Part shown: piece after piece, positions 1-64,000 of the stretch
How positions within the stretch are numbered: position 1 is the first letter of the stretch
How the letters are laid out: every line of letters starts with the position of its first letter
From: Bacteroidales bacterium
GTDB lineage: Bacteria; Bacteroidota; Bacteroidia; Bacteroidales; P3
Length of the DNA stretch: 64,000 nt
Assembly: GCA_017483575.1 (NCBI GenBank)
Contig: JAFUWF010000005.1
Span: 114 to 64,113, forward strand
Direction: 5' to 3'
Program-made: the position numbers and the translations under genes
Notes under the pieces: generated by a model
Databases searched by the model: none
What the model was told of the DNA's origin: nothing
The model's input: only the letters and a program-made list of their open reading frames with translations

Positions 1-28
1 ATATTTTAATTTATAGAACACTCCTTAT

Positions 29-1048
29 ATGGACGGGACGATGATATACTCTGCGGGCGGCGACACGCTGATTTCTGCCCACAAGAGCGCCGATTCCGTC
101 TTTCTGCCGAATACTCTGCGTGTGGTCAACGGATTTGGCGGCAACAGCAATGTCCGCTACGTACACGTCCCCGACGGAGTGACCACCATTGGCACCGAAG
201 CGTTCAACGGCAGCTCGCTGGTGAGCATCGACTTGCCGAGCCATCTGGACTTCATCGACGAATATGCATTCTACTACTGCCAGTCGCTGACCCGCGTCGG
301 CATGCCTGCCACCCTCGACACGATGGGGGAAGGCTGTTTCCACAGCTGCGACCATCTGACATCGATCGACATACCCAGCGGTCTGCGCATCATCCCCGAA
401 GCGGCTTTCTTCATGTGCACCTCCTTGTCGAACATTACTTGGGGCGATGCCGTCGAGGTTATTGACACTTGCGCCTTTGGCGACTGCTCATTCACGGAAC
501 TGACGCTGCCTCAAACGCTGCGAGTCGTCAAGAATACTGCTTTTATCGGCGACTACAACGGAAGACTGAACAAGGTGGTCTTCTCCGCCCCTGTCGACAC
601 CATCGAGATGGATGCCTTCTACAGCCAGTCCCTTTCATCGCTTTGGCTGCATAACAGCCAGCCACCTGTCACCACCGACGACGGCTGTCTGGATGGTGCC
701 GTTGTGGACAGTATCTTCATTCCCTGCGGCAGTCTCAACGCATGGCTGGCTGACGACTATTGGGGGCAATTCGCCGACAAATACCACGAGGACTGCAACG
801 GCATCGACGATGCTGCAACGTTGAAGGTGTACGTATATCCCAACCCTGCATCGGACAGGCTGACGGTCAACGGAGTGGAAGGGAATGGTACGGCCGAACT
901 GGTCAATACCCTTGGACAGCCTGTGCTGAAACGCGAGCTTGTAGGCGGCAGGGGTGATATTGAAGTCGGCACTCTTGCCCGCGGGGCCTATTTCCTGCGC
1001 GTCCACACCAATGATGGCGTTGTGACAAGGAAAGTGATATTGCGGTAG
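29..1048 (+). CDS. BspA-type leucine-rich-repeat surface protein with T9SS C-terminal sorting domain; possibly 5'-truncated
   Basis: Repeated LRR_5-like units (TIGxxAFxxCxxLxSIxIP). The last ~75 aa (YVYPNPASDRLTVNG...GAYFLRVHT...RKVILR) match the T9SS type A CTD pattern. No signal peptide; in-frame stop at 14-16. Confidence 0.7.
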   Translation: MDGTMIYSAGGDTLISAHKSADSVFLPNTLRVVNGFGGNSNVRYVHVPDGVTTIGTEAFNGSSLVSIDLPSHLDFIDEYAFYYCQSLTRVGMPATLDTMGEGCFHSCDHLTSIDIPSGLRIIPEAAFFMCTSLSNITWGDAVEVIDTCAFGDCSFTELTLPQTLRVVKNTAFIGDYNGRLNKVVFSAPVDTIEMDAFYSQSLSSLWLHNSQPPVTTDDGCLDGAVVDSIFIPCGSLNAWLADDYWGQFADKYHEDCNGIDDAATLKVYVYPNPASDRLTVNGVEGNGTAELVNTLGQPVLKRELVGGRGDIEVGTLARGAYFLRVHTNDGVVTRKVILR

Positions 1049-1145
1049 AGACCGAAAGACAATCTCTTTCCAGGCGACACGGCGGCGTCAAAGAAGATAT
1101 CTACGTAAAAAAAACTTCAAAAGGTTTTAATTCGAAAAAAAGTTG

Positions 1146-1153
1146 TATCTTTG
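1146..1153 (+). promoter_or_regulatory. Bacteroidota sigma-A -7 box (TATCTTTG)
   Basis: TAnnTTTG motif ~23 nt upstream of the ATG at 1176. Confidence 0.5.
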
Positions 1154-1175
1154 CATTTTGAAAAATAGATTTGAT

Positions 1176-1433
1176 ATGCCAGAAATAAGCAAATTTTACG
1201 GGATACTGATTTACATGTATATCGATGACCACAACCCACCTCATTTCCATGTGATTTACGAAGGGGATGAGGCTATGATCGACATCAAGGACGGACATAT
1301 TACCGGCTCTCTTCCGCGAAGAGCCCTCCGTCTTGTTTATGAATGGCTTGACCTGCACAAGGAAGAACTTCTTGAGAATTGGGACCAACTGAAAAACAGC
1401 GGTGCAATAAAGAAGATAGAACCTCTTAAATAG
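1176..1433 (+). CDS. DUF4160-family small protein
   Basis: MPEISKFYGILIYMYIDDHNPPHFHVIYEG is the characteristic DUF4160 N-terminus. The ATG at 1176 lies inside track ORF 1143-1433. Local GC is well below the neighbours. Confidence 0.7.
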   Translation: MPEISKFYGILIYMYIDDHNPPHFHVIYEGDEAMIDIKDGHITGSLPRRALRLVYEWLDLHKEELLENWDQLKNSGAIKKIEPLK

Positions 1434-1439
1434 TATGCC

Positions 1440-1691
1440 ATGAACAATGTGTTTTTTTTGAAAGTCATATCTGCCGAGTATGTCCGCGACTATATCCTTA
1501 AACTCACTTTCAATGACGGTGCAGTGAAAACGGTGGACTTTACGCCACTGATGCAGAAGGGAATCTGTCGCAAGCTACAGGACATGGACTATTTCCGCAA
1601 TTTCACGCTCGACCCTTTCACTGTCGACTGGAACAATGAAATCGGTTTTGCACCGGAATCCCTTTATGAGCGCGGCATTGCCGTTGCATGA
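1440..1691 (+). CDS. DUF2442-family small protein
   Basis: 83 aa ORF 6 nt after the DUF4160 gene. The sequence (ISAEYVRDYILKLTFNDGAVKTVDF...) is typical of DUF2442, the usual partner of DUF4160. Confidence 0.65.
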   Translation: MNNVFFLKVISAEYVRDYILKLTFNDGAVKTVDFTPLMQKGICRKLQDMDYFRNFTLDPFTVDWNNEIGFAPESLYERGIAVA

Positions 1692-1728
1692 CAGATGCAG
1701 ACTATAAAGTTTTTAAGGAAACAAAAAT

Positions 1729-2481
1729 ATGGAAAAGAATGCAATTGATGTGATGCTGGAGCATCGTTCGATAAGGAAATTCAAGGCGGAACGCGTGGAG
1801 CGCGAGCTGCTGGAGGAGATAGTGGAGTGCGGGCTGCGGGCCTCGAACACGGGGAATATGCAGCTCTATTCGGTCATTGCCACCGAGGAGGAGCCCCTGC
1901 GCACGGAGCTGTGCGGGCTGCACTTCGGACAGTGCGCCACGGCGCCGCTGTGGCTGACGGTGTGCGTGGACGTGAACCGCTACCACCACTACTGCCGCGT
2001 CAACGGCTGCGACGAGCCCTACGGCAACCTGCTGTGGCTGCTTTCGGGCCTGGTGGATGCCAGTCTCTTCGCGCAGAACCTCTGCGTGGCCGCCGAGGCG
2101 CGAGGCTTGGGCTTCTGCTACCTGGGCACGGTGATGTACAACACCGCCAAGATTGCGGAGCTGCTGAAGTGCCCGAAAGGTGTGGTGCCGGTGATAGCGC
2201 TGGCCATGGGCCACCCCGACGAGGAGGGCCGCAGGAGCGAGCGGCTGGGCTGCGACGCCGTGCTGCACAGCGAGGTCTACCACGACCCCTCGGACGAGGA
2301 CATCGTCCGCACCCACGCCGTGCGCGACAACGACCCCTTCAACCAACAGATGGTGAAGGAGAACGGCACCCGCAACTACTGCGAAATTTTCACCACCAAA
2401 CGCTATCCGCGCGAGGCCAACGAGGCCATCAGCGGGGAGATGAAAAAGTACCTCGAAGAGAATTTTTTTGCCACATTATAA
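1729..2481 (+). CDS. Nitroreductase-family NAD(P)H oxidoreductase
   Basis: N-terminal HRSIRKFK...ASNTGNMQ motif typical of the nitroreductase fold; 250 aa. Confidence 0.8.
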   Translation: MEKNAIDVMLEHRSIRKFKAERVERELLEEIVECGLRASNTGNMQLYSVIATEEEPLRTELCGLHFGQCATAPLWLTVCVDVNRYHHYCRVNGCDEPYGNLLWLLSGLVDASLFAQNLCVAAEARGLGFCYLGTVMYNTAKIAELLKCPKGVVPVIALAMGHPDEEGRRSERLGCDAVLHSEVYHDPSDEDIVRTHAVRDNDPFNQQMVKENGTRNYCEIFTTKRYPREANEAISGEMKKYLEENFFATL

Positions 2482-2489
2482 AAAATGCG

Positions 2490-2497
2490 TATCTTTG
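2490..2497 (+). promoter_or_regulatory. -7 promoter box (TATCTTTG)
   Basis: TAnnTTTG motif 23 nt upstream of the ATG at 2520. Confidence 0.5.
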
Positions 2498-2519
2498 CAT
2501 TTTAAAATGAACGATAACT

Positions 2520-4391
2520 ATGGCAGAAATTACACGCACCTTCGACCTGCTGGACCACCTTGTGGAGCAGTATCCAAAGGACGATATACTGGCCGGAAAA
2601 GTGAACGGCGAGTGGGTGAAATACAGCTCGCACGACTACTATAAATTCGCCCACTACCTGGCCTACGGCCTGTGCGAAATGGGCATCAAGCAGGGCGACC
2701 GTGTGGTGACCATGAGCGGCAACTGCCCGGAGTGGAACTTCATCGACATGGCGCTGGCCATGAGCGGCATCGTGCATGTGCCCATCTATCCGACGCTGAA
2801 CACGGAGAGCTATGTCCACATCCTGCGCCACAGCGAGGCGACGGCGGTGATGGTGAGCACCAAGGTGTTGCTGAACCGCATCCGTCCTGCGCTGGAGCAG
2901 GTGGAGCCACGCCCGCAGGTCTACACCCTGTCGAACATCGAGGGCGAGCACCGCACGCTGGAAATCCTGAAGCTGGGCATTGCCAACCGCGACAAGTGGA
3001 TGGGCGAGATAGAGCGTCGGAAACGCGAAATCAAGCCCGACGACTGGACGTCGATGATCTACACCAGCGGCACGACGGGCCTGCCGAAGGGCGTCATGCT
3101 GAGCCACCGCAACCTGTGCAGCAATTTCCTGGCCCACGCGCAGGTGAGTCCCTGCAACAGCAGTCACCGTGCGCTGAGTTTCCTGCCGCTGAACCACATC
3201 TACGAGCGCTCGATGAACTACCACTGCCAGTACAACGGTCTGAGCATCTACTACGCCGAGAGCCTGGGCACCATACAGCAGAACATGCAGGAAATCCAGG
3301 GCGACTTCTTCTGCGCCGTGCCCCGCGTGCTGGAGATGGTGTACGACAAGCTCTATGCCGCCGGCAAGGACTTCTCGGGCATCAAGAAGAAAATCTACGA
3401 CTGGGCCTTCAGCCACGGTCGCCGCTACGACTACAGCGGACTGCGCAAGTTCTCGCCGCTGTACCAAATCAACCAGAAGATACTGGACCGCCTGGTGTAC
3501 AGCCATTGGCGCGAGAAATTCGGCGGCCACCGCCTGACGGTGGTCACCGGCGGCAGCTCCATCCAGCCCGAGATGGTGCGTCTCTTCGCCGCCGCGGGCA
3601 TCAACATCTACGAAGGCTACGGCATGAGCGAGACGTCGCCCGTCATCGCCGTCAACGACCCCGCGCACCACCTGGTGAAGATTGGCACCGTGGGGCCCGT
3701 GCTGAGCGGCGTGGAGATGAAGTTCGCCGACGACGGCGAGATTCTTACGCGCGGACCGCACATCATGCTGGGCTACTACAAAGACCCCGAATACACGGCC
3801 GAAGTCATCGACAAGGACGGCTGGCTCCACACGGGCGACATCGGCACCCTCGTTGCCGGACGCTACCTGAAAATCACCGACCGCAAGAAGGACATCTTCA
3901 AGCTCTCGGCAGGCAAATATGTGGCGCCGCAGCTGATAGAGAACATGCTGCGCGGCTCGGAATACATCGAGCAGGTGATGATTATCGGAGAGAACGAGAA
4001 GCAGGTGGCCGCCATCATCAGCCCCAACTTCAACACGCTGCACTACTGGGCGTTGAAGTACAAGCTGCACTACCGCGACAACGCCGAGCTCATAGCCCTG
4101 TCCAAGACGCAGGAGAAGTTCCGCAAGGTACTCGACGAGTTCAACAAGGAGCTGGCACCGCACGAGCAGGTGAAGCAGTTCCGCCTGGTGACCGACGACT
4201 GGAACCCCACCAACGGGCTCCTCTCCCCCACCCTGAAGCTGCGCCGCGCTCCGCTGATGGAGAAATACAAGGACCTGGTCAACGACATCTACGGCAAGGA
4301 GAAAGCCTCCACCAACGCTTTCTTCTCGGCCTTCAAGTCCGTGGAGCTGCCCACCATCACCATGCCCTGGCAAAAGAAAAACGAAAAATGA
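2520..4391 (+). CDS. Long-chain-fatty-acid--CoA ligase (AMP-forming acyl-CoA synthetase)
   Basis: AMP-binding signature YTSGTTGLPKGVMLSHRN, later GYGMSETS and TGDIG...ITDRKKDIFK motifs; 623 aa. Confidence 0.85.
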   Translation: MAEITRTFDLLDHLVEQYPKDDILAGKVNGEWVKYSSHDYYKFAHYLAYGLCEMGIKQGDRVVTMSGNCPEWNFIDMALAMSGIVHVPIYPTLNTESYVHILRHSEATAVMVSTKVLLNRIRPALEQVEPRPQVYTLSNIEGEHRTLEILKLGIANRDKWMGEIERRKREIKPDDWTSMIYTSGTTGLPKGVMLSHRNLCSNFLAHAQVSPCNSSHRALSFLPLNHIYERSMNYHCQYNGLSIYYAESLGTIQQNMQEIQGDFFCAVPRVLEMVYDKLYAAGKDFSGIKKKIYDWAFSHGRRYDYSGLRKFSPLYQINQKILDRLVYSHWREKFGGHRLTVVTGGSSIQPEMVRLFAAAGINIYEGYGMSETSPVIAVNDPAHHLVKIGTVGPVLSGVEMKFADDGEILTRGPHIMLGYYKDPEYTAEVIDKDGWLHTGDIGTLVAGRYLKITDRKKDIFKLSAGKYVAPQLIENMLRGSEYIEQVMIIGENEKQVAAIISPNFNTLHYWALKYKLHYRDNAELIALSKTQEKFRKVLDEFNKELAPHEQVKQFRLVTDDWNPTNGLLSPTLKLRRAPLMEKYKDLVNDIYGKEKASTNAFFSAFKSVELPTITMPWQKKNEK

Positions 4392-5182
4392 AAAACAGGA
4401 ACCACCTTTTATTGATAGCCCTACTGGTATCGCTGGTGCTGACCGGGTGCAAGGCCGAGCAGCGCTACCTCTATGTGGAGGATGCGCCGCACAACACACC
4501 CATCCCCATCAGCAACAACTACGACGCCACCATCTACCCCAACGACCTGCTGTACATCTACGTCAGCAGCCAGTCGCCCGAGAGCGTGAAACGCTTCAAC
4601 CAGGAGACCAACACCACACAGACCGTCCGCGACAAGAGCCAACTGAGGGGCTACACGGTGTCGCAGAGCGGCCACATCATATTCCCGATTCTGGGCCGCA
4701 TCGAAGTCGCCGGGCAGACCCGCTCGCAGCTGGAGCGGCGTCTGGAGTCCATGCTCATCGAGGGTGGCTACGTCACCGACCCCGTGGTGACGGTGAACCT
4801 GATGAACTTCCACGTGACCGTGATTGGCGAAGTGCAGCATCCGCGGGTGGTCCTTGCCGACGGCAGCCGTCTGACCATCTTCGAGGCCCTGGCCCAATGC
4901 GGCGACATCACCATCGACGGCCTGAGGACCAACGTCGTCGTGGTGCGCAGCGGTGTGAACACCCAGACCGTGGACACCATCGACCTCACCCGCAAGGAGA
5001 TTTTCTCCTCGCCCTACTACTACCTGCAGCAGAACGACATCATCTTCGTGGAACCCACGGAAAAGAAGAAACGCACCGCCTGGCGCAACGAGGACTGGCC
5101 CAAGTACCTCAACATCGGTGTGCAGTCGCTCCGCGTGGCCTATACCACCATCTACTACATCCAATACGCCAACAAAAAGTAG
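4388..5182 (+). CDS. Polysaccharide export outer-membrane lipoprotein (Wza/BexD-like)
   Basis: The ATG at 4388 overlaps the upstream stop (ATGA). Lipobox LVLTGC. Poly_export-like core (IYPNDLLYIYV...GHIIFPILGRIEVAGQT...TVNLMNFHVTVIGEV). Only the last 265 codons of track ORF 2672-5182 are used. Confidence 0.75.
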   Translation: MKNRNHLLLIALLVSLVLTGCKAEQRYLYVEDAPHNTPIPISNNYDATIYPNDLLYIYVSSQSPESVKRFNQETNTTQTVRDKSQLRGYTVSQSGHIIFPILGRIEVAGQTRSQLERRLESMLIEGGYVTDPVVTVNLMNFHVTVIGEVQHPRVVLADGSRLTIFEALAQCGDITIDGLRTNVVVVRSGVNTQTVDTIDLTRKEIFSSPYYYLQQNDIIFVEPTEKKKRTAWRNEDWPKYLNIGVQSLRVAYTTIYYIQYANKK

Positions 5183-5255
5183 CTCCCGCGGTGCGATATT
5201 GCTTCTTAGTATCAGGCAGATAGAAAATAAATTTGGCCACTTCGTGAAAAAGTCG

Positions 5256-5263
5256 TATCTTTG
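5256..5263 (+). promoter_or_regulatory. -7 box (TATCTTTG) with upstream TTTG, promoter of tRNA-Gln
   Basis: ATTTGGCCAC-N-GTCGTATCTTTGCA cassette ends ~25 nt before the tRNA 5' end. A near-identical cassette occurs at 60270-60305. Confidence 0.55.
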
Positions 5264-5288
5264 CAGCCGATTTTTTGCAGAAAAAGAT

Positions 5289-5359
5289 TGTCCTATGGTG
5301 TAATGGTAGCACATCAGATTTTGGTTCTGCTTGTCTAGGTTCGAATCCTGGTAGGACAA
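5289..5359 (+). tRNA. tRNA-Gln (anticodon UUG)
   Basis: Hand-folded cloverleaf. Acceptor stem 5289-5295/5352-5358 has 7 perfect bp. D stem is 5298-5301/5309-5312 with GG in the loop. Anticodon loop TTTTGGT has TTG at positions 34-36. T arm is CTAGG-TTCGAAT-CCTGG. Confidence 0.85.
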
Positions 5360-5368
5360 CCTCTCGAG

Positions 5369-5398
5369 AGACGCTCCCAACGGAGCGTCTTTTTTTTT
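5369..5398 (+). terminator. Rho-independent terminator after tRNA-Gln
   Basis: AGACGCTCC-CAAC-GGAGCGTCT hairpin followed by a T8 run. Confidence 0.7.
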
Positions 5399-5439
5399 AT
5401 TTTCTCTCAACACAACATCATTTAAAAAAAAGTATCGCT

Positions 5440-6393
5440 ATGAGAACCCAAAGTATCTCCACCCGCGCGGTCATCCCCTCTCCCACCCCATTGTCCGCGG
5501 GTCCCAACCCCTACCTGCGCACCGTCGCCCTGCAGCGGCAGGTCTCGCACCGCGAAAACTCTCAGAACATCTGCCGCACCCTCCTCATCCACCTCTGCAA
5601 CTACGCCGGCCACGAAGTGAGGCTCCGGGAACTCACGGAGTCCTTCATCCGCCGTTTCGCCACCCATCTGCTCCGCGACACGCCGCTGCAACCCAACAGT
5701 GTGCGCACCTACCTGCAGAAGCTCCATGCCATCCTGGAGGAGGCCGTGCGGCAACGCCTGCTGCCCTACAACCCCATGCCCTTCATCGGCACCCTGGTGC
5801 CCCACGATGCCGGTCCCTCGCGTGCCTTCCTCACCACCGCGGAGATCCTCCTGCTGGCCCGCACCCCCTGCCGCCACCCCGCCGTCCGCCGGGCCTTCCT
5901 CTTCGCCTGCTTCACGGGCCTGCGCCTCTCCGACATCGAAACCCAGCGGTGGGAGCACCTGCACACCGTTGCCGGGGTCCCCACCATCGTCAAGCTGCAG
6001 AAGAAAACCCGTACCGAGATCCGCATCCCCCTCAACCGCGAAGCCCAGCGACTGCTGGACGAGGAGCCGCGCCGCGAAGGGGGCCCCGTCTTCTGCCTGC
6101 CCTCGCGCTCCACCATCGCCGCGGACCTCACCCTCTGGTCCGCCGCGGCAGCCCTGGGCAAACACCTCACCTTCCATGTCTCGCGCCACACCTTCGCCAC
6201 CCTCCTGCTCACCGCCGGCGTAGGCATCTACACCGTCAGCCGCCTCTGCGGCCACCGCAACATCCGCACCACCGAGATCTACGCCCACATCATCGACAGC
6301 ACCCTCCAGGACGGCGTGGCGCGCGTCAGCACCCTCTTCGACCAGCGCCGTCCCCCTCATCCCGACACAATATTTCTTCCCCCTTCACAATAA
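5440..6393 (+). CDS. Tyrosine-type site-specific recombinase/integrase (short, 317 aa)
   Basis: C-terminal catalytic region GLRLSD...HVSRHTFATLLL...GHRNIRTTEIYAH carries the R-H-R-Y signature. The ATG at 5440 lies inside track ORF 5275-6393. It sits 80 nt downstream of tRNA-Gln. Confidence 0.85.
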   Translation: MRTQSISTRAVIPSPTPLSAGPNPYLRTVALQRQVSHRENSQNICRTLLIHLCNYAGHEVRLRELTESFIRRFATHLLRDTPLQPNSVRTYLQKLHAILEEAVRQRLLPYNPMPFIGTLVPHDAGPSRAFLTTAEILLLARTPCRHPAVRRAFLFACFTGLRLSDIETQRWEHLHTVAGVPTIVKLQKKTRTEIRIPLNREAQRLLDEEPRREGGPVFCLPSRSTIAADLTLWSAAAALGKHLTFHVSRHTFATLLLTAGVGIYTVSRLCGHRNIRTTEIYAHIIDSTLQDGVARVSTLFDQRRPPHPDTIFLPPSQ

Positions 6394-6420
6394 AACCGCA
6401 ACGCCTGCGTTATAGAGGAC

Positions 6421-7437
6421 ATGAAGAACAACAAAGTCCTAATCGTATACACCGGCGGCACCATAGGTATGGTGCAGGATGAGAACGGTTCGCTCCACCC
6501 CTTCGCCCTCGACCGCATATACGACGCTGTGCCTCAGCTCAAGAGCTGCCAGTACGGCATCGATTCCGTCACCCTCGACAACATCATCGACTCCTCCAAC
6601 ATGACGCCGTCGCTGTGGGTGGACATCGCCAGCATCATCGAACGGGAATACGACCGCTACGACGGTTTCGTCGTCCTCCACGGCACCGACACCATGGCCT
6701 ACACCGCCTCGGCCCTGAGCTTCATGTTCAAGAACCTCGCCAAGCCCATCGTCCTCACCGGCAGCCAGCTGCCCCTGGGCATGCTGCGCAGCGACGGCCG
6801 CGAGAACATCATCTGCGCCCTCGAGATAGCCTCCACGCAGCAATGCACCATCCCCGAGGTCTGCATCTTCTTCGAGAACCACCTCTACCGCGGCAACCGC
6901 AGCACCAAGATGAGCGCCGCCAACTTCGACGCCTTCGAGACCTACAACTACCCCTCCCTGGCCAAAGCCGGCATCAACATCGCCTTCCGCGAGCACCTCT
7001 TCCTCCCCATGCCCACGGAGCCCCTGGTGGTGCGCAAGCAGTTCGACACCCGCGTGGCCATCCTCAAGCTCTTCCCCGGCATAGGCCCCGACGTGGTCAA
7101 CGCCGTCCTCGGCACTCCCAACCTCCAGGGCGTCGTCATCGAGACCTACGGCTCCGGCAACGCCCCCACGGACTCGTGGTTCATCTCCGCCCTCGAGGAG
7201 GCTATCCGGCGCGGCATCATCGTCATGAACGTCACCCAGTGCAAGGCCGGTTCCGTCGTCATGCGCCAGTATGCCGCCAGCTGCGACATGGACCGCATCG
7301 GCGTCATCGGCGGCGGCGACATCACCATCGAGGCCGCCATCACCAAGCTCATGTTCCTCCTCGGCAACTTCCCCCAGAACAAGGACCACGTCCGCCAGCG
7401 CCTCAGCCAGTCGCTCCGCGGCGAAATCAGCGAATAA
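6421..7437 (+). CDS. ansA: L-asparaginase, type I (cytoplasmic)
   Basis: N-terminal VLIVYTGGTIGM active-site motif, HGTDTM, GSQ(L)P; 338 aa. Confidence 0.85.
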   Translation: MKNNKVLIVYTGGTIGMVQDENGSLHPFALDRIYDAVPQLKSCQYGIDSVTLDNIIDSSNMTPSLWVDIASIIEREYDRYDGFVVLHGTDTMAYTASALSFMFKNLAKPIVLTGSQLPLGMLRSDGRENIICALEIASTQQCTIPEVCIFFENHLYRGNRSTKMSAANFDAFETYNYPSLAKAGINIAFREHLFLPMPTEPLVVRKQFDTRVAILKLFPGIGPDVVNAVLGTPNLQGVVIETYGSGNAPTDSWFISALEEAIRRGIIVMNVTQCKAGSVVMRQYAASCDMDRIGVIGGGDITIEAAITKLMFLLGNFPQNKDHVRQRLSQSLRGEISE

Positions 7438-7441
7438 CACC

Positions 7442-8158
7442 ATGCGGCGAATAGGACTTATAGGACTCCTAGGACTTATAGGACTTATTTGCCCTGAAGC
7501 CCATGCCCAGGTGGGCAACCTCGGCAAATTCGACAGCAAGCTGCTGCACTGGGGCATACAGGTGGGCTACACCCACTCCAAGTTCGACCTCGAATACAGC
7601 CACGACGACACCCTGCGCGAGACCCTCCAGGGCACCACCTCCTACTATGCCCCGGGCTTCCACATCGCCGTCATCGGCGACCTGCGCCTGGGCAACTGGT
7701 TCAACCTGCGCCTCCTGCCCGGCGTGACGCTCATCACGCGCGACGTCAACTACTCCTGGGAGCAGAACTACCTGTCCACGCACCACCTTGCCGAACAGAG
7801 CCGCAAGGTGGAATCCGTCTACGGCGACTTCCCCCTCGAAATCAAATTCCGCGCCATGCGCTGGGGCAACTTCCGCCCCTACCTCACCGCCGGCGTCTCC
7901 TACGGCTTCGACTTCGCCTCGCTGCGCAAGAATCGCAACCGCACCGACGAGAGCATCATACGCCTCGAACCCAACGACCTGCGCTACACCATGGGCCTGG
8001 GCTTCGACGTTTTCCTGCGATACGTGAAGTTCGCCATCGACATCAAGATGACCTTCGGACTCCTGGACCTCCGCGTCGAGGACCCCGACGTCTACATCCA
8101 GGCCTTCGAGCACCTGCACTCCCGCACCTTCATGCTCTCCTTCACCTTCGAAGGCTGA
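7442..8158 (+). CDS. Outer-membrane beta-barrel protein (OMP_b-brl_2 / PorT-like family, tentative)
   Basis: Signal peptide MRRIGLIGLLGLIGLICPEAHAQ. Alternating beta-strand pattern (FPLEIKFRAMRWGNFRPYLTAGVSYGFDF, YTMGLGFDVFLRYVKFAIDIKMTFGL). ATG at 7442 inside track ORF 7271-8158. Confidence 0.55.
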   Translation: MRRIGLIGLLGLIGLICPEAHAQVGNLGKFDSKLLHWGIQVGYTHSKFDLEYSHDDTLRETLQGTTSYYAPGFHIAVIGDLRLGNWFNLRLLPGVTLITRDVNYSWEQNYLSTHHLAEQSRKVESVYGDFPLEIKFRAMRWGNFRPYLTAGVSYGFDFASLRKNRNRTDESIIRLEPNDLRYTMGLGFDVFLRYVKFAIDIKMTFGLLDLRVEDPDVYIQAFEHLHSRTFMLSFTFEG

Positions 8159-8372
8159 TCGGCGAATGCTCTTCCGCCGGCAGATTCATCGTCGGCGAAT
8201 TGAGCGTCAGAAGATTAAGCGTCGGCGAATTATGCGAATTAAGCGAATTTTCTATACAATATCTCGTCAAATTCGCTTAATTCGCCGACATATATAATTC
8301 GCTTAATTCGCTTAATTCGCCGACATATATAATTCGCTTAATTCGCTCAATTCGCCGACATATATAATTCGC
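8159..8372. repeat. Composite inverted plus tandem repeat between convergent genes
   Basis: GTCGGCGAATT occurs three times on the left. AATTCGC(TTAATTCGC)nCGACATATAT occurs three times in tandem on the right, as the reverse complement of the left units. The last unit supplies the final codons and stop of the minus-strand gene ending at 8347. Confidence 0.8.
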
Positions 8373-10005
8373 CGCTCAGCTGTTCCACGCAGCGCATGCC
8401 GTCGAGGGCGGAGGAGACGATGCCGCCGGCGTAGCCGGCACCTTCGCCGCAGGGATAGAGACCTTGCAACTGAGGATGTTGAAGGGTTGCTCGGTCGCGG
8501 GGGATACGCACGGGACTCGAGGTGCGGCTCTCCACGGCCAGCAACGAGGCCTCCTCGGTGACGAAGCCGTGCATCTTGCGGTCGAAGTCCTTGAACGCCT
8601 GTATCAGACAGTCCACCACGAAGGGGGGCAGCACCTCATGCAGCGGGGCGCTGACGCAGTGGCCCATATAGTTGCTCTTGTTCAGCCGCGACGAGGGGCG
8701 GCGCTCCAGGAAGTCCACCAGCCGCTGCGACGGGGCATCGATGCACCCGCCCGCGGCCTCGAAGACCCTCTGCTCCACAGCCTGCTGGAAGCGCAGCAGC
8801 GCCAACGGGTCGCACACTCCTCCGTCTGCCCTGCGGGCAGCCACCTCCCCTAACTTAGGGGAGGAACCAAGATAGCCAAGACAGCCTGCATCCTCCACTC
8901 CCACGGTGACGGCGATGCCGCTGTTGGCGAAGGCCGAGTTGCGGGCGGCGTTGCTCATGCCGTTCACCACCTGCTGTCCTCCCGCCGTGGCGGCAGGAAC
9001 GATGACGCCTCCGGGGCACATACAGAAACTGAACACGCCGTGCCCGGCAACCTGCGTGGTCAGGCTATAGGTGGCCGGGGGCAGCAGACGGGAATAGCCA
9101 CGGCCGTGATACTGAATCTCGTTGATCAGCTCCTGCGGGTGTTCCACACGGACCCCCAGGGCGAACGGCTTGGCATCCAGCAGCCAACCGCGGCGGGCAA
9201 AGAGCTCGTAGATGTCGCGTGCTGAGTGGCCCGTGGCAAGAACAACGGCGTCGCCCTCGACATGGAGCGTCTGCGGCCCGCCGGCATCGCTCCGCTCCGC
9301 CACCACCCCGCGGACGCGCCCCTCGCGCACCACAAGGTCCACCACACGCGTATTGAAATGATACTCACCGCCATGCGATAGTATGGTTTCGCGCATACGC
9401 GCGATGATGGCCGGCAGTCGGTCGGTACCGATATGGGCATGCACGTCGACCATGATGTCGGGATCGGCGCCATGCTCCACGAAGAGCCGCAGCACCTCGG
9501 AGACATCGCCGCGCTTGGTAGAGCGTGTGTAGAGCTTGCCGTCGCTGTAGGTCCCCGCGCCACCCTCGCCGAAACACCAGTTGCTGTCGGGGTTCACCAC
9601 CTTGGTGCGCACCATACCGACAATATCGGCCTTGCGCTCCTCCACGGGTTTGCCGCGTTCGACGATGACGGGTTTCATGCCCAACTGCAACGCCCTCAGC
9701 GCCGCGAAGAGCCCCGCGGGCCCAGCACCGACGATGACTACGCGGAATGGAGAATGAAGCATCGGCTGACCAGGAACGGGATTCTTCACTCTTGATTCTT
9801 GATTCTTCATTCCTGATTCTCCATTCACTTCCACGGTGCAGTGGTACACCACATGGCGGCGGCGGCAGTCGATGCTGCGACGCACAATCTGCCAACGCTC
9901 GCCGGCCTGCAGTCCGCGGCCGAGAACCTTCTCTACGGCACGCTTCACGGCGGCTTCCGAGGCATACTCCTCGGGCGTAAGGTCTATTTGTATCTGTTTC
10001 GCCAT
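8347..10005 (-). CDS. NAD(P)/FAD-dependent oxidoreductase (COG2509-like)
   Basis: Dinucleotide-binding VVIVGAGPAGLFAALRA, GEGGAGTYSDGKL, C-terminal GEGAGYAGGIVSSALDG. ATG at 10003-10005 (MAKQIQ...) inside track ORF 8347-10098. Confidence 0.8.
   Translation of the reverse strand: MAKQIQIDLTPEEYASEAAVKRAVEKVLGRGLQAGERWQIVRRSIDCRRRHVVYHCTVEVNGESGMKNQESRVKNPVPGQPMLHSPFRVVIVGAGPAGLFAALRALQLGMKPVIVERGKPVEERKADIVGMVRTKVVNPDSNWCFGEGGAGTYSDGKLYTRSTKRGDVSEVLRLFVEHGADPDIMVDVHAHIGTDRLPAIIARMRETILSHGGEYHFNTRVVDLVVREGRVRGVVAERSDAGGPQTLHVEGDAVVLATGHSARDIYELFARRGWLLDAKPFALGVRVEHPQELINEIQYHGRGYSRLLPPATYSLTTQVAGHGVFSFCMCPGGVIVPAATAGGQQVVNGMSNAARNSAFANSGIAVTVGVEDAGCLGYLGSSPKLGEVAARRADGGVCDPLALLRFQQAVEQRVFEAAGGCIDAPSQRLVDFLERRPSSRLNKSNYMGHCVSAPLHEVLPPFVVDCLIQAFKDFDRKMHGFVTEEASLLAVESRTSSPVRIPRDRATLQHPQLQGLYPCGEGAGYAGGIVSSALDGMRCVEQLSGELYMSAN
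8813..8865. repeat. In-frame two-hairpin palindromic element, copy A
   Basis: The reverse complement reads TCCTCCCCTAAGTTAGGGGAGGTGGCTGCCCGCAGGGCAGACGGAGGAGTGTG, matching 62760-62812. It is translated as SPKLGEVAARRADGGV inside the oxidoreductase. Confidence 0.7.
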
Positions 10006-10237
10006 TGCGACATCTTTTTCGTTTGAAACAAGGAGCAAAGTTACACAAAAAAACCGAAACACAGGCCAACAACCTCCAAAATAACCGCTATAACACATAC
10101 TATCAACTGTTTACACAAAGAACAACCACCCCCACTTCCCAGAAAAAACGCCCCCTCCATTCGCCAATTGGCGAAAGTCATTCACCCAAAATAACGCATT
10201 TTCACCCAACGAAAGAGGCATCTCATTCGTGTCTTAT

Positions 10238-10353
10238 TCGACTGTTCTTATATAGTATACATATAGTATGCATATACTTCTCATATAGTTCTTATATACA
10301 GTATATAAGAAGTATATGAGAAGTATATGTATACTATATGAATACTATATAAC
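10238..10353. repeat. AT-rich long imperfect palindrome (family P), copy P1
   Basis: Two ~53 bp arms (CTTATATAGTATACATATAGTATGCATATACTTCTCATATAGTTCTTATATAC and its near reverse complement) are centred at 10300, with a TCGACTGTTC flank on the left. Confidence 0.8.
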
Positions 10354-10515
10354 AAGGGGCGAAGTTGGGGCGTGTCGGAGTTACATCTGACTGCCGTGTG
10401 AGGTTATTGAGACAGAGCCTCTTCGAGGCTCTTGTTGCTGCATCGATATGTTAAATTTCTTGCGTTTGCCCTGTAGGTGGAGGAAGGTTTTTGGGTAGGT
10501 ATGAAAAAAAATATG

Positions 10516-10523
10516 TATCTTTG
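10516..10523 (+). promoter_or_regulatory. -7 promoter box (TATCTTTG)
   Basis: TAnnTTTG lies only 5 nt before the ATG at 10529. This implies a leaderless or very short leader mRNA, or use of a downstream Met (10580). Confidence 0.4.
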
Positions 10524-10528
10524 CAGTT

Positions 10529-12451
10529 ATGATTAAAAGGGCTGCACGATACAATTATCTGGTCTGCATCTACTTGGCAGGCATGGTGTTTTTCACGTTG
10601 TTCCGATTGGCGGAGACGGGGGTGTATTGTTCGATGTCGGAGGAGGGCGTGGATTTCGGCGGGCTCTACGGCCATGCGCTGTGGAATGGCTTCCGGTTCG
10701 ACACGGCGGTGAGCTGCTATATGCTGGCGTTGCCGCTGCTGATGCTGATTGTGGGCGAGGTGGCCCGTGTCCGGAAGCGGTGGTACTACGGCGTGGTGCA
10801 CTATCTGTTGATGGTGCTGTACACGGTGGGGTTCTTCGCGTGCGCGGCGGATATTCCCTATTTCTGCTACTTTTTCCAGCGGCTGGACGCTGCGTCGCTG
10901 GGGCTGACGGACAGCTTCGGCATGGCGGTGAGCATGATTGTGAGCGAGCCGATGTATGTGGTGTACCTAGGGGTGTTTGTAGTGGTGAGTGTGGGCTGGT
11001 GGCTGTTGGGAAGATTGATTTACAGAAAGATACTATTGAAGTACCTCGAGGAGCGGTTGCCGCTCGGTTGGGGCATAGGCCTGGGGGCGTTGCTGCTGGC
11101 GGTGGGCTTTGTGGGTATGCGCGGGACGCTGTCGTCGAAGAGTCCGCTGCGCGTGGGCACGGCCTACTATTGCAACAATGCGTTCCTGAACCAGATTGGG
11201 CTGAACCCGGTGTTCACCTTCATGAAGAGCATGGAGGATGCGGGGCGTAGCGCCAACCAGCCCCTCTCGTTGCTGGAGGAGAGCGAGGCTGAGGCTGTGC
11301 TGTCCGAATGGCGTGCGCTGCCTGCCGACAGCACGCTGGCCGAGGCGCGGCTGCGGTTGCCGGAAGGGACGAATGTGGTGCTGGTGCTGATGGAATCCAT
11401 GAGCGCCGAGAAGACGGGCCTGAGCCGCACGGGGGAGAGCCTGACGCCGAGCCTGGACAGCCTGATGGAGCGGTCGATGACCTTCACGGAGGCGTGGTCG
11501 GCCGGCATCCACACGCACAACGGCATCTACTCGTCGCTCTACGGGCACCCTGCCCTGCTGTCGCGCCAGATGATCAAGGGGACGCCCATCCCGCGCATGT
11601 ACGGCTTGCCGCACGTGCTGAAGGAGGCCGGATACCGCACCACCTACTTCATGACCCACCAGGAGGACTACGACAATATGCGCGGATTCCTGTACCAGAA
11701 CGCCTTCGACCGTGTGGTGGGGCAGTCCAGCTACCCTTCGAGGGAGGTGGTGGGCACGTGGGGTGTGCCGGACCATGTGATGTTCGACCACATGATAGAG
11801 CACCTGGACAGCACGGCGGACAGCGGTCCGTTCTTTGCCTGTGCGATGACGTGCAGCGACCACGGGCCGTACATTATCCCCGAGGGCATCGACCTGAAGT
11901 GCCGCCATACGGACCGCAAGCAGGCGATAGTGGAATACGCGGACTGGGCGATAGGGCGCTTCATGCAGGAGGCCAGCCGACGGCCGTGGTTCGGGAAGAC
12001 GCTGTTTGTCTTCGTGGCCGACCACGGGGCGCGGATGGATGCGGTGTACGACATGGCGCTGAGCTACAACCATGTGCCGTTGCTGTTCTATGCGCCGGGA
12101 AGAATCGAGGCGCACAGGGTGGAGCGGTTGGCGCAGCAGATCGACATTGCCCCGACGGTGCTGGGCCTGCTGGGCCTGGACGACGGCGGGAGGATGCTGG
12201 GCACGGACCTGCGGACCCACACGAGGCCCTATGCCTACTTCAGCGCCGACGACAAGATAGGCGTGGTGGATGGCGAGATGCTGATGATCTACCGCGTAAA
12301 GCAAAAGAACACAAGCCTATACAGATACAAGGAACTGAGCACCGACGACCTTGCCGGGGAGCTTCCGGAGCGCGCGGCGGCCATGCGGCGCCACGCTTTC
12401 GGGCTGACGCAAAGCAGCCAGCGGATGACGAGCGAGCGGGAAACGAGGTAG
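10529..12451 (+). CDS. LTA synthase-family sulfatase-domain membrane protein (phosphoglycerol/phosphoethanolamine transferase-like)
   Basis: Five N-terminal TM helices followed by an alkaline-phosphatase/sulfatase domain (VVLVLMESMSAE...TPSLDSL...VFVADHG); 640 aa. Confidence 0.75.
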   Translation: MIKRAARYNYLVCIYLAGMVFFTLFRLAETGVYCSMSEEGVDFGGLYGHALWNGFRFDTAVSCYMLALPLLMLIVGEVARVRKRWYYGVVHYLLMVLYTVGFFACAADIPYFCYFFQRLDAASLGLTDSFGMAVSMIVSEPMYVVYLGVFVVVSVGWWLLGRLIYRKILLKYLEERLPLGWGIGLGALLLAVGFVGMRGTLSSKSPLRVGTAYYCNNAFLNQIGLNPVFTFMKSMEDAGRSANQPLSLLEESEAEAVLSEWRALPADSTLAEARLRLPEGTNVVLVLMESMSAEKTGLSRTGESLTPSLDSLMERSMTFTEAWSAGIHTHNGIYSSLYGHPALLSRQMIKGTPIPRMYGLPHVLKEAGYRTTYFMTHQEDYDNMRGFLYQNAFDRVVGQSSYPSREVVGTWGVPDHVMFDHMIEHLDSTADSGPFFACAMTCSDHGPYIIPEGIDLKCRHTDRKQAIVEYADWAIGRFMQEASRRPWFGKTLFVFVADHGARMDAVYDMALSYNHVPLLFYAPGRIEAHRVERLAQQIDIAPTVLGLLGLDDGGRMLGTDLRTHTRPYAYFSADDKIGVVDGEMLMIYRVKQKNTSLYRYKELSTDDLAGELPERAAAMRRHAFGLTQSSQRMTSERETR

Positions 12452-12496
12452 GCGGGAAGCGGTGCGAGGAGAAAGGTAAAAAAAGAAAGGTTTTCT

Positions 12497-14578
12497 ATGG
12501 AATTCAAGTTGAAATCGGATTTTGCGCCCATGGGCGACCAGCCGGAGGCCATCCGCCAGCTGGTGGAAGGCGTGCGCGGAGGCCAGCGGGCGCAGGTGCT
12601 GCAGGGTGTTACGGGCAGCGGAAAGACCTTCACTGTGGCCAATGTCATTGCGCAGCTGCAGCGCCCTACCCTGGTGCTGAGCCACAACAAGACGCTGGCG
12701 GCGCAGCTCTACGGCGAATTCCGCCAGTTTTTCCCCGAGAATGCGGTGGAATACTTCGTGAGCTACTACGACTACTACCAGCCGGAAGCCTACATTGCGG
12801 CCACGAATACCTATATCGAGAAAGACCTGGCCATCAACGACGAGCTGGACAAGTTGCGCCTGCGTGCCAGCTCGGCCCTGCTGAGCGGGCGGAGGGATGT
12901 CATCGTGGTGTCGTCGGTGAGCTGCATCTACGGCATCGGCAACCCGGAAGAATTCAAGAAAGGGACCGTAGAGATACGCGTGGGCGACCGCCTGAAGCGC
13001 GACGACCTGCTGATGCGGCTGCTCGACGCGCAGTATGTGAGGAACGAGATAGAGTTTGTCAACGGCCGTTTCCGCGTGAAGGGCGACACGGTGGATATCT
13101 ACCCCTCGTTTGCAGATTTCTGCTACCGTGTGTCGTTCTGGGACGACGAGGTGGAGAGCCTGGAGAGTTTCGACCCCATCAGCGGACAGCGGATTGACCG
13201 TTTCGAGGACATTGTAATCTATCCCGCCAGCAACTTCCTCACCTCGAAGGACCACATGGCCGAGGCGATTTTGCAGATACAGCGCGACATGTTTGAGCGG
13301 AGAGACTACCTGGAGAGCATAGACAAGCACCTGGAGGCAAAGCGGTTGGAGGAGAGGGTGAACTACGACCTGGAGATGATTCAGGAGCTGGGATACTGTT
13401 CGGGTATCGAGAACTACAGCCGCTACTTCGACGGCCGTGCGCCGGGGAGCCGCCCGTTCTGCCTGATAGACTACTTCCCGGACGACTTCCTGCTGGTGGT
13501 GGACGAGAGCCATGTGACGGTGCCGCAGATAGGCGCCATGTACGGGGGCGACCGATCGAGGAAGACATCGCTGGTGGAATACGGATTCCGTTTGCCGTCG
13601 GCCCTGGATAACCGCCCGTTGACCTACGACGAATTCTACAACCTCACCGGGCAGACCATCTACATCAGCGCCACGCCGGCGGACTACGAGCTGGGCGAGG
13701 CCGAGGGTGTGGTGGTGGAGCAGGTGATACGTCCCACGGGATTGTTGGACCCCGTGGTGGAGGTGCGTCCGGCGGTGAGCCAGGTGGACGACCTGCTGGA
13801 CGAGATAGAGAACACCGTGGACAAGGGGGAGCGTGTGCTGGTGACCACGTTGACCAAGCGCATGGCCGAGGAGTTGACGAGCTACCTGATCAACCTCGGT
13901 ATCAAGAGTAAATACATACATAGCGATGTGGACACCCTGGAGAGGGTGGAGATCATGCGCGACCTGAGAATGGGGGTGTTCGACGTGCTGGTGGGCGTCA
14001 ACCTGCTGCGCGAAGGACTGGACCTGCCGGAGGTGAGTCTGGTGGCCATCCTGGACGCCGACAAGGAGGGATTCCTGCGCAGCGACCGCGCGTTGATACA
14101 GACCATAGGCCGTGCGGCGCGCAATGTGCACAGCAAGGCCATCCTGTACGGAGACACCATTACCGGCTCAATGCAGCGTGCCATAGACCTCACGAACCGC
14201 CATAGGGAGAAACAGATAAAATACAATATGGAACACGGGATCGTGCCGCGCCAGATTGTGAAGAGCACGGATGCCATCCTGGGGACCACGAGCGTTATCG
14301 AACTGGCTGCCGAGGAGGCCGGGCGTGCCACGCCGCAATCGCAGGTGGCCCAGCTGCAGACCCCCATGGCCGCCGAGGAGGAGTCCGAATACGGCACAGC
14401 GAAGAAAGAACCGGAGCCGTCGCCCTACCTGAAAATGACCAAGGAGCAGCTGCGCAAGGAGATACGCGAACGGCAGCGGAAGATGCAGACAGCCGCCAAG
14501 GAGCTGGACTTCATGGCCGCCGCAAAATACCGCGACGAGATAAAAGAGCTGCAAGGGTTGCTGGAGACGGCAAGATAA
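12497..14578 (+). CDS. uvrB: Excinuclease ABC subunit B
   Basis: PMGDQPEAI...GVTGSGKTFT Walker A, DESHVT, helicase motifs, C-terminal UVR domain (MAAAKYRDEIKELQ); 693 aa. Confidence 0.95.
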   Translation: MEFKLKSDFAPMGDQPEAIRQLVEGVRGGQRAQVLQGVTGSGKTFTVANVIAQLQRPTLVLSHNKTLAAQLYGEFRQFFPENAVEYFVSYYDYYQPEAYIAATNTYIEKDLAINDELDKLRLRASSALLSGRRDVIVVSSVSCIYGIGNPEEFKKGTVEIRVGDRLKRDDLLMRLLDAQYVRNEIEFVNGRFRVKGDTVDIYPSFADFCYRVSFWDDEVESLESFDPISGQRIDRFEDIVIYPASNFLTSKDHMAEAILQIQRDMFERRDYLESIDKHLEAKRLEERVNYDLEMIQELGYCSGIENYSRYFDGRAPGSRPFCLIDYFPDDFLLVVDESHVTVPQIGAMYGGDRSRKTSLVEYGFRLPSALDNRPLTYDEFYNLTGQTIYISATPADYELGEAEGVVVEQVIRPTGLLDPVVEVRPAVSQVDDLLDEIENTVDKGERVLVTTLTKRMAEELTSYLINLGIKSKYIHSDVDTLERVEIMRDLRMGVFDVLVGVNLLREGLDLPEVSLVAILDADKEGFLRSDRALIQTIGRAARNVHSKAILYGDTITGSMQRAIDLTNRHREKQIKYNMEHGIVPRQIVKSTDAILGTTSVIELAAEEAGRATPQSQVAQLQTPMAAEEESEYGTAKKEPEPSPYLKMTKEQLRKEIRERQRKMQTAAKELDFMAAAKYRDEIKELQGLLETAR

Positions 14579-14625
14579 AAAAAAGAGAGCCCCGCTGCGG
14601 ATGCAGCGGGGCTCTTCGTTTCGTT
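14577..14625. terminator. Bidirectional intrinsic terminator between uvrB and the convergent OmpA-family gene
   Basis: 12-bp perfect stem GAGCCCCGCTGC-GGAT-GCAGCGGGGCTC, flanked by an A-run upstream and a T-rich tract downstream. Confidence 0.7.
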
Positions 14626-14640
14626 GGCCGAGGGCCGTCA

Positions 14641-16857
14641 TCACTTGATGGTGATGACGGCACGACGGTTCATGTAGCGGTGCTCCTCGGTGTCGTTGGG
14701 GACAACGGGCTCGCGCTCGCCCTTGGAGGCGGTGGTGATGTTGGCGGCGGGGGCGCCACGCTTCACCATGAGGGCCTTGAGGGCTTCGGCGCGCTTCATA
14801 CCGTACTTCATGTTGCCTTCGTCGGAACCGATGCTGTCGGTGTGACCGGTGACAACAACCTTGAGGTTGCGGTCGGCAGCCATAGCCTTGCAGATGGCGT
14901 TGATGGCGCGGTCGGTCTTCTCGTCGAACTTAGGTTCGGTCTTGGCGAAGTCGAAGTTGACGGTGGCGTTGATCTCATCGAGGACTTTCTGGAGTTGAGC
15001 GCGGTCGGCAGGCTTGTTCTCGACAGGCTTGCTGGCGGTGCCACAGGCGCGCTGGGCGGCATCGCGGGCCTTGACGGCGGCGCGGTAGGCGGCAGCGGTG
15101 TTGCCCATGCGGGCAGCCTCGGCGGCCTCGGCGGCATACTGCTTGGCCTCCTTGACGGCGGCCTGAGCCTCGGCGCTGTTGTTCTTGGCGGCGCAGGCTT
15201 CACCGGACTCGGCGAAGGACTTGGCGGCGGCGGCGTAGCTCTCGGGCAGGTTGCCACGGTAGGCCTTGCCGGCGGCATCCTTACCATCGGTCAGAGCGGG
15301 CTTGCTGCCCGTCTCGTTGGCCATGGCGATGGCCTCGTTGGCGAGGTTGTTGGCGAAGTTGGGATCGTTGTAGGCAGCATTGCCACGGTCGGTGCCGCAG
15401 GCAATTTCGGAGTTGATCTTGGCATTGCGGCTGGCGGCCATAGCGCAGTCGAGGCCATCCTTATGGGCGGCTTCGGCATAGAGGGCAGCGTCGTCGGCAG
15501 CCTGGGAGGCGGTGGGCTGGTTCTTCTTGCCAGCGCACTCGCGGGCATCGGCGGCGTAGCTGTCGGCGATGTCGCCATAGGCCTCGTTGAAGAGGTCGTA
15601 GGCCTTGCAGTACTGGCCTTTCTTGTGGGCAGCTTTGGCGTCGGCGGCAGCGGCCTTGGCGTCGGCAACAGCCTCCTTGGCGGCGGCGGAGCCGGACTCG
15701 TTGGCGGCCTGCTCGGCCTCGGCGAGGTCGGCGTCGATGTTGGCCATAGCGGCGGCGAGGTCAGGATTGTTCATGCGACGGGCATTGCAGCGGGCCTCGC
15801 GGGCGGCAGCCTCTTCGGCGGCCTGGGCGGCGGCAGCAGCCTCATCGTCGGGGTTGGTGTAGGTGTTGTTGTTGCCATTGCCGGCATTGTTGTTGCCATT
15901 GCCAGCGTTGTTGTTGCCGGAGTTGTCGTAGGGCACGAGAGCACCCTCGTTGTCGCCGCCCTTGGTGGAGTGGCAGTTCCAACCGACGTTGATACCGATC
16001 TTGAGACCGACGTTGAGACGGTGGAGCTCATCGATCTGGTTGGAGTTGTAGACACCGGTGTAGTCGCTCACCAGGGGACCAGTGGTGGTGGTGGCAGTGG
16101 TGGCATCGGGGGCCACGAGGAGGTTGGTGCTGGAGGTACCGTCGAGGAGGTTGGTGATGCCGTAGCCACCATAGAGGCCGAAGTAGAAGCCCCAGTGGTT
16201 GGAGAGGGCATAGTTGAAACCGAGGTCGGCGATGACGCTGACACCCATCTGCTTGAGGTTTTCATTGTCGCCGGACTCGTCGGCATTGTAGGTATCGAAA
16301 CCATAGGCAGGGAGGTCGCGGTATTCCACGTTGGTGGCGGGGAAGTAACCAGTGACGGTGAAGGAACCGTCGTCGGCCTTGTAGGTGCTGTTGTTCAGCG
16401 GGAAATCGAGCTGAGCGCCGAGGCCAAGGAGGAAGAACCAACGCTCACCCATGGGTGCGCGCCAGTAGAGCTCGATGGGGACGTTGACGGACATCACGGT
16501 CTGGATTTCTTTCCAGCTGTCGAAGCCGACGTGGGGATAGTAGGTGAGGTTGTTGGCGGGGTGGACGAGAGAGAGGGCGTTGTTGGCATTGTCGACCCAG
16601 TCGTAGGTGGCGCCAGAGCGGGAATAGTCGAACTGGACACCGAGACCCATACCGAAGTGTTTGCCGAAGAAATGGATGTACTTGAACTCGCCAAGGAAGC
16701 CGAGTTGGGGATTCCAGGAGCCATCGGCAGGACTAAACATCAGCGTGTTCATACCGCCACCGATATTGAAGCCGATGTAGTTGCTGTGCTGGTTCATCTG
16801 AGCCTGCGACCCAAGGGCGAGGGCGAGGGCTCCAAACAAGATGAATATTCGTTTCAT
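14641..16857 (-). CDS. OmpA-family outer-membrane protein with N-terminal beta-barrel, Asn/Gly repeats and a long Ala-rich linker
   Basis: Signal peptide MKRIFILFGALALALGSQAQ. Barrel-like N-terminal half. NNAGNGNNNAGNGNNN repeat. C-terminal OmpA_C motif (VVVTGHTDSIGSDEGNMKYGMKRAEAL...NRRAVITIK). Confidence 0.8.
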   Translation of the reverse strand: MKRIFILFGALALALGSQAQMNQHSNYIGFNIGGGMNTLMFSPADGSWNPQLGFLGEFKYIHFFGKHFGMGLGVQFDYSRSGATYDWVDNANNALSLVHPANNLTYYPHVGFDSWKEIQTVMSVNVPIELYWRAPMGERWFFLLGLGAQLDFPLNNSTYKADDGSFTVTGYFPATNVEYRDLPAYGFDTYNADESGDNENLKQMGVSVIADLGFNYALSNHWGFYFGLYGGYGITNLLDGTSSTNLLVAPDATTATTTTGPLVSDYTGVYNSNQIDELHRLNVGLKIGINVGWNCHSTKGGDNEGALVPYDNSGNNNAGNGNNNAGNGNNNTYTNPDDEAAAAAQAAEEAAAREARCNARRMNNPDLAAAMANIDADLAEAEQAANESGSAAAKEAVADAKAAAADAKAAHKKGQYCKAYDLFNEAYGDIADSYAADARECAGKKNQPTASQAADDAALYAEAAHKDGLDCAMAASRNAKINSEIACGTDRGNAAYNDPNFANNLANEAIAMANETGSKPALTDGKDAAGKAYRGNLPESYAAAAKSFAESGEACAAKNNSAEAQAAVKEAKQYAAEAAEAARMGNTAAAYRAAVKARDAAQRACGTASKPVENKPADRAQLQKVLDEINATVNFDFAKTEPKFDEKTDRAINAICKAMAADRNLKVVVTGHTDSIGSDEGNMKYGMKRAEALKALMVKRGAPAANITTASKGEREPVVPNDTEEHRYMNRRAVITIK

Positions 16858-16885
16858 ATAACTGTCTTTTTATTTGTTTCTAAAA

Positions 16886-19800
16886 TTAATATTTGATTAC
16901 ACGAGCGACGATACCGTCGACACTGACAGTGTAGCTGCCGGCGCCGAAGCGAGAGAAGTCGACCACGGTGGACTTGCCCTCGAAGGTGGTGTTGACGAGC
17001 GTCACGCCCATCACGTTCATCACGCGGAGGCTGTGGCTGGCGCTGTAGGGGTTCTCGATGGTGATGTTCACCTGGTCGACAGCGGGGTTGGGATAGGCAT
17101 CCACAGTGGCTTCGAGAGAAGCGGCCTCAGGGACGAGGGTCGTCACGTCGTACTGCTCGCAGGTCTGGACGCTGTTGCCATTGATGACCATAGTGACATG
17201 ATAGCTACCGGTGAGACCGCCTTCTTCCTGATAGTAGGGGCCGTCGCCGACATAGGTGCCGTTGTGGTACCACTTGACGGAAGACTGGTCGATGCAGTTG
17301 CAGGTGTCGACAATGGAGATGACATCGCTGAAGATTGGCATGGTGTAGTTGCGGGAGAGGTTGACGAGGAAGCTGACGGGGATGGCAGCGCTCTCGAACT
17401 GAGGATAGGCGCTGTTGCGGAGGGTCAGGGTGGCGTTGTAGTTGCCGTAGAAGGCATCGACGGGGATGACGAGGTCGACGTTGCCGGCGGTGGCGATGTT
17501 GGTCCAAGCCACATCGGTGAAGCCCTGAGCGTGGGCGGCGTCGTCATAGAGGAGCTGATACTGGTCAGGGGTGCCGCTGGTCAGATAGTACTGGATGGCG
17601 GCAGCGTCGCCGGAGCAGTAGCCGCCAGCGCTGACGGCGATGCCGTTGCCAGAGGTGCCCTGGGTGTTGTCGAAGACGAAGGGAGCCACGATGACACCGC
17701 TGGTGGTGATGACCTGGGTGGGGCTGGCGAGCGTATAGTTGGCCATGTCTGCGCCGACGAGGGTCAGCTGGGCGGTGATGGTCTTGTTGTCGCCGACGTT
17801 GGCGTCGTCATAGGTGGCGACGGTGAGGAGACCGAGGTCGTCGTTGCCGAAGACGGGACTGGGGGTGCCCATGTTGTTCACGGTGGCGGTGTTGGTGCCG
17901 TCATAGAGCTTGGCGGTGACAACGGAGATGCCGGTGGCGACCACGGGGGCGGGTACGATGGTCAGGGTGTTGATCAGGGTGCCAGCGATCTGATAGTTGG
18001 TGTCAGCCGGGAGGGCGGTGATGGTGTAGACGCCGACGTTGCGGGCCTCGGGGACCTCATTGCCATTGGCATCGGTGACCACCAGCAGGGCGGGGACGAC
18101 GTTGGCGTTGTCGTCGACATAGGTAGCGGTGATTTCGCTCAGATAGGAGGTGCCGTTGTAGGTGACGGTGGTGTCGACATGCGACCAGGTGAGCGGATAG
18201 GTGTTGCGCTCGTAGATGGCATGGGTGAGGCAGTTGAAGGCGGGCATGGTGACGAGGGCGGGGGTCCAGCCGGTCAGGGTGTAGCCGGGACGGGAGACGG
18301 TGGGATAGGAGACGCTGTCGCCATAGAGGACGGAGACAACGGTATCCACGCCGGCCTCGACGGTGCCGCCGTTCAGCACGTAGGTGAGGTCATAGTGGTT
18401 GCGGACATAGTGGAAGTTGATGATGGTGTCGCGGCTGAAGTTCAAAACGGTATCCGTGGCCTTATCGGTGGTGAAGCCGACATAGGTGTTGGCGACCGTG
18501 ATGAGGTCCTGACCCATGGGGGCGATGCCGAAAGCGGAGTCGATCATGGTCTCGGGATAGGTGCCGTCGAGGGCCTGGCGGTAGTGATAGACCGTGTAGC
18601 GGGCATCGGTCAGGGCGTTGTACTCGTACCATTTGGCATAGAGGACGGTGTCGCAGGTGAGGACATCGTTGAGGAAGTTCCAAGGAGTGGTGAACTCAGG
18701 GTTGATGAAGTAGGCCGAGAAGATGGTGTCGGCGCCAACGTATGTGGGACGCGAGGGAGCCGGGACGATGCGGTTGTCGACAGTGTTGACGATGGCCACG
18801 GAGTCGGCATATCCGGCCTGGCCCTGGCGGGCGTTGTAGTTGACGAAGGTGACGCGATAGCCGGCGCCCACAGTGTAGTGGAAGGGCACGGAGTCGGCAT
18901 CCATATTGGGGACAATGGTATAGCGGGCAGGCAGGTAGGCGCTGACATCCTGGCCGTACTTGCCGCCGAGGACGGTGACGTTGGCACCGGTCAGGGGGTT
19001 CACCACGAGGATGCGGGCGTTGTTGACGATGACGTTGAGGCTGCTGGGGCTCAGGCTGGCGACGGAGTCGAGGCTGTTGATGACCACGGTGCTGGTGGCG
19101 CCGCTGACACCGCCAAGATAGTTAACCATGCCGTTCTGCAGGACGACGGTATCCTCGATGTCGTCGATATAGAGAGAACCCTGAATCATGTTGCCCTGGA
19201 GGTCGATGACGGCACCGTTCTTGATGGTGTCGATGCTACCGCCGATGGTGTTGCGAGCCAGGAAGACAGTGTCGTTGGCAGCCGCGGCGGCGAGACCGAG
19301 GGTGCGGAGGTACTTGCGATAGTTGCCCGAACGGAAATAGGCGTCGGCGCCGATGGTGGCGCTGGTGGCGGCAGCGGTGCTGTCGAGGAGGGTCAGTGTG
19401 CCGGTGGCGTCGCTGCCGAACTGGGCGAAGACGGCGCTGGGGACATTGAGGGAGGAGATGGAAGCGTTGGAGGAGTCGAGCAGGCTCACGGCAGGAGCGT
19501 CGGTGAGGCTGTTGAGATAGCTGCCGGCGATGGTGACGTTGGCACCGTCGTGGGCAACCACAGGCTGGCCATACGACTTGGCGCCGAACTGGCGGAGGGT
19601 GAGGGTGGCGGCGTTGACATCAAAGATGTTGCCGGAACCAGCGGGGGTAACGATGTCGCTGTCGGTGGCATTGCCGAACCAGGAGAGCTCAGTGCCGTTC
19701 ACGCTGACCAGAGCCGAGGAGGGGTCGACGTAGGAACTGACCATGGGGTAGCCCATCTGATAGATGGTCAGGGGCTTGCTGATGGCGACGGGGGCGTTCA

Positions 19801-20389
19801 CACGGATGGTGTCCATAAAGTTGAGAACGGCCGAATCAGGGCTGAGCGTAATGGCGTCGGTGAACGAAGAGTAGGCAGACATCTGGCCGTCGACCACGAG
19901 GGGGCGTGCGGTGCCGAGCATGGTGCCGCTGACGGTCATGGTGCGGTTGAAGGTGCCATCGACAGACTGCGACATCAGCGAGGCCGGGGCGAAGTAGCCC
20001 GTGTCGAGGGTCTGACGGCTGGAGGTGCCGAGGACGTAGCAACGGTTATTGGCGTCGAAGGCCACGATGAAAGCATAGCCATAGGTGGTGCTGTCAACGG
20101 TGGCAGAAGCGGAGTAGTTGCCATTGAGGGAGGTGATGGCCATCACCGTCGAGGCAAGGGCGTTGTCGGCTGCCACGAGGGCGGTGCCACCCCAAGAAGA
20201 CATGAGGTAGGCCGAGTCGGCGATGTAGAGCTGCCCGGGGTTGGCAGCATAGATGGTGGCACTGGTGAGTGCCGCGCGGTCGAGGGTGCGCACGTCGACA
20301 TTGACGTTTACGCTCTGTGCCCTCAGGCCGTTGCCGGGCATCACCGATGCAATCAGTGCCCCCAGCAAGAAGAGTGTAGTTCTTTTCAT
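16886..20389 (-). CDS. Large T9SS-secreted adhesin-like surface protein
   Basis: Signal peptide. Listeria-Bacteroides (InlB B-type) repeats (GYTLTGW...). YDG/MBG-like units (KLYDGTNTATV..., NYTLASPTQVITTSGVI). C-terminal T9SS CTD (VDAYPNPAVDQVNITI...GSYTVSVDGIVARVIKY). 1167 aa. Confidence 0.8.
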   Translation of the reverse strand: MKRTTLFLLGALIASVMPGNGLRAQSVNVNVDVRTLDRAALTSATIYAANPGQLYIADSAYLMSSWGGTALVAADNALASTVMAITSLNGNYSASATVDSTTYGYAFIVAFDANNRCYVLGTSSRQTLDTGYFAPASLMSQSVDGTFNRTMTVSGTMLGTARPLVVDGQMSAYSSFTDAITLSPDSAVLNFMDTIRVNAPVAISKPLTIYQMGYPMVSSYVDPSSALVSVNGTELSWFGNATDSDIVTPAGSGNIFDVNAATLTLRQFGAKSYGQPVVAHDGANVTIAGSYLNSLTDAPAVSLLDSSNASISSLNVPSAVFAQFGSDATGTLTLLDSTAAATSATIGADAYFRSGNYRKYLRTLGLAAAAANDTVFLARNTIGGSIDTIKNGAVIDLQGNMIQGSLYIDDIEDTVVLQNGMVNYLGGVSGATSTVVINSLDSVASLSPSSLNVIVNNARILVVNPLTGANVTVLGGKYGQDVSAYLPARYTIVPNMDADSVPFHYTVGAGYRVTFVNYNARQGQAGYADSVAIVNTVDNRIVPAPSRPTYVGADTIFSAYFINPEFTTPWNFLNDVLTCDTVLYAKWYEYNALTDARYTVYHYRQALDGTYPETMIDSAFGIAPMGQDLITVANTYVGFTTDKATDTVLNFSRDTIINFHYVRNHYDLTYVLNGGTVEAGVDTVVSVLYGDSVSYPTVSRPGYTLTGWTPALVTMPAFNCLTHAIYERNTYPLTWSHVDTTVTYNGTSYLSEITATYVDDNANVVPALLVVTDANGNEVPEARNVGVYTITALPADTNYQIAGTLINTLTIVPAPVVATGISVVTAKLYDGTNTATVNNMGTPSPVFGNDDLGLLTVATYDDANVGDNKTITAQLTLVGADMANYTLASPTQVITTSGVIVAPFVFDNTQGTSGNGIAVSAGGYCSGDAAAIQYYLTSGTPDQYQLLYDDAAHAQGFTDVAWTNIATAGNVDLVIPVDAFYGNYNATLTLRNSAYPQFESAAIPVSFLVNLSRNYTMPIFSDVISIVDTCNCIDQSSVKWYHNGTYVGDGPYYQEEGGLTGSYHVTMVINGNSVQTCEQYDVTTLVPEAASLEATVDAYPNPAVDQVNITIENPYSASHSLRVMNVMGVTLVNTTFEGKSTVVDFSRFGAGSYTVSVDGIVARVIKY

Positions 20390-20524
20390 GTTGCTTAATA
20401 TTTAATTATACATTTATAAAATTACATTTTTCCAACACTATTGGTCTTAAATCCACGCTCCGAAGAGCCGACCATTGCTGTCGACCCTTCGGGGCGTTGG
20501 AACGCTATGCTTGTGAGTGCGACC

Positions 20525-21397
20525 TTATTTGGTCGAAATCACGAGGTAGTCGGTGTATTTCCAGAACTGGGTGGGGTTGAGGATGCGCAGGTAGGCGGTG
20601 ACGCTGCTGTTCTCCTCGTCGGCCACGAGCTCGTAGCTGTTCTCGGGGTGCTGCGAGATGACGGTGGCTTTCTTGCGGTTGACGGTGATGGTGGTCACCT
20701 TGGTGCGGTCGATCTCGGTGAAACGCTCGGTGTTCATGTCGGCCACGGTGCCCTGTTTGCGGCCGATGCCGATGAATCCGCCGCTCTTGGCCACGATGCC
20801 GGCCTCTTTCAGCTCGCTGTAGGAGCCCACCACGAAGTAGGCGCGGTTGGCGTCGGCCAGCTGCTGGGCGATGTACTGGTCCTTCTCCTGGTTGGAGGCG
20901 GTCAGCTCGGTGACGTTCTTGTTGAGGCCCTTGATGACGACCTTGTTGTTCTCAAGTTCGGTGAGCAACTCGGCGATCTGGGCTTCCTGGGCGGCGCTGC
21001 GCTCCTCGAGGCGGGTGATGTAGGCCTGGAGGTCGCTGTTCTTGCGGCCAAGCTCGCTGACGCGGCTGCTGAGCTGGGCAATCTTCTGCTTGTTGGCGGC
21101 CATCATGCTCTCGATGGAGCTCATCTGGTCCGAAATCTCCTTTTTGTGGTCGTAGGAGCCCTCGGTGTTGTTGCGGCGGAGCTCCTGGACATTGGAGTAC
21201 TTAGAGTTGATCATCGACAGATTGTCCTCAATCTCGTTCAGCATAGAGAACAGACCGTCGATCTCGGAATCCTTGGCATCGACAACACCCATGAGGGAGT
21301 CGATGGTCTTCTTGGAAGAGTCGAGTTCTTTCTGATTGCAGCTCACTATAGAAGCGGTGGCAGCAAAAAGGCCAATGGCCAAAAAGATTTTCTTCAT
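20525..21397 (-). CDS. Coiled-coil lipoprotein, function unknown
   Basis: Lipobox ASIVSCNQ. About 170 aa of heptad-like coiled coil, then a globular C-terminal domain (YFVVGSYSELKEAGIV...). Confidence 0.6.
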   Translation of the reverse strand: MKKIFLAIGLFAATASIVSCNQKELDSSKKTIDSLMGVVDAKDSEIDGLFSMLNEIEDNLSMINSKYSNVQELRRNNTEGSYDHKKEISDQMSSIESMMAANKQKIAQLSSRVSELGRKNSDLQAYITRLEERSAAQEAQIAELLTELENNKVVIKGLNKNVTELTASNQEKDQYIAQQLADANRAYFVVGSYSELKEAGIVAKSGGFIGIGRKQGTVADMNTERFTEIDRTKVTTITVNRKKATVISQHPENSYELVADEENSSVTAYLRILNPTQFWKYTDYLVISTK

Positions 21398-21756
21398 TGT
21401 TGTTGTTATTTTTTTAATTTGTTTTTTCTAATTTCATATTCCGTTTTCACGAAACCTTTTCCACCTAATCATGGTGTCTCTATAACGGCACCATTCGGAT
21501 AATATTGTACAGAAAATCAAAAATATTTGTTAAAAAATATTAAAAATTCTCAAAAAACAGCAAAATTTCCAGCCATACTAAAATACTGATAACCAACAAC
21601 AAAACACAATCATACTCTTCCATCCACTTACCACCCTCCTACCCTCCTCCTACCACCCTCCCCTCCGGAAAAAGATGGTACGGTCGGAGTACGAAAAACA
21701 ATAAAACCGGAGACACCACGGGTGCGCCTCCGGTTTGTTTGGGGTATAACGGGGGG

Positions 21757-22974
21757 TTAGCGACGGACGACAATCTTCGCCACGCTGTCGGCCACGCGAA
21801 GCATGTAGACGCCGTTGGCCAGGTTGCGGAGGTCGATGCGGGTCTCGGTTCCGTTGACGACGAAGGAGGCGATGATGCTGCCGCGCATGTCAAAGAGGAC
21901 GGCCTTGCCGCTGACGCCGCTGACGGTCAGCATGTCAGAAGCAGGGTTGGGATAGACGCTGACAACGGCGGTCTGGACACCTTCGATGCCAGTCACCTGG
22001 GGCACGCTGACGGGGTTGATGGCCATGGGGTAGACATAGATGTAGTACCACATATCATAGTCGGCATAGTAGGAGCTGTCGACAACCACACCGGCGGCAG
22101 GTTCGGCCCATTTCTCGAAGGAGCCGTTGGTGAGAGTCTGAGCCATGCCGGCATCGGACACGCCGTTGTTCTTGCTCTCCCAGTAGCTGAAGGCCTGCTT
22201 GCGGAGGGTGTCGCCAGGGGCGACGACGAAGAGGATGTCGTCGAGGAAGCCGCCGCTGAGGGTGAAGCTGAAGCGGGGGTCGGCGGCGGCGATGTCGGTC
22301 ATCATGTCGCTGACGGTCTTGGTGCTGTCGTACTTGTAGCCCCAAGCCAGGGCGGTGTCGGCCCAGTTGACGGCCATGATTGCCTGGTTGCTGCCATTGC
22401 CCACCCAGTAGAGGATGTCGCTGGCGGCGATGGTGGCCTCTTCAGGCTGCGGCTCGACAACGGGAGCGGGAGCCATGATCATGGTGTCGGCGGGATAGGA
22501 CTCATAAGTTTCTTCGTCCATGGGCATCCAGTCGACAAAATCGCCATTGACCAAAATGTCGGAGGAAGCACCCATCGACTGATTGCTCGTACCGTCGGCG
22601 GCTTTCCAGTTGTACCACCACCAGCCGGCAGTGCCAACAAGATTGAGGCCCAGGTCGGCATTGGCATAGGACAGGTTGTTGACGATGGTGTAGGTGGTGG
22701 TGCCATGCTCAATGGTTAGGTTGGCATCGTAGGCGGCGATGGTGTCCATCAAGTCAGCGATGGAGACATTGGAGCCATTCCACTGCACACCCCAGGCAAT
22801 GCCGATATTACCTGCCGTGGCGTCGTTCCAGGTGACAGCGATGACAGCGCGGTTGCTGCCCGTGCCAGTCCAGAACTGGATGTCGCTTTGCGGAACAACG
22901 GGGTTCTCATACTGAGCCATAGCGCCCACAGAGAGCATCAGGCCCATTGCAATAGTAAGTACTTTTTTCATCAT
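21757..22974 (-). CDS. T9SS-secreted protein with two copies of an unassigned Trp-rich module; cobalamin-riboswitch controlled
   Basis: Start MMKKVLTIAMGLMLSVGAMAQ (22972-22974) inside track ORF 21757-23070. Modules begin SDIQFWTGTGSNRAVIAVTW and SDILYWVGNGSNQAIMAVNW. CTD is VSVYPNPASDMLTVSG...GVYMLRVADSVAKIVVRR. The riboswitch lies immediately upstream. Confidence 0.8.
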   Translation of the reverse strand: MMKKVLTIAMGLMLSVGAMAQYENPVVPQSDIQFWTGTGSNRAVIAVTWNDATAGNIGIAWGVQWNGSNVSIADLMDTIAAYDANLTIEHGTTTYTIVNNLSYANADLGLNLVGTAGWWWYNWKAADGTSNQSMGASSDILVNGDFVDWMPMDEETYESYPADTMIMAPAPVVEPQPEEATIAASDILYWVGNGSNQAIMAVNWADTALAWGYKYDSTKTVSDMMTDIAAADPRFSFTLSGGFLDDILFVVAPGDTLRKQAFSYWESKNNGVSDAGMAQTLTNGSFEKWAEPAAGVVVDSSYYADYDMWYYIYVYPMAINPVSVPQVTGIEGVQTAVVSVYPNPASDMLTVSGVSGKAVLFDMRGSIIASFVVNGTETRIDLRNLANGVYMLRVADSVAKIVVRR

Positions 22975-23089
22975 AATGATACTGTTTTTAAGGTTTATAC
23001 ATTCTTTCATTCCAGTATCGGGAAGCGCCTGCGGGGGAGAAATCCATAACGAAGACCAACGACACACCATGGGTGTCTGTCACCGGATG

Positions 23090-23290
23090 CCTTTTCCTCG
23101 AAAGCGATGCCGACTTATGCGTTTTGGCAGGTCTTCTGGCTTGCTCCTCTCGACCCTGTCTTCCCATGCTCCTATGGCGGCGCACAGTGACTAACAGATT
23201 GGGTCTCAAACTCTCGAGCTTACAGCAGCGGGACTGCGCAGGACTCTCACCTGCTTCCCTTTTCGTACCCCGAAGGGTAACCAAAACGGG
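23090..23290 (-). promoter_or_regulatory. Cobalamin (B12) riboswitch, copy 1
   Basis: The minus strand reads ...GGTTACCCTTCGGGGTACGAAAAGGGAAGCAGGTGAGAGTCCTGCGCAGTCCCGCTGCTGTAAGC...CACTG...GGGAAGACAGGG...GCAAGCCAGAAGACCTGCC. This covers the conserved core and the B12 box. Confidence 0.85.
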
Positions 23291-23292
23291 TG

Positions 23293-23300
23293 CAAAAATA
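23293..23300 (-). promoter_or_regulatory. -7 promoter box (TATTTTTG on minus strand) driving riboswitch copy 1
   Basis: TTTTGTATTTTTGCAC immediately 5' of the riboswitch, identical in the paralogous copy at 30494-30501. Confidence 0.55.
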
Positions 23301-23320
23301 CAAAATAAAAACAATATGAC

Positions 23321-23352
23321 AAAAAAAAGAAGCCCCGAAGGACTTCTTTTTT
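23321..23352. terminator. Intrinsic terminator after the giant T9SS gene
   Basis: A-run, GAAGCCCC-GAA-GGACTTC hairpin, then T-run, lying between the stop at 23375 and the next promoter. Confidence 0.6.
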
Positions 23353-23374
23353 GTGTGTGAAGGAAGTGTCTCGA

Positions 23375-26300
23375 CTAGCGTTTCTTGACAATCTTGTGCA
23401 CAGTGCCTTCGGCACGGAGCATGTAGACGCCCTCGGCGAAGGACGCGAGGTCGATGACGTTGTTTCCTTCGAGCAGACGGTAGCTGCCCACCATGCGTCC
23501 GGAGAGGTCGAAGAGCTGTGCCTCGACGCTGCGGGAGACAGCGACGTTGACACGGTCGGTGGCGGGGTTGGGCCATACGGCCTCGATGGCGAGGTCGATG
23601 TCCTCGATACCGATAGGCTGCGGGGCGACGTACTCGTTCAGCACGGCTACGCCTGTGAGGTCGAAGCCGCCGCTACCCCAGACGGTGTCGCTGGTGGGCC
23701 AGGGGTCGTTGACGATGTGGCCGAAAGCGTCGTAGGTGGCGTACTCGGGGTCGATGGTGCCGACGACGTCGACAATGCGCACATAGACGATGCTGTCGAC
23801 GTTGATGCCGGTGCTGTCGCGCAGTTCCTCAAGGTCGAAGGGGGTGCCATATCCCACGCGGAACTTGCCGGCGAGGTTGTTGATGAAGGTGGGGTCGACA
23901 ACGGAAACCACCTGCGTCTCGGTCTGGGTGAGGCTGGTGGCGGGGAAGCGGACGAAGCGCTCTCCGTCGGAGCTCACCTCGACGAAGGCCAGTTCGAGGA
24001 AGAGGTCGTTGAAGGAGTTCTCGAAGACCGCGAAGTCGGGGCCTTCACCGTTGCGGATAGGAGTGGCAAAGGTGAGGGTGGCGGTGCCGCCGTCGCCAAG
24101 GCTGACGGCCACGGTGGTCGAGGTGCCGGCAGGGCCGATGGCCATGGAGTCGGCGCCGTAGTGCACGACGGGGCCTTCGGGGTCGGTGATGTCCACGGGG
24201 CCGCGGACGACGGTGCAACCCGTAGCCCAGGCCACGATGGCGCTGCTGTCGGCAGCAATGGCGTTGCAACCCTCGGTGCCCACAGCGCCGCAGAAGGGGC
24301 CGTGCTCGGGCACAGGAGGTTCGACGGGGCTGGTGCCGGTGGTGTCGGGCACGGTGACGGGATGGATGGTCATGGGGTAGACGCTGGTGTAGATCCAGTA
24401 GGTGACACCATCGTACTCATAGCTGGAGCTGTCCACCACGATGCCTGCGGCCGGGTCGCTCCACTTCTCGAAGTCGCCGTTGCTGAGGGCCTGGGCCATG
24501 CCGGCGTCCGACAGGCCGTTGTTCTTGCTTTCCCAGTAGTTGCCGGCGGTGATACGCAGGGTGTCGGTCATGCCGGCGGCGGTATCGATATAGAGAATGT
24601 CGGCGAGGAATCCGGTGCCGGTGTAGCTGAAGCGCGGGTCGGCGGCGGCGATGGCATCCATCATGTCGGTGACGGTGGCGATGCCGTTGTAGCGGTAGCC
24701 CCACGCCAGGGCGGTGTCGGCCCAGTTGACGGCCATCACGGCCTCGTTCGAGCCCTCGCCCACCCAGTAGAGGATGTCGCTGGCGGCGATGGTGGCCTCG
24801 ACGGGCGTCTCGGTGGTGTCGACGGGAGTGGTAGTGGTGTCAGGCACAGAGACGGGTGTGGGAGCCTTGGTCCAGGCTTCCTGCATGTAGTAGCCATACT
24901 GGAAGTCCCAACCGATGGCGGAGTTCATGTCGCCGTATTTGAAGACATCGCCGTTGTGGAGCGTCGAGGAGGCACCTGCACCGGCACTGACTCCGTTGAG
25001 GTTGGTCCACCAGAAGTTGTAACCCACAGTGGGGTCGACAGGCGAGAGGCCGAGGGTGTCGCCATTGTCGAGTATGAAGTGGATGTCGCCACTCATAGAA
25101 GGCGAGCCATCAGTCCAGAAGCGCGGGTCGGCGGCGGCGATGTCGTTGACCATGGTCTGTGCCGTGGTGCTGCCGTTGAAAAGATAGCCCCAGGCGAAGG
25201 CCGTGTCAGGCTGGGCATAGTTGACGATGAAGACAGCACTGTCGGCACCGGTGCCCACCCAGTAGAGGATGTCGCTGAAGGCGATGGTGGCATCGATGGG
25301 GTCGGCAGGAGGTCCAGGAGTGACCGAAGGCGGCGTCACGGGCACCACGGTGCCGTAGACGAAGTAGCAGTCGGTGGAGATTTCGATCAGCGAGCCGGGA
25401 TTGATCCACTCGTCCTCGAACTCGGAGGCATCGAGCATCATGCCGTCGAGCTTCAGACAGTTGTAGTAGTTCACGCCGGCGGTGACGGTATAGAGCGAAT
25501 CGTCATCGTCGACAAAGCGCACCATATCCATCTCGAAAATGGAGCCCATGTAGCGGCTGTAGTGATAGTAGAAGCGGGGGTCGTAGGTATCCAGGCTGTC
25601 CAGCACATCGGAGACGAAGACACCCTCGTCGTCGTCGAAGGCCAGACCCCAGGCATAGGTGGTGGGGGTGTCGTCCTCGTCGACCCAGTTGATGATGACG
25701 ATGGCGCTGTCGGGACCATGGCCTGCCCAGAAGAGGATGTCGCTGTTGGTGATGGTGCCGGGCTCAATGGTGTCGATGGGGGCAGGGGTGGTGGTATCGA
25801 TGGCAACAAGGAGGTTGTCGATGCCGCAGTAGCGATAGCCGGGACCCGTGGTGCTGGCGGTAGTGCTTGTAACCTCCCACTTGAAGGTGAGACGGGCATC
25901 GGCGGGCATGCCGGCATACTGGCTGAAACGGACGGTGTCGTGATGAAGCACACGGTTGTCGGCGGCCATGGTGTCGAGGCCAACGAAGGTGGCGGTGTCG
26001 CTCGTTATGTAGCCTACTACCAGACGGGCGCCATTGCTGCTGGTGCGGCGGTCGAAAGTGAGGACGGTCTGCGAAAGGGCCTGCTCGAACGTGGGCAGAA
26101 TGGCATAGCGGCTGGTACCGGTGGCGTTCATGTCGGCAATGTGGTCGGCGTTGTCGCCAGTGTAGATCTGGCTGCCGATGAGGGCCAGGAAAGCGTCGTT
26201 GGCGGCGATGGCGCCAAAGCTGTTGGTGCTGGTCGAGTAGCCGATGCCACCGAAATAGGTGGAGGTCTCAGAGTTGGGGGTATAGGCATACTGTGTCGTA

Positions 26301-29300
26301 CCGTTGCCGACAGCCGTCCAGCATTCGGGCATCATGGCGCCTGCCATGTGGGGACGAATCGACTGGTTGCTGACGTAGCCGGAGAAGTCCTCCTGGTAAG
26401 GCAAAACCTGTGCTGTGGCACAAGGATTGACCGGGGGCTGAGGAGTGGTGGTGTCGGCCGTAGCGGCGTGGACGCTGAGGTTGTCGATGCGGAAGTCGTT
26501 GTCGCTACCGCTGACAGTGCTCTCGCCGTAGAAGGCCAAACGCACCGTCTGTCCGGTGAAGGCAGAGAGCGAGATGCTGGCCTGGGAAACCGTGTTGGAA
26601 ACTGTGGCGAGGGCATAGTCGTCGCGAGCAGTGTCGCTACCCCACAGCGCCACAGGGGTCCAGCTGGTGCCGTTGTCGGTAGTGGCCAGGACGGCAAAGC
26701 GGTCGTCGGCACCGGGAACAGCCTCCGGGGCATCGGCATTGTTGTAGTCGGTCAGCATATAGTCGAACGTCAACTCGGCATTCTCGGTGAGGGAGATTTC
26801 GGGTGTGACAATCCAGTATTTGCACGACGTGCCGTAGATGTTGACCTTGATATGGGGCGACGACTCGAAAGCCGTGGTCGAAAGCGACCAACCACTGCTC
26901 GCGGAGGTCAACGTAGCACTTTGGGTGGAATCAACATAGAGGCCAGAGTACCTGTTCCAGCAGGAAGAGAGCTGCGAAATATTGGTCATATTGTCGAAGT
27001 TCATCTCCCAAGGCAGCGGCATCGGGGCGCACGACGTGGTAAAGCTTGCGCTGCGGGCATTGGTGGGGTTGCTCCAGCAGATGCTGCGGACATCGACGGT
27101 GTAGGTGGTGCTGGGAATGAGACCCGTGAGGGCATAGGTAGTGGCACCCGTGATGGTGATGCTATCGGCATTGACACCATCGCTCCAGCGGACCAGATAC
27201 GAGCCGGCCTCGCTGGGGTCGGTCCACACGAGGGTGGCGCCATAGGCGCTGACGCTGTCAGCCGTGAGGGTAGCCGGACGGTTGCAGCTGCTGATGGTGT
27301 CGACCGTCAGATTGTCAATATAGCTGGTAATAGCGGTGGTGCCAGTGCTGGTCTGCATGATGGCGATGCGGCGGCCCGTGCCGGCATAGCCGCTAAGTTC
27401 CACTTCGAACTCGTTCCAGCCGACGACCGTGGGGGTAAGGGTTGCCAGGCGGGTGAAAGTGGTGGTGTCGGACACGTTGTCGCTGACACCGACGGCTATC
27501 TTCACCTTATTAATATTATATGTTGTCCCTCCGTATTTGTACATAAAACTCACCTTCAGCGTGTTAACACCATCCTCGAATTCGGGCAGGTAGGCTACGC
27601 TGTACTCCTTGATGTCGCTGGTGGTGCCTTTCGAGTACATCTTGAGCGACTTGAAGCCCTCGTAAGCGTTGCCCGAACCCGTGGCGCAGTAGGGGTAGTT
27701 GTTGGTCACCAGGCTGTTGGACGAATTCATATACAGGCGGTTCCAGCAGCGGTTCATGCCCTGCGACTGGGTGGCGGTCCAATCCTCAAAGCCCTCTTCG
27801 AAAGGAAGCTGCGCAACAGGAGCGCAGAGCGTGGACACAGACATTGTTTGCGGCAAAGTAAGGGCACCGTCGCTGCAGACGGAAACCACCCGCAGCTCAT
27901 AGTCGGTCGAAGCCATAATACCGTCAACAACCACGACGGTATCGTAAAAGTCGGCGCTGTCGCTGACACCACCTGCAGTAAGATAGTAACGGTAATGGTT
28001 CACCAACGTGGGGTCGGCAACATGCAGCGTGAATCCGTCAGTAGTGATATTGTCAACACTGATGCTTTGGGCGCGCACGCAGGCGGGCATCTCGTGTACA
28101 TCAATCTCGTCAACATACCACGATTTGGCCGAGCCGCCGGAGGGCAGATAGCGCAGCGCAATGCGGGAACCCGCAGGGGCATCGACAAAGAGACTGGTAC
28201 AGAAGTCAAAACCATTGGTAAACTGCGAACTGGCGTAGCCAACCACGCTGACAAACGAACTGCTGTCAGTTGCATCGGTGACATAGCCCACCTGCAGCGT
28301 GCCGCCATAATTGCCATTCTCCGATGGACGAGCCACAAAACTTATCTCAAGGTTGCTGATTTCCTGGTCAAATTCAGGCAACACCACGATGTCGCGCGAA
28401 TCGCTGTAGTTGCCATAGATACGCATCGTGTAGCCCTCGTCGCCGTAGGCGTAGGTGACGCTCTGCGAACGGGGGAAAACCTCCAGGCGGTCCAACGAAC
28501 GGGCTTTCAGGAAACCCCAACAAGGAAGTGTGCTGTCAGCCACCGCATATCCAAACCCATTGCTCACATCCTCAAACTGGTTGAAGTTCTCGTGATAGGG
28601 GGTGGCGATGATGCCACAGGCTGTGCGGAAAACCGCCTCGGTAACGCCAGTGGTGGTGTCGGCACAGAGCGTGCGAACGCTTACCACATAGCGCATATTG
28701 GGCTGCAAGTCACTGATAGTATAACTGTTGCTGTAAACCTCCACACTGTCGCCAGCGGCGTACACCATGTAGTGGTTTGTCCCGTTGGGGTCAACAATTG
28801 TGATGTCGGCCGACGACGAGGTGACATTCGAGACCAACACCTGCGAAGGTCGCACGCACGAAGGCAACTCGCTTACCGTCACATTGTCCAGATAGGCGGG
28901 TCCGTTGTCATTCGACCGCAGCGCCAGTCTGCCTTCCGTAAAACCGGCAAAGGATACATCGAAGTGTGTCCACCCATTGCCGTCAGGCAGACAGGTGGCG
29001 ATAGGAGTGAACGTGCTGTCGACCGCAACATCGGACATAACACCCACCTTAAAACCATGACGGTAGGTAGACAGAACATCGAAACTCAGCTGCAGAGCCT
29101 CGGGGCTGTCTTCAAAGGGGGGCAGCACAAGAATGGTGGGGCTCGTCACACGGCTACTGACATAGAGACACTTGCCTCCGGAAACGTTGACCGACGTGGA
29201 GTTGTTGACATAAGGGTCGGACGCGCTGTAGGCGTTCTTCAAGTCCCAGCAGAACACCTGGCTGGCAAAGGATACCGAGGAGCTGGAATAGGACATACCG

Positions 29301-30133
29301 TTGTACGACTGGAAGTCTTCGCTCCAGGGCAGGTCCGCGTGGGCAATCGTCACGCAGGGGGTACGGAAGGAAGTGTTGAGTTCGTAGGTCTGTGTGCCGT
29401 CGGAGCAGTTGCTCACGAGAGTCACCTTGTAGGCCGTGTTGGCCGTCAGGCCAGAGAAAGTGTAAGTATGGGTTGTAATAATAGCGCTGTCCACCAGCGT
29501 GGTGCCGGCAAACAGGCGCAGCGTGTAGTTGTTCACATTGGCGGTGTCGTTCACCGTAACGTCAACAGAGGTCGTAGTGATGTTGGCCACGCTGACGCTC
29601 TGCGCCCTTGCGCACGAGGCACCGGCATTGGGGTTGGTGGCAGCGGTGGCGGTGGTGAGGGAGAACATGCACGAGGAGCTGATCTCCATCACGTCGCCGT
29701 CGGCCATGGCCTGCGAGCCGTAGGCACTGGCATAGCTGCCATTGATTGTGTAGCACCAGTAGCTGGCCGACGAACCCGAGACAAGCGAGCCGTCGTTGTA
29801 GTAGAATCCCGTCATGAAGCCGGAACTGATGCCGGTATAGGTCGTGCGCTCGTCGTAGGTGGCAATGGTGTCGAGCATGTTGGCGGCCGTAGCCGAGCCG
29901 TTCCAGTGTACGCCCCAGGCCAGGGCGAAGTTGCCGTTGGGATTGTCGTCCCATCCGATGATGACCACGGCCGAGTTGCTACCCGTGCCCACCCAGTACT
30001 GCACGTCGGAGGCCGAAAAGGTCACCGACTTGCGCTGCGGCGGCAGTTCGTGGCCGTCGTTGTTGCTCAACTGGGCTGTGGCGCCAAACGCCAGCGTCAG
30101 CCCGAGAGCAAGTGTCAATAGTTTTTTTACCAT
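23375..30133 (-). CDS. Giant (2252 aa) T9SS-secreted multidomain surface protein; cobalamin-riboswitch controlled
   Basis: Signal peptide MVKKLLTLALGLTLAFGATAQ. One N-terminal and three C-proximal copies of the Trp-rich module. About six FN3-like plus jelly-roll (choice-of-anchor-like) units. A GPDFAVFEN...LELAFVEVSSDG domain. T9SS CTD (VWPNPATDRVNV...GVYMLRAEGTVHKIVKKR). Confidence 0.85.
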   Translation of the reverse strand: MVKKLLTLALGLTLAFGATAQLSNNDGHELPPQRKSVTFSASDVQYWVGTGSNSAVVIIGWDDNPNGNFALAWGVHWNGSATAANMLDTIATYDERTTYTGISSGFMTGFYYNDGSLVSGSSASYWCYTINGSYASAYGSQAMADGDVMEISSSCMFSLTTATAATNPNAGASCARAQSVSVANITTTSVDVTVNDTANVNNYTLRLFAGTTLVDSAIITTHTYTFSGLTANTAYKVTLVSNCSDGTQTYELNTSFRTPCVTIAHADLPWSEDFQSYNGMSYSSSSVSFASQVFCWDLKNAYSASDPYVNNSTSVNVSGGKCLYVSSRVTSPTILVLPPFEDSPEALQLSFDVLSTYRHGFKVGVMSDVAVDSTFTPIATCLPDGNGWTHFDVSFAGFTEGRLALRSNDNGPAYLDNVTVSELPSCVRPSQVLVSNVTSSSADITIVDPNGTNHYMVYAAGDSVEVYSNSYTISDLQPNMRYVVSVRTLCADTTTGVTEAVFRTACGIIATPYHENFNQFEDVSNGFGYAVADSTLPCWGFLKARSLDRLEVFPRSQSVTYAYGDEGYTMRIYGNYSDSRDIVVLPEFDQEISNLEISFVARPSENGNYGGTLQVGYVTDATDSSSFVSVVGYASSQFTNGFDFCTSLFVDAPAGSRIALRYLPSGGSAKSWYVDEIDVHEMPACVRAQSISVDNITTDGFTLHVADPTLVNHYRYYLTAGGVSDSADFYDTVVVVDGIMASTDYELRVVSVCSDGALTLPQTMSVSTLCAPVAQLPFEEGFEDWTATQSQGMNRCWNRLYMNSSNSLVTNNYPYCATGSGNAYEGFKSLKMYSKGTTSDIKEYSVAYLPEFEDGVNTLKVSFMYKYGGTTYNINKVKIAVGVSDNVSDTTTFTRLATLTPTVVGWNEFEVELSGYAGTGRRIAIMQTSTGTTAITSYIDNLTVDTISSCNRPATLTADSVSAYGATLVWTDPSEAGSYLVRWSDGVNADSITITGATTYALTGLIPSTTYTVDVRSICWSNPTNARSASFTTSCAPMPLPWEMNFDNMTNISQLSSCWNRYSGLYVDSTQSATLTSASSGWSLSTTAFESSPHIKVNIYGTSCKYWIVTPEISLTENAELTFDYMLTDYNNADAPEAVPGADDRFAVLATTDNGTSWTPVALWGSDTARDDYALATVSNTVSQASISLSAFTGQTVRLAFYGESTVSGSDNDFRIDNLSVHAATADTTTPQPPVNPCATAQVLPYQEDFSGYVSNQSIRPHMAGAMMPECWTAVGNGTTQYAYTPNSETSTYFGGIGYSTSTNSFGAIAANDAFLALIGSQIYTGDNADHIADMNATGTSRYAILPTFEQALSQTVLTFDRRTSSNGARLVVGYITSDTATFVGLDTMAADNRVLHHDTVRFSQYAGMPADARLTFKWEVTSTTASTTGPGYRYCGIDNLLVAIDTTTPAPIDTIEPGTITNSDILFWAGHGPDSAIVIINWVDEDDTPTTYAWGLAFDDDEGVFVSDVLDSLDTYDPRFYYHYSRYMGSIFEMDMVRFVDDDDSLYTVTAGVNYYNCLKLDGMMLDASEFEDEWINPGSLIEISTDCYFVYGTVVPVTPPSVTPGPPADPIDATIAFSDILYWVGTGADSAVFIVNYAQPDTAFAWGYLFNGSTTAQTMVNDIAAADPRFWTDGSPSMSGDIHFILDNGDTLGLSPVDPTVGYNFWWTNLNGVSAGAGASSTLHNGDVFKYGDMNSAIGWDFQYGYYMQEAWTKAPTPVSVPDTTTTPVDTTETPVEATIAASDILYWVGEGSNEAVMAVNWADTALAWGYRYNGIATVTDMMDAIAAADPRFSYTGTGFLADILYIDTAAGMTDTLRITAGNYWESKNNGLSDAGMAQALSNGDFEKWSDPAAGIVVDSSSYEYDGVTYWIYTSVYPMTIHPVTVPDTTGTSPVEPPVPEHGPFCGAVGTEGCNAIAADSSAIVAWATGCTVVRGPVDITDPEGPVVHYGADSMAIGPAGTSTTVAVSLGDGGTATLTFATPIRNGEGPDFAVFENSFNDLFLELAFVEVSSDGERFVRFPATSLTQTETQVVSVVDPTFINNLAGKFRVGYGTPFDLEELRDSTGINVDSIVYVRIVDVVGTIDPEYATYDAFGHIVNDPWPTSDTVWGSGGFDLTGVAVLNEYVAPQPIGIEDIDLAIEAVWPNPATDRVNVAVSRSVEAQLFDLSGRMVGSYRLLEGNNVIDLASFAEGVYMLRAEGTVHKIVKKR

Positions 30134-30289
30134 GTTTTAAATACTGTTTTAAAAAGTTAAACAATTAATCGTCTCTCTTCCACAACATCCGGTAAAAAAG
30201 AACTTTCGCAAAACGGGAAAACAGACAATCGCGCACAGAAGACAATCTGCCCTGCCATGGGCAAACAGAGACTCTGCTGACGGTAGGCC

Positions 30290-30495
30290 TTTCCTCGAAA
30301 GCGTCCCGGATATTTTTATCGTTTTGGCAGGTCTTCTGGCTTGCTCCTCTCGGCCCTGTCTTCCCATGCGGCTATGGCGTCACACAGTGACATAACAGAT
30401 TGGACCTCAAACTCTCGAGCTTACAGCAGCGGGACTGCGCCGGACTCTCACCGGCTTCCCTTTTCACACCCTTGCGGGTGACCAAAACGGCTGCA
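30290..30495 (-). promoter_or_regulatory. Cobalamin (B12) riboswitch, copy 2
   Basis: The minus strand reads GGTCACCCGCAAGGGTGTGAAAAGGGAAGCCGGTGAGAGTCCGGCGCAGTCCCGCTGCTGTAAGC...CACTGTGTGACGCCATAGCCGCATGGGAAGACAGGG...GCAAGCCAGAAGACCTGCC. It is a paralogue of copy 1. Confidence 0.85.
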
Positions 30496-30501
30496 AAAAT
30501 A
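30494..30501 (-). promoter_or_regulatory. -7 promoter box (TATTTTTG on minus strand) driving riboswitch copy 2
   Basis: TTTTGTATTTTTGCAG immediately 5' of the riboswitch. Confidence 0.55.
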
Positions 30502-30673
30502 CAAAATAAAACTCATTCCGCCAAAAAAAACTTCTCCTCCCCCACCCCATCCACCATCCGAACCAACCATCAACGGAACGCCAACGGACCATCATCGGAT
30601 CAAAAACGCTCCATCAACGCACCGCCAACCAATCCTCCACAAACCCCTGTCAACCAACCATCAACATCGCCAC

Positions 30674-30792
30674 TTCTCATATCGTATTCATATAGTATTC
30701 ATATACTTCTCATATAGTATTCATATACTGTATATAAGAAGTATATGAGAAGTATATGAATACTATATGTATACTATATAAGAACAGTCGAA
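30674..30792. repeat. AT-rich long imperfect palindrome (family P), copy P2, inverted relative to P1
   Basis: Arms match P1 and are centred at 30729. The asymmetric flank GAACAGTCGA is on the right, the reverse complement of the P1 left flank. Confidence 0.8.
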
Positions 30793-30881
30793 CAAAACAC
30801 CTGTTTGGTGGCAGTTTTTGGGGGGTGAAATTTCTGATGGTGGGCATATAATATTTTCGCGCGTTGTACGTTATTGGGGGT

Positions 30882-32954
30882 ATGAATGTACTACTGCAAG
30901 ACTGGGAGTACCCTCCCTTCGACAAGATAAAGACCGAAGACTACGAGCCCGCGGTGATGGAAGCCATCAGCGAGGCAGAGCATAATATTGAAATGATTGC
31001 CACCAACAGCGAGGCGCCGACGTTCGAGAACACGGTGGAGGCGCTGGAGACGGCGTCGCGACGGCTGGACCGCATCAGTGCGGTGATGATGAACCTCAAC
31101 GAATGCTGCACCAACGACGAGCTGCAGGCCGTGGTGATGCGGCTGGAACCGCTGATGACTCGCTTCAGCATGAAGGTGATGACGGACGAGAGGTTGTACC
31201 GGAGAGTGTTGGAAGTGGAGCGTGGAGGGATGAGGGATGAAAAAGGAGAAAGGAAAAAAGAGGAGGTGGAGCGGCGGACGTTGATGGAGAACACGCTGAA
31301 GGGTTTCCGCCGTCACGGTGTGGCCCTGCCGGAGGAGGAGCGCGAGGAGTTCAAGCGTAATGCCGAGGAGCTGAGCGAGTTGCAGGTCCGTTTTGGCCAG
31401 AACGCCCTGGGGGACTTGAACGACTGGACGTTGCATCTGTGCGACGAAGCCGACCTGGAGGGGTTGCCTCAGGCGGTGCGCGACGCGGCACGCGAGGAGG
31501 CCCAGACCCGGGGCCTCGAAGGATGGGTGTTCACGCTGTCGGCACCGTCGTATGTTCCCTTCATGACCTACAGCGCCCGGCGCGACCTGCGCGAACGGAT
31601 GTACCGGGCCTACGGTAGCGTTGGCGGCAGGGGAAACGAGAGGGACAACAACGGGGTGATCCGCCGCATTGTGGAGCTGCGTGCCGAGCAGGCACGGTTG
31701 CTGGGCTATGACACCTACTGCGACTATGTGCTCGAGGACCGTATGGTGCAGAGTCTGCCGAACCTGCAGCGATTCATGCAGGAACTGAAGGCGGCGGTGC
31801 TCCCGGCGGCGCTACGCGAGAGGGAAGAGGTGAGAGGTGAGAGTTATGAGTTAAGAGTTAAGAGTTATGAGTTAAGAGGGAAGAGGGAAGAGGGAAGAGG
31901 TGAGGAGTTGATGCCGTGGGACTTCAGTTTCTACAGCGAACAGCTCAAGCAGCAGCGCTACGACCTCGACAGCGAGGCCCTGCGGCCCTACTTCCCGCTG
32001 GAGGCGGTGCGCGAGGGCATCTTCGGACTCTACGGGAAGCTCTACGGCCTGCACTTCGAACCCGCGCCGGACATCCCCGTCTACCACGAGGACGTACGCG
32101 TGTACCGCGTCAGCCGGCTCGGCGTAGGCGACGGCACCGCCGCTGCCATGGGCATCCTCTACCTCGACATGCACCCACGGCCCTCCAAGCGCAGCGGCGC
32201 CTGGATGACGGAGTTCCGCGGGCAGTACGGGAAGGTAAGACCGCAGATACAGGTGGTGTGCAACTTCTCGAAGCCCACAGCCGACACACCGGCCCTGTTG
32301 CGTTTCTCCGAGGTGGAGACCTTCATGCACGAGATGGGACACGCCATGCACGGGATGCTGAGCGAAGTGGAGTACGAAAGCCTGAGCGGCACCAACGTGA
32401 AGAGGGACTTCGTGGAGATGCCGTCGCAGGTGATGGAGAACTGGTGCTACGAGCCGGAGTTCCTGGCCACCTTTGCGCGCCACTATCAGACGGGCGAGGC
32501 GTTGCCGACGGAATACGTGGAGAAGATACGTGCGGCACAGAACCACATGGCCGGATGGCTCTGTCTGCGCCAGCTGAACCTGGGCATGACCGACATAGCG
32601 TTCCACACGATGGGAGTGGAAAACGGAGAGTGGAAAGCGGAGGAGGTGGAGGCGAAGGCCATGGAGAACCTGCTGCCGAGGGTGGCGGGTTGCTGTACGG
32701 CCACCAACTTCAGCCACATCTTCGGTGGTGGCTATGCCAGCGGATACTACGGATACAAGTGGGCCGAGGTGCTGGATGCCGACATCTTCAGCCGTTTCAA
32801 GCACGACGGTATCTTCAATGCCGAGACGGCGGAGGCCTTCCGCCGCGAAGTGCTCAGCCGCGGGGGCACAGAGCATCCCGCCGTGCTGTTTAGGAATTTC
32901 ATGGGCCGTGACCCCGACAACAAGGCCCTGCTTAAAAGAATGAACCTGATCTAG
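30882..32954 (+). CDS. dcp: M3-family peptidyl-dipeptidase (Dcp-like zinc metallopeptidase)
   Basis: HEMGHAMH zinc motif. N-terminus MNVLLQDWEYPPFDKIKTEDYEPA is typical for Dcp. ATG at 30882 preferred over the TTG at 30864. Contains two low-complexity in-frame inserts. Confidence 0.85.
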   Translation: MNVLLQDWEYPPFDKIKTEDYEPAVMEAISEAEHNIEMIATNSEAPTFENTVEALETASRRLDRISAVMMNLNECCTNDELQAVVMRLEPLMTRFSMKVMTDERLYRRVLEVERGGMRDEKGERKKEEVERRTLMENTLKGFRRHGVALPEEEREEFKRNAEELSELQVRFGQNALGDLNDWTLHLCDEADLEGLPQAVRDAAREEAQTRGLEGWVFTLSAPSYVPFMTYSARRDLRERMYRAYGSVGGRGNERDNNGVIRRIVELRAEQARLLGYDTYCDYVLEDRMVQSLPNLQRFMQELKAAVLPAALREREEVRGESYELRVKSYELRGKREEGRGEELMPWDFSFYSEQLKQQRYDLDSEALRPYFPLEAVREGIFGLYGKLYGLHFEPAPDIPVYHEDVRVYRVSRLGVGDGTAAAMGILYLDMHPRPSKRSGAWMTEFRGQYGKVRPQIQVVCNFSKPTADTPALLRFSEVETFMHEMGHAMHGMLSEVEYESLSGTNVKRDFVEMPSQVMENWCYEPEFLATFARHYQTGEALPTEYVEKIRAAQNHMAGWLCLRQLNLGMTDIAFHTMGVENGEWKAEEVEAKAMENLLPRVAGCCTATNFSHIFGGGYASGYYGYKWAEVLDADIFSRFKHDGIFNAETAEAFRREVLSRGGTEHPAVLFRNFMGRDPDNKALLKRMNLI

Positions 32955-32999
32955 ACGCTCCAGAACGCCTGGAGCCTTTGGACAAAAACAATTGGAAAT

Positions 33000-35261
33000 A
33001 TGAATGAACAACTAGCAAAACAGATACTGAAAATCTTTGTCAACAATCCCTTCGACGCTTTCAACCACAAGCAGATCAGCTCGCGCATAGGAGCGGGCAG
33101 CAAGGGGGAGCGTCAGGAGGTGATACGTACCATCCAGGAGCTGGCTGAGAGCAAGCAGCTGGTGGAGGACGACCACAAGGGGAAGTACAAGATCAACCCG
33201 AAGAATATCAACGACGACCTGGTGCCGAAGAGCTACGTGGAGGGCACCATCGACATGAAACAGGGAGGCAAAGCCTACGTGATCCCCAACGAAGAGGGGC
33301 GCGAGGACATACAGATAGCCCCGAACAACACGCACCATGCGCTGCACGGCGACACGGTGAAGGTGCTGATGTTCCCGCAAAGGAAGATGCACAAGCCGGA
33401 AGGACAGGTGGTGGAGATAGTGAAGAGGGCGAAGAAACGCTTCGTGGGCGTCATCCAGAAGCAGGAGCGGTTTGCCTTCATGGTGAGCGACAGCCGTACG
33501 ATGCCGGTGGACATCTTCATCCATATAGACGACCTTGGCGGCGCGGAGAACGGCGAGAAGGTGGTGGTGGAGATGACGGACTGGCCGGAGAGGATGAACA
33601 ATCCGGTGGGTAAGGTGATCAAACGCCTGGGAAAACCGGGCGACAACAACGTGGAGATGCAGAGCATCCTGGCGGAATACGACTTTCCGTTGGAGTTTCC
33701 GAAGGAGGCCGAGGAGGAGGCAAAGAAGATACGGAAGCCCACGAAGAAGGAGATGGCCTCGCGTCGCGACTTCCGGGATGTGCTGACGTTCACCATCGAC
33801 CCTGCCGACGCCAAGGATTTCGACGACGCCCTCTCCTACCGCGAACTGGAGAACGGCCACGTGGAGGTGGGGGTGCACATTGCGGATGTGTCGCACTATG
33901 TGAAGCCTGGCAGCGCGATAGACCGCGAGGCGTACGACCGCGGCACGAGTGTCTACCTGGTGGACCGTACCATTCCCATGCTGCCGGAGAAGTTGTGCAA
34001 CGACGTGTGCTCGCTGCGACAGGACGAGGAGAAGCTGTGTTTCAGCGTGGTGATGGAGATGGATGGCAAAGGGAAAGTATTGAACAGCTGGATGGGCAAG
34101 ACGGTCATCAAGAGTAACCGCCGCATGGCCTACGAGGAGGCACAGGAGATGATTGAGAGTGGAGAATCGGCTGACGCGGTGGCGGTGGCGGTGCTGAAGC
34201 TGCACGGGCTGGCGACAAGGCTGCGGGAAGCCCGTTTCAAGACGGGTGCCATCAACTTCGAGAGCCAGGAGGTGAAGTTCCAGCTGGACGAGAACGCGAA
34301 GCCCATAGGCGTGTACATCAAGGAGAGCAAGGAGGCGAACTGGCTGATCGAAGAGTTTATGCTGCTGGCCAACAAGACGGTGGCGGAGCGCATAGGGAAG
34401 GTAGACAAGACGAAGGGAAAAGGAGAAGGGGCGAAGACGTTCGTCTACCGCGTGCACGACGAGCCGAATCCGGAGAAACTGAACACGTTCGTGGAGTTTG
34501 TGGCGAAGCTGGGGTTCAGCATGAAGACCACGAGCCGCAAGGCCTTGGCCGAGAGCTACAACCGGCTGTTCGAGAACATTGCCGGACGTGGCGAGGAGAA
34601 CATGATAGACACGATAGCCATCCGGACGATGAGCAAGGCGTACTACAGCACGGAGAACATAGGCCACTACGGCCTGGCGTTCCCGTTCTACACGCACTTC
34701 ACGTCGCCCATCCGCCGCTACCCGGACCTGATGGTGCACAGGTTGCTGGAGCGATACCTCGAGGGTGGCGCCAGCGCCAACAAGGAGGAGTACGAGGAAT
34801 ACTGCAAGCACTGCTCGATCATGGAGAAGAAGGCTGCCGATGCCGAGCGCACCAGCGTCAAATACAAGCAGGCGGAATTCCTGGCCGACAAGCTGGGGCA
34901 AGTGTTCCCGGCACTCATCAGCGGCGTGAGCAAATGGGGTATCTACGCTGAAATCGAGGGGAACAAGTGCGAGGGCATGATACCCATCGGGAGCCTGAAG
35001 GACGACTACTACATGCTGGACGAGGACAACTACCAGGTGATCGGGCGCCGGCACGGCCGCACGTACAAGCTGGGCTACCCAGTCAATATCCGCGTGAAGC
35101 GTGTCGACATGCTGAAGAAGCAGATAGACTTCGAGCTGGTGGAGGAGGAAGAGAATGCCGGCCGCAAACCCGGGAAACCCGGAAAACCTGGAAAATCCGG
35201 AAAGCCCGGAAAGCCCGAGAAACCCGGAAAATCCGGAAAATCCGGGAAGAAAAAGAAATAA
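33000..35261 (+). CDS. rnr: Ribonuclease R
   Basis: RNB catalytic domain (FTIDPADAKDFDDALS), cold-shock-like N-terminus, S1 domain, Lys-rich tail; 753 aa. Confidence 0.9.
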   Translation: MNEQLAKQILKIFVNNPFDAFNHKQISSRIGAGSKGERQEVIRTIQELAESKQLVEDDHKGKYKINPKNINDDLVPKSYVEGTIDMKQGGKAYVIPNEEGREDIQIAPNNTHHALHGDTVKVLMFPQRKMHKPEGQVVEIVKRAKKRFVGVIQKQERFAFMVSDSRTMPVDIFIHIDDLGGAENGEKVVVEMTDWPERMNNPVGKVIKRLGKPGDNNVEMQSILAEYDFPLEFPKEAEEEAKKIRKPTKKEMASRRDFRDVLTFTIDPADAKDFDDALSYRELENGHVEVGVHIADVSHYVKPGSAIDREAYDRGTSVYLVDRTIPMLPEKLCNDVCSLRQDEEKLCFSVVMEMDGKGKVLNSWMGKTVIKSNRRMAYEEAQEMIESGESADAVAVAVLKLHGLATRLREARFKTGAINFESQEVKFQLDENAKPIGVYIKESKEANWLIEEFMLLANKTVAERIGKVDKTKGKGEGAKTFVYRVHDEPNPEKLNTFVEFVAKLGFSMKTTSRKALAESYNRLFENIAGRGEENMIDTIAIRTMSKAYYSTENIGHYGLAFPFYTHFTSPIRRYPDLMVHRLLERYLEGGASANKEEYEEYCKHCSIMEKKAADAERTSVKYKQAEFLADKLGQVFPALISGVSKWGIYAEIEGNKCEGMIPIGSLKDDYYMLDEDNYQVIGRRHGRTYKLGYPVNIRVKRVDMLKKQIDFELVEEEENAGRKPGKPGKPGKSGKPGKPEKPGKSGKSGKKKK

Positions 35262-35287
35262 TTTTTGGTCAGGTACAGGATTTTTCG

Positions 35288-35295
35288 TATTTTTG
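35288..35295 (+). promoter_or_regulatory. -7 promoter box (TATTTTTG)
   Basis: TAnnTTTG 27 nt upstream of the holA ATG. Confidence 0.45.
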
Positions 35296-35321
35296 GCATT
35301 TTAAAATACAGGCGAGAAAAC

Positions 35322-36329
35322 ATGGCAGTGACTGAGAAACAACTGATTGACGAATTAAAAGCGGGCAAATTCAAGCCCGTATACCTCCTCACGGGTGAGG
35401 AGAACTACTATATTGACGTGGTGTCGGACTACTTCGAGAACCAGGTCATAGACCCTGCCATGCGCGATTTCGACCTCTCGGTGGTCTATGGCCGCGATAC
35501 CTCAATGGCCAATGTGGTCAGCGACGCCAAACGGTACCCCATGATGTCGCCCGTGCACCTGGTTCTTGTCAAAGAAGCGCAGGACATCGAGACCCGCCAG
35601 TGGGAGCAGTTGTCCGCCTACCTGGAGCATCCGTCGGAGAAGGGGGTGATTGTCTTCTGCTACCGGCATAAGAAGCTGGACAAGCGCACCGCAGCCTACA
35701 AGGCCATCGCCGCCAAGGGGGTGGTCTACGAGACCCCGAAGGTGTGGGACAACCAGGTGCCTTCGTGGATCAAGAACGAAGTAGGCAGCAACGGATTCAG
35801 CATCAGCGATAAGGCGGCCTACCTCATCACCGAGAGCATCGGCAACGACCTGGGGAAGATAGTCAACGAGCTGCGCAAGCTCTATCCCCTGCTGCAACCC
35901 GGCAGCGCCATTACGGAGGAGCTGGTGGAGAAACAGATAGGTATCAGCAAGGACTACAACGTCTTCGAGCTGCAGAAGGCCATCGGACGACGCGATCCGA
36001 TGATGTGCAACCGCATCATCAACTATTTCGCCGCCAACCCCAAGAAGAACCCCATCCAGTTGGTGCTGCCCATCCTCTACGGTTATTTCCTCAAGGTGAT
36101 GTTCTACCACCAGCTGGAGAACAAGAGCGATGCCGCGAAGGTGCTGGGATGCGCCCCGAGTTTTGTGCAGGACTACGCAGTGGCTGCGAGCAACTACAAG
36201 CTGGGCAAGCTGGCCACCTGCATTGGATACCTCTACGAGACGGACCTCCGCAGCAAAGGTGTCCGCAACAGTGGCAACGTCACCGACGGCGAACTGTTGA
36301 AAGAACTAATCTTCAAAGTGATACACTAA
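35322..36329 (+). CDS. holA: DNA polymerase III subunit delta
   Basis: N-terminus KPVYLLTGEENYYID...FDLSVVYG is typical of HolA. 335 aa from the ATG at 35322 inside track ORF 35265-36329. Confidence 0.75.
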   Translation: MAVTEKQLIDELKAGKFKPVYLLTGEENYYIDVVSDYFENQVIDPAMRDFDLSVVYGRDTSMANVVSDAKRYPMMSPVHLVLVKEAQDIETRQWEQLSAYLEHPSEKGVIVFCYRHKKLDKRTAAYKAIAAKGVVYETPKVWDNQVPSWIKNEVGSNGFSISDKAAYLITESIGNDLGKIVNELRKLYPLLQPGSAITEELVEKQIGISKDYNVFELQKAIGRRDPMMCNRIINYFAANPKKNPIQLVLPILYGYFLKVMFYHQLENKSDAAKVLGCAPSFVQDYAVAASNYKLGKLATCIGYLYETDLRSKGVRNSGNVTDGELLKELIFKVIH

Positions 36330-36360
36330 CCTTTTCAAAGACAAGAAACAAGAAAGACAA

Positions 36361-38790
36361 ATGATGATGACGAATACCCTTCACATATTCAAACATAATG
36401 ACAAACAACATCGGAACGGACACCAACTGTGGCGAAGAGCCACCGTGCTTCTGTTTCTGTTTTTCTTGCCATTCTTGTCGTCCAACATCCACGCCCAGTG
36501 CACCGTGAAAGGTGTGCTGTTCGACGAGAACAACGGCGAGGCCATCCCGTTTGCCAATGTGGTTCTCTTCGAACGCGACCCCTCGGGAGTTGAGAAACAG
36601 ACACCTCACGGTTGCGCCACCGACATCAACGGATTCTTCCTCATCAACAAGGTGAAGGAAGGCACCTACACCCTCAAAGTCAGATACGTGGGCTACGAGG
36701 AATACTCCGAGGAGATCACCCTCCAGAAGAACCGCTCCGTCACCAAGACCATCCACCTCAAGCCTGCCGCCCAGATGCTTAAGGCCGTGGAGATCACCGA
36801 CAGCAAGAAGGAAGAGCGCCAGATGCAGACACAGGTCAGCGTGCAGAAGATCACCTCGTCGCAAATCCAACAGATGCCCTCCATTGGCGGCACAGCCGAC
36901 TTGGCACAGTACATGCAGGTGCTGCCCGGTGTCAGCTCCACCGGTGACCAAGGCGGCCAACTCTACATCCGCGGAGGCTCGATGATCCAGAACCTCTGCC
37001 TGCTGGACGGCATGGTGGTGTACAACCCCTTCCACTCCATCGGACTCTACTCCATCTTCGAGACCGACGTCATCCTTAACGCCAACATCTACACTGGCGG
37101 TTTCGGTGCCGAATACGGTGGCCGCATGTCCTCAGTCATGGATATCTCCACCCGCGACGGCAACAAACGCCACCACTCCGGCAAGCTCGGCATCAACACC
37201 TTCGGTGCCAGTCTCATACTGGAAGGGCCTCTGAAACGCGAAAGTGCCACCTCGAAGACCACCATCTCCTACCTCGTCACCGCCAAGAACTCCTACCTCT
37301 CCAAGACTTCGGACATCCTGTATTCCTACGTCGACGGCAGTCTGCCCTTCGACTTCCTCGACCTCTACGGCAAACTCTCCTTCAACTCCGGTTCCGGCAG
37401 CAAGATCAACTTCTTCGGATTCCGTTTCGACGACAAGGTCACCCAGTACCAAGCCATTGCCGACTACCATTGGCAGAACTACGGAGCGGGAACCAACTTC
37501 ATGCTCGTCACCGGCGCCTCCGCCATCCTCGACGGCTCCGTCGCCTACTCCAAGTACAACATCACCCTCGACGACGGCTCCGCCTATCCCAAATACAGCG
37601 AGATCGGTGGTTTCAACGCCAACATGCAGTTCACCAACTTCTTCGGGGCCAACAAGCTGAAATACGGCCTCTCCATCGAGGGCTACACCACCGACTACCA
37701 GTTTGTCAACTCCTACGGCAAACACATCTCCCAGCACGAACCCTCCACCAACCTCTCCATCTTCGCTACCTACAACCTCCACCTCGGCCGCTGGATTATC
37801 GACCCTGGCGTGCGCCTGATGTACTACGCCACCCTCTCCAGCCCCAACATCGAGCCCCGCATCGCCGCCAAATACAACATCTCCCCCGACCTCCGCCTCA
37901 AGCTCGCCGGCGGCTTCTACAGCCAGATCTTCCTCGATGCCCGCTCCGACAACGACATCGTCAACCTCTTCAACGGCTTCCTCACCGGCTCCGCCGACCT
38001 CAACCTCCCCTCCTCTTTCCGCGGCGACGACATCACCTCCTGCGTCCAGAAGGCCAAGCACGCCGTCATCGGCATCGAGTACGACATCACCGACCACATC
38101 ACACTCAATGCCGAGTTCTACTACAAAGGATTCGACCAGATCCTCAACGCCAACCGCAACAAAATCTACGACGACGGCAACACCTCCGACTACGCCAGTC
38201 CCTCCAGCCCCTACTACAAGCCCGAGTATCTCCGCAAAGACTACATCATCGAGCAAGGCATCGCCACAGGCCTCGACTTCAGCGCCCGCGTCGACCTCGA
38301 ACGGCTCTACCTCTGGGCCACCTACTCCCTCGGCTTCGTCCAGCGCACCGACGAACTCCAGACCTACAACCCCCACTACGACCGTCGCCACACCGTCAAC
38401 CTCCTCTCCACCTACGCCCTCGGCGAACAACGCGAGTGGGAACTCTCCGCCCGCTGGACCTTCGGCTCCGGCTTCCCGTTCACCCAGACGCAAGGTGTCT
38501 TCGAGCAGCTCCTCTTCCCCGGCGCCCTCGTCTCCGACTACACCCGCGAGAACGGCGAATACGCCATGCACTATGCCGACCTCTACCAGGGCCGACTCCC
38601 CTCCTACCACCGCCTCGACCTCGGCGTCAAACGCAAATTCTCCCTTGGCGCACGCTCCGTCCTCGAACTCTCCCTCTCCGCCACCAACGTCTACTCCCGC
38701 CAGAACATCTTCTATTTCAACCGCGCCACCTTTGAGCGTGTCAACCAACTACCTATCCTCGTATGCTTTGGAGCCACCCTGACCTTCTGA
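36361..38790 (+). CDS. TonB-dependent receptor with CarboxypepD_reg-like N-terminal domain
   Basis: VKGVLFDENNGEAIPFANVVLF (CarboxypepD_reg). Plug region (VQKITSSQIQQMPSIGGTADLAQYMQVLPGV...LYIRGG). Long beta-barrel ending in ...GATLTF. Confidence 0.8.
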   Translation: MMMTNTLHIFKHNDKQHRNGHQLWRRATVLLFLFFLPFLSSNIHAQCTVKGVLFDENNGEAIPFANVVLFERDPSGVEKQTPHGCATDINGFFLINKVKEGTYTLKVRYVGYEEYSEEITLQKNRSVTKTIHLKPAAQMLKAVEITDSKKEERQMQTQVSVQKITSSQIQQMPSIGGTADLAQYMQVLPGVSSTGDQGGQLYIRGGSMIQNLCLLDGMVVYNPFHSIGLYSIFETDVILNANIYTGGFGAEYGGRMSSVMDISTRDGNKRHHSGKLGINTFGASLILEGPLKRESATSKTTISYLVTAKNSYLSKTSDILYSYVDGSLPFDFLDLYGKLSFNSGSGSKINFFGFRFDDKVTQYQAIADYHWQNYGAGTNFMLVTGASAILDGSVAYSKYNITLDDGSAYPKYSEIGGFNANMQFTNFFGANKLKYGLSIEGYTTDYQFVNSYGKHISQHEPSTNLSIFATYNLHLGRWIIDPGVRLMYYATLSSPNIEPRIAAKYNISPDLRLKLAGGFYSQIFLDARSDNDIVNLFNGFLTGSADLNLPSSFRGDDITSCVQKAKHAVIGIEYDITDHITLNAEFYYKGFDQILNANRNKIYDDGNTSDYASPSSPYYKPEYLRKDYIIEQGIATGLDFSARVDLERLYLWATYSLGFVQRTDELQTYNPHYDRRHTVNLLSTYALGEQREWELSARWTFGSGFPFTQTQGVFEQLLFPGALVSDYTRENGEYAMHYADLYQGRLPSYHRLDLGVKRKFSLGARSVLELSLSATNVYSRQNIFYFNRATFERVNQLPILVCFGATLTF

Positions 38791-39410
38791 CGTCCTACCT
38801 GCATCTGCTGGCCAAAGGCCTGGGAGCCACGGTGCTGATAGCCCTGCTGTCGATCATCGGCGGCACACTGCTCGGCGCCGGCATCTATGCCATGACCCAA
38901 AGCCGACACACATGGGTGAAGAAGACCGCACAATGCTACCGCTTCATTGTCCGCGGCGCCCCCCTGACGGTGCTCATCCTGCTCTTCTACTATGTTGTCC
39001 TTCAGGGCACGGCAGGCATCCTGGCCGCCGTGCTGGCCTTCTCGATCAACTTCTCCAACTTCGCCTGCTCGGTCATCCAGTCGTCGTTCGGCACCGTAAG
39101 CCGCGGGCAGCTCGACGCCGCCACGGCCCTCGGATTCACCCGCCGCCAGACGCTGCGCTACATCATTGCACCGCAGGCCCTCGTCAACGCCCTGCCGGCC
39201 TACAAGTTCCAGGCCGTCACCCTGCTCAAGGGCACCTCCATCGTGGGCTACGTAGCCATCCTCGACCTCACGCAGGCCACCGAAGCCATACGCCAAGGCA
39301 CCGGCCAGTCGTTCCTGCCGCTGCTGCTCATCACCGTCATCTACATGATTATCGCCTGGTTGCTCTGCAATTTGCTCGACTACCTGGTCAAACATACCCA
39401 GAAGATATGA
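38763..39410 (+). CDS. Amino-acid ABC transporter permease (His/Glu/Gln/Arg/opine family)
   Basis: EAA-type loop (ATALGFTRRQTLRYIIAPQAL) and five TM segments. Overlaps the TBDR end by 28 nt. Confidence 0.8.
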   Translation: MLWSHPDLLTSYLHLLAKGLGATVLIALLSIIGGTLLGAGIYAMTQSRHTWVKKTAQCYRFIVRGAPLTVLILLFYYVVLQGTAGILAAVLAFSINFSNFACSVIQSSFGTVSRGQLDAATALGFTRRQTLRYIIAPQALVNALPAYKFQAVTLLKGTSIVGYVAILDLTQATEAIRQGTGQSFLPLLLITVIYMIIAWLLCNLLDYLVKHTQKI

Positions 39411-40492
39411 TCACCGTCTCGCACCTCACCAAGACCTTCACGCACGCCGACGGCACAGCCTTCCATGCGCTCGACGACATCTCGTTCCACATCGATGCCG
39501 GCGAGGTGGTGAGCATCATCGGACCCTCGGGGGGTGGCAAGAGCACCCTGCTGCGCGTCCTCAGCCTGCTCGAACGCCCCAACGGTGGCAGCATCCTCGT
39601 CCAGGGCGAGGACATCCTCGCCCCCTCCTACCCCCAGCAACGGCTGCGCAGGCAGATGGGCTTCGTCTTCCAGCAGTTCAACCTCTTCCCCCACCTCACC
39701 GTCCTCGGCAACATCACGCTGCCGCTGACCAAGGTGCTCGGCCTCTCCGGCAGCGAGGCCCGCGAGCGCGCCCTCGAGACCCTGAACCACGTAGCCCTGG
39801 CCGAGAAGGCCGACGAGCACCCCAACAACCTCTCGGGCGGACAGCAGCAACGCGCCGCCATAGCCCGCACCCTGGCCATGGGCTCGCGCATACTCCTTCT
39901 GGACGAGCCCACCTCGGCCCTCGACCCCACCATGGTCGGCGAGGTGCAGGGCGTGCTGCGCCTGCTGGCCAAAGACGGACTGACCATGCTCATCGTCACC
40001 CACCGCATGCGACTGGCCCGCGACATCGCCTCGCGCACCTTCTTCCTCCATCAGGGGCACCTCCTCGAGGACGACACCCCCAGCAACATCTTCAAGCATC
40101 CCAAGCATACTGAGACACAAACCTTTGTGCAACAGATACACTCCCTCCGGTTCGACATTGCCACGCGCCGCTTCGACTTCTACGACATGATGTCGCAGAT
40201 ACGCCAGTTCTGCCTGCGCTATGCCCTTCCGGAGAAGATGGACCCCATCACCCACATCGTCGAGGAGATGCTGCTCCTGCTGGGCAACTACCACAGCCCC
40301 GTACACATAGAGGTCAACCACAGCGAGTTGAGCGGAGCCTCCTCCGTGGTGATTCTGCACCAGGGCGAAACCCTCTCGCCCCTCGAACGCACCGATGCCG
40401 ACGAGCTGGCCGTCATGATCATACGCGGCATGAGTTCGCACATCGAAACCGACCTCACCCCCAACGGTGTCCGCCTCACCTTCGACATCTAA
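39407..40492 (+). CDS. Amino-acid ABC transporter ATP-binding protein with ~115 aa C-terminal extension
   Basis: ATGA overlap with the permease stop. Walker A GPSGGGKST, signature LSGGQQQR, Walker B LLLDEPTSALD. An additional unassigned C-terminal domain after about residue 245. Confidence 0.85.
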   Translation: MITVSHLTKTFTHADGTAFHALDDISFHIDAGEVVSIIGPSGGGKSTLLRVLSLLERPNGGSILVQGEDILAPSYPQQRLRRQMGFVFQQFNLFPHLTVLGNITLPLTKVLGLSGSEARERALETLNHVALAEKADEHPNNLSGGQQQRAAIARTLAMGSRILLLDEPTSALDPTMVGEVQGVLRLLAKDGLTMLIVTHRMRLARDIASRTFFLHQGHLLEDDTPSNIFKHPKHTETQTFVQQIHSLRFDIATRRFDFYDMMSQIRQFCLRYALPEKMDPITHIVEEMLLLLGNYHSPVHIEVNHSELSGASSVVILHQGETLSPLERTDADELAVMIIRGMSSHIETDLTPNGVRLTFDI

Positions 40493-40755
40493 GAAGTGTA
40501 ACCCCTCACTCCACACACCCCTCCCCCATCGAGCAGGAACCGGACTGCCATTTTGTCAGTCCCCAAAACCCGTTTTCTCCCACTCATCACCCACTTTGGT
40601 GGGAGTTGGTAGGGAGATGATAGGAAGTTGGTAGGGTGTTAATCGGTAAATGGCACCTATGGGACTGCCATTTTGTCAGTACAGGATACTGTGGCAAAAA
40701 GGGTGGCAAAATGTTTTTTTTCGACTTTTGTGGTTGTGGTTCTGGAAAAAAAACG

Positions 40756-40763
40756 TATCTTTG
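40756..40763 (+). promoter_or_regulatory. -7 promoter box (TATCTTTG) of the partner-switch/alarmone operon
   Basis: TAnnTTTG 43 nt upstream of the ATG at 40806. Confidence 0.5.
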
Positions 40764-40805
40764 CATTTTACAATAGATACCATATTATTTAATATTACAT
40801 TGTCA

Positions 40806-42593
40806 ATGAGCAACAAACTGACACAAGGATGGGACAAACTCCAGGCTCGCAGCAGCCTGATGCTTCTCATTGTTGCCGCGGTCATTATAGAGGTGATGGC
40901 TGTTGTGCAGTATGTCTTCGCCCGCGATGGCATCCGCAACGAGGTCGAACAACGTGCACGTACCGAAATCAAACTGAAGAACTTGGAGATACAGAACGTC
41001 ATCTCCGATGTCGAGGTGGCCATCAACAACATGCAATGGCTCATCGACTGGGCAGCTTCCAATCCGGATTCCATCTACAGTACCCTGCAACTCATCATCC
41101 ATAACAACCCCATCATCACGGGCTGCGCCATGGCGTTCGAGCCCAATTACTTCCCCTCAAAGGGCGAATGGTACGAGCCCTTTGCCGGACGTTCCAACGG
41201 GTTGACGGGCGACATTGTGCACCGCCAGATTGGCTCCGCAGAGCACGACTACCACAAAGCCACATGGTACCGCGAAGGACTCCACTCCACAGAAGGCCAA
41301 TGGACGGAGCCATACCCTGACGATGCCGGCTCGAAGATGATGGTAAGTTCCTACACCCTGCCCATCCACGACCGTAACGGCAAGGTTATCGGGGTGTTCT
41401 GCAGCGATGTGTCGCTGGAATGGCTGGCCGAACTCTTCGGCAGCCAGGCCGGAGCCTACACCTTCCTCACCTCGCGCACGGGTCGCTTGCTGGCATGCCC
41501 CGACAAGAGCATGGTGATGACAACCACCATCCAGGAGGTGGCCAAGCAGTTCAAAGACACCATGATAGACGTTGTCAATGCCAACATGCTGGCAGGCGAT
41601 TCCGGCGATGCCAGCGTCAAAGACAACGACGGACAGAAGAACTACATGTACTATGCCCCCGTCGAGGGCAAGACCGGCTGGAAAATGGCCATCATCTTCC
41701 CGGACAAGGAGATATACGCCGGCCTTCACAGCGTGGGCAAACGGCTGACCATCTTCATGATTCTCGGGTTGTTGCTGATGGCCTACATCATGTGGCGCAC
41801 CTTCCGTGGCCACAAACGCCTCGCCACCGTCAACGCCGAGAAAGAGCGCATAGGCAGCGAGTTGCGTATTGCCAGCGGCATCCAGATGGGCATGCTGCCC
41901 AAGACTTTCCCGCCCTACCCCGACCTCGACGAGCTGGCGATGTTCGGCTCCCTGGTACCTGCCAAGGAAGTGGGCGGCGACCTCTACGACTTCTACGTGC
42001 GCGACCGCAAGCTCTTCTTCTGCGTGGGCGACGTCAGCGGCAAGGGCGTTCCCGCCTCGTTGGTGATGGCGGTGACGCGCAGCCTCTTCCGCACCGTCTC
42101 AGCCCACACCGAGAGCCCCGAGCAGGTGATGACGCAGATGAACAACGCCATGTCCGAAATGAACGAGAGTTCGATGTTCGTCACGCTCTTTATCGGTGTG
42201 CTCGACCTCCACAGCGGGGCTTTGGCCTACAGCAATGCCGGCCACTGCCCGCCCGTGGTCATCACGGGCGGCAGCGTCATCCCCATCGAGATGGACGCCA
42301 ACATCCCCGTAGGCCTGATGCCCGACTGGCAATACAGCCTGCAGAGCACACACATCGATTCTGGAAGTACCATCTTCATCTATACCGACGGCCTCACGGA
42401 AGCCGAGAACGCAGAGCACCAACAGTACGGAGAAGAGCGCATGAACAGCACCCTGGCCGAAGTCGGCAACAAGTCGCCGCGCGAAGTCGTCGCCGCCATG
42501 ACCGACTCGGTCCACGCCTTCGTGGCCGGGGCCGAACAGAGCGACGACCTCACCATGCTTGCCATCCAGTTCATTAAAAACATAGACGTCTGA
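40806..42593 (+). CDS. Membrane sensor PP2C phosphatase (Cache-like extracytoplasmic domain plus SpoIIE/RsbU domain)
   Basis: Two TM helices flank a ~280 aa Cache-like region. C-terminal SpoIIE motifs (GGDLYDFY...CVGDVSGKGVPASLVMA...YTDGLTEA...DDLTMLAI). ATG at 40806 inside track ORF 40650-42593. Confidence 0.8.
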   Translation: MSNKLTQGWDKLQARSSLMLLIVAAVIIEVMAVVQYVFARDGIRNEVEQRARTEIKLKNLEIQNVISDVEVAINNMQWLIDWAASNPDSIYSTLQLIIHNNPIITGCAMAFEPNYFPSKGEWYEPFAGRSNGLTGDIVHRQIGSAEHDYHKATWYREGLHSTEGQWTEPYPDDAGSKMMVSSYTLPIHDRNGKVIGVFCSDVSLEWLAELFGSQAGAYTFLTSRTGRLLACPDKSMVMTTTIQEVAKQFKDTMIDVVNANMLAGDSGDASVKDNDGQKNYMYYAPVEGKTGWKMAIIFPDKEIYAGLHSVGKRLTIFMILGLLLMAYIMWRTFRGHKRLATVNAEKERIGSELRIASGIQMGMLPKTFPPYPDLDELAMFGSLVPAKEVGGDLYDFYVRDRKLFFCVGDVSGKGVPASLVMAVTRSLFRTVSAHTESPEQVMTQMNNAMSEMNESSMFVTLFIGVLDLHSGALAYSNAGHCPPVVITGGSVIPIEMDANIPVGLMPDWQYSLQSTHIDSGSTIFIYTDGLTEAENAEHQQYGEERMNSTLAEVGNKSPREVVAAMTDSVHAFVAGAEQSDDLTMLAIQFIKNIDV

Positions 42594-42596
42594 CCT

Positions 42597-43019
42597 ATGA
42601 AACGCCATCTGACCCTTCACAACGACATTCAAGAAGTGCCCCTGCTGGCTTCTTTCATCGACGAAGTGGCCGAAGCATGCGGCATCGACATGGCGCTCAC
42701 CATGAGTCTCAACCTCGCCATGGAAGAGGCCGTGGTCAACGTGATGAACTACGCCTACCCCAAAGATACCGTGGGCAATGTTGACATTGACGCGGAGTTT
42801 GCCGACGGCCGGTTGACTTTCGTCCTCAGCGACAGCGGTACCCCCTTCGACCCCACACAGGCTGGCACGCCGGACCTGACCCTCGAAGCCGAGGATCGCC
42901 CCATCGGAGGCCTGGGAATCTTCCTCGTCCGCCAGATTATGGACCACGTGGACTACCAGTACAGCGACGGGAAGAACATCCTCACCCTCAGCAAGAACAT
43001 TCAAACAATCAATCAATAA
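42597..43019 (+). CDS. RsbW/SpoIIAB-like anti-sigma-type serine kinase (HATPase_c_2)
   Basis: 140 aa. N box EEAVVNVMNYAY, G1 SDSGTPFDP, G2 GGLGIFLVRQIMD. Starts 3 nt after the phosphatase stop. Confidence 0.75.
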   Translation: MKRHLTLHNDIQEVPLLASFIDEVAEACGIDMALTMSLNLAMEEAVVNVMNYAYPKDTVGNVDIDAEFADGRLTFVLSDSGTPFDPTQAGTPDLTLEAEDRPIGGLGIFLVRQIMDHVDYQYSDGKNILTLSKNIQTINQ

Positions 43020-43041
43020 CGCAACAAAACAATCCCGAAAT

Positions 43042-43344
43042 ATGAATACCACCATCAAAGAACAGAACGGCGAACTCGTTGCCTTCTTCGAGGGCCGTCT
43101 CGACACCGCAGCAGCCCCTCAGGCCGAAAAGGACATCCAGCCCCTGCTCGCCAGCAACGGCAAGAACATCGTGCTCGACTGCAACGCGCTGGAATACATC
43201 TCCTCCAGCGGTCTGCGCCTCTTCCTCACGGTGCTCAAGAGCGCCAAGGCCAAAGGCGGACATGTCTTCATCACCGGCATGAACAACGACATCCGCAACG
43301 TCTTCTCCATGACGGGCTTCACCAACCTCTTCGAATTCCGCTAG
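43042..43344 (+). CDS. STAS-domain anti-anti-sigma-type protein (RsbV/SpoIIAA-like)
   Basis: 100 aa. The phosphorylatable-serine context (LEYISSSGLRLFL) is typical of STAS antagonists. Confidence 0.8.
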   Translation: MNTTIKEQNGELVAFFEGRLDTAAAPQAEKDIQPLLASNGKNIVLDCNALEYISSSGLRLFLTVLKSAKAKGGHVFITGMNNDIRNVFSMTGFTNLFEFR

Positions 43345-43345
43345 T

Positions 43346-44446
43346 ATGGACGCCCACAGCGAATCATTGCTCGAACAGTTCCGGCAACGGAAGCCTCTGC
43401 TCGTCGAGTTGGAGGCCATAGTGCTCCAACGTCTGCAAGAAGCCCTCAACCAGCAGCACATACAGGTGACGGCCATCGACCACCGTGTCAAAGAAGAACG
43501 GTCGCTGGCAGGCAAACTGGAACGCAAGGGTTCGAAATACAAGTCGATAGACGATATCACCGACCTCCTCGGCATTCGTGTCATCACGTTCTATACCGAT
43601 GATGTGGACAAGGTGGCAGCGTTGGTGGCTCAGATGTTCGACATCGACTGGAGCAACTCCGTGGACAAGCGCAAGCTGCACGAGCTGGACAGCTTCGGCT
43701 ACAACTCGCTGCACTACATATGCCGCCTGCCCGAGGGAGCGCCGGCAGAGCTATGCCGTATACCCTTCGAGATACAGATGCGTACAGCGTTGCAGCACGT
43801 GTGGTCCACCCTCAACCACGACACCGGGTACAAAAGCGACGTGCAGATTCCACGCGAGTACGTGAGGCAGTTCGGCCGCCTGGCGGGCATGCTGGAGCTG
43901 GTGGACAACGAGTTCAGCCGCCTGCGCACCTCGCTGGCCGACTACCGCCGCCGCATGCAGAGCCTCGTGGCTTCGGGGCAGCTGGAGGAGGTGCCGCTGA
44001 ACGCCGACACCTGGGACAACTACCTCCTGACGCACCCCTTCGACCGGCTGAACAACCGCATCGCCGCCGTCAACCAGGCCGAGGTGTTCCCGGCGCCGCT
44101 GCAGCCCTTCCTGCCCATTCTCATCTCCTTCGGCATGCAGACGCTGGGCGACGTGCAGCAGATGGTCGACAGCCAGTCGGACAACGCCTACCTCCTCGCC
44201 CTCTCGCGTGTCGGCCTCACCGACATCGACATCATCACCGAAAGCGTGGGACTGATGAACCTCTGCATCGTACATGCACTGCAGAACGGTGGCGGCACCC
44301 CCGCCGTCTGCCGCATATTGGACACCGTCAGCGGCGGAGCCCAGCCTGAGCTTCAGCGAACGGCCTGCGACCGAAGTGGAGCAAACGGTGCCCTCGCCGA
44401 GTCCATCGTCCGTCACGCCTCGTCACTCCCATTCATGCAGAGATGA
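43346..44446 (+). CDS. RelA/SpoT synthetase-domain protein (single-domain alarmone synthetase-like, 366 aa)
   Basis: Synthetase motifs are all present: HRVKEERSLAGKLERKG, DLLGIRVI, GYNSLHY, FEIQMRTALQHVW, HDTGYK. The ATG lies 1 nt after the STAS stop. Confidence 0.75.
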   Translation: MDAHSESLLEQFRQRKPLLVELEAIVLQRLQEALNQQHIQVTAIDHRVKEERSLAGKLERKGSKYKSIDDITDLLGIRVITFYTDDVDKVAALVAQMFDIDWSNSVDKRKLHELDSFGYNSLHYICRLPEGAPAELCRIPFEIQMRTALQHVWSTLNHDTGYKSDVQIPREYVRQFGRLAGMLELVDNEFSRLRTSLADYRRRMQSLVASGQLEEVPLNADTWDNYLLTHPFDRLNNRIAAVNQAEVFPAPLQPFLPILISFGMQTLGDVQQMVDSQSDNAYLLALSRVGLTDIDIITESVGLMNLCIVHALQNGGGTPAVCRILDTVSGGAQPELQRTACDRSGANGALAESIVRHASSLPFMQR

Positions 44447-45012
44447 ACACATCGCTACTCGACCGCGCCATCGTCTTCGCCGTCCGCGCCCACGCCGGCA
44501 CACCCCGCAAGGGGAAGAATTTCCCGTATATCGTCCACCCGCTGGAAGCCATGGCCATCGTGGCCACCATGACCGACGACCAAGAGCTGCTGGCGGCGGC
44601 GGCGCTGCACGACACCATCGAGGACACGGGGACCACCCGAGAGGAGCTGCAGCGGGAATTCGGCCCGCGCGTGGCCGACCTGGTGCAGGCCGAAAGCGAC
44701 ATCGAGGTGGACGGCCTGGGCCATGCTGCCAGTTGGCGCGAGCGCAAGCAGGTGGCACTCGACAGGCTGGCCAAGGCGCCACGCGAGGTGCAGATAGTGG
44801 CCCTCGGCGACAAACTTTCCAACATGCGAGCCATCGCCCGCGACTATGCCCGTCAGGGCGACGCCCTCTGGCAGATATTCAACGTCAAGGACCCCGCCCA
44901 GCATGCCTGGCGCTACCGCGCGCTGGCCGACACCCTCTCCCCCCTGGCAGACACCGAGGCCTACCAGGAGTTCAAGGCGCTTGTCGAGCAGGTCTTTACA
45001 GTTAAGAGTTAG
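44443..45012 (+). CDS. HD-domain protein of the SpoT/small-alarmone-hydrolase type
   Basis: HPLEAMAIV...AAALHDTIEDTG (H..HD..ED) motif; 189 aa. ATGA overlap with the synthetase gene. Confidence 0.7.
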   Translation: MNTSLLDRAIVFAVRAHAGTPRKGKNFPYIVHPLEAMAIVATMTDDQELLAAAALHDTIEDTGTTREELQREFGPRVADLVQAESDIEVDGLGHAASWRERKQVALDRLAKAPREVQIVALGDKLSNMRAIARDYARQGDALWQIFNVKDPAQHAWRYRALADTLSPLADTEAYQEFKALVEQVFTVKS

Positions 45013-45029
45013 AGTTTTTCAATTTTTAC

Positions 45030-45779
45030 TTACAGGATGTTGTAACATACCCCCACTGTGCCGTAGAGTGGGTAGAGGGGCTGTTCGACGGTGGAGAAAC
45101 TGGAGGGGAAGATTCCTGTGAGGCCAATGCCTAGGTCGAGGGATAAAGCCAATCGCGGCAGCGCCTGCCAGTCGACACCGAGCGTGATGCCCATTTGGAG
45201 TGAGCGCATCTCGTCGCTGAAGTCGTAGGTAGCCCAGGTGTCGGGAGTGTCGCCAATGGTAATCTTGGGGCCTGTGGGACCGCCTTGCCGCAGGTAGCCA
45301 TCACTGGCAGTGCCACTAAAGTCTTTCGTCAGCAGGAGCGACAGGTAGGGACCCGCCTTGAGGTGCCATTTGGGGGATGCTTGCCATAGGGCGTAGATGG
45401 GCACAGAGAGCATTGTGAGGCCCACCTGCTGACTGACGTGGCCGGTGAACACACCCTCGATGGCATCGGTGCCTTTGCGGAGTTCCATGTGATAGCTTTG
45501 GGCGCTGATGTCGGCGTCCATGGCCTTGCGTTCGTAGCGTAGGCCGACGGCCACGGCCCACCGCCCCTCCAGCCCGTAGGTGGCGTCGAGGCCGACGGCG
45601 AACGAGGGTGTGAGACGGAAGGCGTCGATGCCGCTCACGCCGTCGGGCACGCCTATCGGGGAGGTGGCGCCGACGCTGTAGCCGGCACGGGCGTGCAGAC
45701 GTATGCCTTCGCCGGCGAAGGCCTCTTGCGTAAGCATGCCGGCAAGCAAAATCAGAAAGGCCAGTCTATTTTTATTCAT
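45030..45779 (-). CDS. Porin-family outer-membrane beta-barrel protein
   Basis: Signal peptide, alternating hydrophobic beta-strand pattern, 249 aa. Overlaps the upstream gene by 8 nt. Confidence 0.6.
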   Translation of the reverse strand: MNKNRLAFLILLAGMLTQEAFAGEGIRLHARAGYSVGATSPIGVPDGVSGIDAFRLTPSFAVGLDATYGLEGRWAVAVGLRYERKAMDADISAQSYHMELRKGTDAIEGVFTGHVSQQVGLTMLSVPIYALWQASPKWHLKAGPYLSLLLTKDFSGTASDGYLRQGGPTGPKITIGDTPDTWATYDFSDEMRSLQMGITLGVDWQALPRLALSLDLGIGLTGIFPSSFSTVEQPLYPLYGTVGVCYNIL

Positions 45780-46950
45780 TGGTGTAGGTGACGGTTACTT
45801 CATCAATATACAGTGTGCTGCCTATGGCACCCTCGAAGGTGTCGCCGTTTTTGCTCGACGAAAAGACGATGGTCATACTGTAGCCGAGCGATGCGAGGAG
45901 CTCGGCATCGGCACTTCCGCCCTCGAATGATACCTCGAAGCGTGTCCACTCGTCGGTGGGGGGCAATGAGGCCACGACGGCTTTCTTGACGACGTAGGGG
46001 CTTGTGAGCACATCGTCGCCGTAGAGGACGACGGGCTCGCCTGCCTCGTTCTGGTTGCGGAAGAAGACGGCGTAGACGCTAGCCTCGTCGGTGCGGCCTG
46101 CAAGGGTTTCGCCGCTGGCGTTGGTGAAGGTTTCGCCGGGCTGGTATTTGTAGTAGCCGCTCAGCGAGACGGGTTCCTGTGTCGTCGGGGTGCCGAAGAC
46201 GGTGCTCTTCAGCGGGTCGACGACCACCTGTTCGAGGTCGAAAGTTCCGATGAAGAGGTTGCCTGCGGCAATGGGCTTGCCCATCATTGCACCCAGTGCG
46301 CCTGCGTCTTGGGTACTGAGGCACACGCCCTTGCCTTGGTAGCCATCGGCCACCGAGCGGGTCGGGAAGTCGGCCGGCATCCATTCGGTATGTACCAGCG
46401 AGACACCCAGGTTGCCCGAGGCCCAGATATAGTTACGCTCGCCGCCGGCGGTCTGCTCGTAGAACACATGGTAGACGTTGCCCATGATACCGTCGTCGGT
46501 GCTGTCCACACCCTCGAAACTGTAGGTATAGGTGGGAGTGGCGACGGTGTCGTGTTGGCGGAACAGCACGGTGTACTGCCGATGGTTGGACTTGTCCTCC
46601 GATGTGACGGTGTAGGTGACAGGCCCTGCGGTGAAGTCCTGCAGCGATCCGCTGGCGGGGCTCACGATGGCACCGTCGGTGAGGGTGAAATAGACGGGCA
46701 ACGCCGCAGGCAATTCGCTCATCGAACGCACGGTGAATACCACCTCGGTGGTGGTCGACGAGATGTTCTCCACGCGCATGTCGGCCGTGCGGTAGAAGTA
46801 CTGCTCATACTCCTCGCCTTCGACCCAGGCGCTAAGCATGTCGCATTCGGTGTTCAGCTTTTCCTCTTTGGAGCACGAGCCCAACAGGAGACAGAGAGCG
46901 GAAACGACGATGGCGCATCCGCGATTGATGGTGATGATGTTGTTGTTCAT
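45772..46950 (-). CDS. Surface lipoprotein, possibly PCMD-domain family (tentative)
   Basis: Lipobox LLLGSCSKEE; 392 aa. N-terminal Ig-like region (GSLQDFTAGPVTYTVTSEDKSNHRQYTVLF). The family assignment is from memory only. Confidence 0.45.
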   Translation of the reverse strand: MNNNIITINRGCAIVVSALCLLLGSCSKEEKLNTECDMLSAWVEGEEYEQYFYRTADMRVENISSTTTEVVFTVRSMSELPAALPVYFTLTDGAIVSPASGSLQDFTAGPVTYTVTSEDKSNHRQYTVLFRQHDTVATPTYTYSFEGVDSTDDGIMGNVYHVFYEQTAGGERNYIWASGNLGVSLVHTEWMPADFPTRSVADGYQGKGVCLSTQDAGALGAMMGKPIAAGNLFIGTFDLEQVVVDPLKSTVFGTPTTQEPVSLSGYYKYQPGETFTNASGETLAGRTDEASVYAVFFRNQNEAGEPVVLYGDDVLTSPYVVKKAVVASLPPTDEWTRFEVSFEGGSADAELLASLGYSMTIVFSSSKNGDTFEGAIGSTLYIDEVTVTYTNE

Positions 46951-47032
46951 TGTGTTATTGAGTTATTGAGTTATTGTTTGATTAAGATATTTCGGGATGC
47001 TGGACGGAGAGGGGGCAGCCGCCCGCGGAAAG

Positions 47033-47881
47033 TCAGTAGGCATAAACCAGTCCGTATTTTTCGTGGAGCCGACGCAGGGTTCCGTCGGCTTTCATCTGCG
47101 CGATGACACTGTTGACGAGGGCGAGGAGGTCGTCCTGCCCCTTGCGCATCAGCACACCGATTTCGCCGTGGGTAAAGGGCCGTGAGAGCAGCGGGGCGGC
47201 AAGGCGCGGGTCGTTCTGCACATACCACGGCGCTTCGGTGATTTCGGTAATCATCACGTCGGCGTTGCCCTCGGCCACCTGGTTGGGAATTTCCTCGTTC
47301 TGCTGGTAGACGATGACGGTGGCGTGCGGAAGGCTGTCGCGGGCGAACTGCTCGTTGAGGCCGCCGGGGTTCACCATGACGCGCACCTCGGGGCGGTCGA
47401 TGTCGGCCAGCGTGCGGAAGCGCGACGTGTCCTCCGTGCGGCAGAGGATGGTCTTGCCGTTGGCCAGGTAGCCGTCGCTCATCAGCATGACTTCCCGGCG
47501 GGCATTGGTGATGGTGATGCCGCCGATGGCGAGGTCGAACATCTGCGGCTCGGCCAGCACGTCGGCCGTCAGGGTGGGCCACGAAGTGGGCACGAACTCG
47601 ACGCTCACGCCTATCCGCTCGGCTATCTGTTCGGCCATCTCGATGCCGAAGCCCCAGTAGCTGCCGTCGGCCTCGCGATAGGACAGCGGGCGGTAGTCGC
47701 CGGTGGTGCCGGCCAGGAGCATGCCGCGGTCGGCGATGCGCTGCACGGTGGGCTGGCTTGCGCGCGGATGCTCGTCGGTCGCCGAACAGGCGGTGAATAC
47801 CACCGAGCACACCAAGCCCACCCAGAGGGCCAGCATGCGGGGGCGGAAGAGGGATATCTGTCTCATATTGTACATATCCAT
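47033..47881 (-). CDS. Amino-acid ABC transporter substrate-binding lipoprotein (SBP_bac_3)
   Basis: Lipobox VVFTACS. Conserved GTTGDYRPLSY...GFGIEMAEQIA...DLAIGGITIT pattern. It is an orphan relative to the permease/ATPase pair at 38.8-40.5 kb. Confidence 0.8.
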   Translation of the reverse strand: MDMYNMRQISLFRPRMLALWVGLVCSVVFTACSATDEHPRASQPTVQRIADRGMLLAGTTGDYRPLSYREADGSYWGFGIEMAEQIAERIGVSVEFVPTSWPTLTADVLAEPQMFDLAIGGITITNARREVMLMSDGYLANGKTILCRTEDTSRFRTLADIDRPEVRVMVNPGGLNEQFARDSLPHATVIVYQQNEEIPNQVAEGNADVMITEITEAPWYVQNDPRLAAPLLSRPFTHGEIGVLMRKGQDDLLALVNSVIAQMKADGTLRRLHEKYGLVYAY

Positions 47882-47886
47882 GATTA

Positions 47887-47918
47887 ACGAATTAACGAAT
47901 TAACGAATTAACGAATTC
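47887..47918. repeat. Octamer tandem repeat (ACGAATTA)x4
   Basis: GATTAACGAATTAACGAATTAACGAATTAACGAATTC lies between two minus-strand genes. The last unit abuts the stop codon at 47917. Confidence 0.8.
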
Positions 47919-48975
47919 AGAAAGTGAAGTCGACTTTCTGCACGCCCTCGCCGTAGATGGTCTTGAAGTCGTCGCGCATCGAGACGACTTGGTAGCCGGC
48001 CTGGCGCCACTGCTCGCCCAGCTGCAGGGCCTTCTGGCGGTCGGCGTGGTCGCGCTGGTCGTCGTCGGCTATCAGCATGAAGGCCATCGAGCGGTGCGGG
48101 CTCGACAGGCAGTAGTTGTGCATGGCCGCGTCGCCGCCGCTGTTGCCGAACGAGAGGACGGGCACCTTGCCTATCTCCTGGCTAATCTGGAGGACCTTGT
48201 TGGTCTTCAGGTTCTTGATGATGAGCTCGTCGGTGCGGACGATGTCCTCCTCGGCGCCCATGGTGTAGTTGACGCCGGCCTCGGTGCCCTGGCTGGAGGA
48301 CTGGAGCCTCACGTCCATCCCGATTACGCGGTTGGGCTCGATGCCGAGGTCTTCGACGAGGGCTCGGCAGATGAAGCGGTCGGAGCCGGAGACGACATAG
48401 TAGGTGAAGCCGTTGGCCTCCAGGTAGTCGAACACCTGCAGCATGGGCTTGTAGAAGCTCTGTCCGTAGGTCATCCCTGTGAATCCGTTGGCCGGGCGGG
48501 CCGCGTAGGCCTTGACGTATGCGTCGAACTCGGCCAGCGTCATGCCAGCGTAGGCCTTGGCAGCGGCCTGGGCATGCTTCATGTCGAAGTGCGCCGGCAG
48601 CGGCGTGCCGTTCCGCACGAAGTCACGGATTTCCTGCGCCGCCTCGCGGACGTCGTCGGGGGCGATGTTACGGTACTGGGGGTCGTCCAGCGCACGGTAC
48701 TCCAACAGGTTGTACTCGAAATAGGTGGGGTAGAGCTCGCCGATGAAGGTGCCGTCCATGTCGAAGGTGGCGATGCGGTCCTCCGGACGGATGTAGTTGG
48801 CGGAGGCGGGGTTGGTCACGTCCGCCACATACTCCTGCAGCGACATCAGTGCCTCACACTGGTTCCACAGCGTGAAATAGTCCTTCGCCGCCGGCGCCAC
48901 ATGCTCCTTCGAGCAGCTGCTCATGATAACGACTGTCGCCACCGCGAAGGCCAGGAATCGTACAAATTGTTTCAT
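47917..48975 (-). CDS. HAD-superfamily hydrolase lipoprotein
   Basis: Lipobox IMSSCSKE. Motif I FDMDGTF. Later SGSDRF and GNSGGDAAM motifs. 352 aa. Confidence 0.65.
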   Translation of the reverse strand: MKQFVRFLAFAVATVVIMSSCSKEHVAPAAKDYFTLWNQCEALMSLQEYVADVTNPASANYIRPEDRIATFDMDGTFIGELYPTYFEYNLLEYRALDDPQYRNIAPDDVREAAQEIRDFVRNGTPLPAHFDMKHAQAAAKAYAGMTLAEFDAYVKAYAARPANGFTGMTYGQSFYKPMLQVFDYLEANGFTYYVVSGSDRFICRALVEDLGIEPNRVIGMDVRLQSSSQGTEAGVNYTMGAEEDIVRTDELIIKNLKTNKVLQISQEIGKVPVLSFGNSGGDAAMHNYCLSSPHRSMAFMLIADDDQRDHADRQKALQLGEQWRQAGYQVVSMRDDFKTIYGEGVQKVDFTF

Positions 48976-49017
48976 CGTCTATGTTGCTTTATGCTATGTA
49001 TATTGTGTAAATCTCGA

Positions 49018-49185
49018 TTACTCAACTCCGCATTGGCGTCGCGTATCTTCTGCAGCATGCGGGGCGTTCCAGGCGGCGCAGACGGTGATGAGCAGCGTCA
49101 CCTGCAGGCCGTCCAGAATCATCCTGTACCGCCCCTCGGCGATCAGGTTGTTGTTGAAACTTTCTATAATATTACCTAAAAGCAT
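49018..49185 (-). pseudogene. 55-codon remnant resembling the N-terminus of an amino-acid ABC permease
   Basis: The minus-strand ORF MLLGNIIESFNNNLIAEGRYRMILDGLQVTLLITVCAAWNA... has a permease-like start (LxGLxVTLLI). It then runs into a 44-nt repeat shared with 52416-52458 and stops. It is too short for the ORF track. Confidence 0.3.
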
Positions 49186-49205
49186 TGTGTGATTGTGTTA
49201 TTGCG

Positions 49206-49589
49206 TTACTTGGTATTGCCTTGTTTCCTTATCTCCTCTTCCCGGTGCTGGACGGAGAGCGGCTGGCCCTCCTGCGAGAGGTAGAACATGTAGAGGACGG
49301 CGGGCACGGGGCCGCGGTTCTCGCCGTGGTGGATGGTGCCGACCATCTCGACAATGGGCTCGCCCTCATGGAGGGTCGTCTCGCGGCCGTCGTGGCAGAC
49401 GATGGTCAGCTCGCCCTGCACCAGGACGCCGTGGTTCATCACCGGATGGTGGTGCCAGCCGAGCCTCTGCCCGGCGGGAATCTCGTACCTGACGGCCACC
49501 AGCTCGGGTCGCCCCTGCGGGTAGTCGGGCAGCGCCGCGCCGTCCCAGCTCCGGCTGGTGTGCAGCAGTTCGGTGGTTGTTACGTTCAT
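49206..49589 (-). CDS. Cupin-domain protein
   Basis: GWHHHPVMNHGVLVQGEL...GTIHHGEN are the cupin motifs. 127 aa from the ATG at 49587-49589, with an ATGA overlap with the upstream gene. Confidence 0.75.
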   Translation of the reverse strand: MNVTTTELLHTSRSWDGAALPDYPQGRPELVAVRYEIPAGQRLGWHHHPVMNHGVLVQGELTIVCHDGRETTLHEGEPIVEMVGTIHHGENRGPVPAVLYMFYLSQEGQPLSVQHREEEIRKQGNTK

Positions 49590-51472
49590 CTGACTACGAC
49601 GATTTTCCGGGCCGGACGGGAGCCGATTTTGACCATATAGACGCCGGCCCGCAGCCCGCAGCCCGCAGCAGGCAGCAGGCGACCGGTGATGTCGAAGAGC
49701 TGGACGGGTTCGCCGTCGGCGCCGGTGATGACGAGGCGGCCGTCGCGGACGGCGATGCCGACGACCGAGTCGTCGGCCACACTGCCGATGCCCACGCCGT
49801 CGGGGGCGAAGTGGGCGACGAGGGTGGTGTCCGAGGTGAGGGTGAGTGTGCGGGGGTTGCTGGTGTCGCCGTCGCTCCAATGGTCGAAGCGGTAGCCGCT
49901 GGCGGCGGTGGCCTGGACCACGGCATCCTGCCCGCAGTCGGGCTCGGTGAGCACCTCGACCGTGCCCATGGCCTCGTCGTCCGAGAGGACATCGAGGGTG
50001 TACATCATCTCTTCGCTGAAGTTCTCAAAGCGGGTCCAGCCTGCGGCGTAGGACTCCTGGCTGCCGCAGGGGATGTGGATGGTGGCGGTGCGCGGCACGC
50101 CGTTGAAAGCCGTCAGCCCCAGCCCCGGCGCTGTGGCGGGCTTGGCATAGATGTCCGTCAGGCTTGTGCAGCCTATGAAGGCCGAGGTTTTAATCGAGTC
50201 CACCCCGGCAGGGAGGTTGATGCTGGTCAGCGACTCGCAGAAGGAGAAGACCCATCCCTCGATGGTGGTGACGCCCTCGGGGATGGTGACGCCGTCGAGG
50301 CTGGAGCAGTAGTTGAAAGCGGAGTTGCCAATCGTGGTGACGCCCTCGGGGATGTTGATGGCGGTCAGATTCCAGCAGAAGAAGAAGGCTTCGTCGCCGA
50401 TGGAGGTGAGGCCCTCGGGGAGGGTGACGCTGACCAGTTCGTCGTGCTCTGCGAAGGCACCCTGGCCGATGGCCGTGACCGTCGGGGGAACGGTGACCAC
50501 GCTGTCGCTGCCGAGGTAGAGGTTGAGGGTGGTGAAGGTCGAGTCGGCATAGACGAAGTCGCCGTCCGCCACGCCGTTCATGCTGTAGGCTCCCCAGTAT
50601 AGGTCGTCGTCCTCGTAGGTGGCGCTGCCGTGGTAGATAATTCGTCCGATAGAGAAGAAGGCGTAGTGGCCGATGGTGTCAACGCCGTCCGGCACGGTGA
50701 AGGGACTCAGGCTCTCGCAGCCCATGAAGGCCTGCTCGCCGATGGCCGTCACCGTGCTGGAGAAGCCCACACTGGTGAGCCCAAAGCAGAAGCGGAACGC
50801 CATCGCGCCGACCGTGGTCATGCCCTCGGGGAAGGTGACGGCGGCAAGACTGTCGTTGTTGTCGAAAGCCCTGGGGCCGATGACCGTGACCGTCGGGGGG
50901 ACGCTGACCGCCGAGTCGCTGCCGAGGTAGCAGGTGAGCGTCGTCAGCGTCGAGTCGGCGAAGACGAAGTCGCCCACCGTGACGCCGTTCATGCTGTGCG
51001 CCCCCCAGTAGATGCGGTTGGTCCATGTGGCGCTGCCGTGGTACTCGATGTGGCGGATGCCGTCGAAGGCATAATCCCCAATCACGGTTATCCAGTCGGG
51101 CACGGTGAGGCTCATAATCCCCCTGCAGGAGGAGAAGGCGTTGGCGCCAATCGTGGTCACCCCCTGCGGGAAGGTGACGCCCGTCAGGCCGTAGCACGAC
51201 GAGAAGGCGTGGTCGCCGATGGCGGTGACGGGGCGGTTCACGCCGCCGTGCAGCACGCTGTCGGGAATGACCAGCACCCCTGTGGGCTGTGTCTCGGAGC
51301 CCCAGCCCGAGCTGCCGGGGCGGACGATGGTCACGCCGCCCGTGCTGTCCACGTAGTCGTAGTAGATTGTCTGCCCCGACGGCGCCGTCACACTCCCGTC
51401 GTAGGCCATTGCGTTTCCGCTGGCGGCCATCATCATTGCCGCCGCTGCCATAAGTCGTAATGCTTTCTTCAT
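49586..51472 (-). CDS. BspA-type leucine-rich-repeat protein with T9SS C-terminal sorting domain
   Basis: Signal peptide MKKALRLMAAAAMMMAASGNAMA (start 51470-51472 inside track ORF). Many LRR_5 units (VTxIGxxAFxxCxxLTSIxxPxGV). C-terminal CTD-like ...GVYMVKIGSRPARKIVVVR. Confidence 0.8.
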   Translation of the reverse strand: MKKALRLMAAAAMMMAASGNAMAYDGSVTAPSGQTIYYDYVDSTGGVTIVRPGSSGWGSETQPTGVLVIPDSVLHGGVNRPVTAIGDHAFSSCYGLTGVTFPQGVTTIGANAFSSCRGIMSLTVPDWITVIGDYAFDGIRHIEYHGSATWTNRIYWGAHSMNGVTVGDFVFADSTLTTLTCYLGSDSAVSVPPTVTVIGPRAFDNNDSLAAVTFPEGMTTVGAMAFRFCFGLTSVGFSSTVTAIGEQAFMGCESLSPFTVPDGVDTIGHYAFFSIGRIIYHGSATYEDDDLYWGAYSMNGVADGDFVYADSTFTTLNLYLGSDSVVTVPPTVTAIGQGAFAEHDELVSVTLPEGLTSIGDEAFFFCWNLTAINIPEGVTTIGNSAFNYCSSLDGVTIPEGVTTIEGWVFSFCESLTSINLPAGVDSIKTSAFIGCTSLTDIYAKPATAPGLGLTAFNGVPRTATIHIPCGSQESYAAGWTRFENFSEEMMYTLDVLSDDEAMGTVEVLTEPDCGQDAVVQATAASGYRFDHWSDGDTSNPRTLTLTSDTTLVAHFAPDGVGIGSVADDSVVGIAVRDGRLVITGADGEPVQLFDITGRLLPAAGCGLRAGVYMVKIGSRPARKIVVVR

Positions 51473-51534
51473 TGTTGTGTTGCTATATATTATATTGTAT
51501 ATATACATTATTATACCTCTCTCCAATTTGCCCG

Positions 51535-51705
51535 ACAACGCCCCGAAGGGGCAGCGAGCTACTAGCCCAGGGCATCACCCTGGGTATCGGTATATTGTGG
51601 CATTTCTCGCCCCGAAGGGGCAAAAGCCCTAATAGGAAACAATGCTTTTGCCCTTTCAGGGCGTATGATACCTGCCTTCCACACCCAGGGCGTTGCCCTG
51701 GGCTA
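51535..51705. repeat. Cluster of GC-rich REP-like hairpins (3' side of the transposase gene)
   Basis: GCCCC-GAA-GGGGC occurs twice, together with CCCAGGG-CATCA-CCCTGGG, GCCCT-TTC-AGGGC and CCCAGGGC-GTT-GCCCTGGG. Confidence 0.65.
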
Positions 51706-51741
51706 TGCGCTTTCCGGCCTTTCCGGCCGATTATCGGGTAC

Positions 51742-52197
51742 CTAATCAGAGAATACATACCGCTCGTCATAATCCACATTGTATGATTTCAAAAATGCAA
51801 GATACTCGTCGCGGAAACTCTGCTTCTTGTGATGCTCCCGCTGGTTCCCAACATATTCTATGGTTTTGTCGACCACCGACTGACTGACCGAAAACACGGC
51901 ATATCCACCTTGCCAGGCGAACTTCTCGTATCGGGCATCTATGGTCTTTATCCATCGGCTACTGTTGCGCTTTACCTCCTCCACAAGATGTGCCACATTC
52001 TCGTTCCTCGACAGCATGCACAAGATATGGACATGGTCGCCGATGCCGCCGACACGGATAACCTGGCAGCCGGTGGTGTTGACCAGTTGACCGATATAGC
52101 TATGCAGACGGTCTAAATGTTCGTCGGCTATCTGCGGACTAGTGGTCTTCACGTGGAAGATGATATGCAAGTATATTTTACAAAGCGATTGTGCCAT
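51742..52197 (-). mobile_element. IS200/Y1-type HUH transposase, REP-associated tyrosine transposase (RAYT)-like
   Basis: HUH motif GDHVHIL. Catalytic Tyr context FAWQGGYAVFSVS. 151 aa from the ATG at 52195-52197. Lower GC than the surroundings and flanked on both sides by REP-like hairpins. Confidence 0.8.
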
Positions 52198-52204
52198 ATT
52201 TGTG

Positions 52205-52385
52205 TTGCTTTTGCCCCAAGGCGTTGCCATTTAGGTTCCCATGGAGTTGCCATTGGGCTGATTGCTTTTGCCCCTTCGGGGCGTTGGTTGTTTTGTCGTT
52301 TCGTTACCCAGGGCGTTGCCCTGGGCTGTTGGCGTGTTGTCCCAGGGCGGTGCCCTGGGCTAGGTGCTTTTTGTCCTTTCAGGCC
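52205..52385. repeat. Cluster of GC-rich REP-like hairpins (5' side of the transposase gene)
   Basis: GCCCC-TTC-GGGGC, CCCAGGGC-GTT-GCCCTGGG (identical to the copy at about 51683) and CCCAGGGC-GGT-GCCCTGGG. Confidence 0.65.
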
Positions 52386-52391
52386 GCCTCA

Positions 52392-53459
52392 TCACCCATT
52401 CCCGTGCTGCCGGTTGGCGGCGCGTATCTTCTGCAGCATGCGGGCGTTCCAGGCGGCGGGGCCGGGTTTTTGGTAGCGGCAGTGGCCGGCGGGCGTGGGG
52501 GTGAAGAGGGTCCCGCCCTGCGGCGTGAGGGTGACGGTGCCGCGCTCGGAGAGGGTGAACGCCGTGTCGCCCTCCACGGCATGGATGACCACCATCGGGT
52601 CCCACATCATCTGCCCCGTGTTGCAGTTGCAGGTGAGGTACACTTGTTTGACGGGGTGGATGTCGGTCCACGCCACGTCGGCGATGACGCTGTCGGGCTC
52701 GTATTCGATTTCCTGCCCCACCTCCATGGGCGAGAAGACCATGTCCACCTCCGGCGGCCAGAGGTCGAAGAAGTCCGGCGCGAAGCTGATGCCCTGGGCG
52801 AAGTTGAAGTCGGGCTCCACCGAGGTGCCGAAGACGCCGCCCATCAGGTAGATGCACTTCACCTTGCGGCGCACCAGCTCGGCGCCGTCGAGGGGCGAAA
52901 GCTCGTCGCCCTCGGACTGCAGCAGCTGCGCCAGGGCGGTGACAAAGCCGGTGGAGACGATGCTCACCGAGTGGTCGGGTTGCGCGGCCAGCAGCCTGCG
53001 GTAGAGCCGCCAGCCGTCGGGCAGCGCGGAGTAGTCGCTCACCGAGCGCTCAAACATCAGCTGCCCTTCGGAAGTAGTATATGTCGGCAGGGCCTTGTAG
53101 TCTATCCACACCGGTGGGTTCGCGATGCCGCCCCGTTCCAATCCAATCGGCAGGTCGCCGCCTTTTTCAGGCGTTGCTCCCATTCGGTCGCGACACCTGA
53201 AAAAGGTGTTCATCACGTCGGCGCAGGCGGCGCAGTCTTCGCCCATGCGGTCGACGACGACGCCCAGCAGGCGGCAGCGCCCTTCGCGCTCGTAGTGGTA
53301 GAGCATCTCCATGGCGAAGAGGTCGTCGGTCGAGCTGCCGATGTCGGTATCGAGGATAATCAGCGGCACGTCGGCTTGCTGCCGTGCGCCCTCGCCCTTG
53401 CCGCACGCCCCCAGCAGCACCGCCGCCGCCAGGGCCAGGAATCGTACTGTGTGTTTCAT
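52392..53459 (-). CDS. Nucleoside hydrolase (inosine/uridine-preferring family) lipoprotein
   Basis: Lipobox LLGACGKG; N-terminal aspartate cluster IILDTDIGSSTDDLFAM; 355 aa. Confidence 0.85.
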   Translation of the reverse strand: MKHTVRFLALAAAVLLGACGKGEGARQQADVPLIILDTDIGSSTDDLFAMEMLYHYEREGRCRLLGVVVDRMGEDCAACADVMNTFFRCRDRMGATPEKGGDLPIGLERGGIANPPVWIDYKALPTYTTSEGQLMFERSVSDYSALPDGWRLYRRLLAAQPDHSVSIVSTGFVTALAQLLQSEGDELSPLDGAELVRRKVKCIYLMGGVFGTSVEPDFNFAQGISFAPDFFDLWPPEVDMVFSPMEVGQEIEYEPDSVIADVAWTDIHPVKQVYLTCNCNTGQMMWDPMVVIHAVEGDTAFTLSERGTVTLTPQGGTLFTPTPAGHCRYQKPGPAAWNARMLQKIRAANRQHGNG

Positions 53460-53566
53460 CGTCTGTGTGCTATATATTATATTGTATATATATACATTAT
53501 TATACTCCTCTCGCCAGGCTCCGGAATCTTACCCGGGTATCTCGGGTATTCTTACCAGGGTGATTT

Positions 53567-53645
53567 TAGTATACTATCCCGGGTATTCTTAGTATACTAT
53601 CTTGGGTGCTCTTAGTATACTATCTCTACCCTTCTTAGTATACTT
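53567..53645. promoter_or_regulatory. Array of four TAGTATACTA palindromes at exact 23-bp spacing (candidate operator array)
   Basis: Perfect 10-bp palindromes at 53567, 53590 and 53613. A 9/10 copy at 53636. They lie upstream of the nucleoside hydrolase gene. Confidence 0.55.
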
Positions 53646-53668
53646 TCCCTTGACGGCACGGTATACCC

Positions 53669-54442
53669 TCACTCCACCGGGAAGGTGAAGTAGGTGTCCG
53701 GGAAGGGCTCGTCGGCGAGGGTGAAGTGCCACCACTCCGTGTCCAAGGGCCTGAAACCGTGGGCCGTCATGGCGCGGCGCAGCAGCATGCGGCCCTCGAA
53801 CTGCTCGGCGGTGATGCTGCGACCGGCGGGGCTCTTGCTGTTGTCGCCCGTGTAGGTGCCCGTCGCCGGGTCGCCGCAGAAGTCGGGGTGGCTCTCGGGG
53901 CCGAACCAGTCGAAGGTGCCACCCATGTCCACCTCCTTCTCCGTCCGCATGTCGAAGAGCGTCAGGTCCACCGTCGAGCCGCGCGTATGGCCGCTCCTGG
54001 CCATGATGTACTCCTGGTCGAAGAGCACGCTCTTGTCCAGGTCGGGGTAGAAATAACACTTCATGGCGGTGTCGGCCAGGTCGGCGGCCCAGCGCACGAA
54101 GTGGTCCACACCGCGCTGCGGACGGTAGGCGTCGTAAACCTTCAGGCGGTAGCCCATGGCCACCAGGTCGTCGCTGACCCTCCTCAGGCTGTCCGCCGCC
54201 TGCCGCGTGAGCAGGGCCTTCGGCTCCCGGTAGCCGTCGATGCGCGTGCCGACGAAGTTGTAGGTGCCGAAGTAGCGAATCTCCAATATCGCGTCCGGTA
54301 CCACGTCGGTGAGCGTGACGAACTGGCTCGCGTCCTCCTCGGGCGCAATCTTTTTGTCGCTCGCCGTGCCGCAGCCGGCGAAAGCCACCATGGCTGCGGC
54401 CATAAGCATCATAGCCGTCAGGTGCGAAATGGTCCGTTTCAT
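53669..54442 (-). CDS. D-alanyl-D-alanine dipeptidase (M15D, VanX/DdpX-like) lipoprotein
   Basis: Lipobox AFAGCG. Motifs YDAYRPQ, SGHTRGSTVDLTL and EWWHF. 257 aa from the ATG at 54440-54442, with an ATGA overlap with the upstream gene. Confidence 0.8.
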   Translation of the reverse strand: MKRTISHLTAMMLMAAAMVAFAGCGTASDKKIAPEEDASQFVTLTDVVPDAILEIRYFGTYNFVGTRIDGYREPKALLTRQAADSLRRVSDDLVAMGYRLKVYDAYRPQRGVDHFVRWAADLADTAMKCYFYPDLDKSVLFDQEYIMARSGHTRGSTVDLTLFDMRTEKEVDMGGTFDWFGPESHPDFCGDPATGTYTGDNSKSPAGRSITAEQFEGRMLLRRAMTAHGFRPLDTEWWHFTLADEPFPDTYFTFPVE

Positions 54443-55059
54443 AGCTTGCGACGTATTTGTTCGGCCAGGAAGTCGGCCACGCGCTCGGGCTCGAGGCCGG
54501 TGACGTTGAGGCAGGCGAAGTAGTTGCGGGCGTCGTGGCGCGAGGTGCCGGCCACGTTCTTCACAAAGGTGTCGCGGGCGCCATCCACCTCGTCGACCAC
54601 CCGCGTGGCCTCGTCGGCGCTGAGGTTCTGCTTCCTCGCGATGCGGGCTATGCGGGCGTCGCGGTCGGCGACGAGGAGCAGGTGGATGGCGCCGGGGGTG
54701 TCGCGGAAGACGTGGAATCCGGCGCGGCCCACGACGATGCAGCTCTCCTGACTGGCCAGGTCGCGCAGCAGGCGCTCCTCGGCGTAGTAGACGCTCATCG
54801 GCGTGGCGTCGGCGATGGCTCCGGGCGTGTAGCCCGCGGCGCCGAACTGCTGGTAGAAGTGGCAGAAGTCGCTCCACCAGTTGCTCTTCTGCGCCTTGAC
54901 GCGGTCCAGTTCATCGAGGGTGAGACCGAACTGGCGCGCCACGCCCTCGAGCAGGGTGCGTCCGTAGACCTTCAGGCCCAGTTTCTCGCCCAGCAGGTGG
55001 GCAATCTCGCCCCCGCCGGACCCGCATTCGCGGTTGATGGTGATGATGGTGTTCTCCAT
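54439..55059 (-). CDS. Cytidylate-kinase-like family (AAA) protein
   Basis: N-terminal ITINRECGSGGGEIAHLLGEKLG P-loop-like motif typical of Cytidylate_kin2; 206 aa. Confidence 0.7.
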   Translation of the reverse strand: MENTIITINRECGSGGGEIAHLLGEKLGLKVYGRTLLEGVARQFGLTLDELDRVKAQKSNWWSDFCHFYQQFGAAGYTPGAIADATPMSVYYAEERLLRDLASQESCIVVGRAGFHVFRDTPGAIHLLLVADRDARIARIARKQNLSADEATRVVDEVDGARDTFVKNVAGTSRHDARNYFACLNVTGLEPERVADFLAEQIRRKL

Positions 55060-55071
55060 TGTGTTGTTGTT

Positions 55072-55650
55072 TTATCTCTTATGTAGTTTCTTGTCCAGTT
55101 TCAGTCCGTTGCGCAACTGTTTCAGGTTCCACTTCGACAGGTGGGTCTCGCCCATACGCCCCACGCAGGGGTAACGCAACTGCAGGCGGCGGCCGCCGAA
55201 GAGGGGCTTCTTCTTCACCGTGCAGGCTATGGTGACCGTCCCGCCCAGCTTGACGCTCGGTGGGCAGGCGCGCCCACGGAACTCGACGGTGGTCTCCACG
55301 TCGCGGTCGTAGAGCGCCAACAGGCTGTCCAGCATCAACAGGGCCTCGTCAGCGGTGGCGCCCAGCCAGAGGCATGCCTCGTCGTAGCTGCCTATCGTGA
55401 TGTCGGGGAGGAAGGTGCCGGAGATTTCCAGGAAGGTCTCGGCCGTGCCCAGACTCATGTAGTAGCCGAAGGTGCTGTCGGCGTCCATGTAGGTGAAGAT
55501 GCCGAACGACTTCGTGTTCACGTCGTTCCCGTCCTCCAGCTCCACAATCTCCATCCTGATGTCCACAGGGTGGTTCTTGTGCCCCTGTGCCTGTACGGTG
55601 CCGCAAAGCATGAGGATGGCGGCAAGCATCCATAGTCTCGTTTGTTTCAT
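55072..55650 (-). CDS. Secreted hypothetical protein
   Basis: Signal peptide MKQTRLWMLAAILMLCGTVQAQ. No recognisable motif. Codon usage is consistent with the neighbours. Confidence 0.5.
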   Translation of the reverse strand: MKQTRLWMLAAILMLCGTVQAQGHKNHPVDIRMEIVELEDGNDVNTKSFGIFTYMDADSTFGYYMSLGTAETFLEISGTFLPDITIGSYDEACLWLGATADEALLMLDSLLALYDRDVETTVEFRGRACPPSVKLGGTVTIACTVKKKPLFGGRRLQLRYPCVGRMGETHLSKWNLKQLRNGLKLDKKLHKR

Positions 55651-55675
55651 ATCTTGGAATTGCTGTAATCCATAA

Positions 55676-56353
55676 CTATCTGATTCTCGTCCAGTCGATG
55701 GGCTGCTGGCCTTGTAGCTGCAACAGTTGGTTGCATTGGCTGAAGTGGCGGCAGCCGAAGAAGCCCCTGTAGGCCGAGAGCGGCGACGGGTGCGGGGCCG
55801 TCAGCACATGGTGTTTCGTCTGGTCAATCATCGCCTTCTTGGCAATGGCATAGCTGCCCCAAAGGAGGAAGACAATGCCCGTGCGCCGTTCAGACAACGT
55901 CCGGATGGCGGCGTCTGTGAAGGTCTCCCACCCGTGGCGCTGGTGGCTGCCGGCCTGGTGGGCACGCACGGTGAGGGTGGCGTTGAGCAGCAGCACCCCC
56001 TGTTCGGCCCAGCCACTGAGGTCACCGCTGGTCTTGGGAATATCAACGCCGAGGTCGGTGTTGATTTCCTGTATGATGTTCACCAGCGACGGTGGCACCT
56101 GCACACCGTCGGGGACCGAGAAGCAGAGACCCATGGCCTGTCCGGGCTCGTGGTAGGGGTCCTGCCCGAGGATGACCACCTTCACCTTGCCGAAAGGCGT
56201 ATGGTCGAAGGCAGCGAAGATATCGCCTCCCTTGGGATAGCAGGTGTACTGGCTCCGCTCCGCCACAAGGAATTCCTTCAGCTGCGCGAAATAGGGCGCC
56301 TCGAACTGTGGCCGTAGCACCTCGTACCAACTGGGGTCTATCTTTACGTTCAT
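55676..56353 (-). CDS. ung: Uracil-DNA glycosylase
   Basis: VVILGQDPYHEPGQAMGLCFSV and HPSPLSA motifs; 225 aa. Confidence 0.9.
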   Translation of the reverse strand: MNVKIDPSWYEVLRPQFEAPYFAQLKEFLVAERSQYTCYPKGGDIFAAFDHTPFGKVKVVILGQDPYHEPGQAMGLCFSVPDGVQVPPSLVNIIQEINTDLGVDIPKTSGDLSGWAEQGVLLLNATLTVRAHQAGSHQRHGWETFTDAAIRTLSERRTGIVFLLWGSYAIAKKAMIDQTKHHVLTAPHPSPLSAYRGFFGCRHFSQCNQLLQLQGQQPIDWTRIR

Positions 56354-57045
56354 GCCAAAAAGGAGTTGTATTTGCGCTCTTTGCCGATGCTGCTGGCGAT
56401 GCCGTGGCCGGGGAGGACCGTGTAGTCGTCGGGGAGCGTCATGATGCGCGTCTTGATTTTCTCGATGAGCAGAGGATAGCTGCCACCCGGCAGGTCCGTG
56501 CGGCCGATGCTGAAATGGAACAGCGCATCGCCGGTGATGACGGCGGGTGTAGGGGAGCTGGCAGCCCTATAAGGGCTGACTGAGGAGTGTGTCGTAACCA
56601 CGAAGCACATGCTCCCCGGGCAATGCCCCGGCACATATCGACACTCAACATATAAATCTCCGAGCTCAATAACGTCCCCGTCATTGAGCTCCACCACATC
56701 GAGGTCGCTCATGTCGTCCACGGCGAAGCCCATGATGCTGCCGTAGGCCTCGGCCTGTCGCAGCAACTTGCGGCCGTCCTTATGCATAGTGACCGGCAAC
56801 CCGAAGTGCTCGCAGCATTGCCGCAAGCCAGCGATGTGGTCCACATGGGCGTGCGTCAGCAGGATGTGCCTCACCGTCAGACCCTCGGCCTCGATATACT
56901 GCAGCAACTGCGAGTCCTCAAACGAGGCCTCGCAGGCGGGATCCACGATGGCGCACTGCCGTTTCTCCCCCTCCGTGGGGACACGGTCGTCGGAGACCAC
57001 GTAGCAGTTCACCTCGTAGTGGTTGAATGTAAACTGTTTAATCAT
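56350..57045 (-). CDS. MBL-fold metallo-hydrolase
   Basis: HAHVDHIAG (HxHxDH) motif; 231 aa. Carries a ~16 aa insert encoded by the palindromic element variant. Confidence 0.8.
56548..56592. repeat. Variant or partial copy (D) of the in-frame palindromic element, opposite translation orientation
   Basis: AGGGGAGCTGGCAGCCCTATAAGGGCTGACTGAGGAGTGTGT shares the AGGGGAGnTGGC...hairpin...ACnGAGGAGTGTGT frame with copy B. Translated as [14 protein letters not shown] in the MBL hydrolase. Confidence 0.45.
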
Positions 57046-58762
57046 TCAGCCAAGCATCAAATTGTTCTCTCTTGAGGGCGGGGATGTCGAGTTTCATCTT
57101 CTTGCGGAGACCGCCGAGGTCGTTGAAGAGTTTGTTGGGGTTGGCGGCTTTCAATTGCTCGTAGCTCTTCACGCCGGCCTTGGCCAGCACGGGAATCCAA
57201 GCCTCGTCGACACCGTGGGCCGTGAGGTCGGCGCCCTCGCTCTCGCTACTCTTCTCCTGCACCTCGGGCTTCATCTGGGGGAACAGCAGGACGTCCTGGA
57301 TGCTCTGTGCGCCGGTCATCATCATCACCAGGCGGTCGATGCCGATGCCCATACCGGAGGTCGGCGGCATGCCGTACTCCAGCGCGCGCACGAAGTCCAT
57401 GTCGATGAACATGGCCTCGTCGTCGCCTTTCTCGCTGAGGCGCAGCTGCTCCTGGAAGCGGCCGAGCTGGTCGATGGGGTCGTTCAGCTCGCTGTAGGCG
57501 TTAGCCAGCTCTTTGCCGCAGACGAAGAGCTCGAAGCGCTCGGTGAGCTCGGAGTTGTCGCGGTGGCGCTTGCAGAGGGGCGACATCTCGATGGGGTAGT
57601 CTGTGACGAAGGTGGGCTGTATGAGCTTGCCCTCGCACTTCTCGCCGAAGATGGCGTCGATGAGCTTGCCCTTGCCCATGGTGGCGTCCACCTCGACGCC
57701 CAGTTGGGCGCAAGCCTGGCGCAGCTGCTGCTCGTCCATGCCTGTGATGTCGATGCCGGTTTCCTCTTTGATCAGCTCAATCATGGGAGCTTTGCGGAAG
57801 GGTGCCTTGAAGTCAATCTCATGTCCCCATACGTTGACTTTGGTCGTGCCGTGCAATGCCTTGGCGATACGCTCAAGCATAGTTTCAACGAAGCACATCA
57901 TCCAGTTGTAGTCCTTGTAGGGCACATAGATCTCCATGCAGGTGAACTCGGGGTTGTGGGTACGGTCCATGCCCTCGTTGCGGAAGTTGCGGCTGAACTC
58001 GTACACGCCCGGGAAGCCACCCACGATGAGGCGTTTCAGGTACAGCTCGTTGGCGATGCGAAGATACAAATCAATATCCAGCGCATTGTGGTGCGTCACG
58101 AAGGGACGCGCGGCGGCGCCGCCGGGGATGCTCTGCAGCACGGGTGTGTCCACCTCCAGGTAGCCCTGCTCGTTGAAGTACTGGCGCATCTCGTTGACAA
58201 TCTTGGCCCTCTGCACGAAGGTCTCTCTCACCTGCGGGTTGACGATGAGGTCCACATAGCGCTGGCGGTAACGCAGCTCGGGGTCGCTGAAGGCGTCGTA
58301 GACCACGCCGTCCTTCTCCTTGACGATGGGCAGCGGGCGGAGGCTCTTGCTGAGCACCGTGAGGCTCTTCACGTGGATGCTGGTCTCGCCCATCCGGGTG
58401 ACGAAGACGTAGCCGGTGACGCCGATGATGTCGCCGATGTCCAGCAGGCGCTTGAAGACGGTGTTGTAGAGGGTCTTGTCCTCGCCGGGGCATATCTCGT
58501 CGCGCTTGATATAGAGCTGTATGCGGCCGTAGCTGTCCTGCAGTTCCACAAACGAGGCGGCGCCCATGATGCGGCGGCTCATGATGCGGCCCGCGATGCT
58601 GATGTCCTGATAGAGAGTGTTGTCCTGCGGGAAACGCTCCAGGATTTCGTTGCTTTTGACGTTCACCTCATAGAGGGCTGCGGGATAGGGGTTGATGCCC
58701 AGGTTCTTCAACTCTGCCAGCGAATTGCGGCGTATCTGTTCTTGCTCAGTAAGTTCTGCCAT
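57038..58762 (-). CDS. lysS: Lysine--tRNA ligase (class II)
   Basis: The N-terminal anticodon-binding OB fold and class II motifs ([25 protein letters not shown]) are present. 574 aa, with the C-terminal extension common in Bacteroidota. Confidence 0.95.
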
Positions 58763-58800
58763 AATATTTTAAATGTATTTTTTTATTTACAAAGAAAATG

Positions 58801-58808
58801 CAAAGATA
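58801..58808 (-). promoter_or_regulatory. -7 promoter box (TATCTTTG on minus strand) of lysS
   Basis: The plus strand reads CAAAGATA 39 nt upstream of the lysS start. Confidence 0.5.
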
Positions 58809-58843
58809 CGAAATAAAATTGAATTAACGCCTAATTCGCCGTT

Positions 58844-59407
58844 TTATTTATTTACGCGCCGCACGGAGTGCAGCCTGTGCGTATATTTCTCCCCGTCGAA
58901 GATACCCTGCCGGTCGAGGGTGTCAATCCGCACATAGCCTGACGAGTGGATGATGCGACCGTCGCCCATGCAGATACCCACATGGACAATCTTCCCAGCA
59001 TCGTTCTGGAAGAAGGCCAAGTCGTCGCACATCGGGTCGCAGGCGCAGACCTCCACGCCGCAGGTGGCCTGCTGGCTAGCGTCGCGCGGCAACCAGATGT
59101 CCATGGCCTTGAAACACACCTGCGTCAGCCCCGAACAGTCAATGCCGCCCTTCGAGCGTCCGCCCCACAGGTAGGGCGTCCCCAAGAAGCAACGTTCCGC
59201 CAACTCGGCAGCCGTCGCGAACGGCACATACTGCTTGTTGTCCACCCAGCCTTCATAGCCGTCGTAGTCGCAGCGCACGCGTGACCATTTCTCCTGACGC
59301 TCAACCACCTCCACGGTATCCCCGCAGAGCAGCTGGTTCACCATCTCGGCCCGGTCGCTCGCATCAGCCCGCATCGGCACCGCCGAAAGAAAAACGTATC
59401 CTTTCAT
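58844..59407 (-). CDS. NlpC/P60 (C40) peptidase with N-terminal SH3-like domain
   Basis: Catalytic Cys context GGIDCSGLTQVCF, and the His region IVHVGICMGDGRIIHSSG; 187 aa. Confidence 0.8.
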   Translation of the reverse strand: MKGYVFLSAVPMRADASDRAEMVNQLLCGDTVEVVERQEKWSRVRCDYDGYEGWVDNKQYVPFATAAELAERCFLGTPYLWGGRSKGGIDCSGLTQVCFKAMDIWLPRDASQQATCGVEVCACDPMCDDLAFFQNDAGKIVHVGICMGDGRIIHSSGYVRIDTLDRQGIFDGEKYTHRLHSVRRVNK

Positions 59408-59431
59408 AAATCACCTCTTTTTTAACATTTG

Positions 59432-59476
59432 TCCTTTCACTCCTTTTCACTCCCTTTCACTCCCTTTCACTCCTCC
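59432..59476. repeat. Decamer tandem repeat (TTTCACTCCC)x4
   Basis: CCTTTCACTCCTTTTCACTCCCTTTCACTCCCTTTCACTCCTCCCC between two minus-strand genes. Confidence 0.75.
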
Positions 59477-59484
59477 CCAAAAAA

Positions 59485-60189
59485 TCACAACTGCCCCCTC
59501 TCTATCGAGAGCACAATCCGCTCTATCAGTTCGTCCTTCTTGTCGTGTTTCGGGTCGTACTTCGTCTTCAGATTGTATCCGAACAACCGCGCCAGCGTCT
59601 GATAGAGACCCGCACGGAAGGAACCCCTCAGGTCGCCCACCAGCGCGTAGGCCGTCCGGCTCGTCTCGCGGTCTATCAACTTGATGAGCACCAGACCCTG
59701 CGAGAAGGTGTACTTCGACAGCTCGCCCTTGTAGTCGTCCTTCAGCTGCTGCTCGGCTTTCTTGATGGCGGCCTTGCGCTGCTTCTTGGGCAGATTGGCG
59801 ATCTCCACCTCCAGCGCATCGAGCCTCCTCTTCGCCTCGCGGGCATAGGGCAGCATCAGCCGCACATTGCGGATCAACTTGGCGTTGTTCTTGATCTCCT
59901 TGGCCGTCAGCAGCATACCCGAAGCATATACGTTCACCTCCCTCAGGTAGTAGAGCGGAACGGTGTCGCCGTCGAGCAACGTGGCAAAGACGATGTGCTC
60001 CGACGCCGCCTTCTTGATCTCTCTCTTGGAAAAAGTCCTCGCAGGGGTCAGCTTGGTGAGCCTGGCAGGCCTGCTGGCGGTATTCGTGTCCAAACGGACG
60101 GCACGCAGTTCCAACGGACGCACCTGCGCACTGGCGCCCATGGCACCAAGCAACGCCAGAAACAATATGACAATTCGACGTATTTTCAT
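59485..60189 (-). CDS. DUF4294-like secreted protein
   Basis: Signal peptide plus the conserved LPYAREAKRRLD...FSQGLVLIKLIDRETSRTAYALV region, recalled as DUF4294; 234 aa. Confidence 0.55.
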   Translation of the reverse strand: MKIRRIVILFLALLGAMGASAQVRPLELRAVRLDTNTASRPARLTKLTPARTFSKREIKKAASEHIVFATLLDGDTVPLYYLREVNVYASGMLLTAKEIKNNAKLIRNVRLMLPYAREAKRRLDALEVEIANLPKKQRKAAIKKAEQQLKDDYKGELSKYTFSQGLVLIKLIDRETSRTAYALVGDLRGSFRAGLYQTLARLFGYNLKTKYDPKHDKKDELIERIVLSIERGQL

Positions 60190-60295
60190 CTTTCTATTCC
60201 TCGTTTCCTTATGCCCTAATAACTCAAAATTTCTCTTTTTATTATCCCGCGCCCCTCAATTGACAAAAAAATTTGGCCACATGGGAAAAAGGTCG

Positions 60296-60303
60296 TATTT
60301 TTG
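60296..60303 (+). promoter_or_regulatory. -7 promoter box (TATTTTTG) with upstream TTTG
   Basis: ATTTGGCCACATGGGAAAAAGGTCGTATTTTTGCA cassette 50 nt before the ATG at 60354. Confidence 0.5.
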
Positions 60304-60353
60304 CAACGTATTAATCAAAAGAACGCACAATTAAACCGTTAAGAATTAACATC

Positions 60354-61130
<777 letters not shown>

Positions 61131-61278
61131 TTATGTTATTCAACGACAACAAAAACAACAAAAACAACCTTTGCTTGCGCATCCCGCAAAACGCATGTTG
61201 CGTTTTGCCCGTTGTCTCCGTTGTCTGAGTTGTCGTTTAAAAAAAATAATGTTGTCGTAAAAAAGAAAAAAACCAGAT

Positions 61279-62466
61279 ATGAAATCAAACGTCCTGACAA
61301 TCATAAAGAAAGAGTTCGCCCGCTTCTTCGGCGACCGACAGCTGCTGTTCACCACGGTCATCATGCCCGGCCTGCTCATCTACCTCATCTACAGTTTCAT
61401 GGGCACCGGCATCGAGAGCATGGTCACCGAAGGGGCCGAGGAAATGGTGACCGTCCGTGTGGAGAACCTCCCCACCACCATCGCACCCCTTCTCGGCGAG
61501 CTCGACCCCAACACCGTCGTCGTCGAACAGCCGTTCGTCGAACAGGACATCTACCTTCTGGAAGACAAGGACATCGACAACGTCCTTGTGCGCTTCCCTA
61601 TCGGCTTTGACTCGCTACTCGCCACCTACGACCCTTCCGAGGGCCTCCCCGCCCCCAACATCGAAATCTACTACAACTCCACCAACAACGCCTCCTCGCG
61701 GGTTTTCAACGAGCTCACCGAAGCCCTCACGGCTTTCGAGGACGGCATCAGCAACCGCTTCGATATCAACCGTTCCGATTGTCCGACGTTTTCCTATGAC
61801 CAGGCCTCCGACGAGAGCATCGGCGCCATGGTCTGGAGCAAGATCCTCCCCATGCTCATCATGATGATGCTCTTCTCCGGCGTCATGGCCATAGCCCCCA
61901 GCGCCATCGCCGGCGAGAAGGAACGCGGCACCATAGCCACCCTCCTCGTCACACCCATGCGCCGCAACGAACTCGCCATGGGCAAGATCGTCTCCCTCTC
62001 CTGCATAGCCCTGCTCAGCGGCATCTCCAGCTTCATCGGCATAGCCCTCTCGCTGCCCAACATGGTGCCCGACGCCGGCACCCTCTCCTTCCACTACACC
62101 GCCTCCGACTACCTCGTCCTCCTGCTTGTCATCTTCGCCTCCGTGCTCATCATGGCCTCCGCCGTCAGCCTCCTCTCCGCCCTGGCCAAGGACGTCAAGA
62201 ACGCCGGCACCATGATCACCCCCTTCATGCTCATCGTCATGCTGGCAGGCCTCCTGCCCATGTTCCAGAACGGCGCCTCGGACAACCTCGCCGTCTACCT
62301 CATCCCCTTCTACAACTCCATGGAGGTGATGGTGGCCGTCTTCCTGCACGAGATGCAGTGGGGCCCCGTACTCATCACCCTCGGAGCCAACGTCGTCTAC
62401 ACCGGCGTCGCCGTCTGGGGCCTCACACGCATGTTCAACAGCGAAAAGGTGATGTTCTCCAGGTAA
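61279..62466 (+). CDS. ABC-2 family transporter permease (NatB-like)
   Basis: An N-terminal TM helix, a large extracytoplasmic loop, then five TM helices; 395 aa. Confidence 0.75.
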   Translation: MKSNVLTIIKKEFARFFGDRQLLFTTVIMPGLLIYLIYSFMGTGIESMVTEGAEEMVTVRVENLPTTIAPLLGELDPNTVVVEQPFVEQDIYLLEDKDIDNVLVRFPIGFDSLLATYDPSEGLPAPNIEIYYNSTNNASSRVFNELTEALTAFEDGISNRFDINRSDCPTFSYDQASDESIGAMVWSKILPMLIMMMLFSGVMAIAPSAIAGEKERGTIATLLVTPMRRNELAMGKIVSLSCIALLSGISSFIGIALSLPNMVPDAGTLSFHYTASDYLVLLLVIFASVLIMASAVSLLSALAKDVKNAGTMITPFMLIVMLAGLLPMFQNGASDNLAVYLIPFYNSMEVMVAVFLHEMQWGPVLITLGANVVYTGVAVWGLTRMFNSEKVMFSR

Positions 62467-62501
62467 AGGGTTATAGGTTATTGGTTATTGATTATTGAAC
62501 A

Positions 62502-63968
62502 ATGAAAAAAGGCTTATTCGTCCTCGCTTTTCAATTTTCAATTCTCAACTGCCAATTTGCCTATGCCCAATGGTGGACCGCCTGGAGCCCCAAGACCGGC
62601 CTCGCCCTCTGCCTACACCAGGCCGACACCCTCTTCGAGCTCTACAGCCCCCTCCAGTCCCCCACTCCCATCCCCGTCAGCAAGTGGTCTTTACAGAACG
62701 ACACCCTCCGCTTCGAATGCTCCTCCATCGGCCTGAAGCTCACCCTGATACATTCTCTCTCCTCCCCTAAGTTAGGGGAGGTGGCCGCACGCAGTGCGGA
62801 CGGAGGAGTGTGTAGCGAATGGCACGGCACCTGGCGCCAAGGCCTCCTCCGCGAAGCCATCTCCTTCCTCCCCGCCGACACCCTCTACCAGCTCCGCCGC
62901 CCGCAGACCCCGCAGCCGCCTTACCCCTACACCGAAGAGACCCTCGCCGCCGACTACATCGACTCCCACGGCGACACCATCCACCTCGAAGGTACCCTCA
63001 CCGTGCCGCGCGACTCGGTCGCGCGGAGACACCCCGCCCTCCTCCTCGTCTCCGGCTCCGGCCAGCAGAACCGCGACGAGGAGCTCTTCCAGCACCGCCC
63101 CTTCCTCGTCCTGGCCGACTTCCTGGCCCGCCACGGCATCGCCACCCTCCGCTACGACGACCGCGGCGTCGGCGCTTCCCGCGGCCCCCTCGACTCCGCC
63201 ACCACCCTCACCTTCGCCGAGGACGCCGAAGCACTCTTCAACGTGCTGAAGCGTCATCCAGCCGTCAACCCCGCACGCATCGGCATCGGCGGCCACAGCG
63301 AGGGCGCCGCCATAGCACCCATCATCGCGACAAGAAACAAAGAGGTGAAATACGTCGTCATGCTCGCCGGACAAGGCTGTACGGGACTCGACATCATGGT
63401 GCAGCAGAACGAAGCCCTCTTCCGCTCCCGCGGCGTCAGCCCACGCCTCTGCGCCCTCCGCGCCGCCTGCATGCGCGACCTGTTGTCCCGCCGGGATGGA
63501 CCGCCGGCGTCCAGCCGGCAAGAAACCACCGTGGGGGACCTGCAAACCGTCATCCTCCGCCACACCGACGGCCTCACGAAAGAGGAAATCGACAGCATAG
63601 ACCTCCGCAAAGGCATGGCCTACAGCCTCAAACAGCAACTCGACCTCCCCTGGATGCAGGCCTTCCTCGCCCTCGACCCCGCCAGCTATCTCCCCAACGT
63701 ACAGTGCCCCGTGCTCGCCCTCTGCGGCGACCGCGACTGCCAAGTGCCCGCCCAGCCCAACCTCCAGCGCATCAAGCAACTGTGCCCCAAGGCCGAAACC
63801 CACGAACTCCCCGGCCTCAACCACCTCTTCCAGCATTGCTCCACGGGCTCCCCGGACGAATACATACAAATCGAAGAGACCTTCGCCCCCGAAGCCATGC
63901 GCCTCATCCTGGGCTTCCTCCTCGCCCACGAACTCCTCCCCGCCGGCGCCCCCACAGCTACCCGATAG
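62502..63968 (+). CDS. Alpha/beta-hydrolase-fold secreted protein
   Basis: Signal peptide. Nucleophile elbow GIGGHSEGA. C-terminal ...GLNHLFQ region. 488 aa. Carries palindromic element copy B in frame. Confidence 0.75.
   Translation: MKKGLFVLAFQFSILNCQFAYAQWWTAWSPKTGLALCLHQADTLFELYSPLQSPTPIPVSKWSLQNDTLRFECSSIGLKLTLIHSLSSPKLGEVAARSADGGVCSEWHGTWRQGLLREAISFLPADTLYQLRRPQTPQPPYPYTEETLAADYIDSHGDTIHLEGTLTVPRDSVARRHPALLLVSGSGQQNRDEELFQHRPFLVLADFLARHGIATLRYDDRGVGASRGPLDSATTLTFAEDAEALFNVLKRHPAVNPARIGIGGHSEGAAIAPIIATRNKEVKYVVMLAGQGCTGLDIMVQQNEALFRSRGVSPRLCALRAACMRDLLSRRDGPPASSRQETTVGDLQTVILRHTDGLTKEEIDSIDLRKGMAYSLKQQLDLPWMQAFLALDPASYLPNVQCPVLALCGDRDCQVPAQPNLQRIKQLCPKAETHELPGLNHLFQHCSTGSPDEYIQIEETFAPEAMRLILGFLLAHELLPAGAPTATR
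62760..62812. repeat. In-frame two-hairpin palindromic element, copy B
   Basis: TCCTCCCCTAAGTTAGGGGAGGTGGCCGCACGCAGTGCGGACGGAGGAGTGTG. Hairpin 1 is CCTCCCCTAA/TTAGGGGAGG and hairpin 2 is CCGCA-CGCAG-TGCGG. Translated as SPKLGEVAARSADGGV. Confidence 0.7.
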
Positions 63969-63982
63969 CCCCCAAATACGTC

Positions 63983-64000
63983 CGTATTCATATAGTATAC
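63983..64000. repeat. Start of a third family-P AT-rich palindrome (cut by the window end)
   Basis: CGTATTCATATAGTATAC matches the left arm of P2 (30683-30700). Confidence 0.4.

Follow-up and report, generated by a model that had tools for sequence, protein, structure and literature searches.

A partner-switching module recurrently linked to a small alarmone synthetase in Bacteroidales and in a second, Bacillota-like lineage

In Pseudomonas aeruginosa, SiaABC governs the cyclase SiaD by partner switching, with nutrient (carbon) availability as its input (PMC7647112). The membrane PP2C phosphatase SiaA and the kinase SiaB set the phosphorylation of SiaC, a small antagonist-fold protein phosphorylated on threonine 68, and SiaC controls the nucleotide second-messenger synthetase of the same operon, the diguanylate cyclase SiaD. 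In the SypA and BtrV systems, too, a STAS protein has a target other than a sigma factor, and the single polypeptide of SypE has both kinase and PP2C activity (PMC8256260). Both SypE-SypA of Vibrio fischeri and HsbR-HsbA-HsbD of Pseudomonas use a STAS protein as output carrier, receive their input through receiver domains and phosphorelays, and have biofilm and c-di-GMP as outputs. HsbA activates the cyclase HsbD. The Bacillus switches RsbU/RsbV/RsbW and SpoIIE/SpoIIAA/SpoIIAB act on sigma B and sigma F.

RelQ and RelP (SAS1/SAS2, YjbM/YwaC), small alarmone synthetases (SAS) of the Firmicutes, are controlled transcriptionally and allosterically. In the literature searched, we found no paper linking RelQ/RelP or any other SAS to a partner switch. 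The toxSAS toxin-antitoxin systems (FaRel/ATfaRel) and the fused CapRel (PMC7229694) resemble the locus described here in an SAS gene that overlaps or adjoins the gene of a small alarmone hydrolase (SAH), and in a C-terminal SAS domain with a regulatory role, for which the domain found here is a candidate.

The locus lies in a 64,000-nucleotide stretch of a contig from a gut/rumen Bacteroidales bacterium (JAFUWF010000005.1; hereafter the window) and comprises five co-directional genes (40806-45012, plus strand) with gaps of 3, 22, 1 and -4 nt (Table 1). The ORF list reproduces exactly the five genes and gaps given in the initial annotation, and Pfam bears out its domain calls for all five proteins. 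The first ORF, 40650..42593, likely starts at the ATG at 40806 (MSNKLTQGW), and the fourth, 43346..44446, encodes the 366-aa SAS. Upstream of the likely start codon, at a distance of 43 nt, lies TATCTTTG, a plausible Bacteroidota -7 element judging from its sequence. The window contains 19 copies of the corresponding motif TAnnTTTG, where 10.4 +/- 3.1 would be expected, and the 25 nt between TATCTTTG and the preceding TTTG exceed the Bacteroides consensus spacing. The motif behind the single promoter proposed initially is present, without amounting to proof of a promoter. As had been noted, no sigma factor is encoded nearby: Pfam detected no sigma-factor domain in the operon or in the genes on either side of it (35.3 to 51.5 kb, about 5 kb either way). 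To our knowledge, sigma factors of the sigma-B/F type are absent from Bacteroidota. In comparison with the Bacillus switches, the SAS gene here takes the position of the sigma-factor gene.

Table 1. Features of the five-gene locus (positions in the window).
Feature	Position	Strand	Basis and details
Promoter-like region	40727..40763	+	TTTG 40727-40730, TATCTTTG 40756-40763; 313-nt intergenic stretch 5' of first gene
Membrane sensor phosphatase, 595 aa, TM - dCache/PDC (periplasmic) - TM - PP2C/SpoIIE	40806..42593	+	Pfam
RsbW/SpoIIAB-like serine kinase, HATPase_c_2, 140 aa	42597..43019	+	Pfam 2.6e-28
Single-domain STAS, anti-sigma-antagonist type, 100 aa	43042..43344	+	Pfam STAS 3.6e-18
SAS, catalytic part, residues 1-195, RelA_SpoT fold + long helix	43346..43930	+	Pfam, phmmer, Foldseek
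SAS, C-terminal domain, residues 196-366, ~170 residues	43931..44446	+	AF2 model; no Pfam match
SAH, HD_4, SpoT-type, 189 aa	44443..45012	+	Pfam HD_4; 4-nt overlap with SAS gene

The first three proteins belong to the same three families as the Bacillus switches and share their phospho-serine motif and kinase boxes. The phosphatase matches SpoIIE (3.7e-51), MCP-like_PDC_1 (6.9e-22) and dCache_1 (1.2e-14) in Pfam. Two hydrophobic segments flank its Cache region, and its PP2C motifs (GGDLYDF, GDVSGKG, TDGLTEA, SDDLTM) are at least 95% conserved in comparison with 30 fused homologues. SiaA is its top NCBIfam match, but at 55 bits (cut-off 700) a weak one, which shows that the phosphatase is not a SiaA orthologue. 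The kinase retains an N-box (EEAVVNV..YAY) and the G1 (DxGxPFDP) and G2 (IGGLGI) boxes, all conserved among its homologues. With 56 bits, it falls far under the RsbW equivalog cut-off of 145, and the RsbW, SpoIIAB and SpoIIAA equivalog scores here all lie far below their cut-offs, unlike in the Bacillus switches. The STAS protein scores 74.1 bits against ant_ant_sig (cut-off 53.45), and its predicted phospho-serine motif YISSSGLR is kept in 41 homologues. In contrast to SiaABCD with its GGDEF cyclase, the locus combines a canonical Pfam STAS carrying a serine motif with an RsbW-type HATPase_c_2 kinase and a RelA_SpoT synthetase. The phosphatase and kinase genes are separate here and mostly fused in relatives, where the HATPase_c_2 domain forms the C-terminus of the phosphatase protein in 28 loci, an arrangement that resembles SypE. 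In contrast to SypE-SypA and HsbR-HsbA-HsbD, the input domain is an extracytoplasmic dCache, and the putative target is an alarmone synthetase.

The fourth protein is nearest to RelQ/RelP by sequence and fold. It matches Pfam RelA_SpoT over residues 46-165 (5.1e-19, 69.1 bits, cut-off 27), and Foldseek places 5dec/5ded/6ex0 first (E 1e-8, TM 0.75 over about 200 residues). In phmmer searches against the PDB, RelP/RelQ alone appear at about 1e-14, next to a marginal match to the long Rel 9s6k (E 0.81). The motifs RVKxxxSLxxKL, DxxGIRV, GYxSLH and EIQxRT...HxxGYK align with those of RelP/RelQ and are invariant across 57-81 homologues, in agreement with the statement that all catalytic motifs are present. 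Differences from RelQ/RelP concern the acceptor loop and the length of the protein. The RelP lysine preceding GYxSLH (PKENGY) is replaced (LDSFGY), which leaves the acceptor nucleotide uncertain. The additional C-terminal domain is modelled by AF2 with a pLDDT of 86 and a pTM of 0.84; it has no Pfam match, and the best Foldseek match in the PDB (E 1.8) does not indicate a shared fold. Its profile recovered only 135 clusters among 1.84 billion representatives, and in the full-length matches tested by Pfam it always follows RelA_SpoT. The domain is therefore family-specific; it is a candidate regulatory or docking domain.

The SAH, which has no counterpart in SiaABCD, scores 77.1 bits against HD_4 (1.6e-21, cut-off 27.2). 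Among solved structures, two SAH entries, 7qoe (4e-21) and 7qoc (1.9e-20), come closest to it, and the motifs H..HP, LHD..ED and GDKLSNMR are kept in 30 homologues. The earlier description of SAS and SAH as a split synthetase/hydrolase pair is apt, as natural fusions occur in both orders: SAS-HD_4 in P0254 and P0359/P0375, and HD_4-SAS in P0101.

Linkage was surveyed in 80 species-level genomes whose SAS is 55-75% identical to the one here, with 6-kb flanks and with loci ascertained via SAS. STAS lies directly upstream of SAS in 45 of the 80 loci; the gap measures 5-93 nt, apart from one outlier of 610 nt. The full set of phosphatase, kinase and STAS occurs in 32 loci, and all five genes in 21. 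An SAH was likewise found in 32 loci and is a frequent but movable member of the module. Many Prevotella as well as Lachnospiraceae-like bacteria carry the module, and it occurs in every deep clade of the SAS tree but one. Many relatives co-encode an NMT1-type periplasmic binding protein. In 25 loci (about 30%), none of the four partner genes lies within 6 kb of SAS, whose neighbours are unrelated chromosomal genes, for instance those for lactate permease or FAD oxidase; one whole clade of 15-16 species is stand-alone. These stand-alone SAS keep the C-terminal domain, with no residues distinguishing them from linked SAS, and the domain can therefore not be tied specifically to the switch. Reciprocal sampling from STAS homologues placed SAS immediately downstream in three of four contexts. 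Conservation beyond one genome, set initially as a test of the proposal, holds for the linkage and so favours the proposal; the linkage is present in about half of the 80 genomes, in a second lineage and in three quarters of the STAS-side contexts. The gene order is permuted, with arrangements such as SAH-NMT1-PP2C/RsbW-STAS-SAS, STAS-SAS-SAH, STAS-SAH-SAS (L034) and SAS-SAH-PP2C/RsbW-STAS (L047).

The second lineage, with an SAS 38% identical over its full length, is Bacillota-like, as indicated by Shine-Dalgarno sites and by related proteins named Lachnospiraceae. In locus L090, the order is SAS-STAS-[5TMR_LYT-HAMP-SpoIIE-HATPase_c_2], and the STAS motif reads YVSSAGLR. Several metagenome contigs carry SAS-SAH-STAS-PP2C-RsbW and RsbW-STAS-SAS-SAH-STAS, and SAH almost invariably follows SAS where the contig continues. 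Members at roughly 40% identity mostly stand alone. Judged by domains and gene order, this lineage appears to follow the same logic with another sensor and another gene arrangement, as an independent recurrence of the linkage.

With moderate confidence, we interpret the locus as a partner-switching module that has a small alarmone synthetase as its output in place of a sigma factor; the synthetase would be gated post-translationally and reset by the SAH. From the domains, motifs, gene geometry and linkage, we infer the protein contacts, direction of control, ligand and product as follows. The dCache domain of the membrane phosphatase would sense an extracytoplasmic ligand, possibly helped in many relatives by the NMT1-type protein, and the ligand state would alter PP2C activity toward phosphorylated STAS. 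The RsbW-like kinase would re-phosphorylate STAS at the conserved serine (ISSSG), and the phosphorylation state of STAS would set whether the SAS is active. In one version, which we slightly favour by analogy with SiaC-SiaD and HsbA-HsbD, unphosphorylated STAS would bind SAS directly, probably via its C-terminal domain. In the other, the kinase domain would sequester SAS until displaced by STAS, following classical RsbW logic. Active SAS would use ATP to pyrophosphorylate a purine nucleotide, GDP/GTP being the most likely and giving (p)ppGpp, and the SAH would degrade the product, making the signal transient in the manner of a cyclase/phosphodiesterase pair.

An unlikely alternative is that the linkage reflects co-expression only, or that the wiring runs in reverse. 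The switch would then target a sigma or transcription factor encoded elsewhere, or a CitMHS/TrkA_C transporter, with SAS and SAH simply co-transcribed; or else the nucleotide product would influence the switch, for instance as a ligand of STAS or the kinase. STAS domains are classically tied to anion transporters, and 13 of the 80 loci have a CitMHS/TrkA_C gene in the module or next to it, sometimes between kinase and STAS. Paralogous switch modules also occur without SAS, as a divergently oriented STAS-PP2C module (L045) and as a second module of PP2C-transporter-STAS (L052). SAS is likewise missing next to the RsbW-STAS pair of L173, the remaining reciprocal context, whose STAS was seen on more contigs than the other three. 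In addition, about a third of SAS homologues have the same C-terminal domain without the module. However, the constant neighbour of the STAS family is SAS and not the transporter (three of four blind samples), and the STAS-SAS adjacency persists where no kinase or phosphatase was detected in the 6-kb flanks (L004, L010; in L009, the transporter alone is found upstream). The association spans two phylum-level lineages that use different sensors, the cluster has no conserved gene for a sigma or transcription factor in the relatives' loci examined, and a HATPase_c_2-SAS fusion exists, albeit as a singleton sequence (P0124, on a 23.8-kb contig). The RelA_SpoT-domain protein might also not be an alarmone synthetase at all, and instead transfer nucleotidyl or pyrophosphate groups to a protein, tRNA or another metabolite, with the HD protein reversing the modification. 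Its score of 64.9 bits against the RelQ/YjbM equivalog cut-off of 320, the absence of the RelP PK..N acceptor-site residues and a family-specific domain that could bind substrate would fit such an activity, and tRNA-modifying SAS enzymes are known. This reading is nevertheless very improbable given that neither the donor-site and catalytic motifs nor the Tyr/His stacking residues of GYxSLH vary, that bona fide (p)ppGpp synthetases give the best matches in both sequence and fold, and that characterised small alarmone hydrolases come closest to the HD protein.

We regard it as distinctly unlikely that SAS and SAH form a toxin-antitoxin or abortive-infection-type growth-arrest module comparable to toxSAS FaRel with its SAH antitoxin or to fused CapRel. 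SAS would then act as a toxin that makes (pp)pApp or pyrophosphorylates tRNA, the SAH or the C-terminal domain would neutralise it, and the switch would be no more than an added trigger. The overlap of the two genes, the near-invariable SAH after SAS in the second lineage and the replaced acceptor-site lysine are consistent with this, and for a toxSAS, an SAH has been established as the antitoxin (PMC7229694). The C-terminal domain has a CapRel-like size and CapRel is among the fold matches (E 1e-6), but with an rmsd of 15 Å, and phmmer against the PDB (E <= 1) matched neither FaRel2, CapRel nor Tas1/Apk1 and detected no similarity to validated toxSAS structures. The SAS also weakly matches the PADLOC candidate PDC-S33, but only over the generic synthetase domain, as does every family member tested, and the other four proteins have no PADLOC match. 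A 3.5-kb ColE1-type Klebsiella plasmid has a two-domain homologue as its sole cargo gene, and others lie on Bacillus megaplasmids, whereas the context here is chromosomal and conserved, not mobile, and no full-length homologue was found in any phage record searched. Furthermore, 48 of the 80 loci have no SAH within 6 kb, and the 25 partnerless SAS among unrelated chromosomal genes are unexpected for a toxin. The pair here forms part of a sensory phosphorylation module, and the Cache sensor and solute-binding protein point to nutrient signalling.

Under the preferred reading of a partner switch gating alarmone synthesis, the private C-terminal domain of SAS is a candidate regulatory surface. 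The recurrent combination suggests a previously undescribed route by which an outside signal may switch on alarmone synthesis.

The five genes of the operon form a natural transcription unit, because the next downstream gene, encoding an outer-membrane beta-barrel protein, is convergent; a terminator scan found no terminator-like site on the + strand inside the operon. The intergenic gaps of 3, 22, 1 and -4 nt read by the initial annotation match the ORF coordinates, and every one of its domain calls was borne out by Pfam and NCBIfam. It had also seen no sigma factor nearby, and indeed the genes from 35.3 to 51.5 kb encode no such domain. The 313-nt AT-rich spacer in front of the operon, located behind an upstream ABC-transporter gene pair, contains TATCTTTG, a plausible candidate for a Bacteroidota -7 box. 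With 19 occurrences in the window against 10.4 +/- 3.1 expected, the pattern TAnnTTTG shows an enrichment of about twofold. In the ATPase of the upstream pair, ABC_tran reaches to about residue 173; the C-terminal extension behind it, over 100 residues long, matches nothing in Pfam. About 5 kb downstream, and unrelated to the operon, lies the gene of a BspA-type leucine-rich-repeat surface protein (LRR_5, 1.9e-69) with an InlB B-repeat-like domain.

Positions of the operon genes, their surroundings and selected features of compared loci (L-numbers denote loci or contigs; SAS, small alarmone synthetase; SAH, small alarmone hydrolase)
Feature	Sequence	Position	Strand	Remarks
ABC-transporter ATPase	window	39398-40492	+	364 aa; just upstream of operon
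Candidate -7 box	window	40756-40763
Phosphatase ORF	window	40650-42593	+	likely start ATG at 40806 (MSNKLTQGW), 595 aa
Kinase ORF	window	42597-43019	+	140 aa
STAS ORF	window	43042-43344	+	100 aa
SAS ORF	window	43346-44446	+	366 aa
SAH ORF	window	44443-45012	+	189 aa
Outer-membrane beta-barrel gene	window	45030-45779		convergent
BspA-type protein	window	49586-51538	-	650 aa
NMT1/THI5-like protein	L032	2045-3010		~320 aa; also L007, L011, L012 and others
CitMHS/TrkA_C/Na_sulph_symp transporter	L025	3809-5608		~600 aa; also L028, L060, L074
CitMHS/TrkA_C/Na_sulph_symp transporter	L175	3180-4970
Cytidylate-kinase-like protein	L055	1275-1913		~212 aa; also L016, L033, L050 and others
APH-family kinase	L175	6429-7274		Bacteroidales contig
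SAS homologue	L081	5010-5987		B. thuringiensis megaplasmid
SAS homologue	L082	436-1572		K. pneumoniae plasmid pZZW20-3.5K
ORF without Pfam match	L083	6058-6546		162 aa
ORF without Pfam match	L084	3843-4331		162 aa
STAS-APH fusion	L090	802-1980
STAS-APH fusion	L090	10958-end

The phosphatase combines MCP-like_PDC_1/dCache_1 and SpoIIE domains in Pfam, the latter with 174 bits against a cut-off of 25. Hydrophobic segments flank its Cache region, and its PP2C aspartate motifs GGDLYDF, GDVSGKG, TDGLTEA and SDDLTM are at least 95% conserved. The kinase matches HATPase_c_2 with 99 bits (Pfam cut-off 27.4) and retains the N, G1 and G2 boxes; equivalog status with RsbW was rejected, at 56 bits against a cut-off of 145. 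The STAS protein scores 74.1 bits for NCBIfam ant_ant_sig (cut-off 53.45), and its ISSSGL serine motif is kept in 41 homologues as well as in the distant locus L090. The SAH is a stand-alone SpoT-type HD domain (Pfam HD_4, 77.1 bits, cut-off 27.2) with conserved HP, LHD..ED and DKLxN motifs, and its closest PDB structures are the small alarmone hydrolases 7qoe and 7qoc.

RelA_SpoT is the sole Pfam domain of the SAS (69.1 bits, cut-off 27), which carries no HD, TGS or ACT domain. At E about 1e-14, the protein can be aligned to RelP of S. aureus and to the RelQ proteins of B. subtilis and streptococci, across RVKxxxSLxxKLxRKG, DxxGIRV, GYxSLH and EIQxRT...HxxGYK, and its catalytic motifs (RxKxxxSxxxK, DxxGxR, GYxSxH, ExQxRT, HxxxYK) show no variation in sets of 57 and 81 homologues. 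In an AlphaFold2 model (pLDDT 81.7), SAS1/SAS2 structures match at E 1e-8 with a TM-score of 0.75 over ~200 residues. Judged from these conserved motifs, the enzymes of the operon look functional. An identical protein is known from a Bacteroidales MAG. The SAS is no RelQ/YjbM equivalog, reaching 64.9 bits against the NCBIfam GTPPhKinYjbM cut-off of 320 and having an additional C-terminal domain. The residues just before GYxSLH read LDSFGY in the window SAS and PKENGY in RelP; because these acceptor-loop residues differ, the acceptor nucleotide is not readable from the sequence, and no sequence rule for acceptor specificity was found in the literature (PMC3153485, PMC7229694, PMC11109978, PMC12691689).

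The C-terminal part of the SAS (residues ~196-366) has no Pfam match. Modelled alone with AlphaFold2, it adopts a confident fold (pLDDT 86, pTM 0.84), for which a Foldseek search against the PDB returned nothing better than E 1.8. Lacking a match in either database, the domain is a candidate new regulatory fold and a candidate regulatory surface of the enzyme. A reading of it as a mimic of a sigma-factor domain or of another RsbW/STAS target was unsupported, as there is no PDB fold match. Its profile retrieved only 135 clusters, many of them fragments, from 1.84 billion representative proteins. Matches of about 350-390 aa carry the domain at about residues 200-350; of eight of these scanned with Pfam, seven have RelA_SpoT ahead of it and one, P0168 (389 aa), has no Pfam match. 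The domain is thus a hallmark of this SAS family. Switch-linked and stand-alone SAS differ only at position 219, too little for the comparison to be informative. The stand-alone enzymes retain the same C-terminal domain without distinguishing residues, which neither supports nor excludes their regulation by a switch encoded elsewhere.

One genome per GTDB species was scanned for homologues of the SAS, yielding at least 541 loci; the following counts cover the best 80 (55-75% identity), mostly from rumen Prevotella/Xylanibacter and Bacteroidales. Linkage within 6-kb flanks was determined by tblastn with the five window proteins and by clustering of all flanking ORFs. The initial annotation had made its proposal depend on a gene order conserved beyond this genome; the linkage does recur, though in varied order, and this outcome favours the proposal. 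More specifically, STAS lies directly upstream of SAS in 45 of the 80 loci, with gaps of 5-93 nt and one outlier of 610 nt, and all five genes occur together in 21. PP2C, kinase and STAS are jointly present in 32 loci. SAH is likewise found in 32 and was not found within 6 kb in 48, while 25 loci contain none of the four partner genes within that distance. Phosphatase and kinase are one ~790-aa protein in 28 loci, with the architecture dCache-HAMP-SpoIIE-HATPase_c_2 (Pfam on L052). The commonest order is SAH-NMT1-PP2C/RsbW-STAS-SAS, as seen in X. brevis ATCC 19188 (L012); others are STAS-SAS-SAH, as in the window, STAS-SAH-SAS (L034) and SAS-SAH-PP2C/RsbW-STAS (L047). That the genes stay together despite this shuffling is evidence of functional coupling. 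A neighbour-joining tree built from the SAS shows the module in every deep clade except one of 15-16 stand-alone genes. The recurrent neighbours of the 80 loci include no sigma-factor domain and no GGDEF domain, and the operon itself has no GGDEF domain either.

Several further genes accompany the module. In 28 of the 80 loci, the gene directly upstream of Cache-PP2C codes for a binding protein of the NMT1/THI5 type (Pfam 1.6e-26) with a signal peptide; it may be a co-sensor delivering a ligand, and its presence suggests a nutrient signal. The window operon has an ABC permease/ATPase pair upstream instead of this gene. A CitMHS/TrkA_C/Na_sulph_symp transporter is repeatedly embedded in the module, sometimes between the kinase and STAS genes, and these partner switches may have it as a second output. 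In 10 of the 80 loci, a cytidylate-kinase-like protein (PF13189, 5.6e-46) is encoded beside hydrolase or synthetase; it could act on nucleotide substrates or products. One Bacteroidales contig has an APH-family (PF01636) kinase gene between those of synthetase and hydrolase.

A second group of homologues, ~350 aa long, emerged as well from the search with the C-terminal profile and was retrieved using P0200. Over its full length, the member P0296 shares 38% identity with the window SAS. Related proteins are named Lachnospiraceae and their loci have strong Shine-Dalgarno sites, absent from the window, so that we regard this lineage as Bacillota-like. At L090, the SAS gene is followed by a STAS gene (43% identical to the window STAS) and by that of a 936-aa 5TMR_LYT-HAMP-SpoIIE-HATPase_c_2 protein; this module is flanked by two STAS-APH (PF01636) fusion proteins. 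L086/L087 read SAH-SAS-STAS, and metagenome contigs show SAS-SAH-STAS-PP2C-RsbW (L094, L098, L104), RsbW-STAS-SAS-SAH-STAS (L099, L102) or PP2C-RsbW-STAS-SAS(-SAH) (L100, L118). The same four functions are therefore linked in the second lineage, with a different sensor domain and in a different order. The two STAS genes flanking SAS-SAH hint at two antagonists competing for one output. Members at ~40% identity to P0296 stand mostly alone. In a Lachnospiraceae-type locus (L083, L084), where the synthetase follows ilvB/ilvN, a conserved ORF without a Pfam match overlaps the synthetase and could encode a different partner protein in that sub-lineage.

Reciprocal sampling against ascertainment bias used the STAS protein as query, with four homologues (67-75% identity) picked solely for their long contigs. 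SAS lies immediately downstream of STAS in three of the four contexts (L174, L175, L176), and the fourth (L173) has RsbW-STAS without SAS. Furthermore, fusion proteins join the parts directly. SAS-HD_4 fusions (P0254, P0359/P0375) and an HD_4-SAS fusion (P0101) support the view that synthetase and hydrolase are functionally tied. A tie of kinase to synthetase is supported less strongly, by the HATPase_c_2-SAS fusion P0124; this protein is a singleton, and its gene, on a contig of 23.8 kb, has a separate intergenic spacer of 140 nt in front of it.

A partner switch with the SAS as its output is the best-supported reading of these sequences, and we consider it probable; the interpretation of the initial annotation is supported by comparative genomics. 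The Cache-PP2C protein would read an extracytoplasmic ligand, and whether the STAS protein is phosphorylated would depend on phosphatase and kinase. The state of STAS would gate SAS activity, and the SAH would remove the SAS product. Within this model, direct STAS-SAS contact is slightly favoured over sequestration of the SAS by the kinase with displacement by STAS, because the STAS-SAS adjacency persists and because kinase and phosphatase mostly form a single polypeptide, like SypE, whose action runs through SypA (PMC8256260). No other adjacency is as tight or as persistent as STAS-SAS: L004 and L010 keep the pair with neither a kinase nor a phosphatase gene detected in their 6-kb flanks, and L009 keeps it with only the transporter upstream. 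The kinase-SAS fusion P0124 points towards sequestration. In its fullest form, the proposal is that a serine-phosphorylation switch directly gates a dedicated SAS via a new C-terminal receiver domain, coupling a Cache, 5TMR_LYT or NMT1 ligand to (p)ppGpp/(p)ppApp independently of the ribosome, with a private hydrolase as reset, in Prevotellaceae of rumen and gut and independently in Lachnospiraceae-like Bacillota; we hold the chances of this complete version to be evenly balanced.

The operon could also be read as co-expression only, or as reverse wiring in which the switch controls another target. The CitMHS/TrkA_C transporter is the candidate, being present in 13 loci and also in a separate PP2C-transporter-STAS cluster of L052 that contains no synthetase. 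However, SAS is constant beside this STAS clade and the second lineage shows the same linkage, and we regard this explanation as unlikely. Still less likely is a toxSAS-SAH toxin-antitoxin or defence module, for which the overlap of the SAS and SAH genes and the established role of SAH as antitoxin of FaRel (PMC7229694) speak. SAH abuts SAS in the window and in most second-lineage loci, and its position varies among the first-lineage loci that have it. Its absence from the 6-kb flanks of more than half of the first-lineage loci argues against such a module, as do the many SAS genes that lie without any of the four partners among unrelated chromosomal genes. Similarity to toxSAS is undetectable, with no toxSAS or Tas1 chain among the PDB sequence matches at E <= 1, and the CapRel fold match has an rmsd of 15 Å; placement in the validated subfamilies FaRel, FaRel2, PhRel, PhRel2 or CapRel was thus not supported.

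The toxin-antitoxin reading also draws on a weak PADLOC PDC-S33 match and on a 3.5-kb Klebsiella plasmid whose only cargo gene is a homologue. The PDC-S33 match covers only the generic synthetase domain and is the same for all family members and the plasmid homologues, so defence-system membership was rejected. A phage origin was discarded as well, since no phage record covers at least 80% of the SAS protein. Plasmid matches are stand-alone homologues, 30-36% identical; they bear on the toxin-antitoxin reading, though not on the window locus itself. The Klebsiella plasmid is of ColE1 type, and such a sole-cargo setting is typical of defence or addiction genes; its homologue aligns well only over the N-terminal ~200 residues, with weak C-terminal similarity. 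The B. thuringiensis homologue aligns over query residues 30-333. Finally, action of the RelA_SpoT domain on a different substrate appears very improbable to us.

In its parts, the operon consists of an RsbU/V/W-type switch, a RelQ/RelP-like SAS and an SAH. HsbA-HsbD is close to it in wiring. Nearest in wiring is SiaABCD, whose PP2C phosphatase, kinase and antagonist-fold protein control a c-di-GMP cyclase (PMC7647112); that output is a GGDEF cyclase, in contrast to the operon, and the likeness is thus one of wiring and not of family membership. A full-text literature search found no paper linking a partner switch or STAS protein to an alarmone synthetase, and RSH surveys (PMC3153485, PMC7229694) do not mention such wiring, although their supplementary neighbourhood data may list it unremarked. 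Nor is it described in PMC11109978 or PMC12691689. Classical RsbU/V/W-type switches have a cognate sigma factor as output, unlike the operon. Having neither a sigma factor nor a GGDEF domain, and with a synthetase that is not a RelQ equivalog, the operon is a new combination and not a member of any of these systems.

Small alarmone synthetases are described as being under transcriptional control and under that of allosteric nucleotides or RNA; for long RSH enzymes, the described regulators are ribosomes and metabolic partners. If a phospho-switch joined a periplasmic sensor to a SAS, stringent-type signalling would gain a new layer of input and partner switching a new class of output, beside sigma factors, c-di-GMP cyclases and secretion systems. 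If true, this would be the first case of a SAS controlled post-translationally in the manner of signal transduction, and the first partner switch with an alarmone as its output. The system is open to testing, as all its parts are small and it is present in the cultured strains Xylanibacter brevis ATCC 19188, X. ruminicola Ga6B6 and D31d, and Prevotella sp. P6B1. Dominant fibre degraders of rumen and gut, namely Prevotella/Xylanibacter and Lachnospiraceae-like organisms, commonly carry the module, which could govern slowed growth or persistence when a particular nutrient disappears.
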